Below the pieces are notes generated by a model. That model saw only the letters and a list, made by a program, of their open reading frames with translations. It ran no database searches and was not told the origin of the DNA. Below, piece after piece: positions 1-64,000 of a stretch of 64,000 nucleotides of DNA (positions within the stretch are counted from its first letter, which is position 1; every line of letters starts with the position of its first letter). Origin of the DNA: Sulfolobales archaeon HS-7. GTDB lineage: Archaea; Thermoproteota; Thermoprotei_A; Sulfolobales; Sulfolobaceae. The DNA is taken from contig AP024596.1 of NCBI GenBank assembly GCA_019704295.1, positions 864,001 to 928,000 on the forward strand, in the 5' to 3' direction. Made by a program: the position numbers and the translations under genes.

Positions 1-1348
1 CCCTGTTTTCTGTCGGCTTAGTTCTAAGTCCCTTTACTGGAATTATCATTGTCTGTTCACCAAAGACGTAAACCTCGTATTCTACTTCATCACTCACAAA
101 ATCCTTAATTTCTACAACTGGACGAGCAAGGTCGTTATCGTGTAGTCCAGTAGGAACTTTTACATTCATCTCCATTGTATATATTTTGCTTATCTGACCA
201 TCCTTTATGAATATAATAGTGTCTAATATATTTGGAATAGTTCCGATATCTATTCTGTTAATGAAACGATGAATTGCGTCTATAGGTGTTGTAGCGTGAA
301 CTACCCCTATCATACCAATTCCCGCTAGTCTTAAGTCGATAAACAACTTGAAATCTTCGTCATTACGCATCTCGTCAAAAACAGTGTAATCCGGTCTACT
401 TAGTAATAAAATATCATGGAGCTCACCTATTTCTGCATAATTCTTCGAGTATTGAGTTATTTCGTCAGGTAAGTGCATATCACGTGGAGATTCTATAGTC
501 TTAACGATCTTACCCAAAGAGGAGTAATATATTGCTAGCGCCTGTGCGAAAGTCGTTTTCCCCATTCCAGGAGAGCCAGCAATTACTATTCCTTCAGCCC
601 TACTAGATAACCTGTTCATAACCTTTTTATCAATATTATACTCTTCCAGGGTTTTTTTAGTAACTGGTTTTACTGCAGTTATTTCCCATCCGTCACTAAG
701 AGGAGTGCGAGTAATAATTATTCTGAACTCCTCCATCTGGACTATCAATGAACCTTTCCTTTCTACCTCAATAAATGACGAACCTCTATTTAACGCTTCT
801 CTCATTATCTCGGTAACATATTTCTTAATGGTCTTTTCATCAATTCTCTCGTTTGAAATCTCGTAAAACTCCCAATTTCCAGGGGTTCCCCTTTTAGCTT
901 TTGGTGTAGTTCCAGCCTTTAAGTGAACGCTCATAGTATCGTTGGTGAAAAACTTCTCTATTGAGATGTGGGTTTGCTCCCTCCTTAGGAATACTGTCCT
1001 TATACCTAATATTTCTGCTATTGATTTTTGTGTTTCGTCTGCCGTGATAAGAGTTGCTGAGTTTAGTGCACAATATTTTCTCAATATTGTATTAAGAGTG
1101 TGGCCATTTTTAGATTCCACAATCTCTACCGGGATCAGGAACGTTTCGCTCAATTCCTTGATTCTGTTTATCTCCTCTGAAGCAATTTCGCCCGAAACTC
1201 TTCCCCGCTTCTTTAACCTTTCAATATAAGAGATAAGACTTTCGTGTAGTAGTATTACTCCGTTAATAGTCCCATCTTCTATCTTATCCGCTACCCCTGC
1301 TAATAGAGCTGAGAAGTCTAGTAAATATTTACTTCCTGCAGAACTCAA
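1..1348 (-). CDS. pina: PIN-domain ATPase (PINA, Holliday-junction branch-migration ATPase); 3' end lies outside the window
   Basis: Not in the ORF track. Hand translation from TTG 1348 (alternative TTG 1363): MSSAGSKYLLDFSALL (PIN-like), Walker A GSPGMGKTTFAQA, RPDYTVFDEMR, GVVHATTPIDAIHRF. Usual Sulfolobales position after pdxT. Confidence 0.88.
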   Translation of the reverse strand, partial: MSSAGSKYLLDFSALLAGVADKIEDGTINGVILLHESLISYIERLKKRGRVSGEIASEEINRIKELSETFLIPVEIVESKNGHTLNTILRKYCALNSATLITADETQKSIAEILGIRTVFLRREQTHISIEKFFTNDTMSVHLKAGTTPKAKRGTPGNWEFYEISNERIDEKTIKKYVTEIMREALNRGSSFIEVERKGSLIVQMEEFRIIITRTPLSDGWEITAVKPVTKKTLEEYNIDKKVMNRLSSRAEGIVIAGSPGMGKTTFAQALAIYYSSLGKIVKTIESPRDMHLPDEITQYSKNYAEIGELHDILLLSRPDYTVFDEMRNDEDFKLFIDLRLAGIGMIGVVHATTPIDAIHRFINRIDIGTIPNILDTIIFIKDGQISKIYTMEMNVKVPTGLHDNDLARPVVEIKDFVSDEVEYEVYVFGEQTMIIPVKGLRTKPTENR

Positions 1349-1395
1349 TCGACTTATCCCCAATTCGTTGTTAGATATGTAGAGTAAACACGTTA

Positions 1396-1992
1396 TTATT
1401 TTTTAGCTAGTCGAATTAACAATCTATGAACAACATCATTATCCGAAAGTTCTGGGTGAAAGGTTGTTGCTATCATATTTCTTTCCATTGCAGCAACTAC
1501 GACATTATCAAGTTTAGCTATAACGTTCGTGTCACCCCAAATCTTTACAATCGCAGGTGCTCTTATGAAAACTGTTTTTAATTCCCCATAATTTTCTAAC
1601 TTTATGATACTTTGAAAACTCTCCCTTTGTCTGCCGTAATAATTTCTAATCACTGCGATATCCATAGTTCCTAAAGTTCCGAATTGCTTTTCCTTAACCT
1701 TATTATCTATCGATTCTTTCGAGAGTAAAATCGCGCCTGCACAAGTCCCAAGAACTGGTATTCCCTCTTCAATTTTTTCCTTTACACGATTTGCAATACT
1801 CATCGCATTCATCATACGCCAAATTGTTGTGCTCTCCCCTCCAGGTATAATTAAGGCGTCAACATGTTCCAGTTGGTCCTTACTCTTCACATATATTACA
1901 TCACCGTTCACCCCCTCACTAGTCATAGCTTTCTTCATCATGAAGAAATGTTCCTGAAAACTCCCCTGATAACTTATAATACCTATCTTCAT
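1396..1992 (-). CDS. pdxT: PLP synthase glutaminase subunit
   Basis: PGGESTT, GTCAG, FIRAP, FHPEL motifs; overlaps pdxS. Confidence 0.97.
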
Positions 1993-2999
1993 ACTCCCCT
2001 CACCTGCATTAGCTCCTCTGGCTTCAGAGTCCTTATATCAATTCCTGTCATACTTCCATACTCCGAGATCATCTTTTGAGCTTCTAACACTATTTCTGGT
2101 TTGTCCCAATTTGAAGTTGCCAAAACTATTGCACTTCCTCTTTCTGCAGGATCTTGACTTTTAAATATTCCAGAACCTACGAAAATCCCATCAGATCCTA
2201 ACCACATCATTAAAGCCGCATCTGCTGGTGTAGCTATACCTCCCGCAGCAAAATTTACTATAGGTAATCTCCCTAGGCTTTGAGTCAGCTGAAGGATTTC
2301 AAAAGGTACCTGAATTTCCCTACTCTTAGTAATTAACTCACCTTCATTAAGAGACGCAATTTCCTCTAATTCTTTATTCATAATCCTCATATGTTTAACA
2401 GCTTCGCTCACATTCCCTGTTCCTGGTTCTCCCTTAGTTCTAAGCATGGAAGCACCCTCTGATATTCGCCTTAACGATTCGCCCAAATTTCTTGTACCGT
2501 TTACGAATGGGACCTTGAATCTCCATTTGTCTATGTGATGAGTCTCGTCTGCTGGAGTTAACACCTCACTCTCGTCTATCATATCAACTCCTAGCGTCTC
2601 TAAGATCCTTGCCTCCATTTCATGACCTATTCTCACTTTAGCCATAACTGGAATTGTTATGCTATTCATCACCTCTTCTATAATTTTTGGATCGGCCATT
2701 CTTGCCACCCCTCCCATTTTCCTTACGTCATATGGCAATTTGTCTAATACCATTACAGATATAGCTCCTGCGTCCTCTGCTATACTAGCTTGCTCGACGT
2801 TAGTTACGTCCATGACAACTCCCCCTTTTTGGAAAATCGGAAATGCATGCTTTACTATATTACTACCACTTATCCTTTCATAAACGGTATAAAGATCTGC
2901 ACCTTTACGTTTATTTTCATATTTAAGGCTATCTCTGAGTTCTACTAGTTTGTAAAAGAAATTCTCTAACTCGAAAAAACTTATAGAGTAACCCTTCAT
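1989..2999 (-). CDS. pdxS: PLP synthase subunit PdxS
   Basis: [31 protein letters not shown]. Confidence 0.98.
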
Positions 3000-3066
3000 T
3001 ACAATCAGATACTATATTGTAGTATAAAGATAAAAACGTTTTTTAAACCACTCTGCTTAAAACTTT

Positions 3067-3354
3067 TTACCTTAATACAGTCTTTTCTTTTCTTTCCTGT
3101 TCTGCCCTTACTTTTATTATTCCGAAATGAATGGCACAGTTAATGCAGTAGCATTTGGTCATAGGATATCTCGTTATTATTGCGCCTTTCTTCTCCAGTT
3201 CTTGAGCGAGAGCCGAATCAACTGGACTGTACATCCTTGTTACACATACTGCTTTATCCTCAGGTACTCTTTTACCGCAGTTATCACACGACACAACACT
3301 TACATGTCCTTTATCTCCCTTTCTTCTACCTCTGCTTTCCCTTTTCTTTGGCAA
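3067..3354 (-). CDS. rps26e: 30S ribosomal protein S26e
   Basis: MPKKRESRGRRKG, CxxC...CxxCAIH. Confidence 0.97.
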   Translation of the reverse strand: MPKKRESRGRRKGDKGHVSVVSCDNCGKRVPEDKAVCVTRMYSPVDSALAQELEKKGAIITRYPMTKCYCINCAIHFGIIKVRAEQERKEKTVLR

Positions 3355-3386
3355 AGCAAAAACCTTGGTATATTATACCATGTTAC

Positions 3387-4850
3387 TTAATAAGTTTTAG
3401 CTATTCGAAGTATATTTGTGGCGGTTTTCCCGCAGACTACGCATGAACCATTCACCTCCCTTTTTTCAAATGGCACACCTTTTACTTGTCCGCCAGTAAT
3501 TTCTTCTAGTTTAAGTCCGCACTTATTGTCGTTGCACCAGTGAACCTCAACTATTCCTTTCCCTTCGTTAAGAGCTTTCTTTGCCTCCTCTAGATTTTCC
3601 GCTTTAAATATATGTTCTTTTAGAAACTTTTCTCCTCTCTCTTTTAGATATAGGCCTATTTCAGTTAAAGTCCTAGTCACTTCTACAACTAGTTCTTCGA
3701 ATTGTATGCTTTTACCCTCAAGTGTATCTCTTCTCTTTATATAGACCGTATTAGAGTTTAACTCTCTTGGACCTATTTCGACTCTAAGAGGAACTCCCTT
3801 CAATTCCCATTTGTAGAATTTCTCTCCAGGGGTAAGTTCTGTGTCCTCGTCGATTGTCGCGTCCACATCGTTTTTTCCTAATTCGTCTTTCACTCTTTTA
3901 CAATGTTCTATTATATTCAGCGTTTCCTTTTGGTTATTAACTGATGGAATAGGAATTATAACTACCTTAATTGGGGCTATTAACGGATGTAATATAGGTC
4001 CGTGATCATCTCCATGAATAGATATGAGTGCACTAATAACTCTATCGGATAATCCATAACTTGTCTGATGTGGATAGACGAGCGAACCATCTTCAGCCTG
4101 TATTTTTACATCAAGAGCTTTAGTGAACTTCTGCCCAAGGTGATGTACAGTTCCAATTTGTAGAGTCTTTAAATCCGGCATAAGCGTTTCGAAGGCAATA
4201 GTATATTCCGCGCCAGGAAATTTGTCCCAATCAGGTCTTCTAGAAATAATATATGGTATTCCTAACATATCAAAAATTTTTCTATATATTTCCACGGCTT
4301 CCATCACTTGTCTCTCCGCATCGTCATATGTAAGGTGGATAGTATGAGCCTCCTTGAACGTAGTTACCTCCCTAAGTCTTATTAAAGGCCTAGTTGCCTT
4401 TGTCTCATACCTAAATATGCTAACTATCTGGTAATATTTCTTGGGTAATTGTTTGTAACTCTTTAACCAAAGCGATTCCATGTAGCTTATGGCGACTTCG
4501 CTTGTAGGTCTTAATGCCATTCTAGTGTCTGTTTCGCTTTCTCCTCCTTTAGTTACCCACAAAACTTCATTCTCAAACCCCTTTATATGTTCTGTCTCTT
4601 TTTTAATCAATTCTTCAGGAATTAATAGGGGAAATAGGACTTCTTCATGACCTGTCTGGTTCAGTTCCCTCCTAACCAACTCGAGCAATTTCTCTCGTAT
4701 CTTAAATCCATAAGGTCTCCAAATACCTACCCCTTTTACAGGATATCTCCCGTAATCATATATTTCCGCTTCGCTTAGTACCCAATCATACCATTCGCTA
4801 AAGTTGGAAGACCATCTTTCCCTCTTTACTTTCATTTGATCCGAAATCAA
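3387..4850 (-). CDS. proS: Proline--tRNA ligase (archaeal/eukaryotic type)
   Basis: LRPTSE, FRYE, C-terminal Zn domain ending AKTY. Confidence 0.98.
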
Positions 4851-4875
4851 AAACTATCGTTTAAAAAAAGTTTTG

Positions 4876-5196
4876 TCAATATCCAGCAAATAACATTAAT
4901 ACCGCGAACAAGATTCCGTATACTGCAATACCTTCTGCTATTGCTACGAATATTAATATAGTTCCAAACATATCCCTTCTTTCCGTTAACACTCCAATTC
5001 CTGCTGCGGCGGCCATCCCTACGCCAACTCCTGCCCCAATCGCAGCAAGCCCTACCGCTAATCCAGCTCCGATGTTGAGTCCACTAAATCCAGGAGTTGT
5101 GGGGGAAACTACACTAGCACTAGTTATAGTTCCAAGTAACGAAACTAAAAACAAAGCAATTATCATCCATTTATTGAAATGTCTTCTCCACTTCAT
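4876..5196 (-). CDS. atpK: A-type ATP synthase proteolipid subunit K/c with N-terminal leader
   Basis: Gly/Ala-rich hairpin, [12 protein letters not shown] with the ion-binding Glu; last gene of the atp operon. Confidence 0.95.
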
Positions 5197-5218
5197 ATTT
5201 ACCCCTCATTACTCAAAT

Positions 5219-5371
5219 CTATTTCTTTAAAATCTTTTTCTTCGCTTCACTTAACTCGTCTATATCTTTTCTCAATCTTTTCTCATATTCTTGTTCTATT
5301 TCGGAGACAGCCATTTTTTTCACATCATCAAGTGCGCTAGTTAACATTTTAAAATACTGTTCGTTATTCAT
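5219..5371 (-). CDS. atpG: A-type ATP synthase small stalk subunit G (epsilon-like), 50 aa
   Basis: Below the ORF-track cutoff. [50 protein letters not shown]; charged helix; overlaps the atpD stop; sits between atpD and atpK as in Sulfolobus. Confidence 0.8.
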
Positions 5372-5999
5372 TTCTCTTCCGCTCAAGTATTCTTCTCACA
5401 ACTTTAAGTCTTACGAACTCCTCCCTTTGCCTATCCTCTAAAACAAGTCTAATGTACTTTAAAGAAGTGTTATAGCTTGGAAGTATCGAATAGTCAATAG
5501 CATTAATTAATCGTTGAGTTTTACGTAATTCAGCTACAAGCAATCTTATTGTAGACTCTAATTCTGCTAAGCGAATAAGATTCGGAAGAATTTCTCCTAA
5601 TCTTTCACATGATTCTGATAGCTTTGGGGATGTTTCGATCCCCCCAAAATATCTTTGAGGAATTGAACCTGAAACCGGATTCATTGATGTGATCTTTACC
5701 CCAAATATGATCCTAGTTGACGTGTTTATTTCTAATGAGTGAGGAACTGAGTTTGATATCATATCTATGTTGCTCGAACCTTCGTCAACAACAGCGTCTA
5801 AGTAGTTTCCGTAAATCTCCTTCATTTTTACATTTAACTCGTTAAAGTAACGCTCGTATTCTAATGCGAAATTTCTTAAGTAAAGTAAAAGTACTTCCCT
5901 TTTATTTTCGAGGAGTCGTTTCGTTGCAGTAACTAATTTAATATTTCTTCTCAAATTAATTAAATTAATCTTTGTGGGTAAAATTCTTCGTGAACTCAC
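5364..5999 (-). CDS. atpD: A-type ATP synthase subunit D
   Basis: [21 protein letters not shown]. Confidence 0.96.
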
Positions 6000-7393
6000 T
6001 TCTTTTCCCTATATAACGGGTGATATTTTTTAATGTAAGTTAGCTTGATGTTGGTCAACTCGCTTTCTGGAAGTTCTGAAAGGACTTCCCACCCTATGTC
6101 TAAGGTTTTCTCTATAGGTCTGTTTTCGGTTACCCCCTGTGTAATAAATTTTCTCTCAAACAGTTCACCAAATAGCAGATATTTTCTATCTACTTCAGAG
6201 AGACTGTCCTCACCAACAATAGCCGCAAGTCCGCGAAGATCTATTGCTCTAGCGTAAGATGCAAATAGTTGATTTGAAACGTCTTTATGGTCATCTCTAG
6301 TTTTACCTTCCCCGATTCCATCTTTTGCGAGTCGAGATAAGCTCATCAAGACGTTAATCGGGGGATAGATACCCCTGTTGTAAAGTCCTCTGTCTAACAC
6401 TATTTGTCCCTCTGTTATGTATCCAGTTAAATCTGGAATAGGATGGGTCATATCATCGTTTGGCATTGTAAGGATTGGCATCTGTGTTATGGACCCTTTT
6501 TTACCTTTGACTATTCCAGCTCTTTCGTATGTTTGAGCTAGATCTGTGTACATATAGCCAGGATATCCTTGTCTTCCAGGTATTTCCTCCTTTGATGCGC
6601 TTATTTCTCTTAAAGCCTCACAATAATTCGTCATATCGATAAGTATTGCTAATACGTGAAAATCTTTCTCGTAAGCCAAATATTCCGCAAGTGTAAGTGC
6701 TGTCTTAGGCGTCAAAATTTTCTTAACCGGCGGTTCGTTAGCGAATGTTAGGAAGAACGCAACTCTATTAATCGCTCCTGTCTCTTCAAAAAATTTCCTA
6801 AAGAATAGTGCCTCATCATATCTTACTCCTATAGCTCCAAAGACCACTGCAAAGTTCGTTTCTTCCCCTCTTACTGTCGCTTGTCTAGCAATTTGAGCAG
6901 CCAACTGATTGACCGGCAATCCGCTACCACTAAATATAGGTAGTTTTTGTCCTCTAAGGAGAGAATTTAAGCCATCTATGGCAGAGATGCCCGTTTGTAT
7001 AAATTCCTCAGGATATTGCCTAGCGGCAGGATTTAGGGGCTCTCCATTAATGTTTCGCCTCTCACCGTATATTATTTCAGGACCTCCATCTAATGGAGTT
7101 CCTAGGGGATCGAAGATTCTACCAAGCATGTCTTCTGAAACTTTAACTTCCAAACCTCTACCCAAAAATCTAGCTTTGACTCCAGAAGGGGATATTCCAC
7201 TGGTTCCTTCAAAGACTTGTACGATAGCACTTCCCATACCTGCGTCTATCACAAGTCCGGTTCGCCTTTCGCCATTTGGCAATTCGATTTCGACTAATTC
7301 GTTATATTGTGCATCACTTATTCCTTGGACCACCATTAACGGCCCTTTTATTGAACCAATGTTGGAATATTCCCTTACACCGATTATTGACAT
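5996..7393 (-). CDS. atpB: A-type ATP synthase subunit B
   Basis: [28 protein letters not shown]; start moved to ATG 7393 (GGAGG upstream). Confidence 0.98.
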
Positions 7394-7397
7394 CTTA

Positions 7398-9167
7398 TTA
7401 TACCTCCTTAGAAAGCTCCTCAAACTGTTTTAATAAGATCTTTTCTAGTTCATCATACTTTTCTAGTTCATCATTTTTAATCGTTGCTTTTGAACGTATG
7501 ATATCAGTTACTATGGTTATTTTTTCATTCATTCGTTTTACACTAATTCCTTTTTCGACAAGCTCCTGGGATTTTTGTCCGTACAGCGAAATCAGCTTCA
7601 TTATTCTCACCTGTTTTTGCGGAGTGCTAAAAGCGTCTATATCGTCATATGCGTTTTGCTTTAAGAAGGCTTCCTTTATTAGTCGAGCTACGTCTAACAC
7701 TAATTTGTCCTTCTCCGCCAGCGACTCCGGTCCTACCAATCTTACTATTTGTCTCAACTCGTCTTCTCTCTGTAAAGTCTTTACCATATATTCTCGGTAC
7801 TCTTTCCATTTAGGATCAGCGTTCTTCGACCACCAATCAGCTACCAGTTCTACATATGCTGAGTAACCCTGCAACCAGTTTATCGCTGGGTAATGCCTTG
7901 CTTGAGCTAATGAGGAATCGAGAGGCCAGAACACTCTAACGAATCGTAACGTAGTACTTGTAACGGGTTCTGTGAAGTCCCCTCCAGGAGGTGACACCGC
8001 TGAAGCTACTGTTACAGAACCATATCTTGGCGGTTTTCCTAAAGTCCTCACTCTACCTGCCCTCTCATAATATTCTGCTAACCTAGACGCCAAATAACTC
8101 GGGTAACCCTCTTCCGCTGGCATCTCTTCCATTCTACCCCCTAAGTCTCTAAGTGCCTCTGCCCATCTAGATGTGGAATCCGCTACCAGGAGTGTATCAT
8201 AGCCTTGATCCCTGAAATACTCGGCCATCGTTATTCCCACGTAAATACTTGCTTCTCTAGCTGCAACTGGCATATTGCTTGTGTTAGCGATGAGTATCGT
8301 TCTCTCTAATAGAGGTTTTCCTGTCCATGGATCCTTTAACTTAGGAAAAGAGGTTAACGTATCTGTCATCTCATTACCTCTCTCACCACACCCTATGTAT
8401 ATAACAATCTTAGCCTCACTCCATTTCGACAAACTTTGAAGGGTTACCGTCTTTCCACTTCCGAATGGGCCTGGTATCGCTGCCGTTCCTCCCTTTGCCA
8501 TAGGGAAAATAGTATCAGTAACTCTTACACCTGTAAGGAGCGGTTCTGTGGGTTCTAATTTCTCTGAATACGGCCTAGGAATCCTAACTGGCCATTTCTG
8601 CATAAGGTAGAGTTCTTTTCTATCTCCATTCATGTCTATGGTAGCTATCGGCTCGTCAACAGTATAATTACCCTCCTCTACAGTATCTATGATCTTACCT
8701 TTAACACTTGGAGGAACAAGTATTTTATGTTCGATTAACTCGGTTTCTTGAACTGTCCCAAGGATATCGTTATCCTCTATTGTATCCCCCTTTTTTACAA
8801 TCGGCTTGTAATACCATTTCTTATGTCTATCCAGGGAATTGACTTTAACTCCCCTCTTTATGAAAGGGGACTTCGATAGTTCTAGAATTCCGTCTAAAGG
8901 TCTTTCGAGTCCGTCAAATATTCTACCCAAAAGACCAGGTCCTAATTCAATTGAGAGAGGAGAACCTGTTCTATAAACCATCTCTCCAGGCTTAATACCA
9001 GATGTATCTTCGTATACTTGTATATACGCCCGATCTTTTTCTATTCTAGTTATCTCGCCTATCAGCCTATACTCTCCGACCTCAACAACTTCATACATAA
9101 GTGCATTCTGCATCCCCTCAGCAACTACAAGGGGACCGTTAACTCTTACTATTTTACCTTCGTTCAT
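7398..9167 (-). CDS. atpA: A-type ATP synthase catalytic subunit A (no intein)
   Basis: [23 protein letters not shown]; ATG 9167 preferred over the upstream TTG 9182. Confidence 0.98.
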
Positions 9168-9174
9168 GTCTCTT

Positions 9175-9738
9175 TCACCCAAATAATTTCGATGCTATCT
9201 TATCAATGTAACTATCAAAAACCTGTTCCAAAATTAAGTTTAAAGTATAATCTCTACGTAAGCCCTTATCCGGATGGTATATTATAACCCCACCGATAAT
9301 AGCATTATCTATCTCAGTCTTAGAATTTATCTTATTCTTCTTTAATATCTCCTTTACAATTTTCTCGTCTTTTTCCGCCACATAAATAACGGAGTTTGAG
9401 TCAACACTATTTACTATTATCTTCTCGAGTGTTTCATTGTATTTCTCTCTATTCATTTTATTATATATTTCTCCTTTTAGTTCTTCCTTAAGTCTATTAA
9501 GCCAGTATTCCTTTTCGTTATTAATCGAAATCTTCAGCTCTATATCTGCTCTAGCCTTCTCACCTCCAACTCTCTCCTCACTTTTTGTAATGATCTCTTC
9601 TATTTTACTCCTCCCTACAGAGAAATACTGCGAATACTGTTTATCAATTAATTTTACCGCCTCATTTTTCGCATCAGATAGCTGTTTCATAATTTCTTGC
9701 TCTATCTTGCTAGAAACCTTTTCTATTACTTTTTCCAT
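9175..9738 (-). CDS. atpE: A-type ATP synthase subunit E
   Basis: N-terminal coiled coil, IIGGVII...DYTL; operon position. Confidence 0.9.
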
Positions 9739-9747
9739 GTTAATTTC

Positions 9748-10050
9748 TCACCCAAAGCCAAGTGCTTTATTAATTAATTTCTTACTGTCAATCGGCTTAG
9801 CTTCTGAAAAAGGACTTGGAATGACCGAAATCATAGGTCTTACTGTATTAAGCATAAGTTCATCTATTGTAGTCGAAATAGCCTCATAAATATCCTTTGT
9901 TATAAAAACTAGAACTACATCTTCTCTTCTTCTTACTTCGTTAATAGTCGCTATAGCCTGTCTAAAGTCTTGGATTTCTTTGCCCTCCGCTCCTATTAGT
10001 TTAAAGAGAGCAACAGTGTACTTATCACCTATAACAAACAGTTTTCCCAA
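9748..10050 (-). CDS. atpF: A-type ATP synthase subunit F
   Basis: VIGD..T..LFKLIG, VIPS, KALG. Confidence 0.93.
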   Translation of the reverse strand: MGKLFVIGDKYTVALFKLIGAEGKEIQDFRQAIATINEVRRREDVVLVFITKDIYEAISTTIDELMLNTVRPMISVIPSPFSEAKPIDSKKLINKALGFG

Positions 10051-10124
10051 AATTCCTCGTTTCTAGTTCATTAACTATGCTTAAAACTTTTTAGGATTGC
10101 GTTTGATTTGGATCTTGATAGTTT

Positions 10125-12245
10125 GTGATATTTCCTGAAGAGATGGTAAGGGTTCAGATAATTGCGTCAAGGGAAGACATTGATGCAGCAACAAAGGCCG
10201 TATTATCTTTTTCGCAATTCCAACCAGAAGAACCAAAATATCCTATATCTATAACGAAATTGGAGTATGCTAGATTGAAACTACCGAATATTATCGAGCA
10301 TATTTCAAAAATAGAAATGATAATGGATCTAGGCGGGTTAGTTAGAAGCACTTATGGAAGGATGGACGTCACTAACTGGTTAAACACGACTAGCGAAGTT
10401 GAGGGAAATGCATCAAAAATAGAGGAGAAATATTCAAATATACTACAAGAAGTTGGTAAGATAGAGGCTGAATTAGAATCCACGATAACTTACATCAAAG
10501 AGTTAGAACCCATAAAAGATATTACGGTGCCGCTTGAAGCTTTATATAACTCAAGGCTTTTCGATATATTAATTGGAAAGATTGACAAGGAGAAATTCGA
10601 AACGATAAACCAGAATGATGATTTGGCCATTTACTACGTCGAAGGAGGTAAAGAGCTTTATGTCATGATTATAGGGGAAAGTAATTCTGTTCAGATCAAA
10701 AAAATTATTGAATCTGGAGTAGTGAAAAAGATCGACGTTCCCGAGGAACTGCCAAGAGTTCCGTCTGAGGCATATAACTTCCTGTTGAAAAGAAAAAGCG
10801 AGCTCGAATCGGCTTTAAATAGTATTAAAGGGAGGGCATCAGCTGATATCAGGAAAGATAAAGAGCTATTATATGAACTTTATGGTAAGCTACTAACAGT
10901 GAGAGATGCGCTAACATTACTGTCTAAGGCTAGAGTTAGCGAATATTTTGTTCAAATTGAGGGGTACATACCAAAAAAATTTGAAAAGAAGTTAAGGGAA
11001 GGTCTAAATAAAGTACTAAGTGGCGAATTTCAATTTAGTGTTGAGTGGCCGAAAAGGTATTCTGATGAAGAGCCGCCAAGTCTAGTTTCGCTTCCTAAAG
11101 GGTTGAAACCACTAGCGTCGCTGGTAGAGATGTACGGAAGTCCCTCATATTGGGAGTTTGCACCGACGGCTTTTCTTATTATAACTTTTCCTATATTTTT
11201 TGGCTTAATGTTCCCAGATTTTGGTAATGCGTTAGTACTATTCGTATTTGCGATATGGTTTTATAGGTACGGAAAGAGGAAAGGCAGCGAAAATATTGTA
11301 GATCTCTCATTAGTCTTAATATATGCGAGTATTGCTGCGATGGTAACGGGACTCATAGCCAGAGCCTTTTTCGGTCCTTTACCTGTAGGCGGTCTTAGAG
11401 AATTAGACGTAAGTAATTCCGTTGGTCCACTCTATAGTATATGGCCTCTTCCTGTAAGTGTGCCCCGAGCAATATATTTCTTATTACCCTTTGGAGAGTA
11501 TTCAAATCCACTGATAAGCGTGCCTGACGCTATAATTCTCTCTGTAGGAATAGGCACGATAGTACTTTTCTTGAGCTCGTTAATAGGGGTACTTAATGCA
11601 GCGAAGAAAAGGGATTTAGAATATCTAATATATGAAAAATTACCATATGTAATTATATACGCAGCGCCATTTATTTTATTTATGTATGGCTTCTCTAATA
11701 TTAGTACTTTCTTTACAAATATAGAACAACTTTTAGGAGGTATAGAATATGCTATAATACCGTCAGGGAGTCCACCTCCTACTGCAACACTAGCAAGAGT
11801 ACTAGTATGGCTAGTTATAGTAGGTCTGCTCTATAATTGGGGAGGAAAGGCAGCAATTACCAAAACTGTTGAAAAGCAGTCTACCTTAACGTCAATCATC
11901 TTCGGATTTATTGAAGGCGCATTTGAAGGTGCTTTACTTTTGCTCTCTAATACCATCTCGTTTATTAGAATCTTGGTATTCGCCATGTCACATTATTACA
12001 TTCTCTTTGCCTTCTCTTATATGGGTTATCTAGTAGCAGGTTCTCCCTCTTCCACTTTGAGCGTTTTAACAAATCCTCTTGCTATACTTGTAATAATAAT
12101 AGGTAACTTGCTCGCAATAGCTCTTGAAGGTCTGGTAGTTTTTATTCAAGACTTAAGGTTACACTTTTACGAGATGTTTGGGAAATTCTATGAGGGAAAA
12201 GGGAGGAAGTTCGAACCAGTCAGTACATACGTAGAGCTTATCTAA
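10125..12245 (+). CDS. atpI: A-type ATP synthase subunit I/a (divergently transcribed)
   Basis: FFGLMFPDFG, SNTISFIRI (conserved Arg), LRLHFYEMFGKFY. Confidence 0.96.
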   Translation: MIFPEEMVRVQIIASREDIDAATKAVLSFSQFQPEEPKYPISITKLEYARLKLPNIIEHISKIEMIMDLGGLVRSTYGRMDVTNWLNTTSEVEGNASKIEEKYSNILQEVGKIEAELESTITYIKELEPIKDITVPLEALYNSRLFDILIGKIDKEKFETINQNDDLAIYYVEGGKELYVMIIGESNSVQIKKIIESGVVKKIDVPEELPRVPSEAYNFLLKRKSELESALNSIKGRASADIRKDKELLYELYGKLLTVRDALTLLSKARVSEYFVQIEGYIPKKFEKKLREGLNKVLSGEFQFSVEWPKRYSDEEPPSLVSLPKGLKPLASLVEMYGSPSYWEFAPTAFLIITFPIFFGLMFPDFGNALVLFVFAIWFYRYGKRKGSENIVDLSLVLIYASIAAMVTGLIARAFFGPLPVGGLRELDVSNSVGPLYSIWPLPVSVPRAIYFLLPFGEYSNPLISVPDAIILSVGIGTIVLFLSSLIGVLNAAKKRDLEYLIYEKLPYVIIYAAPFILFMYGFSNISTFFTNIEQLLGGIEYAIIPSGSPPPTATLARVLVWLVIVGLLYNWGGKAAITKTVEKQSTLTSIIFGFIEGAFEGALLLLSNTISFIRILVFAMSHYYILFAFSYMGYLVAGSPSSTLSVLTNPLAILVIIIGNLLAIALEGLVVFIQDLRLHFYEMFGKFYEGKGRKFEPVSTYVELI

Positions 12246-12252
12246 AGGGATT

Positions 12253-13968
12253 TCACTTCAATAAGGTCGGACGCTGAGTTTCTACATCTTCTCTTATCCT
12301 ACTTAGTAACTCTTCTACTTTCTTATCGAAATCGGATTCCAATTTGTTAAATAACGGTTTGTATTTACCTATTTTATTTCCAGATGGTAGGTCGCTATCT
12401 ATTGCCCAATTCCAATTATACTCCTCTATAAGTCCTAGGCCAAGCATATTGAATATTTCTTGTGAGGAAGTAGGTAAGATTGGATAAAGGGATAATGCCA
12501 TGACCCTTATAATTAGAAGGGCTATGTAAATTACGTTACCGGCCTCTTCTTTTGAAGCTTTAATTATATCCCACGGTTTTCTGTCGTTCAGATAACCATT
12601 TCCCAATCGCGCTAGTTCTAATATGTTCTCACTTGCCTGTTTAAGAAGGGCTTTTTCGTAATCCTCGGTGATCTTTGTGTATATTTCTGGAATTTTTTCC
12701 ATGACTTTTTTGTCTGTGTCGTTAAGCTTATCCTTATGTAGGACAGGAATCGCGTTATTGAAAAATCTATCTACAAGTGTAAGCACTCTTTGAACCAAGT
12801 TTCCTATGTCGTCGTTAAGCTCACTATTTATAATTCTCACTGCTTCTCTCCACGTGAAATTCATGTCCTTTTCCTCCGGTCTGTTTCTTATGAGCAGAAA
12901 TCTCCAGTACTCTGGTGGGAGTATTCTAGGTGCTTCATCAGCCCATATGCCAATCCTTCTACTTTTACTAAATTTCTGGCCCTCATATAGTAAATATTCA
13001 GTAGCAGCAATGTAGTTAGGAAGATTGTACTCTTTTCCCGAAGCCATAAGCATGGCAGGGAGTATTATTGCATGAAATACTATGTTATCCTTACCTAAGA
13101 AATAGTAGCTTTTAGTATCCTTTCCAAACCAAAATGATTTCCACTCATCTTTATTTCCCTGTTTAGCGAAGTATTCGATACTTGATGAGATATATCCTAA
13201 TAGGGCTTCAAACCAGACATATATCGTTTTTTCTTCTGCATCCTTAAACGGTGCAGGTATGCCCCATTTGTTATCTCGTGTCAGACTTCTAGGTTTAAGA
13301 CCCTCGTTTATCCAACTTAATGCAGTTGTTCTGACGTTCTTGGGTAGGTTATCGTTACTTTCTAACCAATGCCTTAACTTATCCTCTACAGAGGATAAAT
13401 CAAAAAACCATTGTTTAGTTTTAGTGAATATTGGCGCTTTGTTACATATAGCACACTTCGGATTTACTAAGGAGGATGGATTCAAGAGTCTACCACATTT
13501 ATCGCATTGATCACCTCTAGCATCTTCAAATCCACAGTAAGGGCAAGTACCTTTTATGAATCTATCGGGTAGGAATATTTTATCATAGCTACAGTAGGGA
13601 ATTACTTCCTCTTCTACTTTAATATACGATTCTAACTCTAAGAGGAAGCTTCTAACGAATTCCTTATGTGTCTGCGATTCCGTTCTGCTATAATTACTGA
13701 ATTGTATTTCCCATGAGTCAAATATACTTTTATCATACTCATGTGCCTGATCAGTAAGGCTTTTCGGTTCTACTCCACGCTTTCTAGCCTCTATCTCTAT
13801 TGGGGTTCCGTGTTCATCGCTTCCGCTTACGTAAATCACGTTTTCCTTTCCGTATTTGAGTTTAGCATACCTTGCCATCACGTCACCGGAGAGCAAGTGC
13901 AATATAGTTCCTAAATGAGGTACAGCGTTTACGTATGGCCACGCCGAGGCAACAATTACTTTTGTCAT
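12253..13968 (-). CDS. metG: Methionine--tRNA ligase
   Basis: AWPYVN..PHLG, GSDEHG, Zn knuckles, GKDNIVFH, KFSKS; start moved to ATG 13968. Confidence 0.97.
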   Translation of the reverse strand: MTKVIVASAWPYVNAVPHLGTILHLLSGDVMARYAKLKYGKENVIYVSGSDEHGTPIEIEARKRGVEPKSLTDQAHEYDKSIFDSWEIQFSNYSRTESQTHKEFVRSFLLELESYIKVEEEVIPYCSYDKIFLPDRFIKGTCPYCGFEDARGDQCDKCGRLLNPSSLVNPKCAICNKAPIFTKTKQWFFDLSSVEDKLRHWLESNDNLPKNVRTTALSWINEGLKPRSLTRDNKWGIPAPFKDAEEKTIYVWFEALLGYISSSIEYFAKQGNKDEWKSFWFGKDTKSYYFLGKDNIVFHAIILPAMLMASGKEYNLPNYIAATEYLLYEGQKFSKSRRIGIWADEAPRILPPEYWRFLLIRNRPEEKDMNFTWREAVRIINSELNDDIGNLVQRVLTLVDRFFNNAIPVLHKDKLNDTDKKVMEKIPEIYTKITEDYEKALLKQASENILELARLGNGYLNDRKPWDIIKASKEEAGNVIYIALLIIRVMALSLYPILPTSSQEIFNMLGLGLIEEYNWNWAIDSDLPSGNKIGKYKPLFNKLESDFDKKVEELLSRIREDVETQRPTLLK

Positions 13969-14008
13969 CTTAATATGCCAGAGTAGATGATAATATATAA
14001 ATGAAACT

Positions 14009-14896
14009 ATGGTTATCGATTTAGCGAAATTCCCATTTCTGAAAAGATTAGACGAATACCTGGACAGCAAGGGCTATGTAGGGGTCCCTATCAATACCGT
14101 TCTAACCGACGAGAAATACCTTTCACAGGCTATTGACAGACTTAAGCGTTTCTTTACGGAGAACTCGCTCAAATCTTATTCGGATTATACTGATCCAGTT
14201 ATCGTATTTTACACGATAATAGCCATACTCCCCTATATAGAGAATAAACTATTCGCAGAACGCTATTTAAAGGCAGAGGAGGAGATGTTCACTAAGCTTT
14301 TGTCAGATATAGAGGAAGAGGAGCTGGCCGAAATTATAAGATTTCTTCGGTTGGATTTTGAGTATAAAAATGATAGATTTTATATTAATTTTATAAAATT
14401 TTTAAAGATGCCAAGACCCGAGGGAATGAATTTATCTAATATGACTAAAGGAGAAGTTGTTCTTAGTAAAAACGAGGTAGCAAAAATTATAGCCCATAAC
14501 GTAGTTGAGTTCATGAAAAGGGGATTCGAACCAAGATTAGACTTGCCATTACCAATTAAAATTGAATTAAACAAACAACTTAGCGAGGTAAGGAATGTCC
14601 CTCCATGTATCGAATCCCTCATTAATAAATCGAAAAACAGTATGCTTAGTCAATTGGAGTTGGAGGTCCTCTTATCATATTACTATTCCATTGGCAATTC
14701 TCCCTCTTATGTTAAAGAAGCGCACAGAAATCAGGATCGTAAACTTATTAATATGTTTTATAGGAAGATATTAAGTTCTAAAAACAAATTTATCATGTAT
14801 AATTGTTCTTTCATAAAACAAAATGGACTATGCGTATTTGATTGTAACGTGAGAAACCCTCTGCAGATATATTTCTCTAGGCATACTTCTAGGTAA
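14009..14896 (+). CDS. priL: DNA primase large subunit
   Basis: N-terminal KFPFL; C-terminal PPC...YNC...LC..DC...NPL Fe-S cysteines. Confidence 0.88.
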   Translation: MVIDLAKFPFLKRLDEYLDSKGYVGVPINTVLTDEKYLSQAIDRLKRFFTENSLKSYSDYTDPVIVFYTIIAILPYIENKLFAERYLKAEEEMFTKLLSDIEEEELAEIIRFLRLDFEYKNDRFYINFIKFLKMPRPEGMNLSNMTKGEVVLSKNEVAKIIAHNVVEFMKRGFEPRLDLPLPIKIELNKQLSEVRNVPPCIESLINKSKNSMLSQLELEVLLSYYYSIGNSPSYVKEAHRNQDRKLINMFYRKILSSKNKFIMYNCSFIKQNGLCVFDCNVRNPLQIYFSRHTSR

Positions 14897-14915
14897 AAAT
14901 TGGGAATTACAATAC

Positions 14916-15272
14916 TTATTTTTTTGATGCACTCTTTGCTTTATCTTCTTTAAGTTTTTTTATGTACTCTATCATGTAGTCTATATCGTCTAAACTTTCG
15001 CTTTCCTTGAGCCAAAGGAGCCCACCCACGGCATCTACTATTTCTCCTTTAATTTTTAGCTCCTGAACTTTATTTTTCCAGTTCTGTATAAGCTTTGTAA
15101 TTATTAGTAGATATATATCTCCAGTAACTCTTTGGTGTATCTTTCCCCAGAATAAATCACCATAGGAATACTCTGCTTCTTTTGCGAAAGGTTTACCTCC
15201 TGGCCTTTCAGAAACGTCTATTATTTGAGATATACTTAACCCTTTTGATGAAGCGGTTTGGAATACATCCAT
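14916..15272 (-). CDS. Hypothetical protein (118 aa)
   Basis: Clean ORF 1 nt downstream of pgsA; family not recognised. Confidence 0.7.
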   Translation of the reverse strand: MDVFQTASSKGLSISQIIDVSERPGGKPFAKEAEYSYGDLFWGKIHQRVTGDIYLLIITKLIQNWKNKVQELKIKGEIVDAVGGLLWLKESESLDDIDYMIEYIKKLKEDKAKSASKK

Positions 15273-15273
15273 A

Positions 15274-15846
15274 CTAATGTATAGCCTTAACTCCTAATAA
15301 AATTCGCTGAACAACAGTTGCGCAACTTAGTATTACGAAAATATAAAGTACAGGCAACGTAGCCGGTAGAAAGAGTAAATAAAGAACAACTATTATAACA
15401 ACGAATAGTAACCTTTCACCTCTTTCAACTATCCCCTTACCTTCTAATGCGACCCCTAAGGACTCAGCCTTTGCCCTCACATATGAGATTATTACGGAAG
15501 TCCCTGCAAGTAATATTAATAATAATGGTGGAAGACCTAGGAAGAATAGTCCTGTAACGTAGGAGAGATCCTCTATTCTATCGGAAACTGAATCCAGGAA
15601 ACTACCTTTCTTTCCTGCCTCTTTCCTAATCCTGGCAACTTCACCATCAAATGCGTCGAAAAGGCTTGCAACTACAACGATAATGATGGCTTCAACGTAA
15701 AATTTAAAGTAGATAAAGGCGGGAAATGTTAGGGATAGAACTAATCCTGTTAGGGTGAGCGAATTTCCAGTTATCCCATTTTTCGCCATGACTTCTGCTA
15801 CTGGTCTTAATAACGATTTAGAGAGTCGTCTTAGTCGCGTAATCAT
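15274..15846 (-). CDS. pgsA: CDP-alcohol phosphatidyltransferase (archaetidylinositol-phosphate synthase)
   Basis: DAFDGEVAR...G.FLDSVSDR signature; SYVRAKAE, ERGER. Confidence 0.9.
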   Translation of the reverse strand: MITRLRRLSKSLLRPVAEVMAKNGITGNSLTLTGLVLSLTFPAFIYFKFYVEAIIIVVVASLFDAFDGEVARIRKEAGKKGSFLDSVSDRIEDLSYVTGLFFLGLPPLLLILLAGTSVIISYVRAKAESLGVALEGKGIVERGERLLFVVIIVVLYLLFLPATLPVLYIFVILSCATVVQRILLGVKAIH

Positions 15847-15901
15847 AGGTTTTTACACTAAAGTTTTAAATTAATGTTTTCCTCTTACCTCATGATGTAA
15901 G

Positions 15902-16243
15902 ATGGAAGCTAAAAGATTGATATTAGTTTCGTCAACATCTCATCCGCTTGATAAGGTTTTTGAGGAAATAGCTGATGAGATATCACAGGAAAGAGGAATT
16001 AAGAAGGAGAGGAAGGAGGAAGACTACTCATTTCTATCTGATTATGGTGAAAAGGATGAATATAACATGCCTTGGTTACCACAGCTTTTAGTTGAGTTCG
16101 ATGATGGTTCGATTAAACCTATATTAACTCGGGCTATAATTGACGAGAACAGTTACAAACCAGATAAGGATTTAATGAAAAAGGAAGCACTTAACAAGAT
16201 TAAAAAACTCTCAGATAAAAAAGAAGGTAGTGATAACGCTTGA
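15902..16243 (+). CDS. Conserved hypothetical protein, possibly Cys-less thioredoxin-like fold
   Basis: HPL and WLPQLLVE; overlaps aKMT by 4 nt. Confidence 0.65.
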   Translation: MEAKRLILVSSTSHPLDKVFEEIADEISQERGIKKERKEEDYSFLSDYGEKDEYNMPWLPQLLVEFDDGSIKPILTRAIIDENSYKPDKDLMKKEALNKIKKLSDKKEGSDNA

Positions 16244-16731
16244 CATCTTATCCCTCAGTTCCTTATGTTCCAACTCCAGATCCAGTAGTGAAAATAATGC
16301 TGGAGAAAGCTAAAGTGGGGGAAGGCGATATAGTATACGACTTGGGTTGTGGAGACGGAAGAATTGTAATAACTGCAGTGAAAGAATTTAATGCAAAAAG
16401 GGCTGTATGTATAGAAATTAATGATGAAAGGATTAATGAGACGAAAAAAAACATAGAAAAGAACGGCTTAGTGGGAAGAGTTGAAGTAAAAAAGGCAAAT
16501 TTCTTTGATGCGGACCTATCTGAAGCTACTGTTCTTACTATGTTTTTACTGGCAAACGTTAACGATCTTCTTAGACCGAAACTGGAGAAAGAGTTACGCC
16601 CAGGAACGCGTATAGTTTCACATGAATTTGAGATGCGTAATTGGAAACCAAAGGAGGTAGTACAAGTAGAAGACGGAAGTATGAGACATACAGTTTATCT
16701 GTATATTTTAGGCGGTGAGGCTCATGACTAA
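16240..16731 (+). CDS. aKMT: Protein-lysine N-methyltransferase (aKMT-like, Dot1-related)
   Basis: VPYVPTP, YDLGCGDGR, MFLL..VN..LRPKLEKELRPGTRIVSHEF, HTVYLY; closely matches Sulfolobus aKMT. Confidence 0.9.
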   Translation: MTSYPSVPYVPTPDPVVKIMLEKAKVGEGDIVYDLGCGDGRIVITAVKEFNAKRAVCIEINDERINETKKNIEKNGLVGRVEVKKANFFDADLSEATVLTMFLLANVNDLLRPKLEKELRPGTRIVSHEFEMRNWKPKEVVQVEDGSMRHTVYLYILGGEAHD

Positions 16732-17152
16732 AACCTTGATAATAAAATCGGAAAGAGGTTCTATATCTAAACAAGAGGTTAAGGAGGGCGACTATAGAAA
16801 AATTGTGAAAGATATTGCCATGGAAGCGATAAATGAATGGACAGATATGTCTGATTTTTACATTATGAAGGATGTACAAGAGTTTAGGAGAAAAGGACCT
16901 TTAGACAGTAAAACATATGAAGAGGTTAAGGACTTTCTAGGAGGGAGGGAAAATCAAGAAATTATAATCAAGTTGCCCCTCTTTTATATTAGCTTCGAGA
17001 ATCTCTGGATCGATAACGATACTCAGGATCTAAGGGTTTATATCGTTACACCCTATATAGGAGAAGACATTAAGAGTGAACTCTTAGAGCTAGCTACTGA
17101 AGCTACTAAAATGGATAAAAATAGGGCATCCGAAGAACTGGAAGAAGAGTAG
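16724..17152 (+). CDS. DUF2286-family protein
   Basis: IIKSE.G, EW...SDFYIMKD, ISFEN.W; ATG 16724 with GGTGAGG SD. Confidence 0.7.
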   Translation: MTKTLIIKSERGSISKQEVKEGDYRKIVKDIAMEAINEWTDMSDFYIMKDVQEFRRKGPLDSKTYEEVKDFLGGRENQEIIIKLPLFYISFENLWIDNDTQDLRVYIVTPYIGEDIKSELLELATEATKMDKNRASEELEEE

Positions 17153-17379
17153 AACTGAGTTAATTAAACCTTGTTGACAGGATTTGTAATTACTCGGCTC
17201 ACTCTGCTTATAATGGTACATCTAGAGTCACTAGAATAGTTGAGACTCTGAATGTCTTATCCAATGTTAAGACGATCAATAGAATACCTAAAAAATAATC
17301 ATCCCCAATTTTCGAAACATTAAAACGCTATCGTCCAGTGTTAGAATCCACTTGACGTTACCTCGTTAGTCATAAGGAA

Positions 17380-17740
17380 AAGTGATCAATATATAAATAT
17401 TATTTTAAAAGTTAAATTTCTAGTTATTAGGAATAACGTGGCTTATAATCCTCAATCTTGACGATAATATAGATAGTCTACCAGAGATTAGACATACTCT
17501 CTAATATCCTAGACTACAACATCTGGCGGTTTAGGACTTGCAGTTAACCTAAAATCGTCATGCTGGAGAGGCCTCATCCTCAGTTTAGATTCTGAAAAAT
17601 TACGCGAAAACTTGCTATAGTTCTCAATAAATTGATTTTATATAATTATTTTATGTAATTATACGAATTTAGTTCTAAATAGACGTATTTTATAACCTTT
17701 ACTTTATCAAGTTAATAATATTAGTGAGTCTCTCTATGTC
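17380..17740 (+). mobile_element. Short internally deleted, degenerate relative of the IS982-like element (boundaries approximate)
   Basis: ctagactacaacatctggcggtttagg matches ctagcttacaatatttggcggtttagg (~23270); downstream ~200 nt resembles 23320-23490; 17390-17437 resembles the left end at 31648-31697. Confidence 0.65.
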
Positions 17741-17941
17741 TATCGTTAAAACATTAACTAACTAACTCATGTTAATAGATCCTTCATATAGCCTATTGGA
17801 ATTAAAAATAATCAAACCACCTTGTAGTAAATATTGTAAAGTCACAAGAAACTCAAGGAAATTCTTACGAAAAACTTGTCATTTATGTTCCCATTTAACC
17901 ATAGATATGATTTTAGAAACAAGAGGCATATTTGACTTCTA

Positions 17942-20587
17942 TCAACTAAAAAAGTTTTCTATCCTTGTCACTGATTCTATTTCGTCCCAGCTTACATCAA
18001 AGGCAAGCAACAGTTGTTCGAAAGTACTTCGTATAGTTTCCACGTACTTTGGAATATCCACTTCAGGCAATTTGCTTAGTTGTACGGGTTTTACTCCTTC
18101 TTTCCCCTTAACTTTAACGAATGAGATAATATCTCTAGGCATTACTTGAACATTTTCCTTTATTAGCATCTGTGCCGCCTTTACATGCTGGGGCGTGTTT
18201 TTATCATATGAATCAACCTTTTTGGAAAGCATAACCTTGAAAGCTAGCTCATCTAGGTTGAAGTCCTTATTCTTTAGTCCATTGTATAGTCCCTTGATCT
18301 TACTTGTTATCTCCTTTCTTACTTTGGGAATATCGTCTTCTGATTGCATATTCGAAAGCGTGTCTTTTACTTGCAGGAAAGCCTTTCTTACAAACTCTGG
18401 TGTATTACGCTTTTTCGCTAACATCCCTTTTATTTCGGCCTTACCATCAGGATATACCCCGAAATAGTTCTTTTTGAGTCCGGGAAAAGCAATTAGTTTG
18501 TAGGTTTTATCTACTTCTAAATCTAACGAGTATTGTTTCTTTACCCAGTTTATTAATTGTTCTAATATTTGGCTTTGAGGATTATATATGAATAACGAAT
18601 CCGTATCACCGTAGAGGACTCTTAGACCCAGTTCCCTAGCGTAGTTTGATGTCGTCGTTATTACATATCTTCCAATAGCCGTGGTACTTTCAGCTACTGC
18701 AGGAGCATACAAAGGGAAAGTTTCCGCGCCAAACACTCCATACGTTGCATTAATGAAAACTTTCATTGCACGTTGAACTACATCATAATATTCCTTTAAT
18801 TCCTTGTCTTTGGCGCTCTTTGCTTTCTTCTTATATATTTTTACTCTAAAATCCCTCAATAGTCCGGTGATAACTGCTGTTATTCCTGGTCTATCAAAAC
18901 ATACTCTGTGTATGATCTCACCCGTTTCATCAGCAATATCCTTTATCTCTTTACAATTCTCCTTATCCACTGTCTCGTAGCTTAAATTCCAGTTCTTTAT
19001 GATGGAAGGATATAGGGAAGCGAAATCTAGCACTGTTACATTAAAGAAGACTCCCTTAGGTGGTTCGATAACTACTGCTCCTTTATATCCCTTTCCTTTA
19101 ATTATAGATTTAGTTCTCTTTATCGAAGTTTTTTGTGCTATCTCCTCTTTTAATGGAATTAGCCAGTTTCTTTGCCGATGTTCCCAGTAGTAGAGGTTTC
19201 TTACCCAGGATGAAATCTCTTTTCTAGTCAGATCTTCAATACCTAATTTTGAGATCCTTGCAAATATCACCATTAGTTTCCATACTAAGTTGTTATTCTC
19301 TGCAACGAGTCTTAGAGTTATTTCAGCGTCCCTGAAGTTGTACTCTATTAGTTTACTCTGTTCAAGCTGTGTTACCGTATCATCTATCTTCACTTTTGAC
19401 ATTCCTAATAACGCCTGAGATATGGCGTCAAGTGTATACTCGTTATATTTTCCTTCGAAAGCGTAGTTCTTTACTGCCTTATTAGTGAAAAATAAGTAAA
19501 GGTCTATGTGGATCGAATTTACGAAAGTTGTCTTTTCCTGTGTTATGGAAATCGGTATTTCTTCATCAGAAATACCAAGTTTTAAGCTCCTGTAAAATAA
19601 ATAGGGTATGTCAAAGTCATCTCCGTTGAAGGTTAGTATAACAGGATAGTCAGAAATTATCTCAAAGAACCTTTTCAACATTTCTCTCTCGCTATCGAAA
19701 AGCTGTACCTCTATATCGTTTAATTTATCTATCTTATTATAATTTCTATTTAATACGAGTACGACTTTTTTACCATCACTGGTAGCAATACCTATGCTTA
19801 TTACAGGAAGTTCTGCTTTTTCTGAATCAGGTACCCTTCCTTTAAAAAGCGTGAATACCTCTATGTCTATTGCTGCAATTTTAGGTGTGAAGACAGGTGC
19901 TTCGAAATATGGGTACCATTTCAATACCATTTCCTTCGTTACTTCATCCTCTCCAGAGAACGCTTTCAATACCTCATCCCTATCATTTTTAGTTAACTCG
20001 GGTATAGCAGGTCGGATTACCTCATGTTCAATTACATGTGGAAAACCTGGAATCAATCCTAAGTCATAGGCATAGTTATTGGCGTAATGTATATGAGCTT
20101 CGTATGCTTTTGGTACTACCTCCCGCATTCTAGCGACAGCTAGTGGATCCTTAGTTACAATTTTTGTTAGTGTTATTCTTTTCCCAGTATATGGATCTAT
20201 TTTTGAAACAGTCTCAAAATGATCAAACGAGTTATCCTTTACGATCTTCTGGATGTTCTTAACTTTCTCTAGTTCTAATTCTACTAGGAAATAAGGTTTA
20301 TGATTCGTTTTATCCTCGTAATATACTACGGAATTAGTTTCTGGATCAAAGAGCTTACATACAGCTTTTTGCTTACTCCCGTCGTAGTCGATTTGTATCA
20401 GGTAATATAGTTTCCCTTCTTCTGCAACTTTACTTTCTAACTGATGTTTCCCTTCATGATTACTTTTCTCTCTAATTTTAATTTCTGTATTCTCATCATT
20501 AATCTTTTCTTTATCTCTTTTGTCTTCATTTTCATTACTCTGTTTCGGTGAAGCAAAGTCAAATAGTGTTATTTGCTTTCCAGACAT
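17942..20587 (-). CDS. polB1: Replicative DNA polymerase B1
   Basis: KQITLFDF N-terminus, DIEV exonuclease, [17 protein letters not shown]-terminal PIP-like IENFF; start moved to ATG 20587. Confidence 0.98.
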
Positions 20588-20921
20588 AAGTAACATGTTG
20601 GTTGGAATTATATTTATAGAATTTGGTGACGCTAGTGTTTCTGGTAAGTTCGTAAAAGGGCAGTTCACGCGTTTATTACGAATTCAGTTTGTTTAGAAAA
20701 GTAGAATGAATTTAATTGAGTCCCATTGTATGGACTGTGGGGATTCGCACTCAATAATTTCCCCCATTTAATACTTATTTCCAATAATTACAGTTCGTAA
20801 TGCGAACCTGAATTGCCCTAGCAATTTTTCACACGTTAATGCGAACTCGTATTCAAATCATTCTATATTTCTAAATAAACTAAATTTATAATAAATATAA
20901 TAAATTATTATTGAAAAAAAA

Positions 20922-22301
20922 TTATTGTATTTCTAATTCTTCTACCTCTCTGGACGATACTTCCAACGGTCTATCCTTAGTCTCGGGAATTAACGCTAAG
21001 GTTATTATTGCTGATATTATTGCTAAAGCTCCTAAGAATCCCACAGCGAAGGATTCACCATAAGCTGCAAATAACGCTGGAAATACGAACGACGTCAAAC
21101 TTGCCCCCAGTCTACCAGAAGCTACCGTCAATGCCTGTACTGTACCTCTGACCTTGGTTGGCGCCAGTTCCACGCCCAACATACCAGAAGCGCTTATAGA
21201 TCCCGGTCCTGCCTGTTGAGCTAAATTCATTCCTCCGTATAGTATTAACGCTATAACCGGAGAGAACGCTACTCCTACCAAGTCCTTATATGCAGAGAAG
21301 GCGAAGAGGGATAGCGCCATTCCTACAAAACCCAGTACCTGCAAAGACTTCCTTCCAGTCCTATCTATAAGGGATAAAGCTATTATTCCTCCCGGTACTA
21401 CGAAAGCCCCTTCCATTATTAACTGGAACACACCGGAATTCACTCCCAAACTAGACGCTATTAACGACGGACCGAATAGTATTCCAGAGTAGGCTACTAT
21501 ATCAAACAGGAACCATAACACGCAAGCTGCGAGGAACTGTCTCCAGTACTTAGCAAAGTAAAATGAGAATGAGTTAGTATCCTTCAGGTTGGAGGCTACG
21601 TCAATAGTACTTCCTGAAACTTGCTTCACCACTTCCCTTAATTCTTGCACGTCGCCCTTGATCCTTCCTAGGAACCTCGCGGTTTCGGGGATCTTTCTCC
21701 TTAAATATATTACGGATACCGCAGGTACTGCGCCGGCGGCCAGAACTATTTTCCAAACGATCATAGGACTTAATCCTAAAGCTGAAAGACCTAGATATAG
21801 TATCGCAGCGAGAGTTGCTCCAAATCCCCAGAACAGCCCGAAACCGAGAGCTATTATCTTACCCCTATCCTTAGCATTCGAGTGTTCAGCCATTATCATC
21901 GGAGAGAGAACGTAGTCCGCGCCAACTCCGATTCCTAGTAAAAGTCTCACTATTATTAATTCCAGGGGAGTTGTTACAAAGGCTTGTAGAAGGGCTCCAA
22001 CTGTCATTAATGACACGTCAATACCGTAAAACGTTTTCCTCCCCTTATTTGCGAGAATTCCAAATATAATTGCTCCTACCGCAGCACCTATTAGTGCTGA
22101 ACCACTTATTAAGGAAGTGTATAAATCGTAGGATGGACTGCTCTTTGTTATTCCAAAACTTGAAAGCACAGTTAACAGCACTATACCTATAGATGATAAA
22201 TCGTATCCATCAGTGAAAACTCCCATACCGGTAGTTATCATCGATTTAAAGTGAAACCAACTAAGCTTCTTATCGTCTAAAGGTTTAAACGGGCTATTCA
22301 T
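20922..22301 (-). CDS. MFS transporter, Pho84-like phosphate:H+ symporter
   Basis: WFHFK...[33 protein letters not shown]; about 12 TM segments. Confidence 0.8.
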
Positions 22302-22352
22302 TTTACTTCAAGCTAAATTTGGCTGTAAATATATATGTATTTTCAACTATTA

Positions 22353-22467
22353 TCTATAGAGTTATACATAATGAAAAATAATACTTAGTGTGGTATATAG
22401 TGCTATGATACTTAGTGTAGTATATAGTATGTTTGTCGTGCTACTTAGTACTATGTAGATTATATAG
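22353..22467. promoter_or_regulatory. Array of TAY(T/A/G)TAG heptamers upstream of the Pho84-like gene (putative operator)
   Basis: Heptamers at 22382, 22394, 22409, 22421, 22442, 22452, 22461; 21-nt direct repeat atacttagtgt(g/a)gtatatagt at 22381 and 22408. Confidence 0.5.
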
Positions 22468-22491
22468 AGGGTGATTCTGAGCTCTTTCGTG

Positions 22492-23512
22492 ACAGTATTA
22501 AGTGTGCAATAAATGTAATCTAGTTTATTAAGTAGATTTTTATGAGAAAAATAAACACCAAGAACTCAACTAATTGAATAATACTTAAGGGGGGACTACT
22601 CGTAGGTTATACCACGGTAATCATTAACTAAGACCTAACCCCCCATGAGGCGCTACATGCTTCGCCTCTAACACGACTATAGGAACATGAGTCTCCAACG
22701 GTACCTAGATCAACGTTATGTTCCTTGACGTTCTTGCTCTTGGCAAACTTGCACCTCTTAAGACTAAACCATTGTAGAGACTGTTATTCTCATCCCTAGT
22801 GTAGCATGTTTTCCCGTGGAAACGTTGAGACACACATCTAGAGGCTTGTACCTGATCTCAGGGAAATTGATCCAAGAAGGAAACCTCATGAGGTACTTGC
22901 GTCTCTCCATGAGAGGAGAAGGGATCAACTCTTCTCCCATTTCCCGCGAAATTACGCCCTTAGGGGAGGTAGCTGGGGCAAGAAGTAGGGAAAACGCTGT
23001 TCTGAGGGAGGTGCTTCGCTTAGATCTCCTCAAGATCCTCATGGTTTGCAAGGTTAAGATAGTTCTAGCCAACGTTTCCGACTTTAAATCTCCCATCTGT
23101 AACGTGATCACGCTCGTGGACAGGGGGTTTGCGGAGAGAGGCAAGGTGATCAGAGTCAAGAGGGGCTTGGGAGTACTGGGAGGAGGTGCTCTCCAAAGCT
23201 TTCCTCATAACATGAGAGCCCACTAGAGGAGCATGAGGGGATTGAACGCCTTTGCCAACCTCCTGGGCCTAGCTTACAATATTTGGCGGTTTAGGCCCAT
23301 TAGTAAACCTTAAAATCTCCACTTAAAATCCCACTAGAGAAGCTCGTTTCCAACCTTGATTCTCGAAAGTTTCTAGATTAGTTGCGAGTAGTCTTGATAA
23401 ACTGACCTTTATTATTCGCTTTAATAATTAAGCGAATTAAATTCTAGACTTACGCGTTTCATAACTTTTTACTTTATTTAGTTATTCACTTTGGTTACAC
23501 ATTGGACACTGT
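22492..23512 (+). mobile_element. IS982-family-like insertion sequence (~1.02 kb) with a pseudogenised DDE transposase
   Basis: Imperfect terminal inverted repeats ACAGTATTAAGTGTGCAATAA / (revcomp) ACAGTGTCCAATGTGTAACCAA; transposase remnants INSSPI, LANVSD, VDRGF, LLGLAYNIWR; in-frame TAG at 23224 and frameshifts; higher GC than flanks. Confidence 0.75.
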
Positions 23513-23566
23513 AACGTCAAACTCATGAAATAGCTATAAATGGGAAACAAATATATGATTTCAGAA

Positions 23567-23647
<81 letters not shown>

Positions 23648-23675
23648 TTAATATTTAGGAAATATACTTTCTGAC

Positions 23676-24521
23676 TTAAAGAAGCTTCTTTATGTCAAAG
23701 GGCGTTTGAGCCACACTTATATCGGCTTCCTTAAACGCTGTTACCTTGCTCTGGAAACTTCCCATTCCCATATAAACTACAGCACCAGCATGACCCATTC
23801 TTTTTTCCCGAGGCGCAGTGAGACCAGCTATGTAAGCAACTATTTTCTTCTTAATCTTACCTCTCTTAACTAGAGACGCAAGTCGTTCCTCGGACGTACC
23901 TCCAATTTCTCCTATTACTACTATTTTTTCGGTTTCAGGATCTTCCTCAAATGCTAATGCAGCATCGACCAGATCTGTACCTATTATAGGATCTCCTCCT
24001 ACTCCTATTACCGTAGACTGACCTATATGTTTCAAGTCGTTCGCTACCTCATAAGTTAATGTACCAGATCTGGAAGCTATACCTATTTTCCCTTTTTTGA
24101 ATGCCCTTGGTGGCATTATTCCTAAACTTATTTGTTCTGGTACCATAATTCCAGGACAGTTCGGTCCGATAATACGTGCACCTTTATTCTTTGCATATTT
24201 AACAAATCTCATTGTATCAAGTACAGGAATATGTTCTGTTATTACAACTACTAAATTAATCCCGGAATCAAGCGCTTCGTAAACCGCATCAGCAGCAAAT
24301 TTTCCAGGTACAAACACAATGCTTGCCTCTATGTTATGTTCCTTTACTGCATCTGCAACGTTGTCGTACACTGGGATACCTTCTATCTCGGTGCCGCCTT
24401 TTCCTGGTGTAACGCCAGCAACTACTTTAGTACCGTAATTTCGCATTTGCTTTGCATGAAAAGAACCTTCTTTACCTGTTATACCTTGAACTAAAACTTT
24501 TGTATCTTTATTTACGAACGT
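23676..24521 (-). CDS. sucD: Succinyl-CoA synthetase alpha subunit (proposed ACG start at 24521; first ATG is at 24446)
   Basis: [23 protein letters not shown]; frame open upstream through [18 protein letters not shown] to ACG, with a TGA three codons further upstream. Confidence 0.93.
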
Positions 24522-25522
24522 ATCGCATCACCTATTGCCTGAAGAGGATCTTCATATGCCTTTATCCCATTTTCTATAAGTATTTTCCTTCCTTCCTCTT
24601 CATTAGTTCCTACTAATCTAACAAATATAGGTTTCCTAACCTCCTTGTAAGCCTCAACTATACCTCGGGCTACTTCATCACACCGGGTAATACCCCCAAA
24701 TATATTTACAACTAGTTTCTTCACTTTCTCATTACTCGCTACCCTGATTATACTCTCTTTTACATGTTCTTTATTAGCTCCTCCTCCTACATCGAGGAAG
24801 TCCGCAGGTTCTCCTCCTGCCAATTTCACCAGATCCATCGTTGACATAGTCAAACCAGCACCATTCCCTATAATTCCAACATATCCTTCTAATTCAACAT
24901 ATCCATCTGATACATTCTCTCTATTGAATTCGCGGAGAATGTCAGGATGTCTATATAAAGCGTTATCTTCCAATATTACCTTAGAATCTAGAGCAACAGG
25001 TCCCCTATCCGTAATAGCCAAGGGATTTATCTCTACTAGTTCTGCCTCGTAAGTTAGGAGAAGATTGTATATACCTTTTACTATTTTATCTAGGCCATTT
25101 ACGCCGAGGTACTTCTCTATCATAGTTACATCGTATGGTCTTACACCTCGTTCTTCAGGAATCTCAAATATTTTTACATTAGTCGCCGACTCTACGTCTA
25201 TTCCTCCTTCAGGGGAGGCAATAATTATGGGCTCTTTCTTATCCCTATCTATCATAGCTGAGATATATACTTCCTTACTATGTGGGATGAATTCCTCGAC
25301 AAGGAAGAGATTATAACCCATTTTCTTAAACTCGCTTATTGTTGTTGCTACATTCTCAGTTACTTTAACGAGGCCTCTTTTCCCTCTCCCTCCCTCTAAC
25401 AGTTGGACTTTTACGACAGCCTTTCCCTCCCATTGTAATGGTTCGCTAATTACCTTACCGTTGGGTATCGGTATTTCCGCTTTAGAAAACAGCCTTTTCC
25501 CTTCATATTCGTATAGTTTCAT
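24512..25522 (-). CDS. sucC: Succinyl-CoA synthetase beta subunit
   Basis: [37 protein letters not shown]. Confidence 0.97.
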
Positions 25523-25705
25523 ATTTCACCAATGCACTTTGAGTTTTAATTATTAAGGTGTAATTAAGTCGTGACAATGAGACCAATTCAGAAGCAGGGA
25601 GTTCTCCTCATTCTAGTTAAAAGTAAGATTTTTAGAATATTTTTGATGAATAACACTCCATTATAAATAAGATGAGTTTATTAACGTTTATTCATTGATA
25701 ATTGC

Positions 25706-26347
25706 ATGGACGCTAGTATTGCTACGTTAAATATTGAAGAATATCTACAGAAAATACAAGACATGTTATTAGACGAGATTAGGTTTTATTATACAGCTCT
25801 AGTAGATGGGGCATCAATCACCCCAGAAATAATGTATAGTAAAATAAACTCACTAAAGGACCAAATAGAAGAGGAGAAGTACAAACTCAGTGAGTATATT
25901 GCTAAACTCAATCCAGCGCTTGTGGAGAAGGATTTTTACATAAGTATTCTTTCTTCTATGGAGAAAATAGCTCAAAATATAGACTCCGCAGCTTATAGAA
26001 TGTATACAATACTCAGTAAAGGCCTAAAGATTGATAATGTCTCTTTTAACCTAACAGAGAAAATACTAGAAAGGTTAATTGCAGGGGCGAACGATATAGC
26101 ACAAGCTCTAAGGTCACTCTCTCTTACTAACGGGAAAGCTGGGGAATATTGTAGGGCAGTAATCAAGGTTGAAGAGGAAATTGACGAACTTTATAGAAAA
26201 TTAGAATTAATATTGTTCGAAAAGGGGGAGGACAATATCGTGTATTTGATGCTTATGAAAGAGTTAGTGGACAGATTAGAAGATAGTGCAGATCTAGAAA
26301 AAGAAATAGCAGACAATATTACTTATATATCACTTCAACGTGTGTAA
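25706..26347 (+). CDS. DUF47 / PhoU-like phosphate transport regulator
   Basis: All-helical with EEEIDELYR and ELVDRLEDSAD motifs. Confidence 0.75.
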   Translation: MDASIATLNIEEYLQKIQDMLLDEIRFYYTALVDGASITPEIMYSKINSLKDQIEEEKYKLSEYIAKLNPALVEKDFYISILSSMEKIAQNIDSAAYRMYTILSKGLKIDNVSFNLTEKILERLIAGANDIAQALRSLSLTNGKAGEYCRAVIKVEEEIDELYRKLELILFEKGEDNIVYLMLMKELVDRLEDSADLEKEIADNITYISLQRV

Positions 26348-26357
26348 CGATTCTTGT

Positions 26358-26945
26358 CTATGTTAATGTCTCTTCATTTACTTTTCCTGTAATGTCAATT
26401 GTTAGGACATCTATTCCGTCCCCAGAAGTTATATCCCTTTCAATAGCAGCCCTTACGCTTTTTATAGCAAGCTCTTTTGCTTTGTTTACGTCAAGGGAAG
26501 AAGAATATTCCGACTCTAGGATGCCTATCGACACTTTTGCTCCAGAACCAACTGCAGCAAAGTTATCCGGTATTAACGAACCGACCGGATCAAGTATATA
26601 TATTGCAGGTCCTACCTCATCAACTCCCCCGAATATTAATTCGGATATAAACGGAGTATACTTATAATTGTATAGTATTACTGATAGTAGTTTAGCCGCT
26701 GCCTTCACAGAAATTTCTCTCCCATTTTCTAGTTTATATCTGTTTATCTCGGACCGCATTATTCGCGATAACGTTTGAAAATCTCCAAAGAGTCCAACTC
26801 CCGCTATACCAAAATTGTTAATTCGAATAACCTTCTTCACGCCCCTACTTAATACATATCCTCCATAGCTCAATCTTCGTTCAGACGCTAATACTACACC
26901 GTCAGTGGCCTTTATTCCTACTGCCGTTGAAGGAAGTTCCTCCAT
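26358..26945 (-). CDS. psmB: Proteasome beta subunit (non-canonical paralogue lacking the G/TT processing site)
   Basis: [30 protein letters not shown]. Confidence 0.93.
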
Positions 26946-27025
26946 TTACGAATATACACCAATATTAATTAACTTCTTACGATTATATATCTACTGACCA
27001 TTTCTCCCTTGCAAGTCACTGTTGT

Positions 27026-27661
27026 TTAATGTAAGAAAAGCCATAAAACTAATGCAGAGAATAGGGGTATAGTAATATTATCATCTATTTTAGGCAAAAT
27101 TTCCGCAAAGGTAGCTATAATTGCGGATAATATTCCTAAAAGTCCTAAATAAATGTAGCCTATAACAGATGAGACTATAAGCATGCCTACGGTTCCCCAT
27201 AATCCTTTTACTCTCTTCTTATAGATGTAATTTCTAAGTATTCCAGTCACTCCATCTCCAAACGACATATACATTAAAGGGACGATGGCAACCCATATCT
27301 CCGGCCTCATATTCCAATATTGGTGATTTTGGATCCACAGAACTAGAGGGAGAGTACCAAAAGATAAGGTAAAGAAAATCTCTCCGTAGTTACCCTTTTC
27401 CTGAAACCAATAGAAACCTTTTCTGCCTAATCTAGAGACTAGCAAGACAATAGTAAGCAAGTACGACATTATTATTATTATAAGGGGGGTAGAGAAAACG
27501 AACGGCGCTAGAGTTGCAACTACCCCCCCTCCTAACATGTGAATAATTTTCCTTGATACATACTTATTAGTTCTTTTTTCAACAATCCTTGATATAAAAA
27601 GGGTTACAACGGTAACCCATACTGTTAAAATGATGCCCCACACGATGTTACCAAAAATCAT
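27026..27661 (-). CDS. Cytidylyltransferase-family membrane protein (dolichol/phytol kinase-like)
   Basis: RKIIHMLGGG, SFGDGVTG, DDNITIP; multi-TM. Confidence 0.75.
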   Translation of the reverse strand: MIFGNIVWGIILTVWVTVVTLFISRIVEKRTNKYVSRKIIHMLGGGVVATLAPFVFSTPLIIIIMSYLLTIVLLVSRLGRKGFYWFQEKGNYGEIFFTLSFGTLPLVLWIQNHQYWNMRPEIWVAIVPLMYMSFGDGVTGILRNYIYKKRVKGLWGTVGMLIVSSVIGYIYLGLLGILSAIIATFAEILPKIDDNITIPLFSALVLWLFLH

Positions 27662-27818
27662 CTTTATGATTCTACCTACATCGAATTTAAGCTAATCGCC
27701 CGTTACGTACAGAGTTATAAAATTGGGAGGTTCCAAATAGAAAACCATATATTTATGGTGAAGATGAAATAATCCCTTATAGTTAAGTTACGAAAAAGAG
27801 ACGCGTATTACAGTGAAA

Positions 27819-28130
27819 GTCATCGATGCATATGCGACGTCAAGGGACGTAAGCGAGAATCTACATGATAAGCCTTAGATCCGACCAGTAATCCCATCTG
27901 TGATACTAGGTTTAAGTTTGCTTCCGGGTCGCTGTGATCCTTATAGGCTGTGGTGTCTTCCTTTATTGACAAGGCGCAAATAAGGTGCAAGCACTCTACT
28001 ATGGGGATTGTTTACAAGTGCTAGAGTCAAAGATGCTAGGAGACTACAGCTCGATGAGGGATAATGAAGAAACCATGTATCGTCTAGAAATTAGAGAGAT
28101 TTGATACGCTGTAAATAATATTGTGTGGAG
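27819..28130 (+). pseudogene. Possible heavily decayed IS5-like transposase fragment
   Basis: Reads VIDAYATSRDVSENLHDKP*IRPVIP and later ..KMLGDY, reminiscent of the IS5 DxAYD..IxPVIP and KRxxGD blocks; broken frames. Confidence 0.3.
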
Positions 28131-28188
28131 AATGACTCTACCAATTCGGTAATAAATTAATTATCCTAATCTAATATTATCTAGATTA

Positions 28189-28788
28189 ATGCTTCACGTA
28201 CTATATGCGCTCTACATATTGATCGTTGCCGGACATTATACCTCACTTAATTATACAGAAACTCCAAACGGTTCGTATATAACTATTATTGACGCGAATA
28301 ACTCTGTAACGTTACCTCTCCCTATCCCCTTTGAGATATCGCCTAATGGGGAAAACTTAACTTATAAAAATGTGACACTTATTGCCAAACCTATACATCA
28401 AGTAGTAATAAACTTCAACGGAAGGAAAAGAGGAATGCTAATGGACGTTGTTCTCAGAACACCGCAATTTAGAGGTCTAAACTCATCTGTAATAAATGCT
28501 TCTGTTGTGGTGTTCGATAACGGTCTTATATACAATGCTACCGGGAATAATTTTAGTCTAGTATTAATAAAGACAGATTTTTTTACGAATACTATTAATT
28601 TAGATCCTATTTACTATGCTATTCTAATATCCTTAGCAACAATAATTGTTTTCTCATTATCTAAGTTTGGTATACGAAGGAAAAGCAAAAAAGAAGACTA
28701 TACCGATAGACCTCCTTATTGGGTCAGAGCCTCTACCTCTAACCCTCTCCCTCAAGCCGCTAACAAGGACTTTATAACTTCTTTATAA
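28189..28788 (+). CDS. Hypothetical membrane-anchored secreted protein
   Basis: Hydrophobic N-terminus, many NxS/T sequons, C-terminal TM plus basic tail; 37-nt convergent overlap with the next gene. Confidence 0.65.
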   Translation: MLHVLYALYILIVAGHYTSLNYTETPNGSYITIIDANNSVTLPLPIPFEISPNGENLTYKNVTLIAKPIHQVVINFNGRKRGMLMDVVLRTPQFRGLNSSVINASVVVFDNGLIYNATGNNFSLVLIKTDFFTNTINLDPIYYAILISLATIIVFSLSKFGIRRKSKKEDYTDRPPYWVRASTSNPLPQAANKDFITSL

Positions 28789-30560
28789 CTCTCTGGTAAG
28801 TAACTCTCTCCAAGGAGAATTATTGCAAGTTGATATGCCGGTAAACTTACTGAACTTCTCAATAGTCTTGAGTATTTCTCATATATCTCATTATCTATGT
28901 CTTTAAACCACTCGATTTGGTATAATATATTTTCAATTTCTTTCTTCTTTTTAATTAACATCCCTAAGTCTTTAACCTCTGCATCTATAATTTTTTTAAC
29001 GTCAATATTCATATATGTAGTTAAATCATTTATTCCCAGTGCCTTTGCTGCTATCGGACATAGTGAAACTTTAGCATCAGTCTTGACTTTGGGTAATCCA
29101 TGACCATTTATCATGTTTATGAACGCACCAGAGCAGTTTCTATCCCCGTCAACTTCTATAAGGCATCCAACATGTACTGTTTCCGCTATGTTTAAGTACG
29201 AATGAAGCAGCTTAACCTCTATGTTTCTACTTTCGAAGACATTTTTCAAGTAATGGTATTCTTCAGGAGTTAGGAAAACTGCAGTCGATACCTCCTTTGG
29301 TACCTGGAATTGAAATCCCTCACGTAACACCCTATTGAAATCTATATTAAGCATTAGTATTCCTACATCTTTGACCTTCTGTTGAATGAAAAGTAATCCC
29401 TTGAGAGCGTAGTCTTTTATAGAGAAAGAGAGAGGGGTAATAACTACTGATACGGGCTTTGGTATATATAACTCAGGTATAGGAGAAAGAGAGAGGTTAG
29501 GAGATATTGTCTTTCTTAGGATTCTGGTAATATCTATGTGGACCGGACAAACGTTATCACATATTCCACATAGATTACAAGTAGCCGTGTCTGGTGACGA
29601 CGATATAAAGAAGCCCATAGGAGTCATGCTCTTGTTATCAGTCTGCTGAAAACGAGGGCATATATTAACACATTTCCCACACATTATACACTCATTCATG
29701 ACAGAATCGTTGTCATCAGAGAATGGATATAGTATTCGAGTGTCAAGTTGTAAAGGCGCTATCGAATATAATGAGAAGTACATACTATTTTTTGAGAATC
29801 TAAAGAAGGCCTTATCAGCTTGAATCAACGAATCAAGCATGTTAATACCGATATTGAGCTCAACCCGACCAAAATACCTATAGTTATGTGGGAACTCAAT
29901 ATTCTCCACAGGATAGCTGGATATACTGCAGTTTTCGGTAAATTTACTCACTAATTTCTCTAGTTCATTAACATAAGTTAAATACAAAGTCAACCCTTCC
30001 TCATCCTTCACAACAGTCACATCTCTGAAGGGAGATATTGGGGAATATAGCTCCTTTAGTATTCTTTTGATATTCTCTAAGTCATTGTTGAGAGAAACAG
30101 TAACCAATTTTCTTTTCTCTTTCTTAATGATAACTGAGTATATTATCCCTCCGCTATACATTCCCTCATTAATTTCCCCGTTAGAGACCTCTTTGACCTT
30201 AACCCTTTTTGAAATACTAAAAAACTGATTATCTCCAAAGCAACCATCATTAAAGAAAACGCTGCCAGCTACCGAAAAGCTTTCATTACAAAAGATTTCT
30301 GGCGAAAACGCCCTAACTTCTCTCCAGGTAGTTCCTGCTAAAACTTCTATTTCATCGTCTTTTTCTAAAATTCCTTTAATGTTGGAGAGATCTAATATAA
30401 AATCCCCTTCGATCCCCCTGCTTAATTCGTATCTAGGTGTAGGACTCTGAAGTGAAGCCGTAATAATATCTGAAATATTCTTTGCCACGATTACTCTAGA
30501 AGGTGGGGGTACTCTCTTATTCCTTGCCACTGCTGAATAAACAATGTTATTGTTCCCCAT
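28752..30560 (-). CDS. Degenerate FAD-binding (PCMH-like) plus 2x[4Fe-4S] oxidoreductase-like protein
   Basis: DLSNIKGI..EVLAGTTW..SVAG (PCMH-like); CIMCGKCVNICP and CNLCGICDNVCP; C-terminal HVGC/CSG/LCP (CCG-like). Confidence 0.7.
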   Translation of the reverse strand: MGNNNIVYSAVARNKRVPPPSRVIVAKNISDIITASLQSPTPRYELSRGIEGDFILDLSNIKGILEKDDEIEVLAGTTWREVRAFSPEIFCNESFSVAGSVFFNDGCFGDNQFFSISKRVKVKEVSNGEINEGMYSGGIIYSVIIKKEKRKLVTVSLNNDLENIKRILKELYSPISPFRDVTVVKDEEGLTLYLTYVNELEKLVSKFTENCSISSYPVENIEFPHNYRYFGRVELNIGINMLDSLIQADKAFFRFSKNSMYFSLYSIAPLQLDTRILYPFSDDNDSVMNECIMCGKCVNICPRFQQTDNKSMTPMGFFISSSPDTATCNLCGICDNVCPVHIDITRILRKTISPNLSLSPIPELYIPKPVSVVITPLSFSIKDYALKGLLFIQQKVKDVGILMLNIDFNRVLREGFQFQVPKEVSTAVFLTPEEYHYLKNVFESRNIEVKLLHSYLNIAETVHVGCLIEVDGDRNCSGAFINMINGHGLPKVKTDAKVSLCPIAAKALGINDLTTYMNIDVKKIIDAEVKDLGMLIKKKKEIENILYQIEWFKDIDNEIYEKYSRLLRSSVSLPAYQLAIILLGESYLPESYKEVIKSLLAA

Positions 30561-30636
30561 AACTGAGCATAAGTTAACCGTTATACGATTTAAATATTTA
30601 AGTTAGAAATAAGAGTATGTTGTCCAAGTTCCATAA

Positions 30637-30684
30637 GTGATGACGTGACGGTTTTCTGACAGATGAGGAGCGTTCCCTGTCTGA
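30637..30684 (+). ncRNA. Box C/D methylation-guide sRNA
   Basis: C GTGATGA 30637-43; guide CGTGACGGTTTT; D' CTGA 30656-59; C' ATGAGGA 30663-69; guide GCGTTCCCTGT; D CTGA 30681-84. Confidence 0.88.
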
Positions 30685-30749
30685 TATTTAGGCTCGGCTT
30701 AGCAGATGCATACCTAAACTAATTACTTCGTGTATCATCCTGTAATCAG

Positions 30750-31032
30750 AAGAATTTTTGGTTAGTAAAACGAGTTAGAGGTTGGAAGACCCTCAGGCGT
30801 GGATAGTCCCTTATATTTGAACATAAGTTAACAGACCAGCTCTTAATAACAGTCACAGATGGGGTAAGCGTTGTCAAGAAGGGTAAGCAAGGGTTGATGT
30901 AGTACGCCTCAACTCTAATTAATGGTCGCTAGGGAACTAACTAAACATCACTTCGCAGCGTTTGTGAAGGCCCTTTACCCATAGCAAGGTGGGGAAGCGG
31001 AGAGCTCCATTTGTGAGGGTAGTAAAGTTCAC
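30750..31032 (+). mobile_element. Decayed IS200/IS605 (tnpB) 3' fragment and right end
   Basis: Ends gagctccatttgtgagggtagtaaagttcac, resembling IS605-type right ends (...GGGGTAGTTCAC); no intact ORF. Confidence 0.4.
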
Positions 31033-31125
31033 TATCCTTAGAAAAATTCCGTAAAGCATGGTAGGGACAGTCTTTACCAAAAAGAATTAACTTAATTAAC
31101 GAATTTCAGCAATATGAATCGCGCA

Positions 31126-31176
31126 ATGATGAGATGAACTCCGAACCGAGCTAATGAGGAACCGTGTGAGTTCTGA
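31126..31176 (+). ncRNA. Box C/D methylation-guide sRNA (antisense overlap with the 3' end of the SWIM gene)
   Basis: C ATGATGA 31126-32; guide GATGAACTCCGAA; D' CCGA 31146-49; C' ATGAGGA 31154-60; guide ACCGTGTGAGTT; D CTGA 31173-76. Confidence 0.85.
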
Positions 31177-31360
31177 GGTTACTTCTATATTTTAAATAGA
31201 GCTTAACCGCGTGAGAGCAGAAAGGTCGACCACATTCACATACACTGGAAATGAGTTTACCTTGATTGTCAATGGATATAACTACTCTTAGAGGTCTAGA
31301 TGAGCATCTAGCCGGAATATAACCTGTTATTGTCTTTTCCTCCATATAACAACTTCTCAT
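31151..31360 (-). CDS. Small SWIM zinc-finger protein (start could be ATG 31345)
   Basis: CECGRPFCSHAVKLY = CxC..CxH. Confidence 0.75.
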   Translation of the reverse strand: MRSCYMEEKTITGYIPARCSSRPLRVVISIDNQGKLISSVCECGRPFCSHAVKLYLKYRSNLRTHTVPH

Positions 31361-31632
31361 TTTAAATAATTGTTATACTCAATTTTAAACCTTTAGTGAA
31401 ATAATGTCCTAACTCTAAAACTCAATTTTTTTAACCAGCATTCTTAGAATTCTGGAACACATTTTCTTCTCTTTAACAGTACTATTATCTCAATTTTACT
31501 AAGAGTAAAACAATTTCTAAAATATGGGAAAATCTCGCTAGCACGACTAGAAATTAGCTAAATTTCCGTAAAACCGCTAAAGAGTCGAATTTTGTATCAG
31601 GAAAAAGTTGTTTAAGTAAGTTTTTACATGTA

Positions 31633-32190
31633 ACAGTGTCTAATGCGCAATAAATGTTAGTTAGTTTAAAAACTAAATTTTAGGATATGGGAATAACCCA
31701 CCCCACACTGTTCTATTAGGACAATAAGATAGGGGGATTACAAGAGGTGCTACACGCTCAGCCTCTAACATGCCTATGGGAATGACGGGTCCAGAATATT
31801 ATGCACGGTAACATCGTATTTCTTGACGTTCCTAGCCCTATGCAACTATGTTGTTTTCCCCTGTCACCTCATATGTTTAACTATCATAATACCGTATCTA
31901 TTTCTCGTCCTTAGTCCTACGTGCTTTCCCTTGTAAGATTAAACGGCTTTGTTAGCTTCTAAGCTTAAAATATGCAGGAATACCCTTAATAAACGTTGAA
32001 ATCATAACTAGAAAACTTTGTTTTTAGCCTTGATTATCAGAAATTACGAGATTATTTGCGACTCTATTTAATAAACTGATTTTATATTATTTCTCTTCTC
32101 ACAATTAAGCGAATTTAATTCTAGCCAAATATGTTCTATAATTTTCTAGTTTATCTAGTATATCAGATTTATTAAGGGTTGATACTATCT
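31633..32190 (+). mobile_element. Non-autonomous internally deleted copy of the IS982-like element (right boundary approximate)
   Basis: Left end ACAGTGTCTAATGCGCAATAAATG; aligns to 22492-22815, then jumps to the 23238-23490 equivalent. Confidence 0.72.
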
Positions 32191-32574
32191 TATGCTCCTT
32201 GCATTTACTTTTAAAATATAGATTTTGGTTAAATTCATTATATTATTATCCCTTTTAAGCTGACTTAGTCCTAATATTCTCTGTAGATAAGTCACGATAA
32301 TATCTTACAGGCGTAAGATTTGGTGAAACAACATTATCATGTTTTCGGAATTGTATCATTTTTAGTAAAATCGAGTAATTTACCGCTTATGATAACAACT
32401 TCTAACGTAATTTGCTTAAAACTCAGAAAGGTATTGGAGCGTGACGTTCAATCTTGAAGTTCTTTCTCAATGTCTGTAGGTATCTCTGTTGACGCAGATG
32501 CAGTAATTTCTATGCGCGACTAAGAGTAGTTGACTATGAGCGATAAGAATATATAGTCTAGTTATCCCTGCTAA

Positions 32575-33624
32575 TTAAATGCTAAGACGTCGCTTATTAT
32601 CTTCTTGATTCACGCTTAAGGAATTCATATATTGATATACATCAGCGACTTTCTTACGCGGGGGACTCTTGAAATAATGTGAACATATCGGGTCCGGTAC
32701 ACCTTTATAACCTAATTGCCTTAACTTTAGTGCAATTAGGGTGAGGTTAATAAGGGGTGATGCGGCGTTAGGACCATCATATGTTTTCAGGGATATATCG
32801 ATTCTTACTGGCACGTTAAATGCGTATTCCCCTTCAATTACCATATAACTAACCCTTCTATCTTTCAAAAAGTTTACGTAGTCAGAGGTGCCTGCAGTAA
32901 CTTCTATGCTATCATCACTCTGTGATATAAAGCTTGATTTAATGTTTTTCTTTATTTCTTTTATTTTATCGTCCAACGTAAGATTTGCTTCTGCTGTTCC
33001 AGAAATATCGACTTGAAATGATCTTTTCACGTTTACACCTCTTCTTTTCAGTACATCGATTAATTCGGTATGTAGAATGGTTCCGCCCATCTGACTAAGC
33101 AAGTCATCCCCGAATAGAAGGAGACCCCTAGATTCAAAGACTTCCTTCATTTCAGAAGTGACAGGTGCAGGTGTGGCATTTATGAATGATGCGTGAGCAT
33201 TAGCCGCTGCTCTAGCGTAATACATAGTTGTTTTACTCATTCCGCTTGGAATTAAGCATAGTATTACCTCAGCCTTATTTTTCTTAAATTCCTCTTCTAT
33301 ATCGACAGGTTTGTCTTCTGATTCCTCTATAATTTCAGCGTACTTCCCTTCTATTGGTTCTACCGTAATACCTCTCTTTACTATTATTTCTTCGTCAACC
33401 GAGGTATACTTTTCGACCACATTAGGAGGTGCAAATATTGCATCCTTTAATGGTAAACTTACCTTTCTCTTATCAATGTCGATTGCTGACACTATTTCTA
33501 TTTCCCTGGGATCTCCAAGTCTTTTATCTACGCCAAGTACAGTCCCACCTTTTCTTAGTATATTAACTGCCTGTACATACGCCGATGCAGCATTCCCTAC
33601 TCCTATTAAGCTAACTTTTACCAT
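32575..33624 (-). CDS. myo-Inositol-1-phosphate synthase family protein (divergent)
   Basis: GVGNAAS, DIDKRKV, FINATP, GDDLLSQ, SDYV, FKSPP; begins 4 nt after the nuoN stop. Confidence 0.85.
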   Translation of the reverse strand: MVKVSLIGVGNAASAYVQAVNILRKGGTVLGVDKRLGDPREIEIVSAIDIDKRKVSLPLKDAIFAPPNVVEKYTSVDEEIIVKRGITVEPIEGKYAEIIEESEDKPVDIEEEFKKNKAEVILCLIPSGMSKTTMYYARAAANAHASFINATPAPVTSEMKEVFESRGLLLFGDDLLSQMGGTILHTELIDVLKRRGVNVKRSFQVDISGTAEANLTLDDKIKEIKKNIKSSFISQSDDSIEVTAGTSDYVNFLKDRRVSYMVIEGEYAFNVPVRIDISLKTYDGPNAASPLINLTLIALKLRQLGYKGVPDPICSHYFKSPPRKKVADVYQYMNSLSVNQEDNKRRLSI

Positions 33625-33628
33625 AGTT

Positions 33629-35011
33629 TCACACGATTGTGAAGAATATTATTGGAGATAATAATCCTATCACTATAGTTAATATCGTAGCTAAATATAT
33701 GCCGTCGATCTCATCACTTTTTTTGAACTCGAAATCTCCCTGTCTGAACATTTCTCTAACTACTATTAGGTAGTATCCCGCGGAAATCGCACTATTGATA
33801 ACTCCTAATACTAATAACCATGGGTAATATATTGAGGATTCAAAAAGAAACACCTTTCCCCAGAAACCCGCTAGAGGTGGTATTCCGAGGAGACTTAGAA
33901 ACAATATAGATGACGAGAAGGCCAACCATCTATTAGCAGAGAGTCCATTCAGACTCGACAGTTCAACACTCCCCATTACTCTCTCTACGTAATTTGCAAG
34001 TAGAAATAGTCCGGATTGAGCTATCGAATACGCGATTACCTGAATAACTATTCCAGCTATTGCAATACTCTCTAAAGGTGTTCCTATCATTGCAAAACCT
34101 ATCATTACGAAACCCATTTGAGCTATACTACTATAGGCTAATATGCTAGTGATTCTCCTCCTTGAGAAGGCAACAAAGTTTCCAAAGAACATACTTGCGA
34201 TTGCAACTAGCGAAAATATAGAGAGTAGCAACATTTTATCCAGATTATTCAGAGTAAGGAACTCAATTACTTTAAGAAGCGAAGCTACGCCTATTATTTT
34301 CCCTACGCTGGATATCATTGCAATAACAATTCTATCGTTTTCGGAATATACATCAGGTAGCCAAGCATGAAATGGAAAGTTTCCTATTTTAAACATGAAA
34401 GCTATCGAGAGTAATGAAATGCCTATAAGGACGAATGAGTTAATTACTGGAGAAGGATCGACTAAATTAAACGTATCTATTCCTGGGACATAAAACGCAA
34501 AGCCGAAGAGCATTATTGAACTAGAGACAATTCCCATTATCAAGTACTTTAGACCGCCTTCTACGCTTTTTATGTCCTTACTTATCATGGATATTGCGTA
34601 ACTTGCAGCCGAGGCAAGTGCCCATCCTGTTATTATTATTAGAATATTAGCTGCTAGAGCTAGATATATAGTACCCAAAAGTAAAAGCAATGAAAGAGAT
34701 AAGAAAGATTGATAGGACGACCAATTCCTTATGTGTTCTTTGCTCCCTAGTATTACTATCAGGGTTGCAATTTCTGCAGCAAAAGCCAACCATAGACCTG
34801 AATTATTTAAATATAGAGATTTAGAAAATACGAAAACGTTATCTATACCTAGTGCCAATGTCAATAGTGTTAATACTGACCCTATTATTACTGAAATAAC
34901 TGATAAATTAACTGCTAGTGATACTTTCTTTTGGTTAATGTGAACTAACGATAAGCTGACTATCAATAAAACTAAGCTTTGTATTGAGATTAGTACTGTT
35001 CCAACTTGCAT
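33629..35011 (-). CDS. nuoN: NADH-quinone oxidoreductase-like subunit N
   Basis: EGGLKYL, FKIG.FPFHAWLPDVY, GIPPLAGFWGK. Confidence 0.93.
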   Translation of the reverse strand: MQVGTVLISIQSLVLLIVSLSLVHINQKKVSLAVNLSVISVIIGSVLTLLTLALGIDNVFVFSKSLYLNNSGLWLAFAAEIATLIVILGSKEHIRNWSSYQSFLSLSLLLLLGTIYLALAANILIIITGWALASAASYAISMISKDIKSVEGGLKYLIMGIVSSSIMLFGFAFYVPGIDTFNLVDPSPVINSFVLIGISLLSIAFMFKIGNFPFHAWLPDVYSENDRIVIAMISSVGKIIGVASLLKVIEFLTLNNLDKMLLLSIFSLVAIASMFFGNFVAFSRRRITSILAYSSIAQMGFVMIGFAMIGTPLESIAIAGIVIQVIAYSIAQSGLFLLANYVERVMGSVELSSLNGLSANRWLAFSSSILFLSLLGIPPLAGFWGKVFLFESSIYYPWLLVLGVINSAISAGYYLIVVREMFRQGDFEFKKSDEIDGIYLATILTIVIGLLSPIIFFTIV

Positions 35012-38000
35012 TTAAATCACCACTGTAAATATAATTAAAAGTAAAAATATAATTATTAGACCTATTGCATATACTGCAACGTAATTACCTATAATACCAT
35101 CCTGAATCCGCGACCACGCCCTCCCTAAACCGTAGGCGGTCTGCGGTATTCTTTCGTTGAATGTTTCATCAAATCCCCTCCGCTCTAAGCTGTTAAAAAG
35201 TCCAGACGAAAAATTATGGTATCCGTATCCTAATCTATCAAACACGGGATTTAAGTAAAAGCCCTGTTCTAATGCGGTTGAAAGGGTCTGTAGCTTGTTA
35301 CCAATTTCTATACCACGTGTGTATATAAGGGATATAAGGATGCCAATAACGACGGCTATAATTACGATAGGATCTAAATAGTAATAGGACGCAATTTCTG
35401 AGTAAGGCAAACTAATTACTTTAGTGAAAAGGCTCGATAGCACAGTATAGAATCCTACCCCTAGTCCTATACTTGTTAATACGAGTATGGCAGGCGCTAT
35501 AATCATTGTAGGATGTAGATGATGAGATTCCTCAATTTCTTCTCCTTTACTCCAAGTAAATGTCTTGAAAACAAGCCTCATAATGTAAATACTACCCAAG
35601 AATTCGGCTATAACTATAAGAGGAAATAGTCCTGAAACGTAGTTAGCTAACGCGGCTACTCCTTGATGACCCCAATACCCTATTAGGAACGGGATGTCAG
35701 CTAGGTTCAATGCAGCTATTAACTGAAGAACGAATACGGTTTTGATTTTATTGTATAGATTCTTAAAAGTTCCAATGAATCTACTTTCTGTAGCGTGGAT
35801 GACGCTTCCTGCATTCATGAAGAGTGACGCTTTATATAAGCCATGAGCGAGGAATTGAACAACTCCGGCTAGTATACCTATATATAAATACGTTGGATCT
35901 CCAAAAAATGAAGCTATTAGTAATCCGACGGAAGAGGAAAGGATCATAAATGAAATTTGGTCTGCAGTAGAATATGCCAGTAATACCTTCTGTTCATCTG
36001 AGGCCAGTGCGCCAAAACTCGTATAGAATATTGTGAAGAGAGATATTCCTATCATTACTTCAGCAAACGTGTTTAACTCGGGAGTACCTAATGCAGGTAT
36101 AAAGAAAGGGTAAAATAAGAAAGTAATAAACGCGCCTAAGTTAACCATAGTAGCTGCGTGTATAAGTGCACTAACAGGAGTCGGTCCTGTCATTGCAGTT
36201 AATAACCATTGTGTGAATGGGAACTGAGCGCTCTTGCTGAGTCCACCTAAAAAGAGTATAAGTGCTATAACCCACCAATATGAATGGGTCAGAGGATTTA
36301 TGAAGAGTTCTCTTAATCCTACAGTAAGTAGTCCCTGTGAATTGTAGAGGAGAGTATTATTTGAAAAGATTAAAAGCGAACCAAAACCGGCTATTAGGCC
36401 TACATCGGCTAAGCGGGTAAATATCATTGCCCTTATTCCGCTGTTTGTCGGTGTAGAGATATATGGTATACCTAACACTCTCTTTTCCGGTTTTCCTACG
36501 ATATTCTTGGGATTGTCATCAAGGTAGTAACTTATTAGGCCATATGAGGCCAAGCTGGTGCCTTCCCATCCTATTAGAAATAAATACAAATTGCCTGCTA
36601 TTACTACGCTTAACATAGAAGCAACGAAGAATTCAAAAAATCCCCAATATCTTCTCAGAACCGAGTCTTCCTTCATATATCCAACACTATACAAGGATAT
36701 GAACGATGCTAATCCGCTTACGATCGAGGCTAGTACAGCCTGTAACGGAGACACCTGAAAAGTCAGGTAAAATAAGGTTGATGTCAGTGTTCTTCCGAGG
36801 AAAGCTGTCTGATACACCATGTTAAGCGAGATTACGAATGCGATTATGTTGAGGACGAAGCCCAAATATCCTCTAATATCCTGATTAAGTCCTTTAGGCG
36901 TTATTAACGCTATTATTGAGGCTATTAGTGGCAATATAAACACGAGTAGGGGTAATACGCTGTTAGCTGGTACGGTATTTACCAGATAATTAAACGCTGG
37001 GGACAAGAGATTTGGGACGAAGAAGAAAATTATACTCATAACCGCTAGAAACAACATGGGTATCGAATAGGCTATAATTTTATCTAATGAGACGCTCTCT
37101 TTTTTTCCACCGTAAACTCTCTTAAATAGGTACGTTAAATAGGCCGAGGATGTTCCGATTGCAATCATTATAGCTGCTACAATTCCTATAAACCACGCTT
37201 CTCCGAATCTTACTCCTAACTCTCCTGCAGATAGAATCAGAAGTATTTCACTGATCAAACCTATTGTTGGTGGCAAGCCAAGCAAATTGAGGATACCTAT
37301 AAACGATGTAGTACTGTGCAAAGGGGATGACAAATATAACCCACCTAGACGTTCGATATCCCTTGTACCGATTTCGGTTATTGAGGCGCCTGCGCTCATG
37401 AAGAGAATTGCTTTTCCTAGTCCGTGAGAGACGTATATCAGTATTGACGCTACAATTGCGAGCGGTAAGATCGCTATATTCTGTGATAACCCAAGAGCAA
37501 ACCCTATAGAGGCCGCCAACATCATGTATCCCATTTGGGAAACACTAGAGTATGCAAGAAATCTCTTGAAATCCCCTTGAGTAAAGGCCATTATACCTCC
37601 GTAAATCATTGTTACTAACGCCCAGATTATGAAAACGGGAGCCAGCAGGTTCAGCTGTGGAAACATGAAATAGTAAAGAATTATTACGAATACGCCAAGT
37701 CCTACCGTGTTAGGACTCAGTAAAACGGAAATTGGAGTGGGTGCCTCACCATGAGCGTAGGGAAGCCAAGTATTAAATAGAAACATAGCGGCCTTTATCA
37801 TCATTCCTATTATGGCTAGCACAAATGCTATCGTTAGAATAGGGTTAGTGGTGTATTGCACTATTTGGAAAGGTCGTTGATATATGTCAGGGTTTTTATA
37901 GGGTCCAGCAAATATTAAGGTTAGAATGGAGGCTAGTAAGAGGATAGTGCCTATATGTGTCCATATGAAATACATTAGTGAAATTCTTCTCCTATTTCCA

Positions 38001-38443
38001 TATCCGTAGAGCAGGATCAGTAAGAACGAACTTACTAGGGATACCTCAAGAAATACGTAAAGCTCAACTAAATTGGTAGAGGTTGTTACGTAAATCATTG
38101 AAATTGCAAATACTGTGAATAAACCGTAATATGCATTCCATTTTGGCTTTATTTCTAATTCTTTGAATCTCTCTTCCATATATCGGGAAGCATAAATTGA
38201 AGAGGCAGCCGTTACTAGAACAATAGTTATTATGAATGGAAGGTTCAGGTCATTTACTACGAAACCGAAGTTACCAATATAGCTCCCTAGAAAGTAATTT
38301 TCCAATTCGCCATATTCCAAGATAATTAGTAAGTTGATCGCTATTGATAGTAGGGAAATGACACCTGATAACTTCTTATCGTTTATAAAGAAGATTAGCG
38401 CACCTAATAATACGGAAGCTATGAATACAAGTAATGCAAGCAT
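35012..38443 (-). CDS. nuoL: Fused NuoM-NuoL antiporter-like subunit
   Basis: N-half WLPYAHGEAPTP (M-type); C-half KSAQFP..WL..AMTGPTPVSALIHAATMV (L-type). Confidence 0.9.
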   Translation of the reverse strand: MLALLVFIASVLLGALIFFINDKKLSGVISLLSIAINLLIILEYGELENYFLGSYIGNFGFVVNDLNLPFIITIVLVTAASSIYASRYMEERFKELEIKPKWNAYYGLFTVFAISMIYVTTSTNLVELYVFLEVSLVSSFLLILLYGYGNRRRISLMYFIWTHIGTILLLASILTLIFAGPYKNPDIYQRPFQIVQYTTNPILTIAFVLAIIGMMIKAAMFLFNTWLPYAHGEAPTPISVLLSPNTVGLGVFVIILYYFMFPQLNLLAPVFIIWALVTMIYGGIMAFTQGDFKRFLAYSSVSQMGYMMLAASIGFALGLSQNIAILPLAIVASILIYVSHGLGKAILFMSAGASITEIGTRDIERLGGLYLSSPLHSTTSFIGILNLLGLPPTIGLISEILLILSAGELGVRFGEAWFIGIVAAIMIAIGTSSAYLTYLFKRVYGGKKESVSLDKIIAYSIPMLFLAVMSIIFFFVPNLLSPAFNYLVNTVPANSVLPLLVFILPLIASIIALITPKGLNQDIRGYLGFVLNIIAFVISLNMVYQTAFLGRTLTSTLFYLTFQVSPLQAVLASIVSGLASFISLYSVGYMKEDSVLRRYWGFFEFFVASMLSVVIAGNLYLFLIGWEGTSLASYGLISYYLDDNPKNIVGKPEKRVLGIPYISTPTNSGIRAMIFTRLADVGLIAGFGSLLIFSNNTLLYNSQGLLTVGLRELFINPLTHSYWWVIALILFLGGLSKSAQFPFTQWLLTAMTGPTPVSALIHAATMVNLGAFITFLFYPFFIPALGTPELNTFAEVMIGISLFTIFYTSFGALASDEQKVLLAYSTADQISFMILSSSVGLLIASFFGDPTYLYIGILAGVVQFLAHGLYKASLFMNAGSVIHATESRFIGTFKNLYNKIKTVFVLQLIAALNLADIPFLIGYWGHQGVAALANYVSGLFPLIVIAEFLGSIYIMRLVFKTFTWSKGEEIEESHHLHPTMIIAPAILVLTSIGLGVGFYTVLSSLFTKVISLPYSEIASYYYLDPIVIIAVVIGILISLIYTRGIEIGNKLQTLSTALEQGFYLNPVFDRLGYGYHNFSSGLFNSLERRGFDETFNERIPQTAYGLGRAWSRIQDGIIGNYVAVYAIGLIIIFLLLIIFTVVI

Positions 38444-38444
38444 T

Positions 38445-38729
38445 CTATGTCACCTCAAGCTTATTCTTTAGCCTGTAATATAGTATTACCGCTGCGAATG
38501 CAACTACGACCTCCGTTAGGGCCATGCCTATACCGAAAACTCCTAGAATTATAGGAAGGTAAGTTAGCCCCTCAGCGAACGCAAGCGAAAATATCGCGAG
38601 GATTGAACCGTTTAGAATTACTTCAGACGATAATATTATCCTGATTACATTTTTACTATTAAAAACCCCGTAAAAACCTATCGATACTAAAATAACTGAT
38701 ACCGCGAATCCCAAATATGGGAGGATCAT
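38445..38729 (-). CDS. nuoK: NADH-quinone oxidoreductase-like subunit K
   Basis: 3 TM with SSEVILN and ALTEVV; start moved to ATG 38729. Confidence 0.88.
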
Positions 38730-38731
38730 TT

Positions 38732-39226
38732 TTAGTTCCTCCTGGCGAGTGTAATAGCTTCGATAAGAGTAGCAGCTAATGCTGTTATCAGTATTAAGGT
38801 AGGGAACCAATATTCTCCCACTATTATGTCAGCTAATCTGGTTAAATTAAGCGCTGAGGGGGTAGTTAATAAAGGTGGAGATGTTATGAGCATAGTCCCA
38901 AGTAGAAACGCGCCGATTAATACGGAAATTGGAATAGACCATTTTGCGATCTCTCCTTTAATTTCTAGGTTCTTGAAAAGTACGAATGATATTACTAGGA
39001 ATGATACGGTAGCTCCTACATATAGCAAAAGGTGAATAGCAGAGTATAATGCAAATGCCGCTGGATCTAAATCCGCTATTAATATAGCGGTTGATATACC
39101 TAAGATGATCAGAGAGTAGGCAGCGTAGATCAGGTATTTAGTATTAGTAATAGTTAGAGAAGTTATCATTGCAACTACGGAAAAGATGATGAAGATTCCT
39201 AGCTCAATCTCAGTCGTCAGGCTCAT
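38732..39226 (-). CDS. nuoJ: NADH-quinone oxidoreductase-like subunit J
   Basis: LLYVGA motif, 5 TM. Confidence 0.88.
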
Positions 39227-39704
39227 AAACTATCCCCTTCTTCTCGTCGATCTTTGCCCTCACTTTCCTAACGGGTTTATCCATAGTCGGCGGCTGGTCA
39301 AAATCCTGACTAAATTTGTCAGGGTCAAAGATGAGTTCTCTTCTATTAGTAAAGGCTGCATCGTGTACCCCAGTTTCCTTTAGCGCATCAACTGGACAAA
39401 TATCAACACAAAAGCCGCAAAATACGCATCTACCGTAATTTATCATTGGAAGTTTTTTACCTTCTTCAGTAACCATTTTCATAGCGTCTGCAGGACATAC
39501 CATTGCGCACAAAGTGCATCCAATACATACATCCTTATACAGTCTGATCATTCCTCTATATCCTGTTGGAAGCACCATACTTTCCTCTGGATACATTAGA
39601 GTTATTCTAGTTGGTTTAACAAGGTATTTTAGACCTGTCCCTATAGCCTCTAAGTGTTGACCTAGAAGTTTGAATGGGTTCTCCTTTTTAGGATATTCCT
39701 TCAT
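39210..39704 (-). CDS. nuoI: NADH-quinone oxidoreductase-like subunit I
   Basis: [32 protein letters not shown]; start moved to ATG 39704. Confidence 0.95.
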
Positions 39705-40753
39705 AGAAAAATCCCTCCTATCATGCCTATTATTAGTGCCAGTAAAGCAGCTGGGAAGAAGTACTTCCAGCCACCCCTTAAGATTTGGTCTATTCGGTAT
39801 CTCCCGTACACACTTCTCATGAACACTGAGAAAAATAAAATGATTAACGCCTTGATCACTGTTAATATGGCGCCAGGTATTCCCATTAATGGGAGCCACC
39901 CGCCTAGGAAAACAGTGGCAAAAACCAAAGAGTATACAAACGTAAGTAAGTACGGGCCTGCCATGGATAGTACGAAGAGTAAACCTGAATACTCTGTAAA
40001 CGCCCCAGTGACCAGTTCGGTATCAGCCTCAGCAACGTCAAAAGGAAATCTTGCAGTGCCCATCAAAAGCGCCACGAAGAAAACAAACGCTGCGATGGGA
40101 TTCGCTATTATTCCAGGAACCCCAGTCTTTACAATAGATGCTATATCTAACGTGTGATACTCTATCCCCATGCTAATTAGTGCGATGATTATTAAAGTAT
40201 CGTAAGCTACAGTAAGTATTCCCTCTCTAATAGCCGATATAAGTGAAAATCTATTATTACTAGCCCATGCTGTCATAACTGTTAAGATTGGCACGACAGA
40301 GGCCACTGCTATAATAAAAAGCAGACTATATGGAGTAATTATAGGTTGATATAACGAAATACCTGCGAATTTGTCGAAGAAAAAGCGATAATACGGAGAC
40401 GTTATTGAACCAGACGAGGGAATTTGAGAAACTGGAATAAACGCCATTGGTAGGAATGCAAAAGCGGTAATAAGTATTGGACCTAATATGAAGAACTCTC
40501 TTATCGAATTAGACGGAACTATTATCTCAGCTAAACCGAATTTTATCGCGTCTGCGATTAACTGGAAATATCCTCCTATTCTTTTTGAGGCGTAATATGG
40601 TCCGAATCTCATTTGTATCTTAGCGGCTATTTTCCTTTCAGCCCAAATTGCGGTCAGTAATGTTATTAAAGAAAAAATTAAACCTGGGAATACGATCATA
40701 ATAAAAAATGAAGGATAAAATAAATAATAAATAAAGGAAGAAATCACACTCAT
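39701..40753 (-). CDS. nuoH: NADH-quinone oxidoreductase-like subunit H
   Basis: [33 protein letters not shown]. Confidence 0.95.
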
Positions 40754-41967
40754 TATCGATCAGCCTCTGGTGGAAAATAATCTAAAGAACCGTAAATCGT
40801 TACGAGATCTGCATATCTAGAACCCTTAGCTAATTCCCTGAACACTTTGATAAGTCTGTATGACGGAGTTATCATTCTAAGTCTGTATGGTTTAGCCGTG
40901 CCGTCACTAATAACGTAAAACGCCAGTTCTCCTCTACCTGCTTCCACTCTAGCGAAAGCCTCTCCTTTTGGAGGTCTGAATGACGCATAATATCCAGGCA
41001 TAACTATCCTGTGTTGTCCCTCCCACCATTTCTTCAATCTGATAGGAGGTATTTGCTTGAAGAATCTGTCGCTTAGTATATTTCCCTGAGGTATTTCACG
41101 CATTATCTGTTCCAACATTTTCATACTTTGTTCTATTTCTTCAATTCTTACTAATGTCCTAGCATAGGCATCTCCCTCCTTGTATACAGGTATTTCAAAA
41201 TCTAGCTTATCATAAGCAGCATAGGGTTCAGCCTTTCTTACGTCAAATGCAACTCCAGAGGCCCTTAAGTTAGGTCCAACCGCTCCCCATCTTATAGCAT
41301 TCTCCTTGGTCATAACGCCTACGTTTTGAGTTCTGGCTTTGATATTTGGATTATTTACGAATATTCCCTTCCAGTCATTGAGTTTTCTTCTTGTATACTT
41401 TATTGCTTTTTCTGTCATTTCCATTATTACTGGGGTTATATCCCTTCTTACTCCTCCTGGTAGAATATATGAATTCGTTACCCTAGCTCCAGTTAGGGCT
41501 TGCAATATTTCGACCCATACTTCTCTGTCCCCAAAGCCCCACATAAAGGCGGTAGAGTGTCCCATGAATACCCCGAAGATTCCCATCCCATACAAATGAC
41601 TGGCTATTCTATTAACCTCAGCCGCAAAGCTTCTCAAATAAAGAGCCCTCGGAGGTACGTCAACGTTAAGTATCTTTTCAACCGCCATTATGTAAGCCAT
41701 ATTCATATGGATTGAATCTAGTATGGCGGGTCTTTCAATAAGAGGGATCAAGTGGATGTAATTCCTATTCTCTGATAGTTTTTCTACCGATCTATGAACA
41801 TAGCCGACGTCAAGATCTACGTCTTCAATGATATCCCCGTTAAGTCTTACAAATATTCTCATGTGACCTGAGCCGGGATGTTGAGGACCTACGTTAAGTT
41901 CTCCCTCGACTGGAACTATTTCGACCTCTAATCCTCCTTTAAGTATCTTTTCAACCTCTTCTGTCAA
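40753..41967 (-). CDS. nuoD: NADH-quinone oxidoreductase-like subunit D
   Basis: [19 protein letters not shown]-terminus; no NiFe CxxC motifs. Confidence 0.95.
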
Positions 41968-42436
41968 CGAAGATCCCCTCGGTCTTAATTTTGAAACTCT
42001 TTCTTAACGGATATACCCCGTCGAAGTCTTCTGGAAGGAAGAAAAGTCTCAATTCATCATGCCCTTTAAATATTATTCCATAATCCTCGAAAGTTTCTCG
42101 TTCTGCAGTCCATGCGCTAGGCCAGATAGAAATAAGGGAGTCGATTACAGGTTCCTTATAAGTTACATACGTTTTCAGGGTCAAAACTATGTTCATTTTC
42201 CCCTCCTCATAAGAGGAAATGTGGTAAACCACTCCTAGCTTTTCTTGCTCAGGGTAGTCTACACCACTCACTGAGATCACGTGATCAAAGCCAGAGTTCT
42301 GTAGGAGTTTAGCAAGGTCCTTTATCTTAGAGGGCTCAGTGAGCTCAATTGAGTACCTATTTGTTCCGTCAGCCTTTATTTGGATATTATTTATTTTTCT
42401 TTGAATTTCTTGTATGAAATCAGGAACTGAGGACAT
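41951..42436 (-). CDS. nuoC: NADH-quinone oxidoreductase-like subunit C
   Basis: [23 protein letters not shown]. Confidence 0.93.
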
Positions 42437-42836
42437 TATACTCCCTCCTGAATACCCATTGATAAAGAGTATCTACTTGTTTTATACAGTAATAAATAGT
42501 AGGATATAGTATGGCTATAGTTGCAACGATTATTAAATAGAATTTTGCTAGTATTTGACTAGTAGCGTAAACAATTGGGGAAATGAGGAATAAAATAGTT
42601 AAAATTGGTTCAATGCTAGTGTAAATCAGCAGATATCCGTAATACTGCAGGGGATACCACATTCTACCCTCTCCTGTTGGTATATTTCCCGCTTCGAAAC
42701 GATCAAGTTTTACTGGGCTCGGATCCCCTTTAAGTGAATCAGAGAGGAACTTGTAGCCTGTAAGACCTATAGCAAGGATCAATATGAAGGGTAAACCTAA
42801 AGCTAGTATAGGCTGCGTTAATGACATCAAGTTCAT
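42420..42836 (-). CDS. nuoA: NADH-quinone oxidoreductase-like subunit A
   Basis: K..RFEAGN.P.GE loop, QYY, 3 TM. Confidence 0.9.
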   Translation of the reverse strand: MNLMSLTQPILALGLPFILILAIGLTGYKFLSDSLKGDPSPVKLDRFEAGNIPTGEGRMWYPLQYYGYLLIYTSIEPILTILFLISPIVYATSQILAKFYLIIVATIAILYPTIYYCIKQVDTLYQWVFRREYNVLSS

Positions 42837-42992
42837 TTAACGCCAAGTACGTATTTATACCTTTGTATTAATATGTTAATTGTTTATACAGGAAATACGA
42901 TGTTCATTAGGAATAATCTTTAGCAATTTGTGAAATAAAATCAAGTTATATTGCTGACTTCTTCCTGTGTATTTACCCATATGATAGTAATG

Positions 42993-43067
42993 CGCCGCGA
43001 GGAGGACTCGAACCTCCGACCACAGGGTTAACAGCCCTGCGCTCTGCCAGAACTGAGCTATCGCGGC
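42993..43067 (-). tRNA. tRNA-Asn(GUU), intronless
   Basis: GCCGCGATAGCTCAGTTCTGGCAGAGCGCAGGGCTGTTAACCCTGTGGTCGGAGGTTCGAGTCCTCCTCGCGGCG. Confidence 0.97.
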
Positions 43068-43199
43068 ACTACTAAATATTAAACTCCTTACCCCTTAAAT
43101 GTTTTCCTCTCCTATAACTTTCATCAATTCTAGGGAACCTGAAATATTTAACAGAAAGCAATCGTATACTAGAATTTTATGAAGCTTATTCAAATGGGT

Positions 43200-43602
43200 A
43201 CTAACTTAAGTTGCGTAAAGCTCAGAGATAGTACTCCTTCTTTTGTGGACCCTGTATACTTGCGGGATTTTAGGAGATGACTAGGCTTAACCTAGGAGGA
43301 GGTAAGTCTCTCTGTCTTTAATACGGGTAAGTTGTGGACCTCCTCTGGGGAAGTCCTCCCTATATTTGAAAACGGAAACTATGTTAATGATACTGTCTAC
43401 AGGGTAGGTATCGTTACAACTCCTAAAGGAGGGTAAGTGTAATATTCATCTCCTCTAATTAAAGGGTAATACAGAGTAGGATTAACATGAAGTTTAACGC
43501 TTGATTGACAGGCCTTTGTGTCTGCGAAACCCCTACGGTCAATAGGGTGATGTAGAGTGAAGGCTAATCCAAAAGGACAGTTCGCTCGCTGGGAAGAAGT
43601 AG
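43200..43602 (+). mobile_element. Probable decayed tnpB (IS200/IS605) 3' relic
   Basis: FVDPVY-like (VDPAYTS) remnant; right-end-like ctcgctgggaagaagtag; no ORF. Confidence 0.35.
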
Positions 43603-43620
43603 ATATCCGACAATCACTAA

Positions 43621-45336
43621 CTATTCATGAGCGTAAATTAACGATACCCTATGGCCATCTTTTTCGTTATCTATTTGGTCTACTCGTGAAAAACCAAATC
43701 TTATGAGCTGAATAATTTCATCAGTATGTAGATTACCTAAGTACCTCTCTCCCCTGCCCCAAATTCTCTTCATATCATGCTGGGGCAGGATCACTTCTAC
43801 TTCGATTGACTCCTCCTTTTTCACCCACTGTATTATTTGAAGTTGTTTGGTTTTCGCTTCATTAATAGAGTAGGAATCACATATAAATGAATCCTTTGTA
43901 AACTTCCCGTTACATAGTTCCATGAGTCTCACCTTTCTCCCATCCTCATAGTCCTCCTTGTTCACAAGTATTAAGTCTCCAGTATTCACTTCAATAACTC
44001 TGTATTCCTCAATATATGGATTTAGTTGTGCTTTCACTGTAACTGGCCTACCCATGTACTTTAGAACGGGCGCTTCATTGGGATGTTGATCTTTTACGAA
44101 CATAAGCCTCTTAGCAATTCTGTCCGCCTTCTTTCTATTTAGAGCGGCAACGTTCTGAAAACTTATTGTTGCGTCAGAAACCTTTAGTCCCACGTCTATA
44201 ATTATCTCCCATATTGTGTCCCTTAATATCCCTCTCCTCCTTAATCCTGCTATAGTAGGAAGACGTGGATCCGTTCTATCAGTTCCCTTTTCAATAAGGG
44301 ATTTTATCTTTGACTTGCTCATCATAAATCCCTCTAACTTTAATCGACCAAACTGTGTGACAGAGGGTTCCTCCCATCCCATGTATTTGAAAATCCACCT
44401 TTGCTTTTTAGTGTTGGATTCGTGTTCCTTAGCCCTAAGGATATGGGTTACACCGAAATCGTGATCGTCTATAGGCGAGGCAAAGTTATACGTAGGCCAT
44501 ATAATGTACTTACTTCCTACTAATGGATGAGGATTTTTTGACGTATCAACAATTCTTAACATTACCCAATCTATCTGGGAAGGATCTGGATTATTGATAT
44601 CCGTCTTGATCCTGACTACTGCCTCACCCTCTGAATAACTACCACTTAGCATTTTGTCCCATAATTCTAGGTTACTTTCTGGCGAGTAGCTCCTAGTTAA
44701 CGGGAACTGTCTCCCATCTCTTAACCGTTTAAATTCGTCTTTACTTACGTCTACGTAAGCCTGTCCAGCAGCGATAAGTTGTCGTGTAACTTCATAATAT
44801 CTCTCTAATCTTCTTGAGGCGATTACGGGTTCACCGTGCCAGTTAATACCCAGCCATTTGAGATCTTCCTCAATCCACTGATATGCCTCTTTAACGGGTT
44901 TCTTTACCTTAGGATCAGTGTCATCAAAACGTAATATGAATTTTCCGTGGTAAATTCTAGCGTACTCAAAAGATAATATTGCCGATCTAGCATTACCAAG
45001 GTGGATAGGCCCGTCTGGATTAGGAGCAAATCTAGTAACAACTTCATCTTTTACATTGGGTAGATCTGGAAGTTCTTTCTTTTGTTCAACTTTCCTTTTC
45101 TCAGTATCTTCCTCTGGAAACTCTAAAGTAAAAACCCTCTTTTGTTCCTCCAACGGGATCGAATTTACAGTATCTGTAACCTTTTTTACGATATTAACCA
45201 CTTCTTTTGCCTTTGAACGAAGTTCTGGTCTTTCTGCAAATATCTTACTTACAACAGCATTTAGCTCAGCCTTACCATCATGCTCTATCGCGTTAATAAG
45301 TGCATATTTACGCGCTATTTTTTCTACGTCTTCCAT
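43621..45336 (-). CDS. gltX: Glutamate--tRNA ligase
   Basis: RFAPNPDGPIHLGN, LRFDDTDP, MSKS. Confidence 0.98.
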   Translation of the reverse strand: MEDVEKIARKYALINAIEHDGKAELNAVVSKIFAERPELRSKAKEVVNIVKKVTDTVNSIPLEEQKRVFTLEFPEEDTEKRKVEQKKELPDLPNVKDEVVTRFAPNPDGPIHLGNARSAILSFEYARIYHGKFILRFDDTDPKVKKPVKEAYQWIEEDLKWLGINWHGEPVIASRRLERYYEVTRQLIAAGQAYVDVSKDEFKRLRDGRQFPLTRSYSPESNLELWDKMLSGSYSEGEAVVRIKTDINNPDPSQIDWVMLRIVDTSKNPHPLVGSKYIIWPTYNFASPIDDHDFGVTHILRAKEHESNTKKQRWIFKYMGWEEPSVTQFGRLKLEGFMMSKSKIKSLIEKGTDRTDPRLPTIAGLRRRGILRDTIWEIIIDVGLKVSDATISFQNVAALNRKKADRIAKRLMFVKDQHPNEAPVLKYMGRPVTVKAQLNPYIEEYRVIEVNTGDLILVNKEDYEDGRKVRLMELCNGKFTKDSFICDSYSINEAKTKQLQIIQWVKKEESIEVEVILPQHDMKRIWGRGERYLGNLHTDEIIQLIRFGFSRVDQIDNEKDGHRVSLIYAHE

Positions 45337-45845
45337 ACTTAACAGCCACTTTATAAATTCTTACGATTCTGCATTTTTATTGTCATCGCCATGGTAAAGT
45401 TTTACGTTGTTATTAGATCTCTTTCGTCGTCCTAGGAAAGAATTTCCCTTCTCTTAGGGAAACGAGAGGAAGTATCACAAGACATTCTCTAGTTTTACGT
45501 GACCAATGTTAATTCCTATCATGACAGTCTAACTGGAAATAGAATTAATGAATCACCTACGTAAGATATGCTGAAATCCCTGAAATTCAGGAAAAAACAT
45601 TGCGTCACTTTAATATTACGGTTCTACGGGATATTAAACCCGTGAGTTCCCCATCTTTTTACGAATGGAGTTTCGGGGAATCTCCATGACTTTATTCATA
45701 GGGGCCATTTTGACGTTGCCAATTCACGTTAACAATGCATAGTAAACTTTTGAGAGATTTATGGGCATTAAATGGTACCAAATACACGAAATCGGCGACT
45801 TGTCCTAAATTTTTGTCCATTAACGGATATTTAATACTTTATGAA

Positions 45846-45921
45846 TGGGGCCGCAGGGATTTGAACCCTGGACCTCCAGGGCCCAAGCCTGGCGTCCTGG
45901 TCCTGGCTAGACGACGGCCCC
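45846..45921 (-). tRNA. tRNA-Pro(UGG), intronless
   Basis: GGGGCCGTCGTCTAGCCAGGACCAGGACGCCAGGCTTGGGCCCTGGAGGTCCAGGGTTCAAATCCCTGCGGCCCCA. Confidence 0.97.
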
Positions 45922-46295
45922 ACTTCCTAAACTATTATACCTATTAATTTTAAACCTTACCCATAAAATCATTTACCACCAATGCAGAAATAAGGAACCC
46001 TATTCCACAAGATAGGACGATTCACAAATAAATAATGACAATACTTTCCTGTAATGAGGACACAATTTGTGAATTTCAATTTCAACAAGGTAACTTGGAT
46101 ATCTGTTAATGATGTAAAATTGCGAGGGTGCAATATTTAGGTATAGATACTTACTCCTTTTAGCTTATGTGATCCCTTAATGTCTTTCCGTAACTACGTC
46201 CGACCGTCACCTTTATAATTACTATTGATACTAGACTTATGACTAAAAATTCAAATAGTAAAAGAAACCTTAACAATCATCTTTCATGAAAAAAG

Positions 46296-46619
46296 TTAAA
46301 TATATTTCTCAACTAAACGTGTAAATAGAGCGGCGTTTTTCTCAGCGTCCTTTTCAGCCTGTTCTAGGTACTTCTTGATCTCCTCGTCCTTGATTAACCC
46401 TAACCTTTGTTTGTAATTCACGATTCCATTTAGCTCTTCCTCTAAACTATTGAGAATTGCCTTCAAATGTTCAGCATCAGCCTTTCCCGAAGCCTCTGCC
46501 TTTCTTTTTAAGCATGAGAAATGAACTACCGCCTTATTTGATAGGTAAGTAAATAGTTCGTCCCAAGCTATCTGTTCATTACATATATCGCATTTCCACT
46601 TAGTGTATGCTTTACTCAT
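46296..46619 (-). CDS. DUF2175-family protein
   Basis: WKCDIC...WDELFT...VHFSC plus coiled coil. Confidence 0.75.
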   Translation of the reverse strand: MSKAYTKWKCDICNEQIAWDELFTYLSNKAVVHFSCLKRKAEASGKADAEHLKAILNSLEEELNGIVNYKQRLGLIKDEEIKKYLEQAEKDAEKNAALFTRLVEKYI

Positions 46620-46847
46620 AACTATTTTAAGATAACTAATAACCTTTAAGCTTTCTTTTTACAAGCATCGTCTTCCTTATATCCAATCATAGGATAGTGA
46701 GATAAACTTTTATTTAGCTATAAAATACGTTGGTCTCACCTATAAGGATCCTCATAAGGGTAAAAGTAGTGTTAATCACATTATGTTTTTAAAAATAACT
46801 AGAGAAAATACGCTAAACACTTCTGAAATGCAAATGATAGGACTATG

Positions 46848-47822
46848 TTAAACTCGTATTATGGTCGTCTGAAGGATTACTGCCAATATGGCGAACACGA
46901 TCTCTATTAACCATATTATTATCACAATTTCATATTCCTTAAAATTTCCGGCTTTCATGATAACATGAGTCAGCGACTGCGGTGCTTTACTCCATCTCAG
47001 AGTACCGTCCCTATTAATTTCTCCAAAGGAAATTCCCTTGAATTTAGTTCTCGCCTTTAATATAAATTCGAGAACATAAGGGAGATATAATACTGCAGTG
47101 GCGGTAAGCATATAGCCGCCTATACCTATAGCTCCAATTGTAGCTCCTATAAAATACGTCCCTATGTTGCCTGGAAATACTTTTGCAGGGTAAAAATTGA
47201 ATATAAGGAAAGCGACTAACGAAAATATTAGCGACAAGGCTAGAATGCCCGCTTCATGTGTTACTCCAGTATGTGTTAAACCTATGTACGCTAATGCTGA
47301 GGCCATAATTATTCCCTGACCTGTACCCAAGCCATTAAGGCCTTCAAGCATATTGAAAGCGTTAGCGGTAATAGTTAAGACAGCTGGAATTAATATGATG
47401 TAGTATAACAATCCAAAATTTACTAATCCAATGAAAGGTACTGAAATTGTTGTATGTCCTATAGTTGCAACGGCTAGAGGTACTGAGGCAAATACTGGCA
47501 AAAAGGCTCTTATTGATTGCCTTAGATTTAGGAAGTCATCGAGAGCACCAATGAAGGCTAGGGCAAGTACTACAGATACTATGCTTGCAATAAGCCTAAG
47601 ATATCTTGGTTCTAAAGCCTCAAGCGTAAAGGCTCCAGCCAAAAATCCTGTTATAGGACCTATTCCGCCAAGAAGAGGAACTTCACGTGAATCCCCCTTG
47701 TTTACGTCTTTCCCCTTAAAATTTCTGCTACCGGCAACATTTATTACCCATCTGGTAGAAAGGAGTGATACCACGAAAGATATAACGACAAGTAATATAA
47801 GTTTGATAAGTTCACTATACAT
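46848..47822 (-). CDS. aglH: UDP-GlcNAc:dolichyl-phosphate GlcNAc-1-P transferase (MraY/GT4 family)
   Basis: GKDVNK, GALDD, NAFNMLEGLNG, FNFYPAKVFPGN; follows gds as in Sulfolobus. Confidence 0.9.
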   Translation of the reverse strand: MYSELIKLILLVVISFVVSLLSTRWVINVAGSRNFKGKDVNKGDSREVPLLGGIGPITGFLAGAFTLEALEPRYLRLIASIVSVVLALAFIGALDDFLNLRQSIRAFLPVFASVPLAVATIGHTTISVPFIGLVNFGLLYYIILIPAVLTITANAFNMLEGLNGLGTGQGIIMASALAYIGLTHTGVTHEAGILALSLIFSLVAFLIFNFYPAKVFPGNIGTYFIGATIGAIGIGGYMLTATAVLYLPYVLEFILKARTKFKGISFGEINRDGTLRWSKAPQSLTHVIMKAGNFKEYEIVIIIWLIEIVFAILAVILQTTIIRV

Positions 47823-48844
47823 TACTTTCTCCTTTCAATGGTAAGATCTAGTACTTGAGATATGTATTTTCTTGGAAGAGGATTTTTCTCGGGTAATTGA
47901 TCAATTAGTATTTTTGCTTGCTTTATATACTCCGATGCCTTTTGTCTAGCATAATCGAGAGAATACCTAAGGATAATATTTACTGCCTTTTCTAATTCAG
48001 ATTGTGATACTTCCTTATTGCCTAGAACCCTGGTTATGAACTCTTTCTCGTTCCTGTCTGCGTCCTCAAATGCCTTAATAATTAGAATGGTCTTCTTACC
48101 TTCTCTCAAATCGCTGAATTTCGGTTTCCCGATCTCGGTTTCATCCCCAGTAAGCCCTAATATATCATCAACTATCTGGAACGCGATCCCAGTATTTATC
48201 CCAGCTCTTATCGTCATGTCTACAATTTTTGTGTCCTGACCAGAAATTAATGCTCCTAATCCCATTGCGGCACCAAATAACTGGGCTGTTTTCTTCTCTA
48301 TCATCTTAAAATACCTGTCTTCAGCTACAATAGGGGAATTCTCAAAACCCATATCAATTGCCTGACCCTCAGCTATTATTATTATTGAATCATGTATTAG
48401 TCTTATACTTTCATATATTATCTGCTCGTTTAGTCCCCTTACTGCCTCTAGTATTGTTCTCATTCCTAAGGCATGAAGCAAATCTCCTGCAAGAATAGCG
48501 TTATTTATACCGTATTCAGCATGAACAGATTTTACGCCTCGTCTAAGTTCGTCCCTATCCATTATATCGTCGTGAATTAGGGTGAACACGTGAAGCATTT
48601 CTATTCCAGCCCCAGCAAGGATGGCACGATTAGTATCTCCGCCTAACATATCCGTAATCATATACGTGATAACAGGTCTGAGCCTTTTTCCTCCAGCCTT
48701 GAAGAGGTGAGTTGCGGCTTCATAAAGATTTCTTTCATACTCGTCCTGTAATCCTGGTGTCAGTTTTTCAATGATAGTGTTATCAACATGCCCGATTACG
48801 TTGTTAATATAACTTTCCATCGATATGTTTTCTAATCTCTTCAT
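47822..48844 (-). CDS. gds: Geranylgeranyl diphosphate synthase (start may be ATG 48820)
   Basis: GGKRLRP, FTLIHDDIMD, FQIVDDILG, SDLREGKKT. Confidence 0.95.
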   Translation of the reverse strand: MKRLENISMESYINNVIGHVDNTIIEKLTPGLQDEYERNLYEAATHLFKAGGKRLRPVITYMITDMLGGDTNRAILAGAGIEMLHVFTLIHDDIMDRDELRRGVKSVHAEYGINNAILAGDLLHALGMRTILEAVRGLNEQIIYESIRLIHDSIIIIAEGQAIDMGFENSPIVAEDRYFKMIEKKTAQLFGAAMGLGALISGQDTKIVDMTIRAGINTGIAFQIVDDILGLTGDETEIGKPKFSDLREGKKTILIIKAFEDADRNEKEFITRVLGNKEVSQSELEKAVNIILRYSLDYARQKASEYIKQAKILIDQLPEKNPLPRKYISQVLDLTIERRK

Positions 48845-49916
48845 ATTTTAAAACTTCTATACCTCTGGCTTGGATCCAGTTCAAAAGTTTACTTGAAATC
48901 ACTAAAGGTACCTTATGAAGTTGTTTGACGTCTTTAGAACCAGTAAGTAACATACCTACCTTCAACTCAAATATCACACTCTGTAAGAACTCTGTCAATG
49001 AAGCCTTTCCCCTTATGACCTCTCCAAGGGCTGGTAATGCGAACCCACTGATGTTAGATCCTAGAGCGATAGCCTTTGCTACATCCAGACCGTTCCTTAT
49101 TCCCCCGCTTCCTATTATGAATGCGTTATTCATTACATATCGCGTTTCAATTATTGAAGCAGCTGTTGGTATCCCCCAATTAGCAAACAACTTAGCGCTC
49201 TTAGATTTGGGATTATTCCTGCGTTGACCTCTTATCATCTCAACTCCTATCCAGCTTGTCCCTCCTGCTCCTGAAATGTCAACATACGAAATTCCATGCT
49301 TTTCTAACAGGTTTGCTGTCTCCATTGATATTCCACAGCCAGTTTCCTTAACTATTAAGGGTATGTCTAGGCTCCTGGATAAGTCGACAAGTTTTTCTAG
49401 ATACTCGAAATAGTAGTTAGTTTCCCCTTCAGGCTGAAACACTTCTTGTGCGACGTTTAAATGTACTGCTAATGCATCAGCTTCAATCAAGTTAATTAGC
49501 TTATCAATCTCTTTTACTGTATAATTTGCGAGTTGTGGATACCCGATGTTCGCTATCAACGGAATTGAAGGAGCCTTCTTTCTAGCGATCCTGAATGATT
49601 CCTCTGCTTCACTGTTTTCTATTGCAATTCTTTGGCTTCCAACACCCATTGGAATGCCTATGTTTTCCGCTACCTCAGCAATAGTGGAGTTTATTAGCAT
49701 TAGTTCCTCAGATCCTCCTGTCATACCCGTAATCATAAACGGGGCGGAAATTTCCTTTTTTAGAAATTTCGTTCCAATGTTAATCTCCTCGATCGAGAAA
49801 CCTGGTATTGCTTGATGTACTAGGTCTACATCGGACATAAGGGTCGACGTTATTCCATCCACATCGCCGTATAAGGTAACCTCTATATGTTCCATTTTTC
49901 TTTTCTTAATTGACAT
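48804..49916 (-). CDS. fni: Type 2 isopentenyl-diphosphate isomerase
   Basis: RKMEH, TGMTGG, GVGSQR, HLN..QE..QPEG, KETGCG, GAGGTSW. Confidence 0.97.
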   Translation of the reverse strand: MSIKKRKMEHIEVTLYGDVDGITSTLMSDVDLVHQAIPGFSIEEINIGTKFLKKEISAPFMITGMTGGSEELMLINSTIAEVAENIGIPMGVGSQRIAIENSEAEESFRIARKKAPSIPLIANIGYPQLANYTVKEIDKLINLIEADALAVHLNVAQEVFQPEGETNYYFEYLEKLVDLSRSLDIPLIVKETGCGISMETANLLEKHGISYVDISGAGGTSWIGVEMIRGQRRNNPKSKSAKLFANWGIPTAASIIETRYVMNNAFIIGSGGIRNGLDVAKAIALGSNISGFALPALGEVIRGKASLTEFLQSVIFELKVGMLLTGSKDVKQLHKVPLVISSKLLNWIQARGIEVLKYEEIRKHIDGKLY

Positions 49917-49927
49917 TATAATCGCTC

Positions 49928-50587
49928 TTAATTATTACATTTTACACTAAATAAACATGCGTATCTACCATCCCATATCCACTTAAACCTATCTTCATTC
50001 TCTATAGGCAGACTATATAGTGCGTACCAAAGCCCGTTCTCTAGCCTTATTAGCTCTTTTTTTATTTCACGGCTCATTAATACTGGAATTATTCCCAGAA
50101 GGTGAACTAGAGGTTCCACTAATTCGGCGGAAATAGGTTTCAACTCAACTCTATTCCTGAGCTCAACGTTTATTAAAGGCATATCGACTCTAATTGGTTC
50201 CTCTCCTTCCCTGTATAAGATACTGCCCAATCTTTCCGAAAGTCTTAATCCCCTTATTAACGATTTATAAGGTGCTATTTCATCCACTAGCTCAAGGACT
50301 TCTATTTTCTCATCCTCACTCATCGCTAATTCTTTAGCTATGTTGTTTGCAAGTATTTCAGTCTCTTTTACGTACTTTACACTTTGAGGCAAATCCCCCT
50401 TAATTGTTGGTATTTTTTTAGGCATAAATCCAACTATCTCTTTCATTTCTTTTATGTAAGGGGGAATTTCGGTGTTATCTGCAATTTCAAACTGTATATC
50501 AAAATTGTATGGGGCACGAATGACGAGAATCGGATTGTTTTTGTTCGGCAGGGGTATACCAGAAAATGGAATGGGAATAGTTTTCAA
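49928..50587 (-). CDS. Hypothetical protein, possibly a degenerate GHMP-kinase remnant
   Basis: Overlaps the MEMO1 gene; occupies the mevalonate-kinase slot of the archaeal rps2-MEMO-mvk-ipk-fni-gds cluster; no PxxxGLGSSA motif. Confidence 0.6.
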   Translation of the reverse strand: MKTIPIPFSGIPLPNKNNPILVIRAPYNFDIQFEIADNTEIPPYIKEMKEIVGFMPKKIPTIKGDLPQSVKYVKETEILANNIAKELAMSEDEKIEVLELVDEIAPYKSLIRGLRLSERLGSILYREGEEPIRVDMPLINVELRNRVELKPISAELVEPLVHLLGIIPVLMSREIKKELIRLENGLWYALYSLPIENEDRFKWIWDGRYACLFSVKCNN

Positions 50588-51426
50588 TTAATAATCACTG
50601 ATAAATATCCTACTACTGATGACTTATTTCCTGATGTATCTCCAGATGTTGCATGGCTTAACATTCTAGCTTTCAATCCTAACTTCTTTCCAATTACTAA
50701 TGCCGTCATGACAGGTCCATAACCACACATCGTAATGTTTTTTCGTTCTACTGTATCATAAAGTCCAATGTGATCCAATTTTAAGATCTCAGCTATCGCC
50801 TCGTTATCCTTCTTGATTACCATATCATGAGGCTCGTAATGTACCATATCTGACGAGGCTAAGATCATAGCGGATATGCCGATCAAGTTAATCGTATCCA
50901 CTATGCCCTTAGCAACTTTCTCTGATGTTTCCGGTTCCTGTAGAGTAATTTGTATTGGAACGATAGGAATTTGACTATTGTATAGATAGTATATAAAAGG
51001 TAATTGCACTTCTATTGAATGTTCATACAGGTGAGCCTTTTCATTGATGTCAACTATCTCAGAATTCCTTACTACTTCTACAGCTACTCTTTTTTCTACT
51101 CTAAGTTCGCCGAGAGGAGTTACCCACTCACCTTCAGAAAAAACATCAGCTATTTTACCCACTCCATTATGGTCTGGACCTAAGATGATTATGGCGTCAG
51201 GTGTTCCTAACTCTGCCATCTCGTAAAACACATGCGAAGCTATGGGTCCGCTGTAAATGTAACCCGCGTGAGGGACGACGAATACTGATGTATTAGGTTT
51301 TGCCCTTTTCACCCTAGGAAGAGAACCCGGACCTAACGGATGTAAAAACGCACTTTCAATCTGTTTCTTAAGTTCAGTTGGATTATTACTATAAAACGAT
51401 CCAGCCACTGCTGGATATCTTTTCAT
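50584..51426 (-). CDS. MEMO1/AmmeMemoRadiSam protein B family
   Basis: [39 protein letters not shown]. Confidence 0.93.
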
Positions 51427-52094
51427 TGAGTTAATTTCACCTCAAATTCTTCCACCGGTACAGGTAATTCTGCATCAGGAGCTATCTCCTTTCTCTCTCT
51501 TAATATCTGTCTCGCCAAAATCCAATAAAGTAGTGCGAGTGATTTCCTGCCCTTATTATTTGAAGGAATGACTAGGTCCAGATAGTCGAGTTTGGCGTCA
51601 GTGTCAGCAAAAGCTACTACTGGAATACCAATCTTCGATGCTTCCTTTATAGCCTGGATATCTGCACGCGGATCCGAGATTAACACGACTTCCGGTTCTT
51701 TGTACACATCAAGTCTGGGATTTGTTAATGTTCCTGGCATGAACCTACCTTTTATAGGTGTGGAACCGGTTACTTCTGCAAACTTCTCAATTGGCGTGAA
51801 TGCATATTGTCTTGCTGCTACAACCAAAATGGATTTTGAAGGGAATCTAGATAAAAACTTAGCAGCGATTTTCAATCTTTCATTAATCTTCCTAACATCT
51901 AATACATATAGCCCGTCTGGCCTTACCCTGTATACGAATTTCTTCATCTGACTCATACATGAGTGAGTACCTATATGAACGCCAGCCGACAAATAGTTTT
52001 CTAAGGGTACCAATAATTCAATATATCCTCTCTCTGACTTTTGAATTTCTTCCTTTTCCTCCTCCGTCAAATCATAACTTTTGTCTTCTGCCAT
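51423..52094 (-). CDS. rps2: 30S ribosomal protein S2
   Basis: [31 protein letters not shown]. Confidence 0.98.
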
Positions 52095-52103
52095 GATTCC
52101 TCA

Positions 52104-52304
52104 CTATACAGGTCTAGTATATCTTATTACTTCTTTAATAACGTCTACGTGAGACATTAACATTCTGCGGCAGCAGTATCTTTCAACGCCAAGTTCGTCT
52201 AGTACTTTTTCTGGTTGTTCACCCATTTCTATCCTTCTCTTGAATTCCTCCCATTTATCGGCAACTAAACTTCCACAAGTAAAACATCGCACGGGTATTA
52301 TCAT
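52104..52304 (-). CDS. rpoN: RNA polymerase subunit N (Rpo10)
   Basis: [19 protein letters not shown]. Confidence 0.98.
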
Positions 52305-52312
52305 TGTGAATC

Positions 52313-52723
52313 TCACCTATACGACTTTTGTCTCCACCGTCTGGCCCCATAACGCATCCATTTCTCTGTCTCTGTCCTTCTTTTATCCCCAGCTAACATA
52401 CTTCTATCGTAATCTCGATATATTTTCACTATCTCTTCATTATTTGCAAACTTTACTATTCCTCTGGCTACAGCTGTACGACATGCATCAGCTTGTCCCA
52501 TAAATCCGCCTCCTTCGCATGTCACAAATATATCTAATTCACCAGCTATTTTCCCAGCTAATATTATAGGCTCTAATATTTTATTCCTTACAATTTCAGT
52601 TCCGTATATTGGAAGAGGGACACCATTAATGTAAACTCTACCTTTGCCCTTTTTTACGTAACATTTGGCCACCGCTCTTTTCCTTCGTGCTGATGTAATT
52701 ATAACTTGATTTTCTTCAGGCAT
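52313..52723 (-). CDS. rps9: 30S ribosomal protein S9
   Basis: [15 protein letters not shown]. Confidence 0.98.
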
Positions 52724-53156
52724 GTCTCCATCCCATCTCCTTTGCTACCTCACTCAAATATACGTAATAACCTTTCAATCTAGAATTATTTGCCTCTGGA
52801 AAACTTATCATCTTTTCCGATTGTAAATAAGGTGGAATATCGTTATATACTTTTACCATTTTTAACATTTTTTTACCACTTTCATTTTTGGGTAGCATTC
52901 CCCTGATAGTTCTCTTAACTATTCTCTGTGGGTTTCTTGGTCTCCTAATTCCGCTTTTTTCCGGATTATACATTGTCCTTACTTCAAATAATAGTTTATA
53001 TCCCTCAATAACTTTTCTTTTATCCCCGCTTATTACAATTTTCTTAGCATTAACTATAGCTACTTTTTTCCCTTCTTTCAAGTATCTAATTACCATCGAA
53101 CACATTCTCCCTAAGATCTGATTTTCCCCGTTTACTATTACACGTTCTTCGCTCAT
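52716..53156 (-). CDS. rpl13: 50S ribosomal protein L13
   Basis: ILGR, IRGMLP. Confidence 0.96.
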   Translation of the reverse strand: MSEERVIVNGENQILGRMCSMVIRYLKEGKKVAIVNAKKIVISGDKRKVIEGYKLLFEVRTMYNPEKSGIRRPRNPQRIVKRTIRGMLPKNESGKKMLKMVKVYNDIPPYLQSEKMISFPEANNSRLKGYYVYLSEVAKEMGWRHA

Positions 53157-53509
53157 CGCATAATCACCACTCCTTTTACACTTTTTAAAGTATTGAGTGC
53201 ATCTTCTATATCGCCTACATCTCCTCCATTACTCCTTATTTTTTCTATGGCTGCCTTTGAGAAGTTTAATGCATAAACGTTAACTTTCTTTTTTAGCTCT
53301 CCCGTAGCTAATACTTTTCCTAGAACTATTACCGTATCTCCGTCATTTACTAGGTTATCAATCTTATAGAGATTGATAACATGTTTCTTTCTCTCCCTTC
53401 TACTTTTCGATAGTTCTTCAAAAACCCTTCTCCATAGTCTAACTTTTTGCTTTTTAACTTTCCGTAACAATATTCTGTAATTCCTATCCGTGCTCACTAC
53501 CCTACGCAA
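53153..53509 (-). CDS. rpl18e: 50S ribosomal protein L18e
   Basis: [24 protein letters not shown]. Confidence 0.95.
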
Positions 53510-54302
53510 AATTCAACACCTCAATTTTCTTCTCTAACTCGTTTAGCTTGTGCCTTATCTTTTTATTGGCCTCTATTAAAATTCTTTCTGCTCTAAGACT
53601 TCCTACAGATTCTACTCTCAATATATACTTTCCAGGTATAGAGGAAACCTTAATGTTAGAGCAATACTTCACACACTCCTCGCATAATGTACAGTTATAC
53701 TCGTTCTTTACTACTAATTTTTCCCCCTCCTTTTTAAATACTTTAAACGGACATATCGTAGCCGGTTGCTTACACTCGCCTTCTATGGTAATAGTTGGAT
53801 AATATCTAACTATAGCAGCAGTTGTGGTCGCAAACTTTGCATGTTCCTTTCCATATCCAAGTCGTAGTCTTCCCTCTAGACTTATCTTTTGTCCTTTTCC
53901 CAAAAGGACAATAGGTATTTCTGAAGATACTGGTCTTACTTCTGGATCCTCACACTTGATGTCCCCGCTGTATATCATTCTACTCTCCTCTCCCTCGCTT
54001 GAGACGTCTAGAAATATTCTCGTAAAACAGTTTTCACAATTTTCCTTACATTCCATACATTCTTCCGGACTCCGGTACTTCTCTATCGCGTTTTCGGATA
54101 TAAATGGAACCATTGCAAGTCTATGAGCTATCATCTCATCATAAAGGGCACTATTGTTCTCTAAAACATAGACTTCGTCAAGGGCTATTACAGGAACGTA
54201 GAGTAACGATGCTCGTCTTATCGCATTTACAAATTCTAAAGGATACCCGTCGGTCACCATTTCGATAACTAAGTCATCTATCTCTACTACACTAATTGTC
54301 AT
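53502..54302 (-). CDS. rpoD: RNA polymerase subunit D (Rpo3) with ferredoxin-like domain
   Basis: [24 protein letters not shown]. Confidence 0.97.
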
Positions 54303-54700
54303 TACACTCTTCTACCCCTTCTCCCTCCTGGCCGCCTTATTGTATCGTGAGGTAACGGCGTAACATCCTCAATTCTCCCTATTATGAAACCGGATCTTGC
54401 GAGCGCTCTTATTGCAGGTTGAGCTCCAGGTCCAGGTGTTTTAGAACCATACCCGCCAGGGGCTCTAACCTTAATGTGTATAGCCATCAGACCCTTATCT
54501 AATGCGTCAGATGCAGCTTTTGACGCGGCTAACATAGCGGCATAAGGCGACGGCTTTTCTCGATCAGCTTTTACAACTATACCACCAGACGCCTTTGCAA
54601 CTATCTCAGCACCTGTAATATCCGTAATTGTGAGAATCGTGTTATTTTGTGAAGCGTATATATGTGCAGCTCCCCACTTGATCTCCTTTTTTGAAGACAT
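54302..54700 (-). CDS. rps11: 30S ribosomal protein S11
   Basis: [24 protein letters not shown]. Confidence 0.98.
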
Positions 54701-55219
54701 CTACTCTTCTACCTCTTCCCTACTTATCGGTTTAGTTTTAAAAGGGCTTAACGGATAATAATCTATTTTATCCTCTTCCTCAGTAGTTACAAAGTAACCT
54801 GGTGATGTTACTCTTTTCATATTAATCGCAATATGACCATGCACAATAAGCTGTCTAGCTTGGTAGATTGTTTTTGCTAATCCCTTTCTGAAAACTAGAG
54901 TCTGTAAGCGTCTTTCAAGTAAATTTTCCTCTCTTAAACTCAAAATGTCATCCGTCGTCGCAGTTCCTTTAATTAAACCTATTCTCGTTAACTTTGCAAC
55001 CAATTGTTTCTCTCTTGTAATTCTTTCCGCAAGAGGAAGACCTAGTAGACTTCTTGCCTGATGTCTATACTTACGGATAATAGATCTTGCTAACCAGATT
55101 TCCCTTTTATTTCTCAATCCATACTTAGACAGAAGTTCTTGTTCTGTAAGAAGTGTTTGTTTATCCCATGGAGTAGAAGGAGACTCCCATTTTCTCCTAC
55201 TCTTTCGCGGATCTCCCAT
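54701..55219 (-). CDS. rps4: 30S ribosomal protein S4
   Basis: [26 protein letters not shown]. Confidence 0.98.
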
Positions 55220-55707
55220 TACTTACCCCCCTGCTGTGCGCCTCCAGGCTGGGCTGCTCTCTTCTTGGAGACTCCAACAGTTCCGCCGGAACGTCCAGTA
55301 GTCCTTGTTCTTTGACCTCTAACTTTTAATCCTAAGGAGTGTCTAACCCCTTTCCAACTTCTTATTTTCTTTTCCCTCTCGATATCTCTTTTGGCATAAA
55401 ATATTAATTCAGACGTAACTAAGTGAATGTCCGCTCCTTCTTCATAATCTTTTCTTCTATTTAAAATCCACGAGGGTATTTTTTCAATTTTCTTTGAAGT
55501 TATGATATTTTCAATTTTCTTTAGCTCACCTTCAGTTAATTCACCTAGTCGTTTATTGGCATCGATGTTTAGTATATAACATAACGCCTTTGCTGTATTA
55601 TATCCTATACCCTTTATTGATAGTAAAGCATAAGGAACTTTCTCATTACCTGATATGTCAACACCAGCTATCCTTATTATATGCCTGAACTCTTCTCTCG
55701 TACTCAT
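55219..55707 (-). CDS. rps13: 30S ribosomal protein S13
   Basis: [19 protein letters not shown]. Confidence 0.98.
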
Positions 55708-55745
55708 TATTTACTCAAAACTACATAACATAACATATTTTTAAA

Positions 55746-57035
55746 TTAGTCGTTAAAATGGGAAAGGGATTTCAACACATTATCTATTTTTTTCTTTACT
55801 ATATTCCATGCAATTTTAGACCTGTAATCAATTTCCTCCTCGGTAAACTTGCTACTAAAACCAATAGCTTTCTTAACTGGAGTATAGGGCGATTCCCTAA
55901 ATTTCACCGGTTCTGGCTTAAGTTGATCTTCATCCTTAACTAGAAGCGGAGCGTTATTCCTCGATACGTAACCAATTTCTTTAGCCTCTATTCCATTGCC
56001 CTTTAAGATTTCGATTATCTCTTCTGCCCTATTCGTAAATATTAATATCGAGTCTATTGAAATGCCTAGAGGATCTATTTCATTATTAAGGAGTAATTTG
56101 AGGATATCACTATCTATAACTTTTATAAAATCGTCTCTATTAATAACAATGGAATTCCCTGTTATTTTAAAAATTTCATTAGCATCCCCTCGAATACCGC
56201 CGTTAGTCACATCAGTCATAGAATCAACTAGTTCGGTACCTTCCTCAATCGCTACCCTGCAAGCTTTCAAATCATCTAGGTTTAGTGTTTTTTCAACTAG
56301 CTCTGGTGCACCATAGTAAATAGCTATAGTAGATATGGTTCCTCCACCAAGGCCTTTAGTAGCGACTATTTTCATCCCACTCTTTATATTTTGTCGTGAG
56401 AAAAACTTCTTACCTATTTTTCCTACAGCCCCGACGCCTCCAGTGATTCTTTCTCCAATTACAAGATCTCCTCCTATGCGTAACGTACTTCCTCCTAGAA
56501 TTGGAACGCCAGTTGCTAACGACACAGTTATTACCCCCCCTTCGAAATCATAAAGCATTCCGATATCACTATCGTCAGACAGATGTATGTCTACTAAAAG
56601 TCCTAAGGGCTTGCCTCCTTTAACCATAATATCCCTTAATGTAGCCCTTGTCACATGGAATCCCGCAATAAATGGAAAATAGCTTAGCCTTGAGTGCATT
56701 CCATCTATTGATGCTATAATATCGTTGTTTACTCCCGCATCGTCAAAATAATTCTTACTGCTTACATATATTGAGTGAATTATGAAGTCTCCTAATCCTC
56801 TTGATCCTAAGCCCCCCTGACCAGCTGTAATTCCAGTTATAGGGTAACTGAGAATAGGCTCTCTACTTGCCTCTAAAGATCTGTGAGCTTCCTTTACTAT
56901 CTCTTTACTAACTCCTTCATTAATATTATTATTATTTCCTTTATAAAAATCCAGGGCATTTTTAATCTTATGTTCAACTATATCATCCTTAAATCCCCTT
57001 AAGATAAGCTTTCGCGTATAGCCCTCTAGATCCAT
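55746..57035 (-). CDS. AIR-synthase/PurM-superfamily protein (HypE/SelD-related archaeal family)
   Basis: MDLEGY N-terminus, GLGSRGLGDF, DGMHSRLS, MTDVTNGGIRGD, FRESPYTPVKK. Confidence 0.8.
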   Translation of the reverse strand: MDLEGYTRKLILRGFKDDIVEHKIKNALDFYKGNNNNINEGVSKEIVKEAHRSLEASREPILSYPITGITAGQGGLGSRGLGDFIIHSIYVSSKNYFDDAGVNNDIIASIDGMHSRLSYFPFIAGFHVTRATLRDIMVKGGKPLGLLVDIHLSDDSDIGMLYDFEGGVITVSLATGVPILGGSTLRIGGDLVIGERITGGVGAVGKIGKKFFSRQNIKSGMKIVATKGLGGGTISTIAIYYGAPELVEKTLNLDDLKACRVAIEEGTELVDSMTDVTNGGIRGDANEIFKITGNSIVINRDDFIKVIDSDILKLLLNNEIDPLGISIDSILIFTNRAEEIIEILKGNGIEAKEIGYVSRNNAPLLVKDEDQLKPEPVKFRESPYTPVKKAIGFSSKFTEEEIDYRSKIAWNIVKKKIDNVLKSLSHFND

Positions 57036-57137
57036 AGAGTTACTTACAGGAAGGTATAAATAAGCCTCTCGGAGTCTTCATTTCAATATTACGCTTATAG
57101 CGAACTATATAAAAACATAGCTTTTCACACTAGATTT

Positions 57138-58064
57138 CTAGTTACCAACGCGTATTTCATTTATAGCATTTCTTAAATCATTAATATCAATATCCTTTAC
57201 CCCGTAAATTCCTGTCAGAGCGTTAATTATTTCTAAATATCTAACCTCTATAACATTTTTTGGTGGTAATACTGAGGAAAGAGCGAGTTCAGTTATTCCA
57301 GCGTACCCAGGAATAGGTATAAATGACGCCACTTGATAAAGCTGATTAGCAAGTAGTGCAGTTAAATAATGATTGGTATATATGATGAAAGGTATTGCCA
57401 CAATTAGGTATCCAATAGTTGTAAGGATTATACCTATTAAAACCATTTCTTTATAAACAGATATTTTTTTGAAATCACCTTTAAATTCAGAATAGAACCG
57501 GTTCAAGTCGATATTAATTGGTAATTTACTTAATAAAAAAGCCTCAACTCTATTGATTCTACTCGATAAGTGGAAGTACCCAACTAGCGCAATCCAAAAT
57601 ATTAGATTAGCTAATGCTATGAGAAAGAATATTACTGTGCCGACGTTTAAAAACACTAAAAATAAAAAAATATATAATCCATTTCCTGCTATGCCATCAA
57701 AAAAGGCCTCAATTAAAGACGACGCAAAAGACTCATGTACTTTAGCTCCCTTTCTTTGGTAATAAAGGGCTCGGGTTAGGTCACCTCCTACTGTGCCAGG
57801 AATAATAAATCCAATGAAATTGGAGGCAACTCTAGCTCTGAAAGCATACAGACGTGATATTTTAATTTTAGATATGCGCTTTACAATGTAACTATCCCTT
57901 ATTGATAAAACGTAACATTGTAACATGTAAGCTCCAATAAAGTAAGCATATTCCTCAGGCTTTACACTTTCTAAAGCATTGATCAGACTAACATGAGTGA
58001 TAAGAGAGTATACGTATAGGATTAGCGGAATTAATACTATTACAACTATCGTCTTCTTATCCAC
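57138..58064 (-). CDS. Lysylphosphatidylglycerol-synthase-TM/flippase-like membrane protein
   Basis: F.G.IIPG.VGGD..R, EAFFD, PIPGYAGITE. Confidence 0.75.
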   Translation of the reverse strand: MDKKTIVVIVLIPLILYVYSLITHVSLINALESVKPEEYAYFIGAYMLQCYVLSIRDSYIVKRISKIKISRLYAFRARVASNFIGFIIPGTVGGDLTRALYYQRKGAKVHESFASSLIEAFFDGIAGNGLYIFLFLVFLNVGTVIFFLIALANLIFWIALVGYFHLSSRINRVEAFLLSKLPINIDLNRFYSEFKGDFKKISVYKEMVLIGIILTTIGYLIVAIPFIIYTNHYLTALLANQLYQVASFIPIPGYAGITELALSSVLPPKNVIEVRYLEIINALTGIYGVKDIDINDLRNAINEIRVGN

Positions 58065-58160
58065 GTTTACAATTTACCAATTACCTGATTTTTAAGCTAT
58101 TTGTTCTTGGAGGGAAGGTGATTTTACGTTAAAATAATAATACAATTGATATCTTATTTA

Positions 58161-59372
58161 CTAGCTAAATATATCTGTGAAGCTTAGTAGTTCCAATTGA
58201 GATGGTTTCTCAGCAATACCACCTACCCTAGCACCTATAATTAGTCTTACGTTTTTCATAACCGCAAGGTCTACTAAACGTTGCGTAACGACGCCGTCAA
58301 ATATGATATATGCTACCTTGCTATCTTGATAGGATTCAAGTTTTGAGATGATTTCCCTTACTTGCAGTTTTTCTATTGGTTCCCACGCGTCATTGTAAAA
58401 TATTCCCTCCAAAGTTCCTGGTAACTTCTTTATTTCCTCAATTACTGGTTGAGGTAATCTCACCAGTTCCACTACAGTATGTGTTTCAACTTTAGGTATT
58501 GCTTGTGCTACTACTTGAGCTTGAATAACTTCTGCTTCCCTTTTCTCAGTCTCAATCTTCTTTATATATGCTGCTAATGGAATAGCATTTGCTAGGGATT
58601 TTGATATCTCTTTACCTGTGAGCTCCTCTACTTCTCTTCCTGTGGGGGCGCGCGCGACATAGTCTACTTTTACATCGGCGTCAATAAGTTCCCTTAATAT
58701 CATCTCTCCGCCTCTATCACCATCCGTAAAGGCTATTACCATCTTCTTTTGCTTAGATAATTTTACCAGACTTTTAGGGATTTTGCCCGTAGCTCCACCA
58801 ACGGCTACTGTATTTTTATATCCATATCTAAGTAGATTTATGATGTCCGCTCTCCCCTCTACAATTATTAAGTTTGGATCCTTCTCGACATCCGGTCCAG
58901 CAGGTAGCCTATCTGGTCCCCATTCGGTTATCTCTCCTGTTTTTACTGCGTTAGAGATATCATTTATTACCTCTCTGATATCAATGGTTTTGCTTTTCCA
59001 ATTGGAGAGAATGTCTACGGCCCTTTCCTTAATCTTTTTTAGTTTTTCTTCTCTTATATCTTCTATTTCAACTAGTTGAAATTTTGCGTTGTAAGGACCA
59101 ACTTTATCAACGTTCTCAATCATTGCAGCAATTAACGAAGTCTCAACTCGATCTAGATTAGAGGGGACTACCATTTCTCCAATGGTTTTATTATGTGATT
59201 GCTGTTCTCTCGTTTCCACTATAATTCTTCCTATTCTACCCTTATCTTGTAGTTCCCTTAAATCAAAGTCTTCACCAAATAGGTTTTCTGTTTGACCAAA
59301 TATCGCTCCTATTATATCTGGCTTATCTACTTTTCCTTCTATCTCGAATTTCACCTTTATATTATATTTCAT
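58161..59372 (-). CDS. dnaG: Archaeal DnaG (exosome-associated TOPRIM protein)
   Basis: DIIGAIFGQTE, VEGRAD, DGDRGG, FDGVVTQRL. Confidence 0.97.
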   Translation of the reverse strand: MKYNIKVKFEIEGKVDKPDIIGAIFGQTENLFGEDFDLRELQDKGRIGRIIVETREQQSHNKTIGEMVVPSNLDRVETSLIAAMIENVDKVGPYNAKFQLVEIEDIREEKLKKIKERAVDILSNWKSKTIDIREVINDISNAVKTGEITEWGPDRLPAGPDVEKDPNLIIVEGRADIINLLRYGYKNTVAVGGATGKIPKSLVKLSKQKKMVIAFTDGDRGGEMILRELIDADVKVDYVARAPTGREVEELTGKEISKSLANAIPLAAYIKKIETEKREAEVIQAQVVAQAIPKVETHTVVELVRLPQPVIEEIKKLPGTLEGIFYNDAWEPIEKLQVREIISKLESYQDSKVAYIIFDGVVTQRLVDLAVMKNVRLIIGARVGGIAEKPSQLELLSFTDIFS

Positions 59373-59378
59373 GTGTAA

Positions 59379-60446
59379 TCACCTACTGATATTCTCTGAT
59401 ATTCCCGACACGAGCTCTTTTACACCTGACTCTTTCTCTAACCTATCCCTTATAGGTTTTATAATCTCAATCAAAGTATTGACAGTACTCCTCTTTAAAT
59501 CCAACGGGTGAAGATCACCATTGGAATATAGTTTCTCTAACTCAGTGTATGATGCTATTTCTATATCTCCACCGTATTTCATTGGCCTTTCAATCACTAT
59601 TCGCCCCTTAATAGGCAGAACGATGTATCTGTTTATATCTACTATTGGATTCCCCTCAATTTCTTTTGGCGGACAGTAAGCACTCATGATTTTTTTATTA
59701 ATCTCATCGTCAGTATCATGAAGAAATACTGCATTCTCTGGTTTTGATTTACTCATCTTTAGTTCCGCTAACTTTTCGTCGTCTACAGTTTCCATTCTCT
59801 CGCCTCCTTTTAAGCCTACAAGTAAAGGAGTATGTACGGCTATGACCTTCTTTCTATGGAATTTCTCAGCTATTTCCCTTGCTAATATATGGGCCTTGCG
59901 TTGATCTAACCCTCCTAGTGCTATGTCGAGATCCATATAGAATATATCAGCTACCTGCATAGCAGGATATATCAACTTTGAGGCATCTATTTCTGATTCT
60001 TCTGCTTTCCTTCCCATGATAGTCATAGCCCTTTTCATCCTAGCTAAAGAGGTGTTCTTTGAAACCTTTATTACTGTAGCCCAGTATTCTTTCTGTGAGA
60101 CTAATTCTTCAGCATCTACGTATTCAACATTACTAACCCCCAGTAAACTTAATACATATTCTGTATATTTAGCTACTCTCTTAATTTTTTCTAAGTCACC
60201 CTTCATTTTATCATTAATCCAAGCGTGCCACGTTCCTTCCAATATTTTCATCTTTATACCAGCCTCGGTCAAATCCCTTACCTTTAAGGCCCATATTACC
60301 CAGCCTAAATGGAACAGACCGCTGGGTTCAAAGCCGATATAACCCGTCAATTTTCTTTCTGATAAGAGAGCCTCTCTTAGCTCATCTTCTGATATTATTT
60401 CGATCGTGTTACGAGAGATGAGCGTAAATTTGTCGATATTTTGCAT
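59379..60446 (-). CDS. tyrS: Tyrosine--tRNA ligase
   Basis: YIGFEPSG.FHLG, YPAMQVAD, GGLDQRKAH, KMSKS. Confidence 0.98.
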   Translation of the reverse strand: MQNIDKFTLISRNTIEIISEDELREALLSERKLTGYIGFEPSGLFHLGWVIWALKVRDLTEAGIKMKILEGTWHAWINDKMKGDLEKIKRVAKYTEYVLSLLGVSNVEYVDAEELVSQKEYWATVIKVSKNTSLARMKRAMTIMGRKAEESEIDASKLIYPAMQVADIFYMDLDIALGGLDQRKAHILAREIAEKFHRKKVIAVHTPLLVGLKGGERMETVDDEKLAELKMSKSKPENAVFLHDTDDEINKKIMSAYCPPKEIEGNPIVDINRYIVLPIKGRIVIERPMKYGGDIEIASYTELEKLYSNGDLHPLDLKRSTVNTLIEIIKPIRDRLEKESGVKELVSGISENISR

Positions 60447-60916
60447 ATGCTGTTATCATCGTTTCTAATTAAAAAACTATGATAACTACTAAAGCTGGAG
60501 AGTATAATATTAAGAAAACCGAAATCTGAAATTAATACACTTTCCTGGCCTTTATCTCAAATCTATAGTTGTTCTTAAGACTTTGGTTATAAAAATGAGG
60601 AAGGTCTACAGTTTCTTAATACGATTTGCATTAGGTGTCAAAAATATGAAAAAATTTAGAACTAATTAAATCATTAATATTTAATATTATTATAAATTAA
60701 TAGATATATAAATTCTTTGGATAAAATTAATATTACTAGGACTTTCTAGTCCCTAAGTGAATTGAACACTAAAATATTTCCGAAATCTTACTGTAAAAAC
60801 CCACTAATAAATCGTTAAGAAACTTATCTATTTAAGTATAATATAGAAGGTTAATCGTAATCAAGGCAAGCTAATGTTTTAATAAAAGTTATAAGTTATG
60901 ACAATATCCTTAACAT

Positions 60917-63562
60917 GTGAAGTTGGAATATCTTGTAGTCTTCCTTTTGCTTTCAACACTATTTATGATAACTAGTTTTCCCGTAGCGGACAGCGCAACT
61001 TCCGTCCCGGTTGGAATAGCTTCAACGGGTTCGTATTCATGGGGAGGTGAATACACAGTAAATACCTCTTTAGTATCGGGCTATAATTTAATTCAAACTA
61101 TTGATGATGAGGGTAATGCAACGCTTCAACTTAATGCTATTCTAGTGGTTAATACAGTTTCCAGCACGCAAACGTTCCTTTTACAGAATGAAATACGATT
61201 CAAGGGAGAGTATTTTCAGGACGTCGATAGAGTGATAAATATAACTTCAGGGTCCAACTATATAAGAGCTGTAGGCAAAGGTTCAATAAAAGGAAACGTT
61301 TATTGTTATAAGGGAATAAAAGGGGTAATTTCTCTACCTCTTCTATCTGTTATTAATATCTCGATAGGTAAGGTAAACGGGAATATATTAATTCAGTTCA
61401 ACAACAGTAATATAGGAGGAATTCTAGATCAAGTAAGACTACAAATTTCATCCCTTTCATCATATATATATGTAAATGATAGTAGAACTCCATCCGGATA
61501 TTACTACGACGTAGAAATGGTATGGGGTGGTACAGGGGGTGCCATTATCAATTTTTTAGATCTTAATGATACGATGGCATTGTATTATCTTAATAGGGGT
61601 GTCTTAATAGCATTTCCGTCTGTTATAAATTACGGTCTGAATACATTAGATAGAGCAATAGGATTAGGAGTATCTTTACTAGGTAACGGAAACGCTGACG
61701 TAACTACATCGTCTTCCTATACGCCTGGTTATCTTACGAATTGTTTCATGCCCTCCGGTCCAGGTTTTGAGATAGTGAGGGTTGTAAATAGCGAACAATA
61801 CTATGTAAATGGGAAGACGTTTAGCGGTAATAACACTTTCGCATTCTCTTCTCCATTTCTGTTAAACGTTAGTATTAGTAAAACTGTTAGGGATTACACA
61901 CTCTATACTTATTATTTAAAAGTATTTTACTTAAATAATAAAACATATAATCTCTTTCCTGGTAACTCGTCTTTTACATATATTCCTTTTCTAAGAGAGA
62001 TAGTCTATACGGTAAATGAGACCCTTTACTATGTCAGGACACCTACTCCTCTCCTGGGTTATATTAACGGTATTTTACGGAATATAACTTCTGGCTTTTA
62101 CTTGAAAGGGACTAATATAACATTTATTCCTGAACAGGTGAGAAACCTAACTTATGATGAGAGAGTAGCGTTAATCCCAATCCCTTCATCATTGATTTTA
62201 ACTAGTCCCGTTAACGTTACAGTCGGAAGTGAGCTACAATATTACATTGAAGTGATTTCGCCTATCCCCTTATACGCAATTTATAATGGAAATAACATTA
62301 GTCTGATTAGTGGATGGTATAATAACGGTTCAGTTTTAACTATTCAGAATATATCTTACTATGTCACGAGTAATGAAAGGTACGTCATCTCGAGAGTCCT
62401 ACCAACAACTTCCTTTAGTGTTGAAGCACCATTGGTGGTAAACATATCAGTTGTTAAGCAGGTTTTCGTAAGGTTCTTGCCATACAAATACATTCAAGCT
62501 AAAGTTAATGGCGAACTTGAGAATATTTCTAATGGGTGGTATAATTTAGACACAACCATAGTTATAGACCCAGGTATTTATACGTTTAATGCAACTAGGG
62601 TTATTGTAAATTCTACCGTTGATATTTTAATACAACGACCCATTAATATTACTATACCCGAAAAGGTGTTATTCAAGGTCACGTTTCAGTATCCATTAAA
62701 TGTGTTGTATAATGGTACCGAAATCAAAGCTGATTCCCTATGGGTTTACAACGATTCTACAGTAACTATAGAGAAAGGATACGTAAGTTTAGGAAATGGT
62801 GAAAGAATCTATGTATTAACACCTCTTCAATTAGTTGTCACTTCACCGTTGACACCTAAGATAAAATTCGTCATTCAGTATTATGTAAACGTTTCAAAAC
62901 AAATACCCGCATATATTAATGGTACTTTAGGTACACTCGTTTCGGGGTGGTATAATAGTAATACTACGATAAATATAGTTAATATCTCGTTAATAGCTAA
63001 CGACATTAGGGAAGTAGTAATAGCATACCCATCATACTTTTTAGTGAATAAACCTATCTTAGTTATTGTCTCGGTAACTTATCAGGATTATGTTAATGTA
63101 AGCTCTGAAATTAAGCCATATGCTATTATTAATGGTAATGAAACTGTATTCAAGTCAGGGTGGTATAATAATAATACTATTGTAAGAATACTGTCGTATA
63201 CTTCGTACTCGTCTGAGTATAAACCAAACCCGATGCTTGTTATAATAACTCACCCTGCAAATATTATTGTCAACTGGAATATTTATTATTCCGTAACGAT
63301 AAATAATGTTACACAGTGGTATGAAAACGGGACTGTGCTGAGAGTCGCCTTACATCTACCCTTCTATGAAAGAGCAGAGCTAATTGGAACGGAAAACGTT
63401 TCTGTTGAGAAAAGTCTCCTTGTGAACCAGCCACTGATCGAGCACGTTAGAATTTTTATCGACTATAACTCCTTTATATTTCCAACGCTTTTAGTGATAC
63501 TCGCTCTAATACTTTCACTATTCGCCAAGAGAGCTAAGGAATTCTATGAGGCGCAACAGTAA
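60917..63562 (+). CDS. Thermopsin-like (peptidase A5) surface protein with repeated (S/N)GWY domains and a C-terminal TM anchor
   Basis: Signal peptide, PVGIA, TLQLNA, LQN, DVEMVWGG; about seven ~70-aa repeats; many NxS/T sequons. Confidence 0.8.
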   Translation: MKLEYLVVFLLLSTLFMITSFPVADSATSVPVGIASTGSYSWGGEYTVNTSLVSGYNLIQTIDDEGNATLQLNAILVVNTVSSTQTFLLQNEIRFKGEYFQDVDRVINITSGSNYIRAVGKGSIKGNVYCYKGIKGVISLPLLSVINISIGKVNGNILIQFNNSNIGGILDQVRLQISSLSSYIYVNDSRTPSGYYYDVEMVWGGTGGAIINFLDLNDTMALYYLNRGVLIAFPSVINYGLNTLDRAIGLGVSLLGNGNADVTTSSSYTPGYLTNCFMPSGPGFEIVRVVNSEQYYVNGKTFSGNNTFAFSSPFLLNVSISKTVRDYTLYTYYLKVFYLNNKTYNLFPGNSSFTYIPFLREIVYTVNETLYYVRTPTPLLGYINGILRNITSGFYLKGTNITFIPEQVRNLTYDERVALIPIPSSLILTSPVNVTVGSELQYYIEVISPIPLYAIYNGNNISLISGWYNNGSVLTIQNISYYVTSNERYVISRVLPTTSFSVEAPLVVNISVVKQVFVRFLPYKYIQAKVNGELENISNGWYNLDTTIVIDPGIYTFNATRVIVNSTVDILIQRPINITIPEKVLFKVTFQYPLNVLYNGTEIKADSLWVYNDSTVTIEKGYVSLGNGERIYVLTPLQLVVTSPLTPKIKFVIQYYVNVSKQIPAYINGTLGTLVSGWYNSNTTINIVNISLIANDIREVVIAYPSYFLVNKPILVIVSVTYQDYVNVSSEIKPYAIINGNETVFKSGWYNNNTIVRILSYTSYSSEYKPNPMLVIITHPANIIVNWNIYYSVTINNVTQWYENGTVLRVALHLPFYERAELIGTENVSVEKSLLVNQPLIEHVRIFIDYNSFIFPTLLVILALILSLFAKRAKEFYEAQQ

Positions 63563-63571
63563 AACTATTTC

Positions 63572-64000
63572 CTATTTAACAATTTTATTTTGACTAACTC
63601 TCACAGAGCTTTCTATTGCAGCTACAGCCTCCATTATGATTTTAGAACCTAAAATCGAGGTAATATTCGAAGTATCTACGATTGGGGATATTTCAACAAT
63701 ATCCATTCCAATTACTTTTTCAGTTATTATATATTGAAGTATGTCGAGTAATTCGGGCGTAGATAAACCGTCAGGTTCAGGTGTCTGGGCACCTGGAGCA
63801 TACGCTGGATCTAAAACGTCTATATCAAACGATACGTAAATATTTTTACAAGTATTCTCAAACTCTCTTACTCTCTTAGCCACGTCTCTTATTCCTAACC
63901 TCCTTATTTCATAAGATGTAACGAAATCTATGCCATTGTTTCTTGCATATTGAACTTCCTCCCTAGTAACAGCTCTAGTACCTATTTCCATTATTTTTAC
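63572..64000 (-). CDS. speB: Agmatinase (arginase family), 5' end lies outside the window
   Basis: SFDIDVLDPAYAPG..TPEP.GL, DIVEISP; frame open to the window edge. Confidence 0.88.
   Translation of the reverse strand, partial: VKIMEIGTRAVTREEVQYARNNGIDFVTSYEIRRLGIRDVAKRVREFENTCKNIYVSFDIDVLDPAYAPGAQTPEPDGLSTPELLDILQYIITEKVIGMDIVEISPIVDTSNITSILGSKIIMEAVAAIESSVRVSQNKIVK

Follow-up and report, generated by a model that had tools for sequence, protein, structure and literature searches.

An ACG codon nested in the end of sucC as the probable start of sucD in Sulfolobaceae

The sucD gene of Sulfolobales archaeon HS-7 probably starts at an ACG codon nested inside the end of the sucC gene, guided by a Shine-Dalgarno sequence and coupled to the termination of sucC. 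The two genes lie on the minus strand of the window, the whole stretch of 64,000 nucleotides that was analysed, and all the features given below are on that strand. The observations behind this reading are the pattern of conservation around the ACG codon, the geometry of the Shine-Dalgarno sequence, the unedited RNA of a related species, and the lack of a canonical start codon.

The sucC gene (24512..25522) is an ORF for the beta subunit of succinyl-CoA synthetase (336 aa, matching Pfam ATP-grasp_2 and Ligase_CoA), and its C-terminal tail, ...AIGDAIRS, is typical of the family. The final six codons of sucC overlap the ribosome-binding site and the start of sucD. The Shine-Dalgarno sequence AGGTGAT (24527..24533) is encoded within the Gly-Asp codons of sucC; GGTGA, at 24532-24528, is six nucleotides ahead of the ACG codon (24519..24521), and the TAA stop codon of sucC (24512..24514) begins 7 nt past the A of ACG. 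As proposed here, sucD (23676..24521) consists of 281 codons from ACG and a stop codon. The frame is closed upstream by TGA at 24530-24528, which is followed by TGC GAT ACG TTC GTA AAT. No ATG, GTG or TTG was found in this frame between the TGA and the first ATG (24444..24446), which is 25 codons downstream of ACG and is the start of a 256-aa gene-finder product. The codon following ACG, TTC (Phe, 24516..24518), corresponds to a position near the N-terminus of SucD that is conserved as hydrophobic, while the second codon past ACG, GTA (Val, 24513..24515), corresponds to the start position annotated in the database entries of relatives. An out-of-frame ATG, which shares a base with the Shine-Dalgarno sequence, opens a mini-ORF of six codons and a stop codon (24508..24528). 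A preliminary description, made from the letters of the window, had proposed ACG initiation in the end of sucC. It was right in all its coordinates and sequence statements (the TGA, the ACG, the GGTGA, the ATG at 24446, and the mini-ORF at 24528), and its proposal is now supported by an ACG present in 47/47 genomes of 14 genera with a Shine-Dalgarno sequence at the modal distance of 6 nt.

The protein read from ACG matches the Pfam CoA_binding domain (PF02629) over its full length (1-97/97, E = 6.8e-31). The 256-aa version from the ATG at 24446 matches only positions 26-97 and is without positions 1-25; the nucleotide-binding loop QGITGKEG is present in the ACG-start protein and absent from the shorter product, as the preliminary description had recognized. 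The C-terminal domain matches Ligase_CoA (PF00549), and the translation has MGHAGA, the phosphohistidine motif of the CoA-ligase domain. Among solved structures, the top match is 2yv2 (E = 5.5e-113). Orthologues in the family are 64-73% identical to this SucD and align with it from residue 1, and residue 2 of the ACG-start protein aligns with residue 3 of the Thermus SucD chains 1oi7 and 3ufx. With its N-terminal CoA-binding Rossmann domain, its CoA-ligase domain, and an overlapping sucC immediately upstream, the predicted product is the alpha subunit of succinyl-CoA synthetase.

The 3′ end of the 16S rRNA of this genome is GGATCACCTCA, of which 7 nt are complementary to AGGTGAT. Complementarity of at least 7 nt was found for only 35/2112 ORFs of at least 100 aa, placing sucD in the top 1.7% of genes. 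Genome-wide, the spacing from GGTGA to the start codon is most often 6 nt, as in 35 genes, and 3 genes have a spacing of 12 nt. The preliminary description had pointed to the same spacing in dnaG, and indeed GGTGA, 6 nt and ATG at 59383-59370 (minus strand) start a 403-aa Toprim protein consistent with DnaG. Across the 47 genomes, the Shine-Dalgarno sequence of sucD is AGGTGA or TGAGGGA/TGGGGGA, and the register is kept in the two sequence versions. Judged from these sequences, sucD is a gene with a Shine-Dalgarno sequence at functional spacing and with no canonical start before the residues essential for the domain.

Is the ACG codon common to the family? The junction was aligned, as the preliminary description had suggested, for 47 Sulfolobaceae genomes of 14 genera (the window organism and 46 other species, including S. 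acidocaldarius, S. islandicus and S. solfataricus). The ACG codon is invariant at the sucD start in 47/47, whereas the database annotations of the start are systematically inconsistent or truncated. Since the codon is conserved in all 47 genomes, an assembly error at ACG is excluded, and the arrangement is not due to chance. None of the family relatives has ATG, GTG or TTG at this position and a relative's RNA reads ACG, so that the outcomes named in the preliminary description as evidence against its proposal are absent. Being related, these genomes could share the codon by descent from a single ancestral state, but silent sites nearby are saturated. In a pattern scan of metagenomes with the start bases left free, 20 matches were obtained, six of which are sucD, all with ACG, and 14 of which are chance matches; no natural ATG variant was found among the six sucD copies. 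Sister families have ATG at the sucD start. In a control set of 67 distant bacterial and archaeal sucD loci from a contig search, which contains no Sulfolobaceae members, a canonical start lies at the homologous place in 66.

The positions around the ACG codon behave differently from it. With the A of ACG as +1, positions -3, -2, +4 and +6 are variable while ACG is fixed. The preceding codon is unconstrained, with 11 forms encoding Asp, Ile, Gly, Thr, Ser, Pro, Ala, Phe or Leu. The following codon encodes Leu in 37 genomes, Phe in seven, Ile in two and Tyr in one, and is alike in Thermus and the outgroups. At position +4, 45/47 genomes have C or T, even though sucC uses this base only as the wobble position of its Arg codon. 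The stop codon of sucC begins at +5 in 13 genomes and at +8 in 34, and Leu is kept after ACG in all 13 genomes of the former type. The second codon past ACG is ATA in 28 genomes, GTG in 14, GTA in three, ATT in one and ATC in one, and it switches among ATA, GTG and GTA inside two genera (g9 and g12). Over the three codons that begin with ACG, 33/47 genomes lack any ATG, GTG or TTG. The alignment places the limit of constraint at ACG.

The Arg codon of sucC that overlaps with ACG is CGN in 47/47 genomes. At six other invariant Arg columns of SucC and SucD, CGN occurs in 0, 3, 2, 0, 3 and 1 of 23 genomes, and the genome-wide use of CGN for Arg is 14%. In an outgroup (L026) with a homologous SucC tail, ...ALRS, the Arg codon is AGA. 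The SucC Arg residue is itself conserved, which helps to fix the G (and the C or A) of ACG.

Transcripts of S. acidocaldarius were inspected at the junction. Stranded raw RNA reads, with about 25x coverage at the site, show ACG without C>T (position 1603 of L012) and without an indel, a depth that leaves room for a few per cent of editing at ACG. RNA-library contigs from three other studies match the DNA exactly, one of them at a word depth of about 3000. No joint was found at the sucC-sucD junction in the raw reads or in the three RNA contig runs. In one run, a 2-3-fold coverage step was seen; an internal sucD promoter was considered from this step, and no pile-up of read starts was seen. At the protein level, no SucC or SucD rows were found in part of the proteome supplement of PMC10653856.

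The main rival of an ACG start, which the preliminary description had missed, is the database start two codons downstream, which is GTG or ATA in relatives and GTA here. There, the start codon would overlap with the sucC stop codon (as GTGA or ATAA in relatives), translation of sucD would leave out ACG and the codon following it, and only SucC would keep ACG conserved. Most database proteins begin at this codon (MNK... or VNR...), RefSeq and other pipelines annotate it, it is GTG in 14/47 genomes and ATA in 28/47, and a 4-nt overlap of stop and start is a classical coupling arrangement. However, three genomes from as many genera, among them that of the window, have GTA at this codon, another two have ATT or ATC, and none has ATG; the switches of the codon within g9 and g12 are those expected of an ordinary Val/Ile codon. 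The Shine-Dalgarno sequence would be 12 nt away, which is the background frequency in this genome. Neither the CGN codon for the sucC Arg in 47/47 genomes nor the Leu/Phe constancy of the intervening codon, even where the SucC tail is shortened, is explained by such a start, and I consider it unlikely. In the 14 genomes with the canonical GTG two codons downstream of ACG, that codon could serve as a start.

The other alternatives are less probable still. Initiation at the ATG of the out-of-frame mini-ORF (24528; replaced by GTG in two genomes) with a +1 shift within the first three codons would yield a SucD of outgroup length; ATG or GTG is present in that frame in 47/47 genomes, and a shift past the third codon would give an M-x-x-Leu N-terminus. 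This is very improbable, since this ATG either overlaps with the Shine-Dalgarno sequence by one base or comes 1 nt after it, so that the sequence cannot bring this ATG into the P site, and since the ATG of 45/47 genomes is a by-product of the Asp-Ala codons of sucC. There is no conserved re-pairing or shift site, because the second codon of the mini-ORF is variable and the third is CAC rather than TAC in L116; nor is there a rare or stop codon at the site. The junction RNA folds less than shuffled controls (z = +1.23), and so offers no structure for a shift. The same lack of structure bears on a -1 frameshift near the end of sucC, by which SucD would be made as a SucC-SucD fusion without separate initiation. 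The frames permit such a fusion in the stretch of six codons from the TGA to the sucC stop codon, and fused beta and alpha subunits are known from related enzymes, ATP-citrate lyase being one example. However, a slippery heptamer (X XXY YYZ) was found in 0/47 junctions, the window for the shift is only about 15 nt, and the conserved and correctly spaced Shine-Dalgarno sequence would be left unexplained; the fusion, which the preliminary description had also rejected for want of a slippery site, is equally improbable. The comparison with database proteins covered lengths of 154-492 aa only, a range that does not test fused forms. It is still harder to believe that sucD is decaying or N-terminally truncated in this organism, leaving the 256-aa product only or none. 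Gene callers do give 256 aa, and the genome scores 91% complete despite being a single contig, but the 25 upstream codons are intact, 64-73% identical to orthologues, and encode the nucleotide-binding loop, and the Shine-Dalgarno sequence and ACG are as intact as in the 46 relatives. The least credible is repair at the RNA level, either by C-to-U editing of ACG to AUG, which is established in chloroplasts and plant mitochondria, or by transcriptional slippage restoring the frame. It is largely refuted by the S. acidocaldarius reads and the three contig runs, which are unedited and without an indel.

For the preferred start at ACG, a mechanism can be inferred from the comparison of genomes. The initiator Met-tRNA would read the near-cognate ACG at 24521-24519, which would be brought into the P site by the strong Shine-Dalgarno sequence AGGTGAT in the last sucC codons. 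The geometry for termination-reinitiation is present in 47/47 genomes, with the stop codon at +5 or +8. As the sucC stop codon is only 4-7 nt downstream, ribosomes ending sucC would most likely re-start at ACG, and it is proposed that the synthesis of SucD therefore tracks that of SucC. The preliminary description had suggested that such coupling may tune the alpha:beta ratio. The arrangement may have arisen once, in the ancestor of Sulfolobaceae. An intergenic Shine-Dalgarno sequence with ATG, as in the sister families, would have been lost there, and the sucD start would have shifted into the conserved Leu-Arg-Ser tail of SucC. I propose that ACG has stayed fixed because, of the near-cognate codons, it is the best one that the overlapping SucC Arg codon allows.

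Are there other ACG starts in this genome? An ABC ATPase gene has ACG exactly where its orthologues have GTG or TTG, with an 8-nt Shine-Dalgarno sequence at 6 nt, and the rpoG gene has an ACG candidate with the same Shine-Dalgarno geometry. A PDCD5-like gene (L136) is ambiguous, with a TTG 10 codons downstream at profile position 6. A fourth genome-wide ACG match (G000:C1:2054915) was discarded because it looks non-coding. It may be, though I put it forward tentatively, that ACG has been a stable start in Sulfolobaceae since their ancestor, with the overlapping SucC Arg codon forbidding ATG, that SucD is made mainly by re-initiation and strictly in step with SucC, that the crenarchaeal machinery accepts ACG with a strong Shine-Dalgarno sequence, and that new ACG starts keep arising, as in the ABC ATPase gene and rpoG. 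Speaking against an ACG start, the codon initiates poorly in E. coli. Published work on S. solfataricus, as cited in PMC6237735 and PMC8211752, likewise speaks against it, since aIF1 is reported there to discriminate against non-canonical start codons.

In public records, there are at least five different starts of sucD: GTG or ATA two codons downstream of ACG, ATT one codon upstream, later ATA, TTG or GTG codons, a truncated form of 256-260 aa, and a 307-aa extension. No pipeline can call the ACG start because ACG is not among the table-11 starts. Recombinant SucD made from the annotated starts may be without one or two conserved N-terminal residues or without the whole nucleotide-binding loop. 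In the full texts searched outside subscription journals, no published case of archaeal ACG initiation was found, and nothing was found about Sulfolobales genes starting with ACG or about the N-terminus of sucD. A published hint of near-cognate initiation in archaea comes from ribosome profiling of Haloferax volcanii (PMC7261190), where such codons make up about 30% of the putative alternative initiation sites. The study left these sites aside as potential false positives; its main text does not name ACG, and it describes no conserved case in which such a codon defines a gene. The ACG of sucD, a gene of central metabolism, is fixed throughout a family to which the model organisms S. acidocaldarius, S. 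islandicus and S. solfataricus belong, so that the claim is directly testable with existing genetics, in-vitro 30S/aIF systems and stored mass-spectrometry data. The sucC-sucD locus would be a clear illustration of how overlapping frames can lock in a non-canonical signal.

Termination-reinitiation coupling at overlapping gene pairs has been described for Haloferax and E. coli. The sucC-sucD pair shares with them a stop and a start within 10 nt and a Shine-Dalgarno sequence inside the upstream gene, but differs in its non-canonical restart codon, 4-7 nt upstream of the stop codon, and its coupling is putative. Rare starts in bacteria include the AUU of E. coli infC and pcnB, and table 11 allows ATA, ATT, ATC and CTG. 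Like sucD, these have a weak start behind a ribosome-binding site, conserved in relatives, while no autoregulatory role is evident for the sucD ACG. Initiation at ACG itself is well known in eukaryotes and their viruses, for example, in AAV VP2 and Sendai virus C′. Common to these and the proposed sucD start are the initiator Met-tRNA, a single mismatch at the middle base, and factors of the e/aIF1, 1A and 2 types. However, the eukaryotic and viral ACG codons are selected by scanning and Kozak context, whereas that of sucD would be selected by Shine-Dalgarno/16S pairing inside an operon, and they start alternative isoforms, whereas the ACG of sucD would be the sole start of a metabolic enzyme of an essential type.

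On the minus strand of the window, the sucC gene for the beta subunit of succinyl-CoA synthetase (25522-24512) ends with a TAA stop codon at 24514-24512, while the frame of sucD, the alpha subunit gene, is closed upstream by TGA at 24530-24528. This TGA is followed by TGC, GAT, ACG, TTC, GTA, and AAT, and the ACG was read at 24521-24519. Between the TGA and the first in-frame ATG (24446, minus strand), which lies 25 codons after the ACG, the sucD frame contains no ATG, GTG, or TTG. Translation from the ACG covers the full Pfam CoA-binding profile (1-97), while translation from ATG 24446 covers only positions 26-97 and misses the QGITGKEG loop. A GGTGA sequence (24532-24528, minus strand) is located 6 nt before the ACG. 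The preliminary description, which had also likened this spacing to that of dnaG, was correct in all of its sequence statements: GGTGA, six bases, and ATG at 59383-59370 on the minus strand start a Toprim protein consistent with DnaG.

The 3′ end of the 16S rRNA of this genome is GGATCACCTCA, and the sucD Shine-Dalgarno sequence AGGTGAT pairs with it over 7 nt. Pairing of at least 7 nt was found for only 35 of the 2112 ORFs of at least 100 amino acids. In ORFs of this size, the commonest distances from GGTGA to the start are 6 nt (35 genes), 4 nt (28 genes), and 7 nt (17 genes). The RNA of the window's sucC-sucD junction does not fold stably (z = +1.23 versus shuffles). The genome, which has 39.6% G+C, is the sole representative of its own genus among the genomes compared. 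Its completeness by marker genes is only 91% despite the single 2.15-Mb contig; starts missed at non-canonical codons, or the divergence of the lineage, might contribute to this score.

Is the ACG codon common in the Sulfolobaceae family? I extracted all junctions from 47 genomes of 14 genera, including Sulfolobus acidocaldarius, Saccharolobus islandicus, S. solfataricus, S. shibatae, Sulfurisphaera, Stygiolobus, Acidianus, Metallosphaera, Sulfodiicoccus, and Sulfuracidifex. All 47 have sucD, each match begins at the ACG codon, and the ACG is invariant, so the junction comparison called for in the preliminary description supports the ACG start proposed there. The surroundings vary: with the A of ACG as +1, all four bases occur at positions -3 and -2, the preceding codon has 11 forms for nine amino acids, and wobble positions farther downstream are freely variable. 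The codon following ACG encodes Leu in 37 genomes, Phe in seven, Ile in two, and Tyr in one. Six additional sucD copies came from a metagenome scan in which any base was allowed at the three ACG positions; all have ACG. The Shine-Dalgarno motif is AGGTGA in 35 family genomes and TGAGGGA or TGGGGGA, offset by about one register position, in the other 12; the site is thus kept as two sequence versions, which lie within different SucC residues (Gly-Asp or Arg-Asp). In other families of the order, sucD starts with a normal ATG placed two codons farther upstream, behind a Shine-Dalgarno sequence in a short spacer, and a canonical start codon (ATG, GTG, or TTG) occupies the homologous position in 66 of 67 sucD loci outside the family. 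The sole exception, on an uncultured archaeon contig (CAYFZR010000067.1; L031:1480-1500), has GGAGG, 7 nt, and ATA, followed by Ser-Ile-Leu-Ala-Asp-Lys; ATA is probably the sucD start in this other archaeal lineage.

Read in the sucC frame, ACG spans two codons: its A is the wobble position of a codon for Leu, Ile, or Val (Ala in one genome), and its CG opens a codon for Arg. The SucC tail conserves this Arg, and the homologous tail of an outgroup locus (L026), whose genes do not overlap, ends with ...ALRS and encodes the Arg with AGA. AGA and AGG are strongly favoured across the family: AGR accounts for 86% of Arg codons in the window genome, and sucC and sucD of 23 family genomes have 595 AGR versus 70 CGN. 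At six other invariant Arg columns of these 23 genomes, CGN occurs in 0, 3, 2, 0, 3, and 1, versus 23/23 at the column overlapping ACG (47/47 in the larger set). The A of ACG, a wobble base in sucC, never varies either. The wobble base of the sucC Arg codon, at position +4, is free to vary, yet 45 of the 47 genomes have C or T there, keeping Leu or Phe in SucD, and Leu persists at the codon after ACG even in the 13 genomes with a sucC shorter by one codon. This pattern indicates that the sucD frame is selected from the ACG onward, not before it, and that selection on the C of ACG has a cause other than SucC. An ATG in place of ACG would change the SucC Arg to Cys, Trp, or a stop; ACG may thus be the best near-cognate codon that fits this Arg.

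The main rival start is the second codon after ACG, overlapping the sucC stop, and most public protein records of the family do begin there, reading it as Met or Val. However, 28 genomes have ATA at this codon, 14 have GTG, three have GTA (the window genome and one species in each of two genera, g9 and g12), and ATT and ATC occur once each. The codon alternates among GTG, ATA, and GTA within g9 and likewise within g12, which is the behaviour of an internal Val/Ile residue rather than a start codon, and it is never ATG, though ATGA would suit both genes. It also lies 12 nt from GGTGA, a spacing shared by only three genes among the ORFs of at least 100 amino acids in the window genome. Where it is unusable, pipelines pick the ATT one codon before ACG (records MTLVN...), a later ATA, TTG, or GTG, or the first ATG, giving 256-260 residues; an upstream ATG gives a 307-residue record in Candidatus Acidianus copahuensis. 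Public Sulfolobaceae records (P0001-P0120) carry at least five different annotated sucD starts.

Frameshifting could also lead ribosomes into sucD. One route would be a +1 shift from the out-of-frame ATG at 24528, which is GTG in two genomes, but this codon touches the Shine-Dalgarno sequence, the codons from it to the ACG are variable (CAC for TAC in one genome), and neither a shift-prone nor a hungry codon is present. For a -1 shift out of sucC there is no slippery site, and either shift leaves the well-spaced Shine-Dalgarno sequence unexplained. As for editing of ACG to AUG in the mRNA, or transcriptional slippage, stranded raw RNA reads of S. acidocaldarius (locus L012, ACG at 1602-1604), about 25-fold over the junction, list no C>T at 1603 and contain neither indels nor a joint. 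Three further studies yielded RNA-library contigs, one of them at a word depth of about 3000, that are identical to the DNA throughout sucC and sucD. Thus, editing and slippage are not the explanation, a level of a few per cent being possible. In one raw-read run, three of 27 reads have T at L012:1688 in sucD where the DNA has C, which could be noise or a strain variant. In the same locus (L012:1250-2050), depth rises from about 5-15 over the sucC end to about 17-30 from about 50 nt before the ACG onward, with no reported pile-up of read starts in this run; this step may reflect an internal promoter or differences in RNA stability.

Judging from these comparisons, the likeliest mechanism, and a fairly probable one, is initiation at ACG: the Shine-Dalgarno sequence would place the initiator tRNA at this codon, and the initiating ribosomes would probably be those that have just terminated on sucC.

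Are there other ACG starts in this genome? In-frame codons 4-8 nt behind GGTGA were scanned in the part of each frame that is open ahead of the first canonical start; ATT (7), ATA (5), and ACG (5) were the commonest. An ABC-transporter ATPase gene outside the window (minus strand, contig positions 1562403-1562405; L138:1078-1080) has GG-TGA, two codons, and ACG, with an 8-nt Shine-Dalgarno sequence, TGAGGTGA, at 6 nt. No canonical start occurs until 56 codons downstream, past the Walker A motif, and all three orthologues found in the family carry GTG or TTG exactly at the ACG codon. The same geometry as in sucD occurs in rpoG (RNA polymerase subunit G/Rpo8, PF16992), also outside the window (plus strand, 839633-839635; L135:301-303), where the first ATG is 25 codons downstream, within the domain; relatives have ATG, TTG, or GTG near this place, close to a TATA-like box. 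These two candidate sites are lineage-specific, and they suggest that ACG may be usable more widely in this organism. In a gene for a PDCD5-like dsDNA-binding protein (PF01984; plus strand, 1800987; L136:301), ACG is the first codon after a stop, 5 nt behind AGGTGA, and the start is ambiguous due to a TTG 10 codons downstream.

The ACG is fixed across a family that includes laboratory model organisms, and its recognition as the probable start would correct a widespread mis-annotation of sucD. A literature search turned up no publication dealing with initiation at ACG in Sulfolobales or with the N-terminus of SucD. According to two reviews, aIF1 of Sulfolobus selects against non-canonical start codons (PMC6237735, PMC8211752). 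In Haloferax ribosome profiling, about 30% of putative alternative initiation sites were near-cognate but were set aside (PMC7261190). The proposed sucD start would fall under near-cognate initiation, which is already known as a kind.
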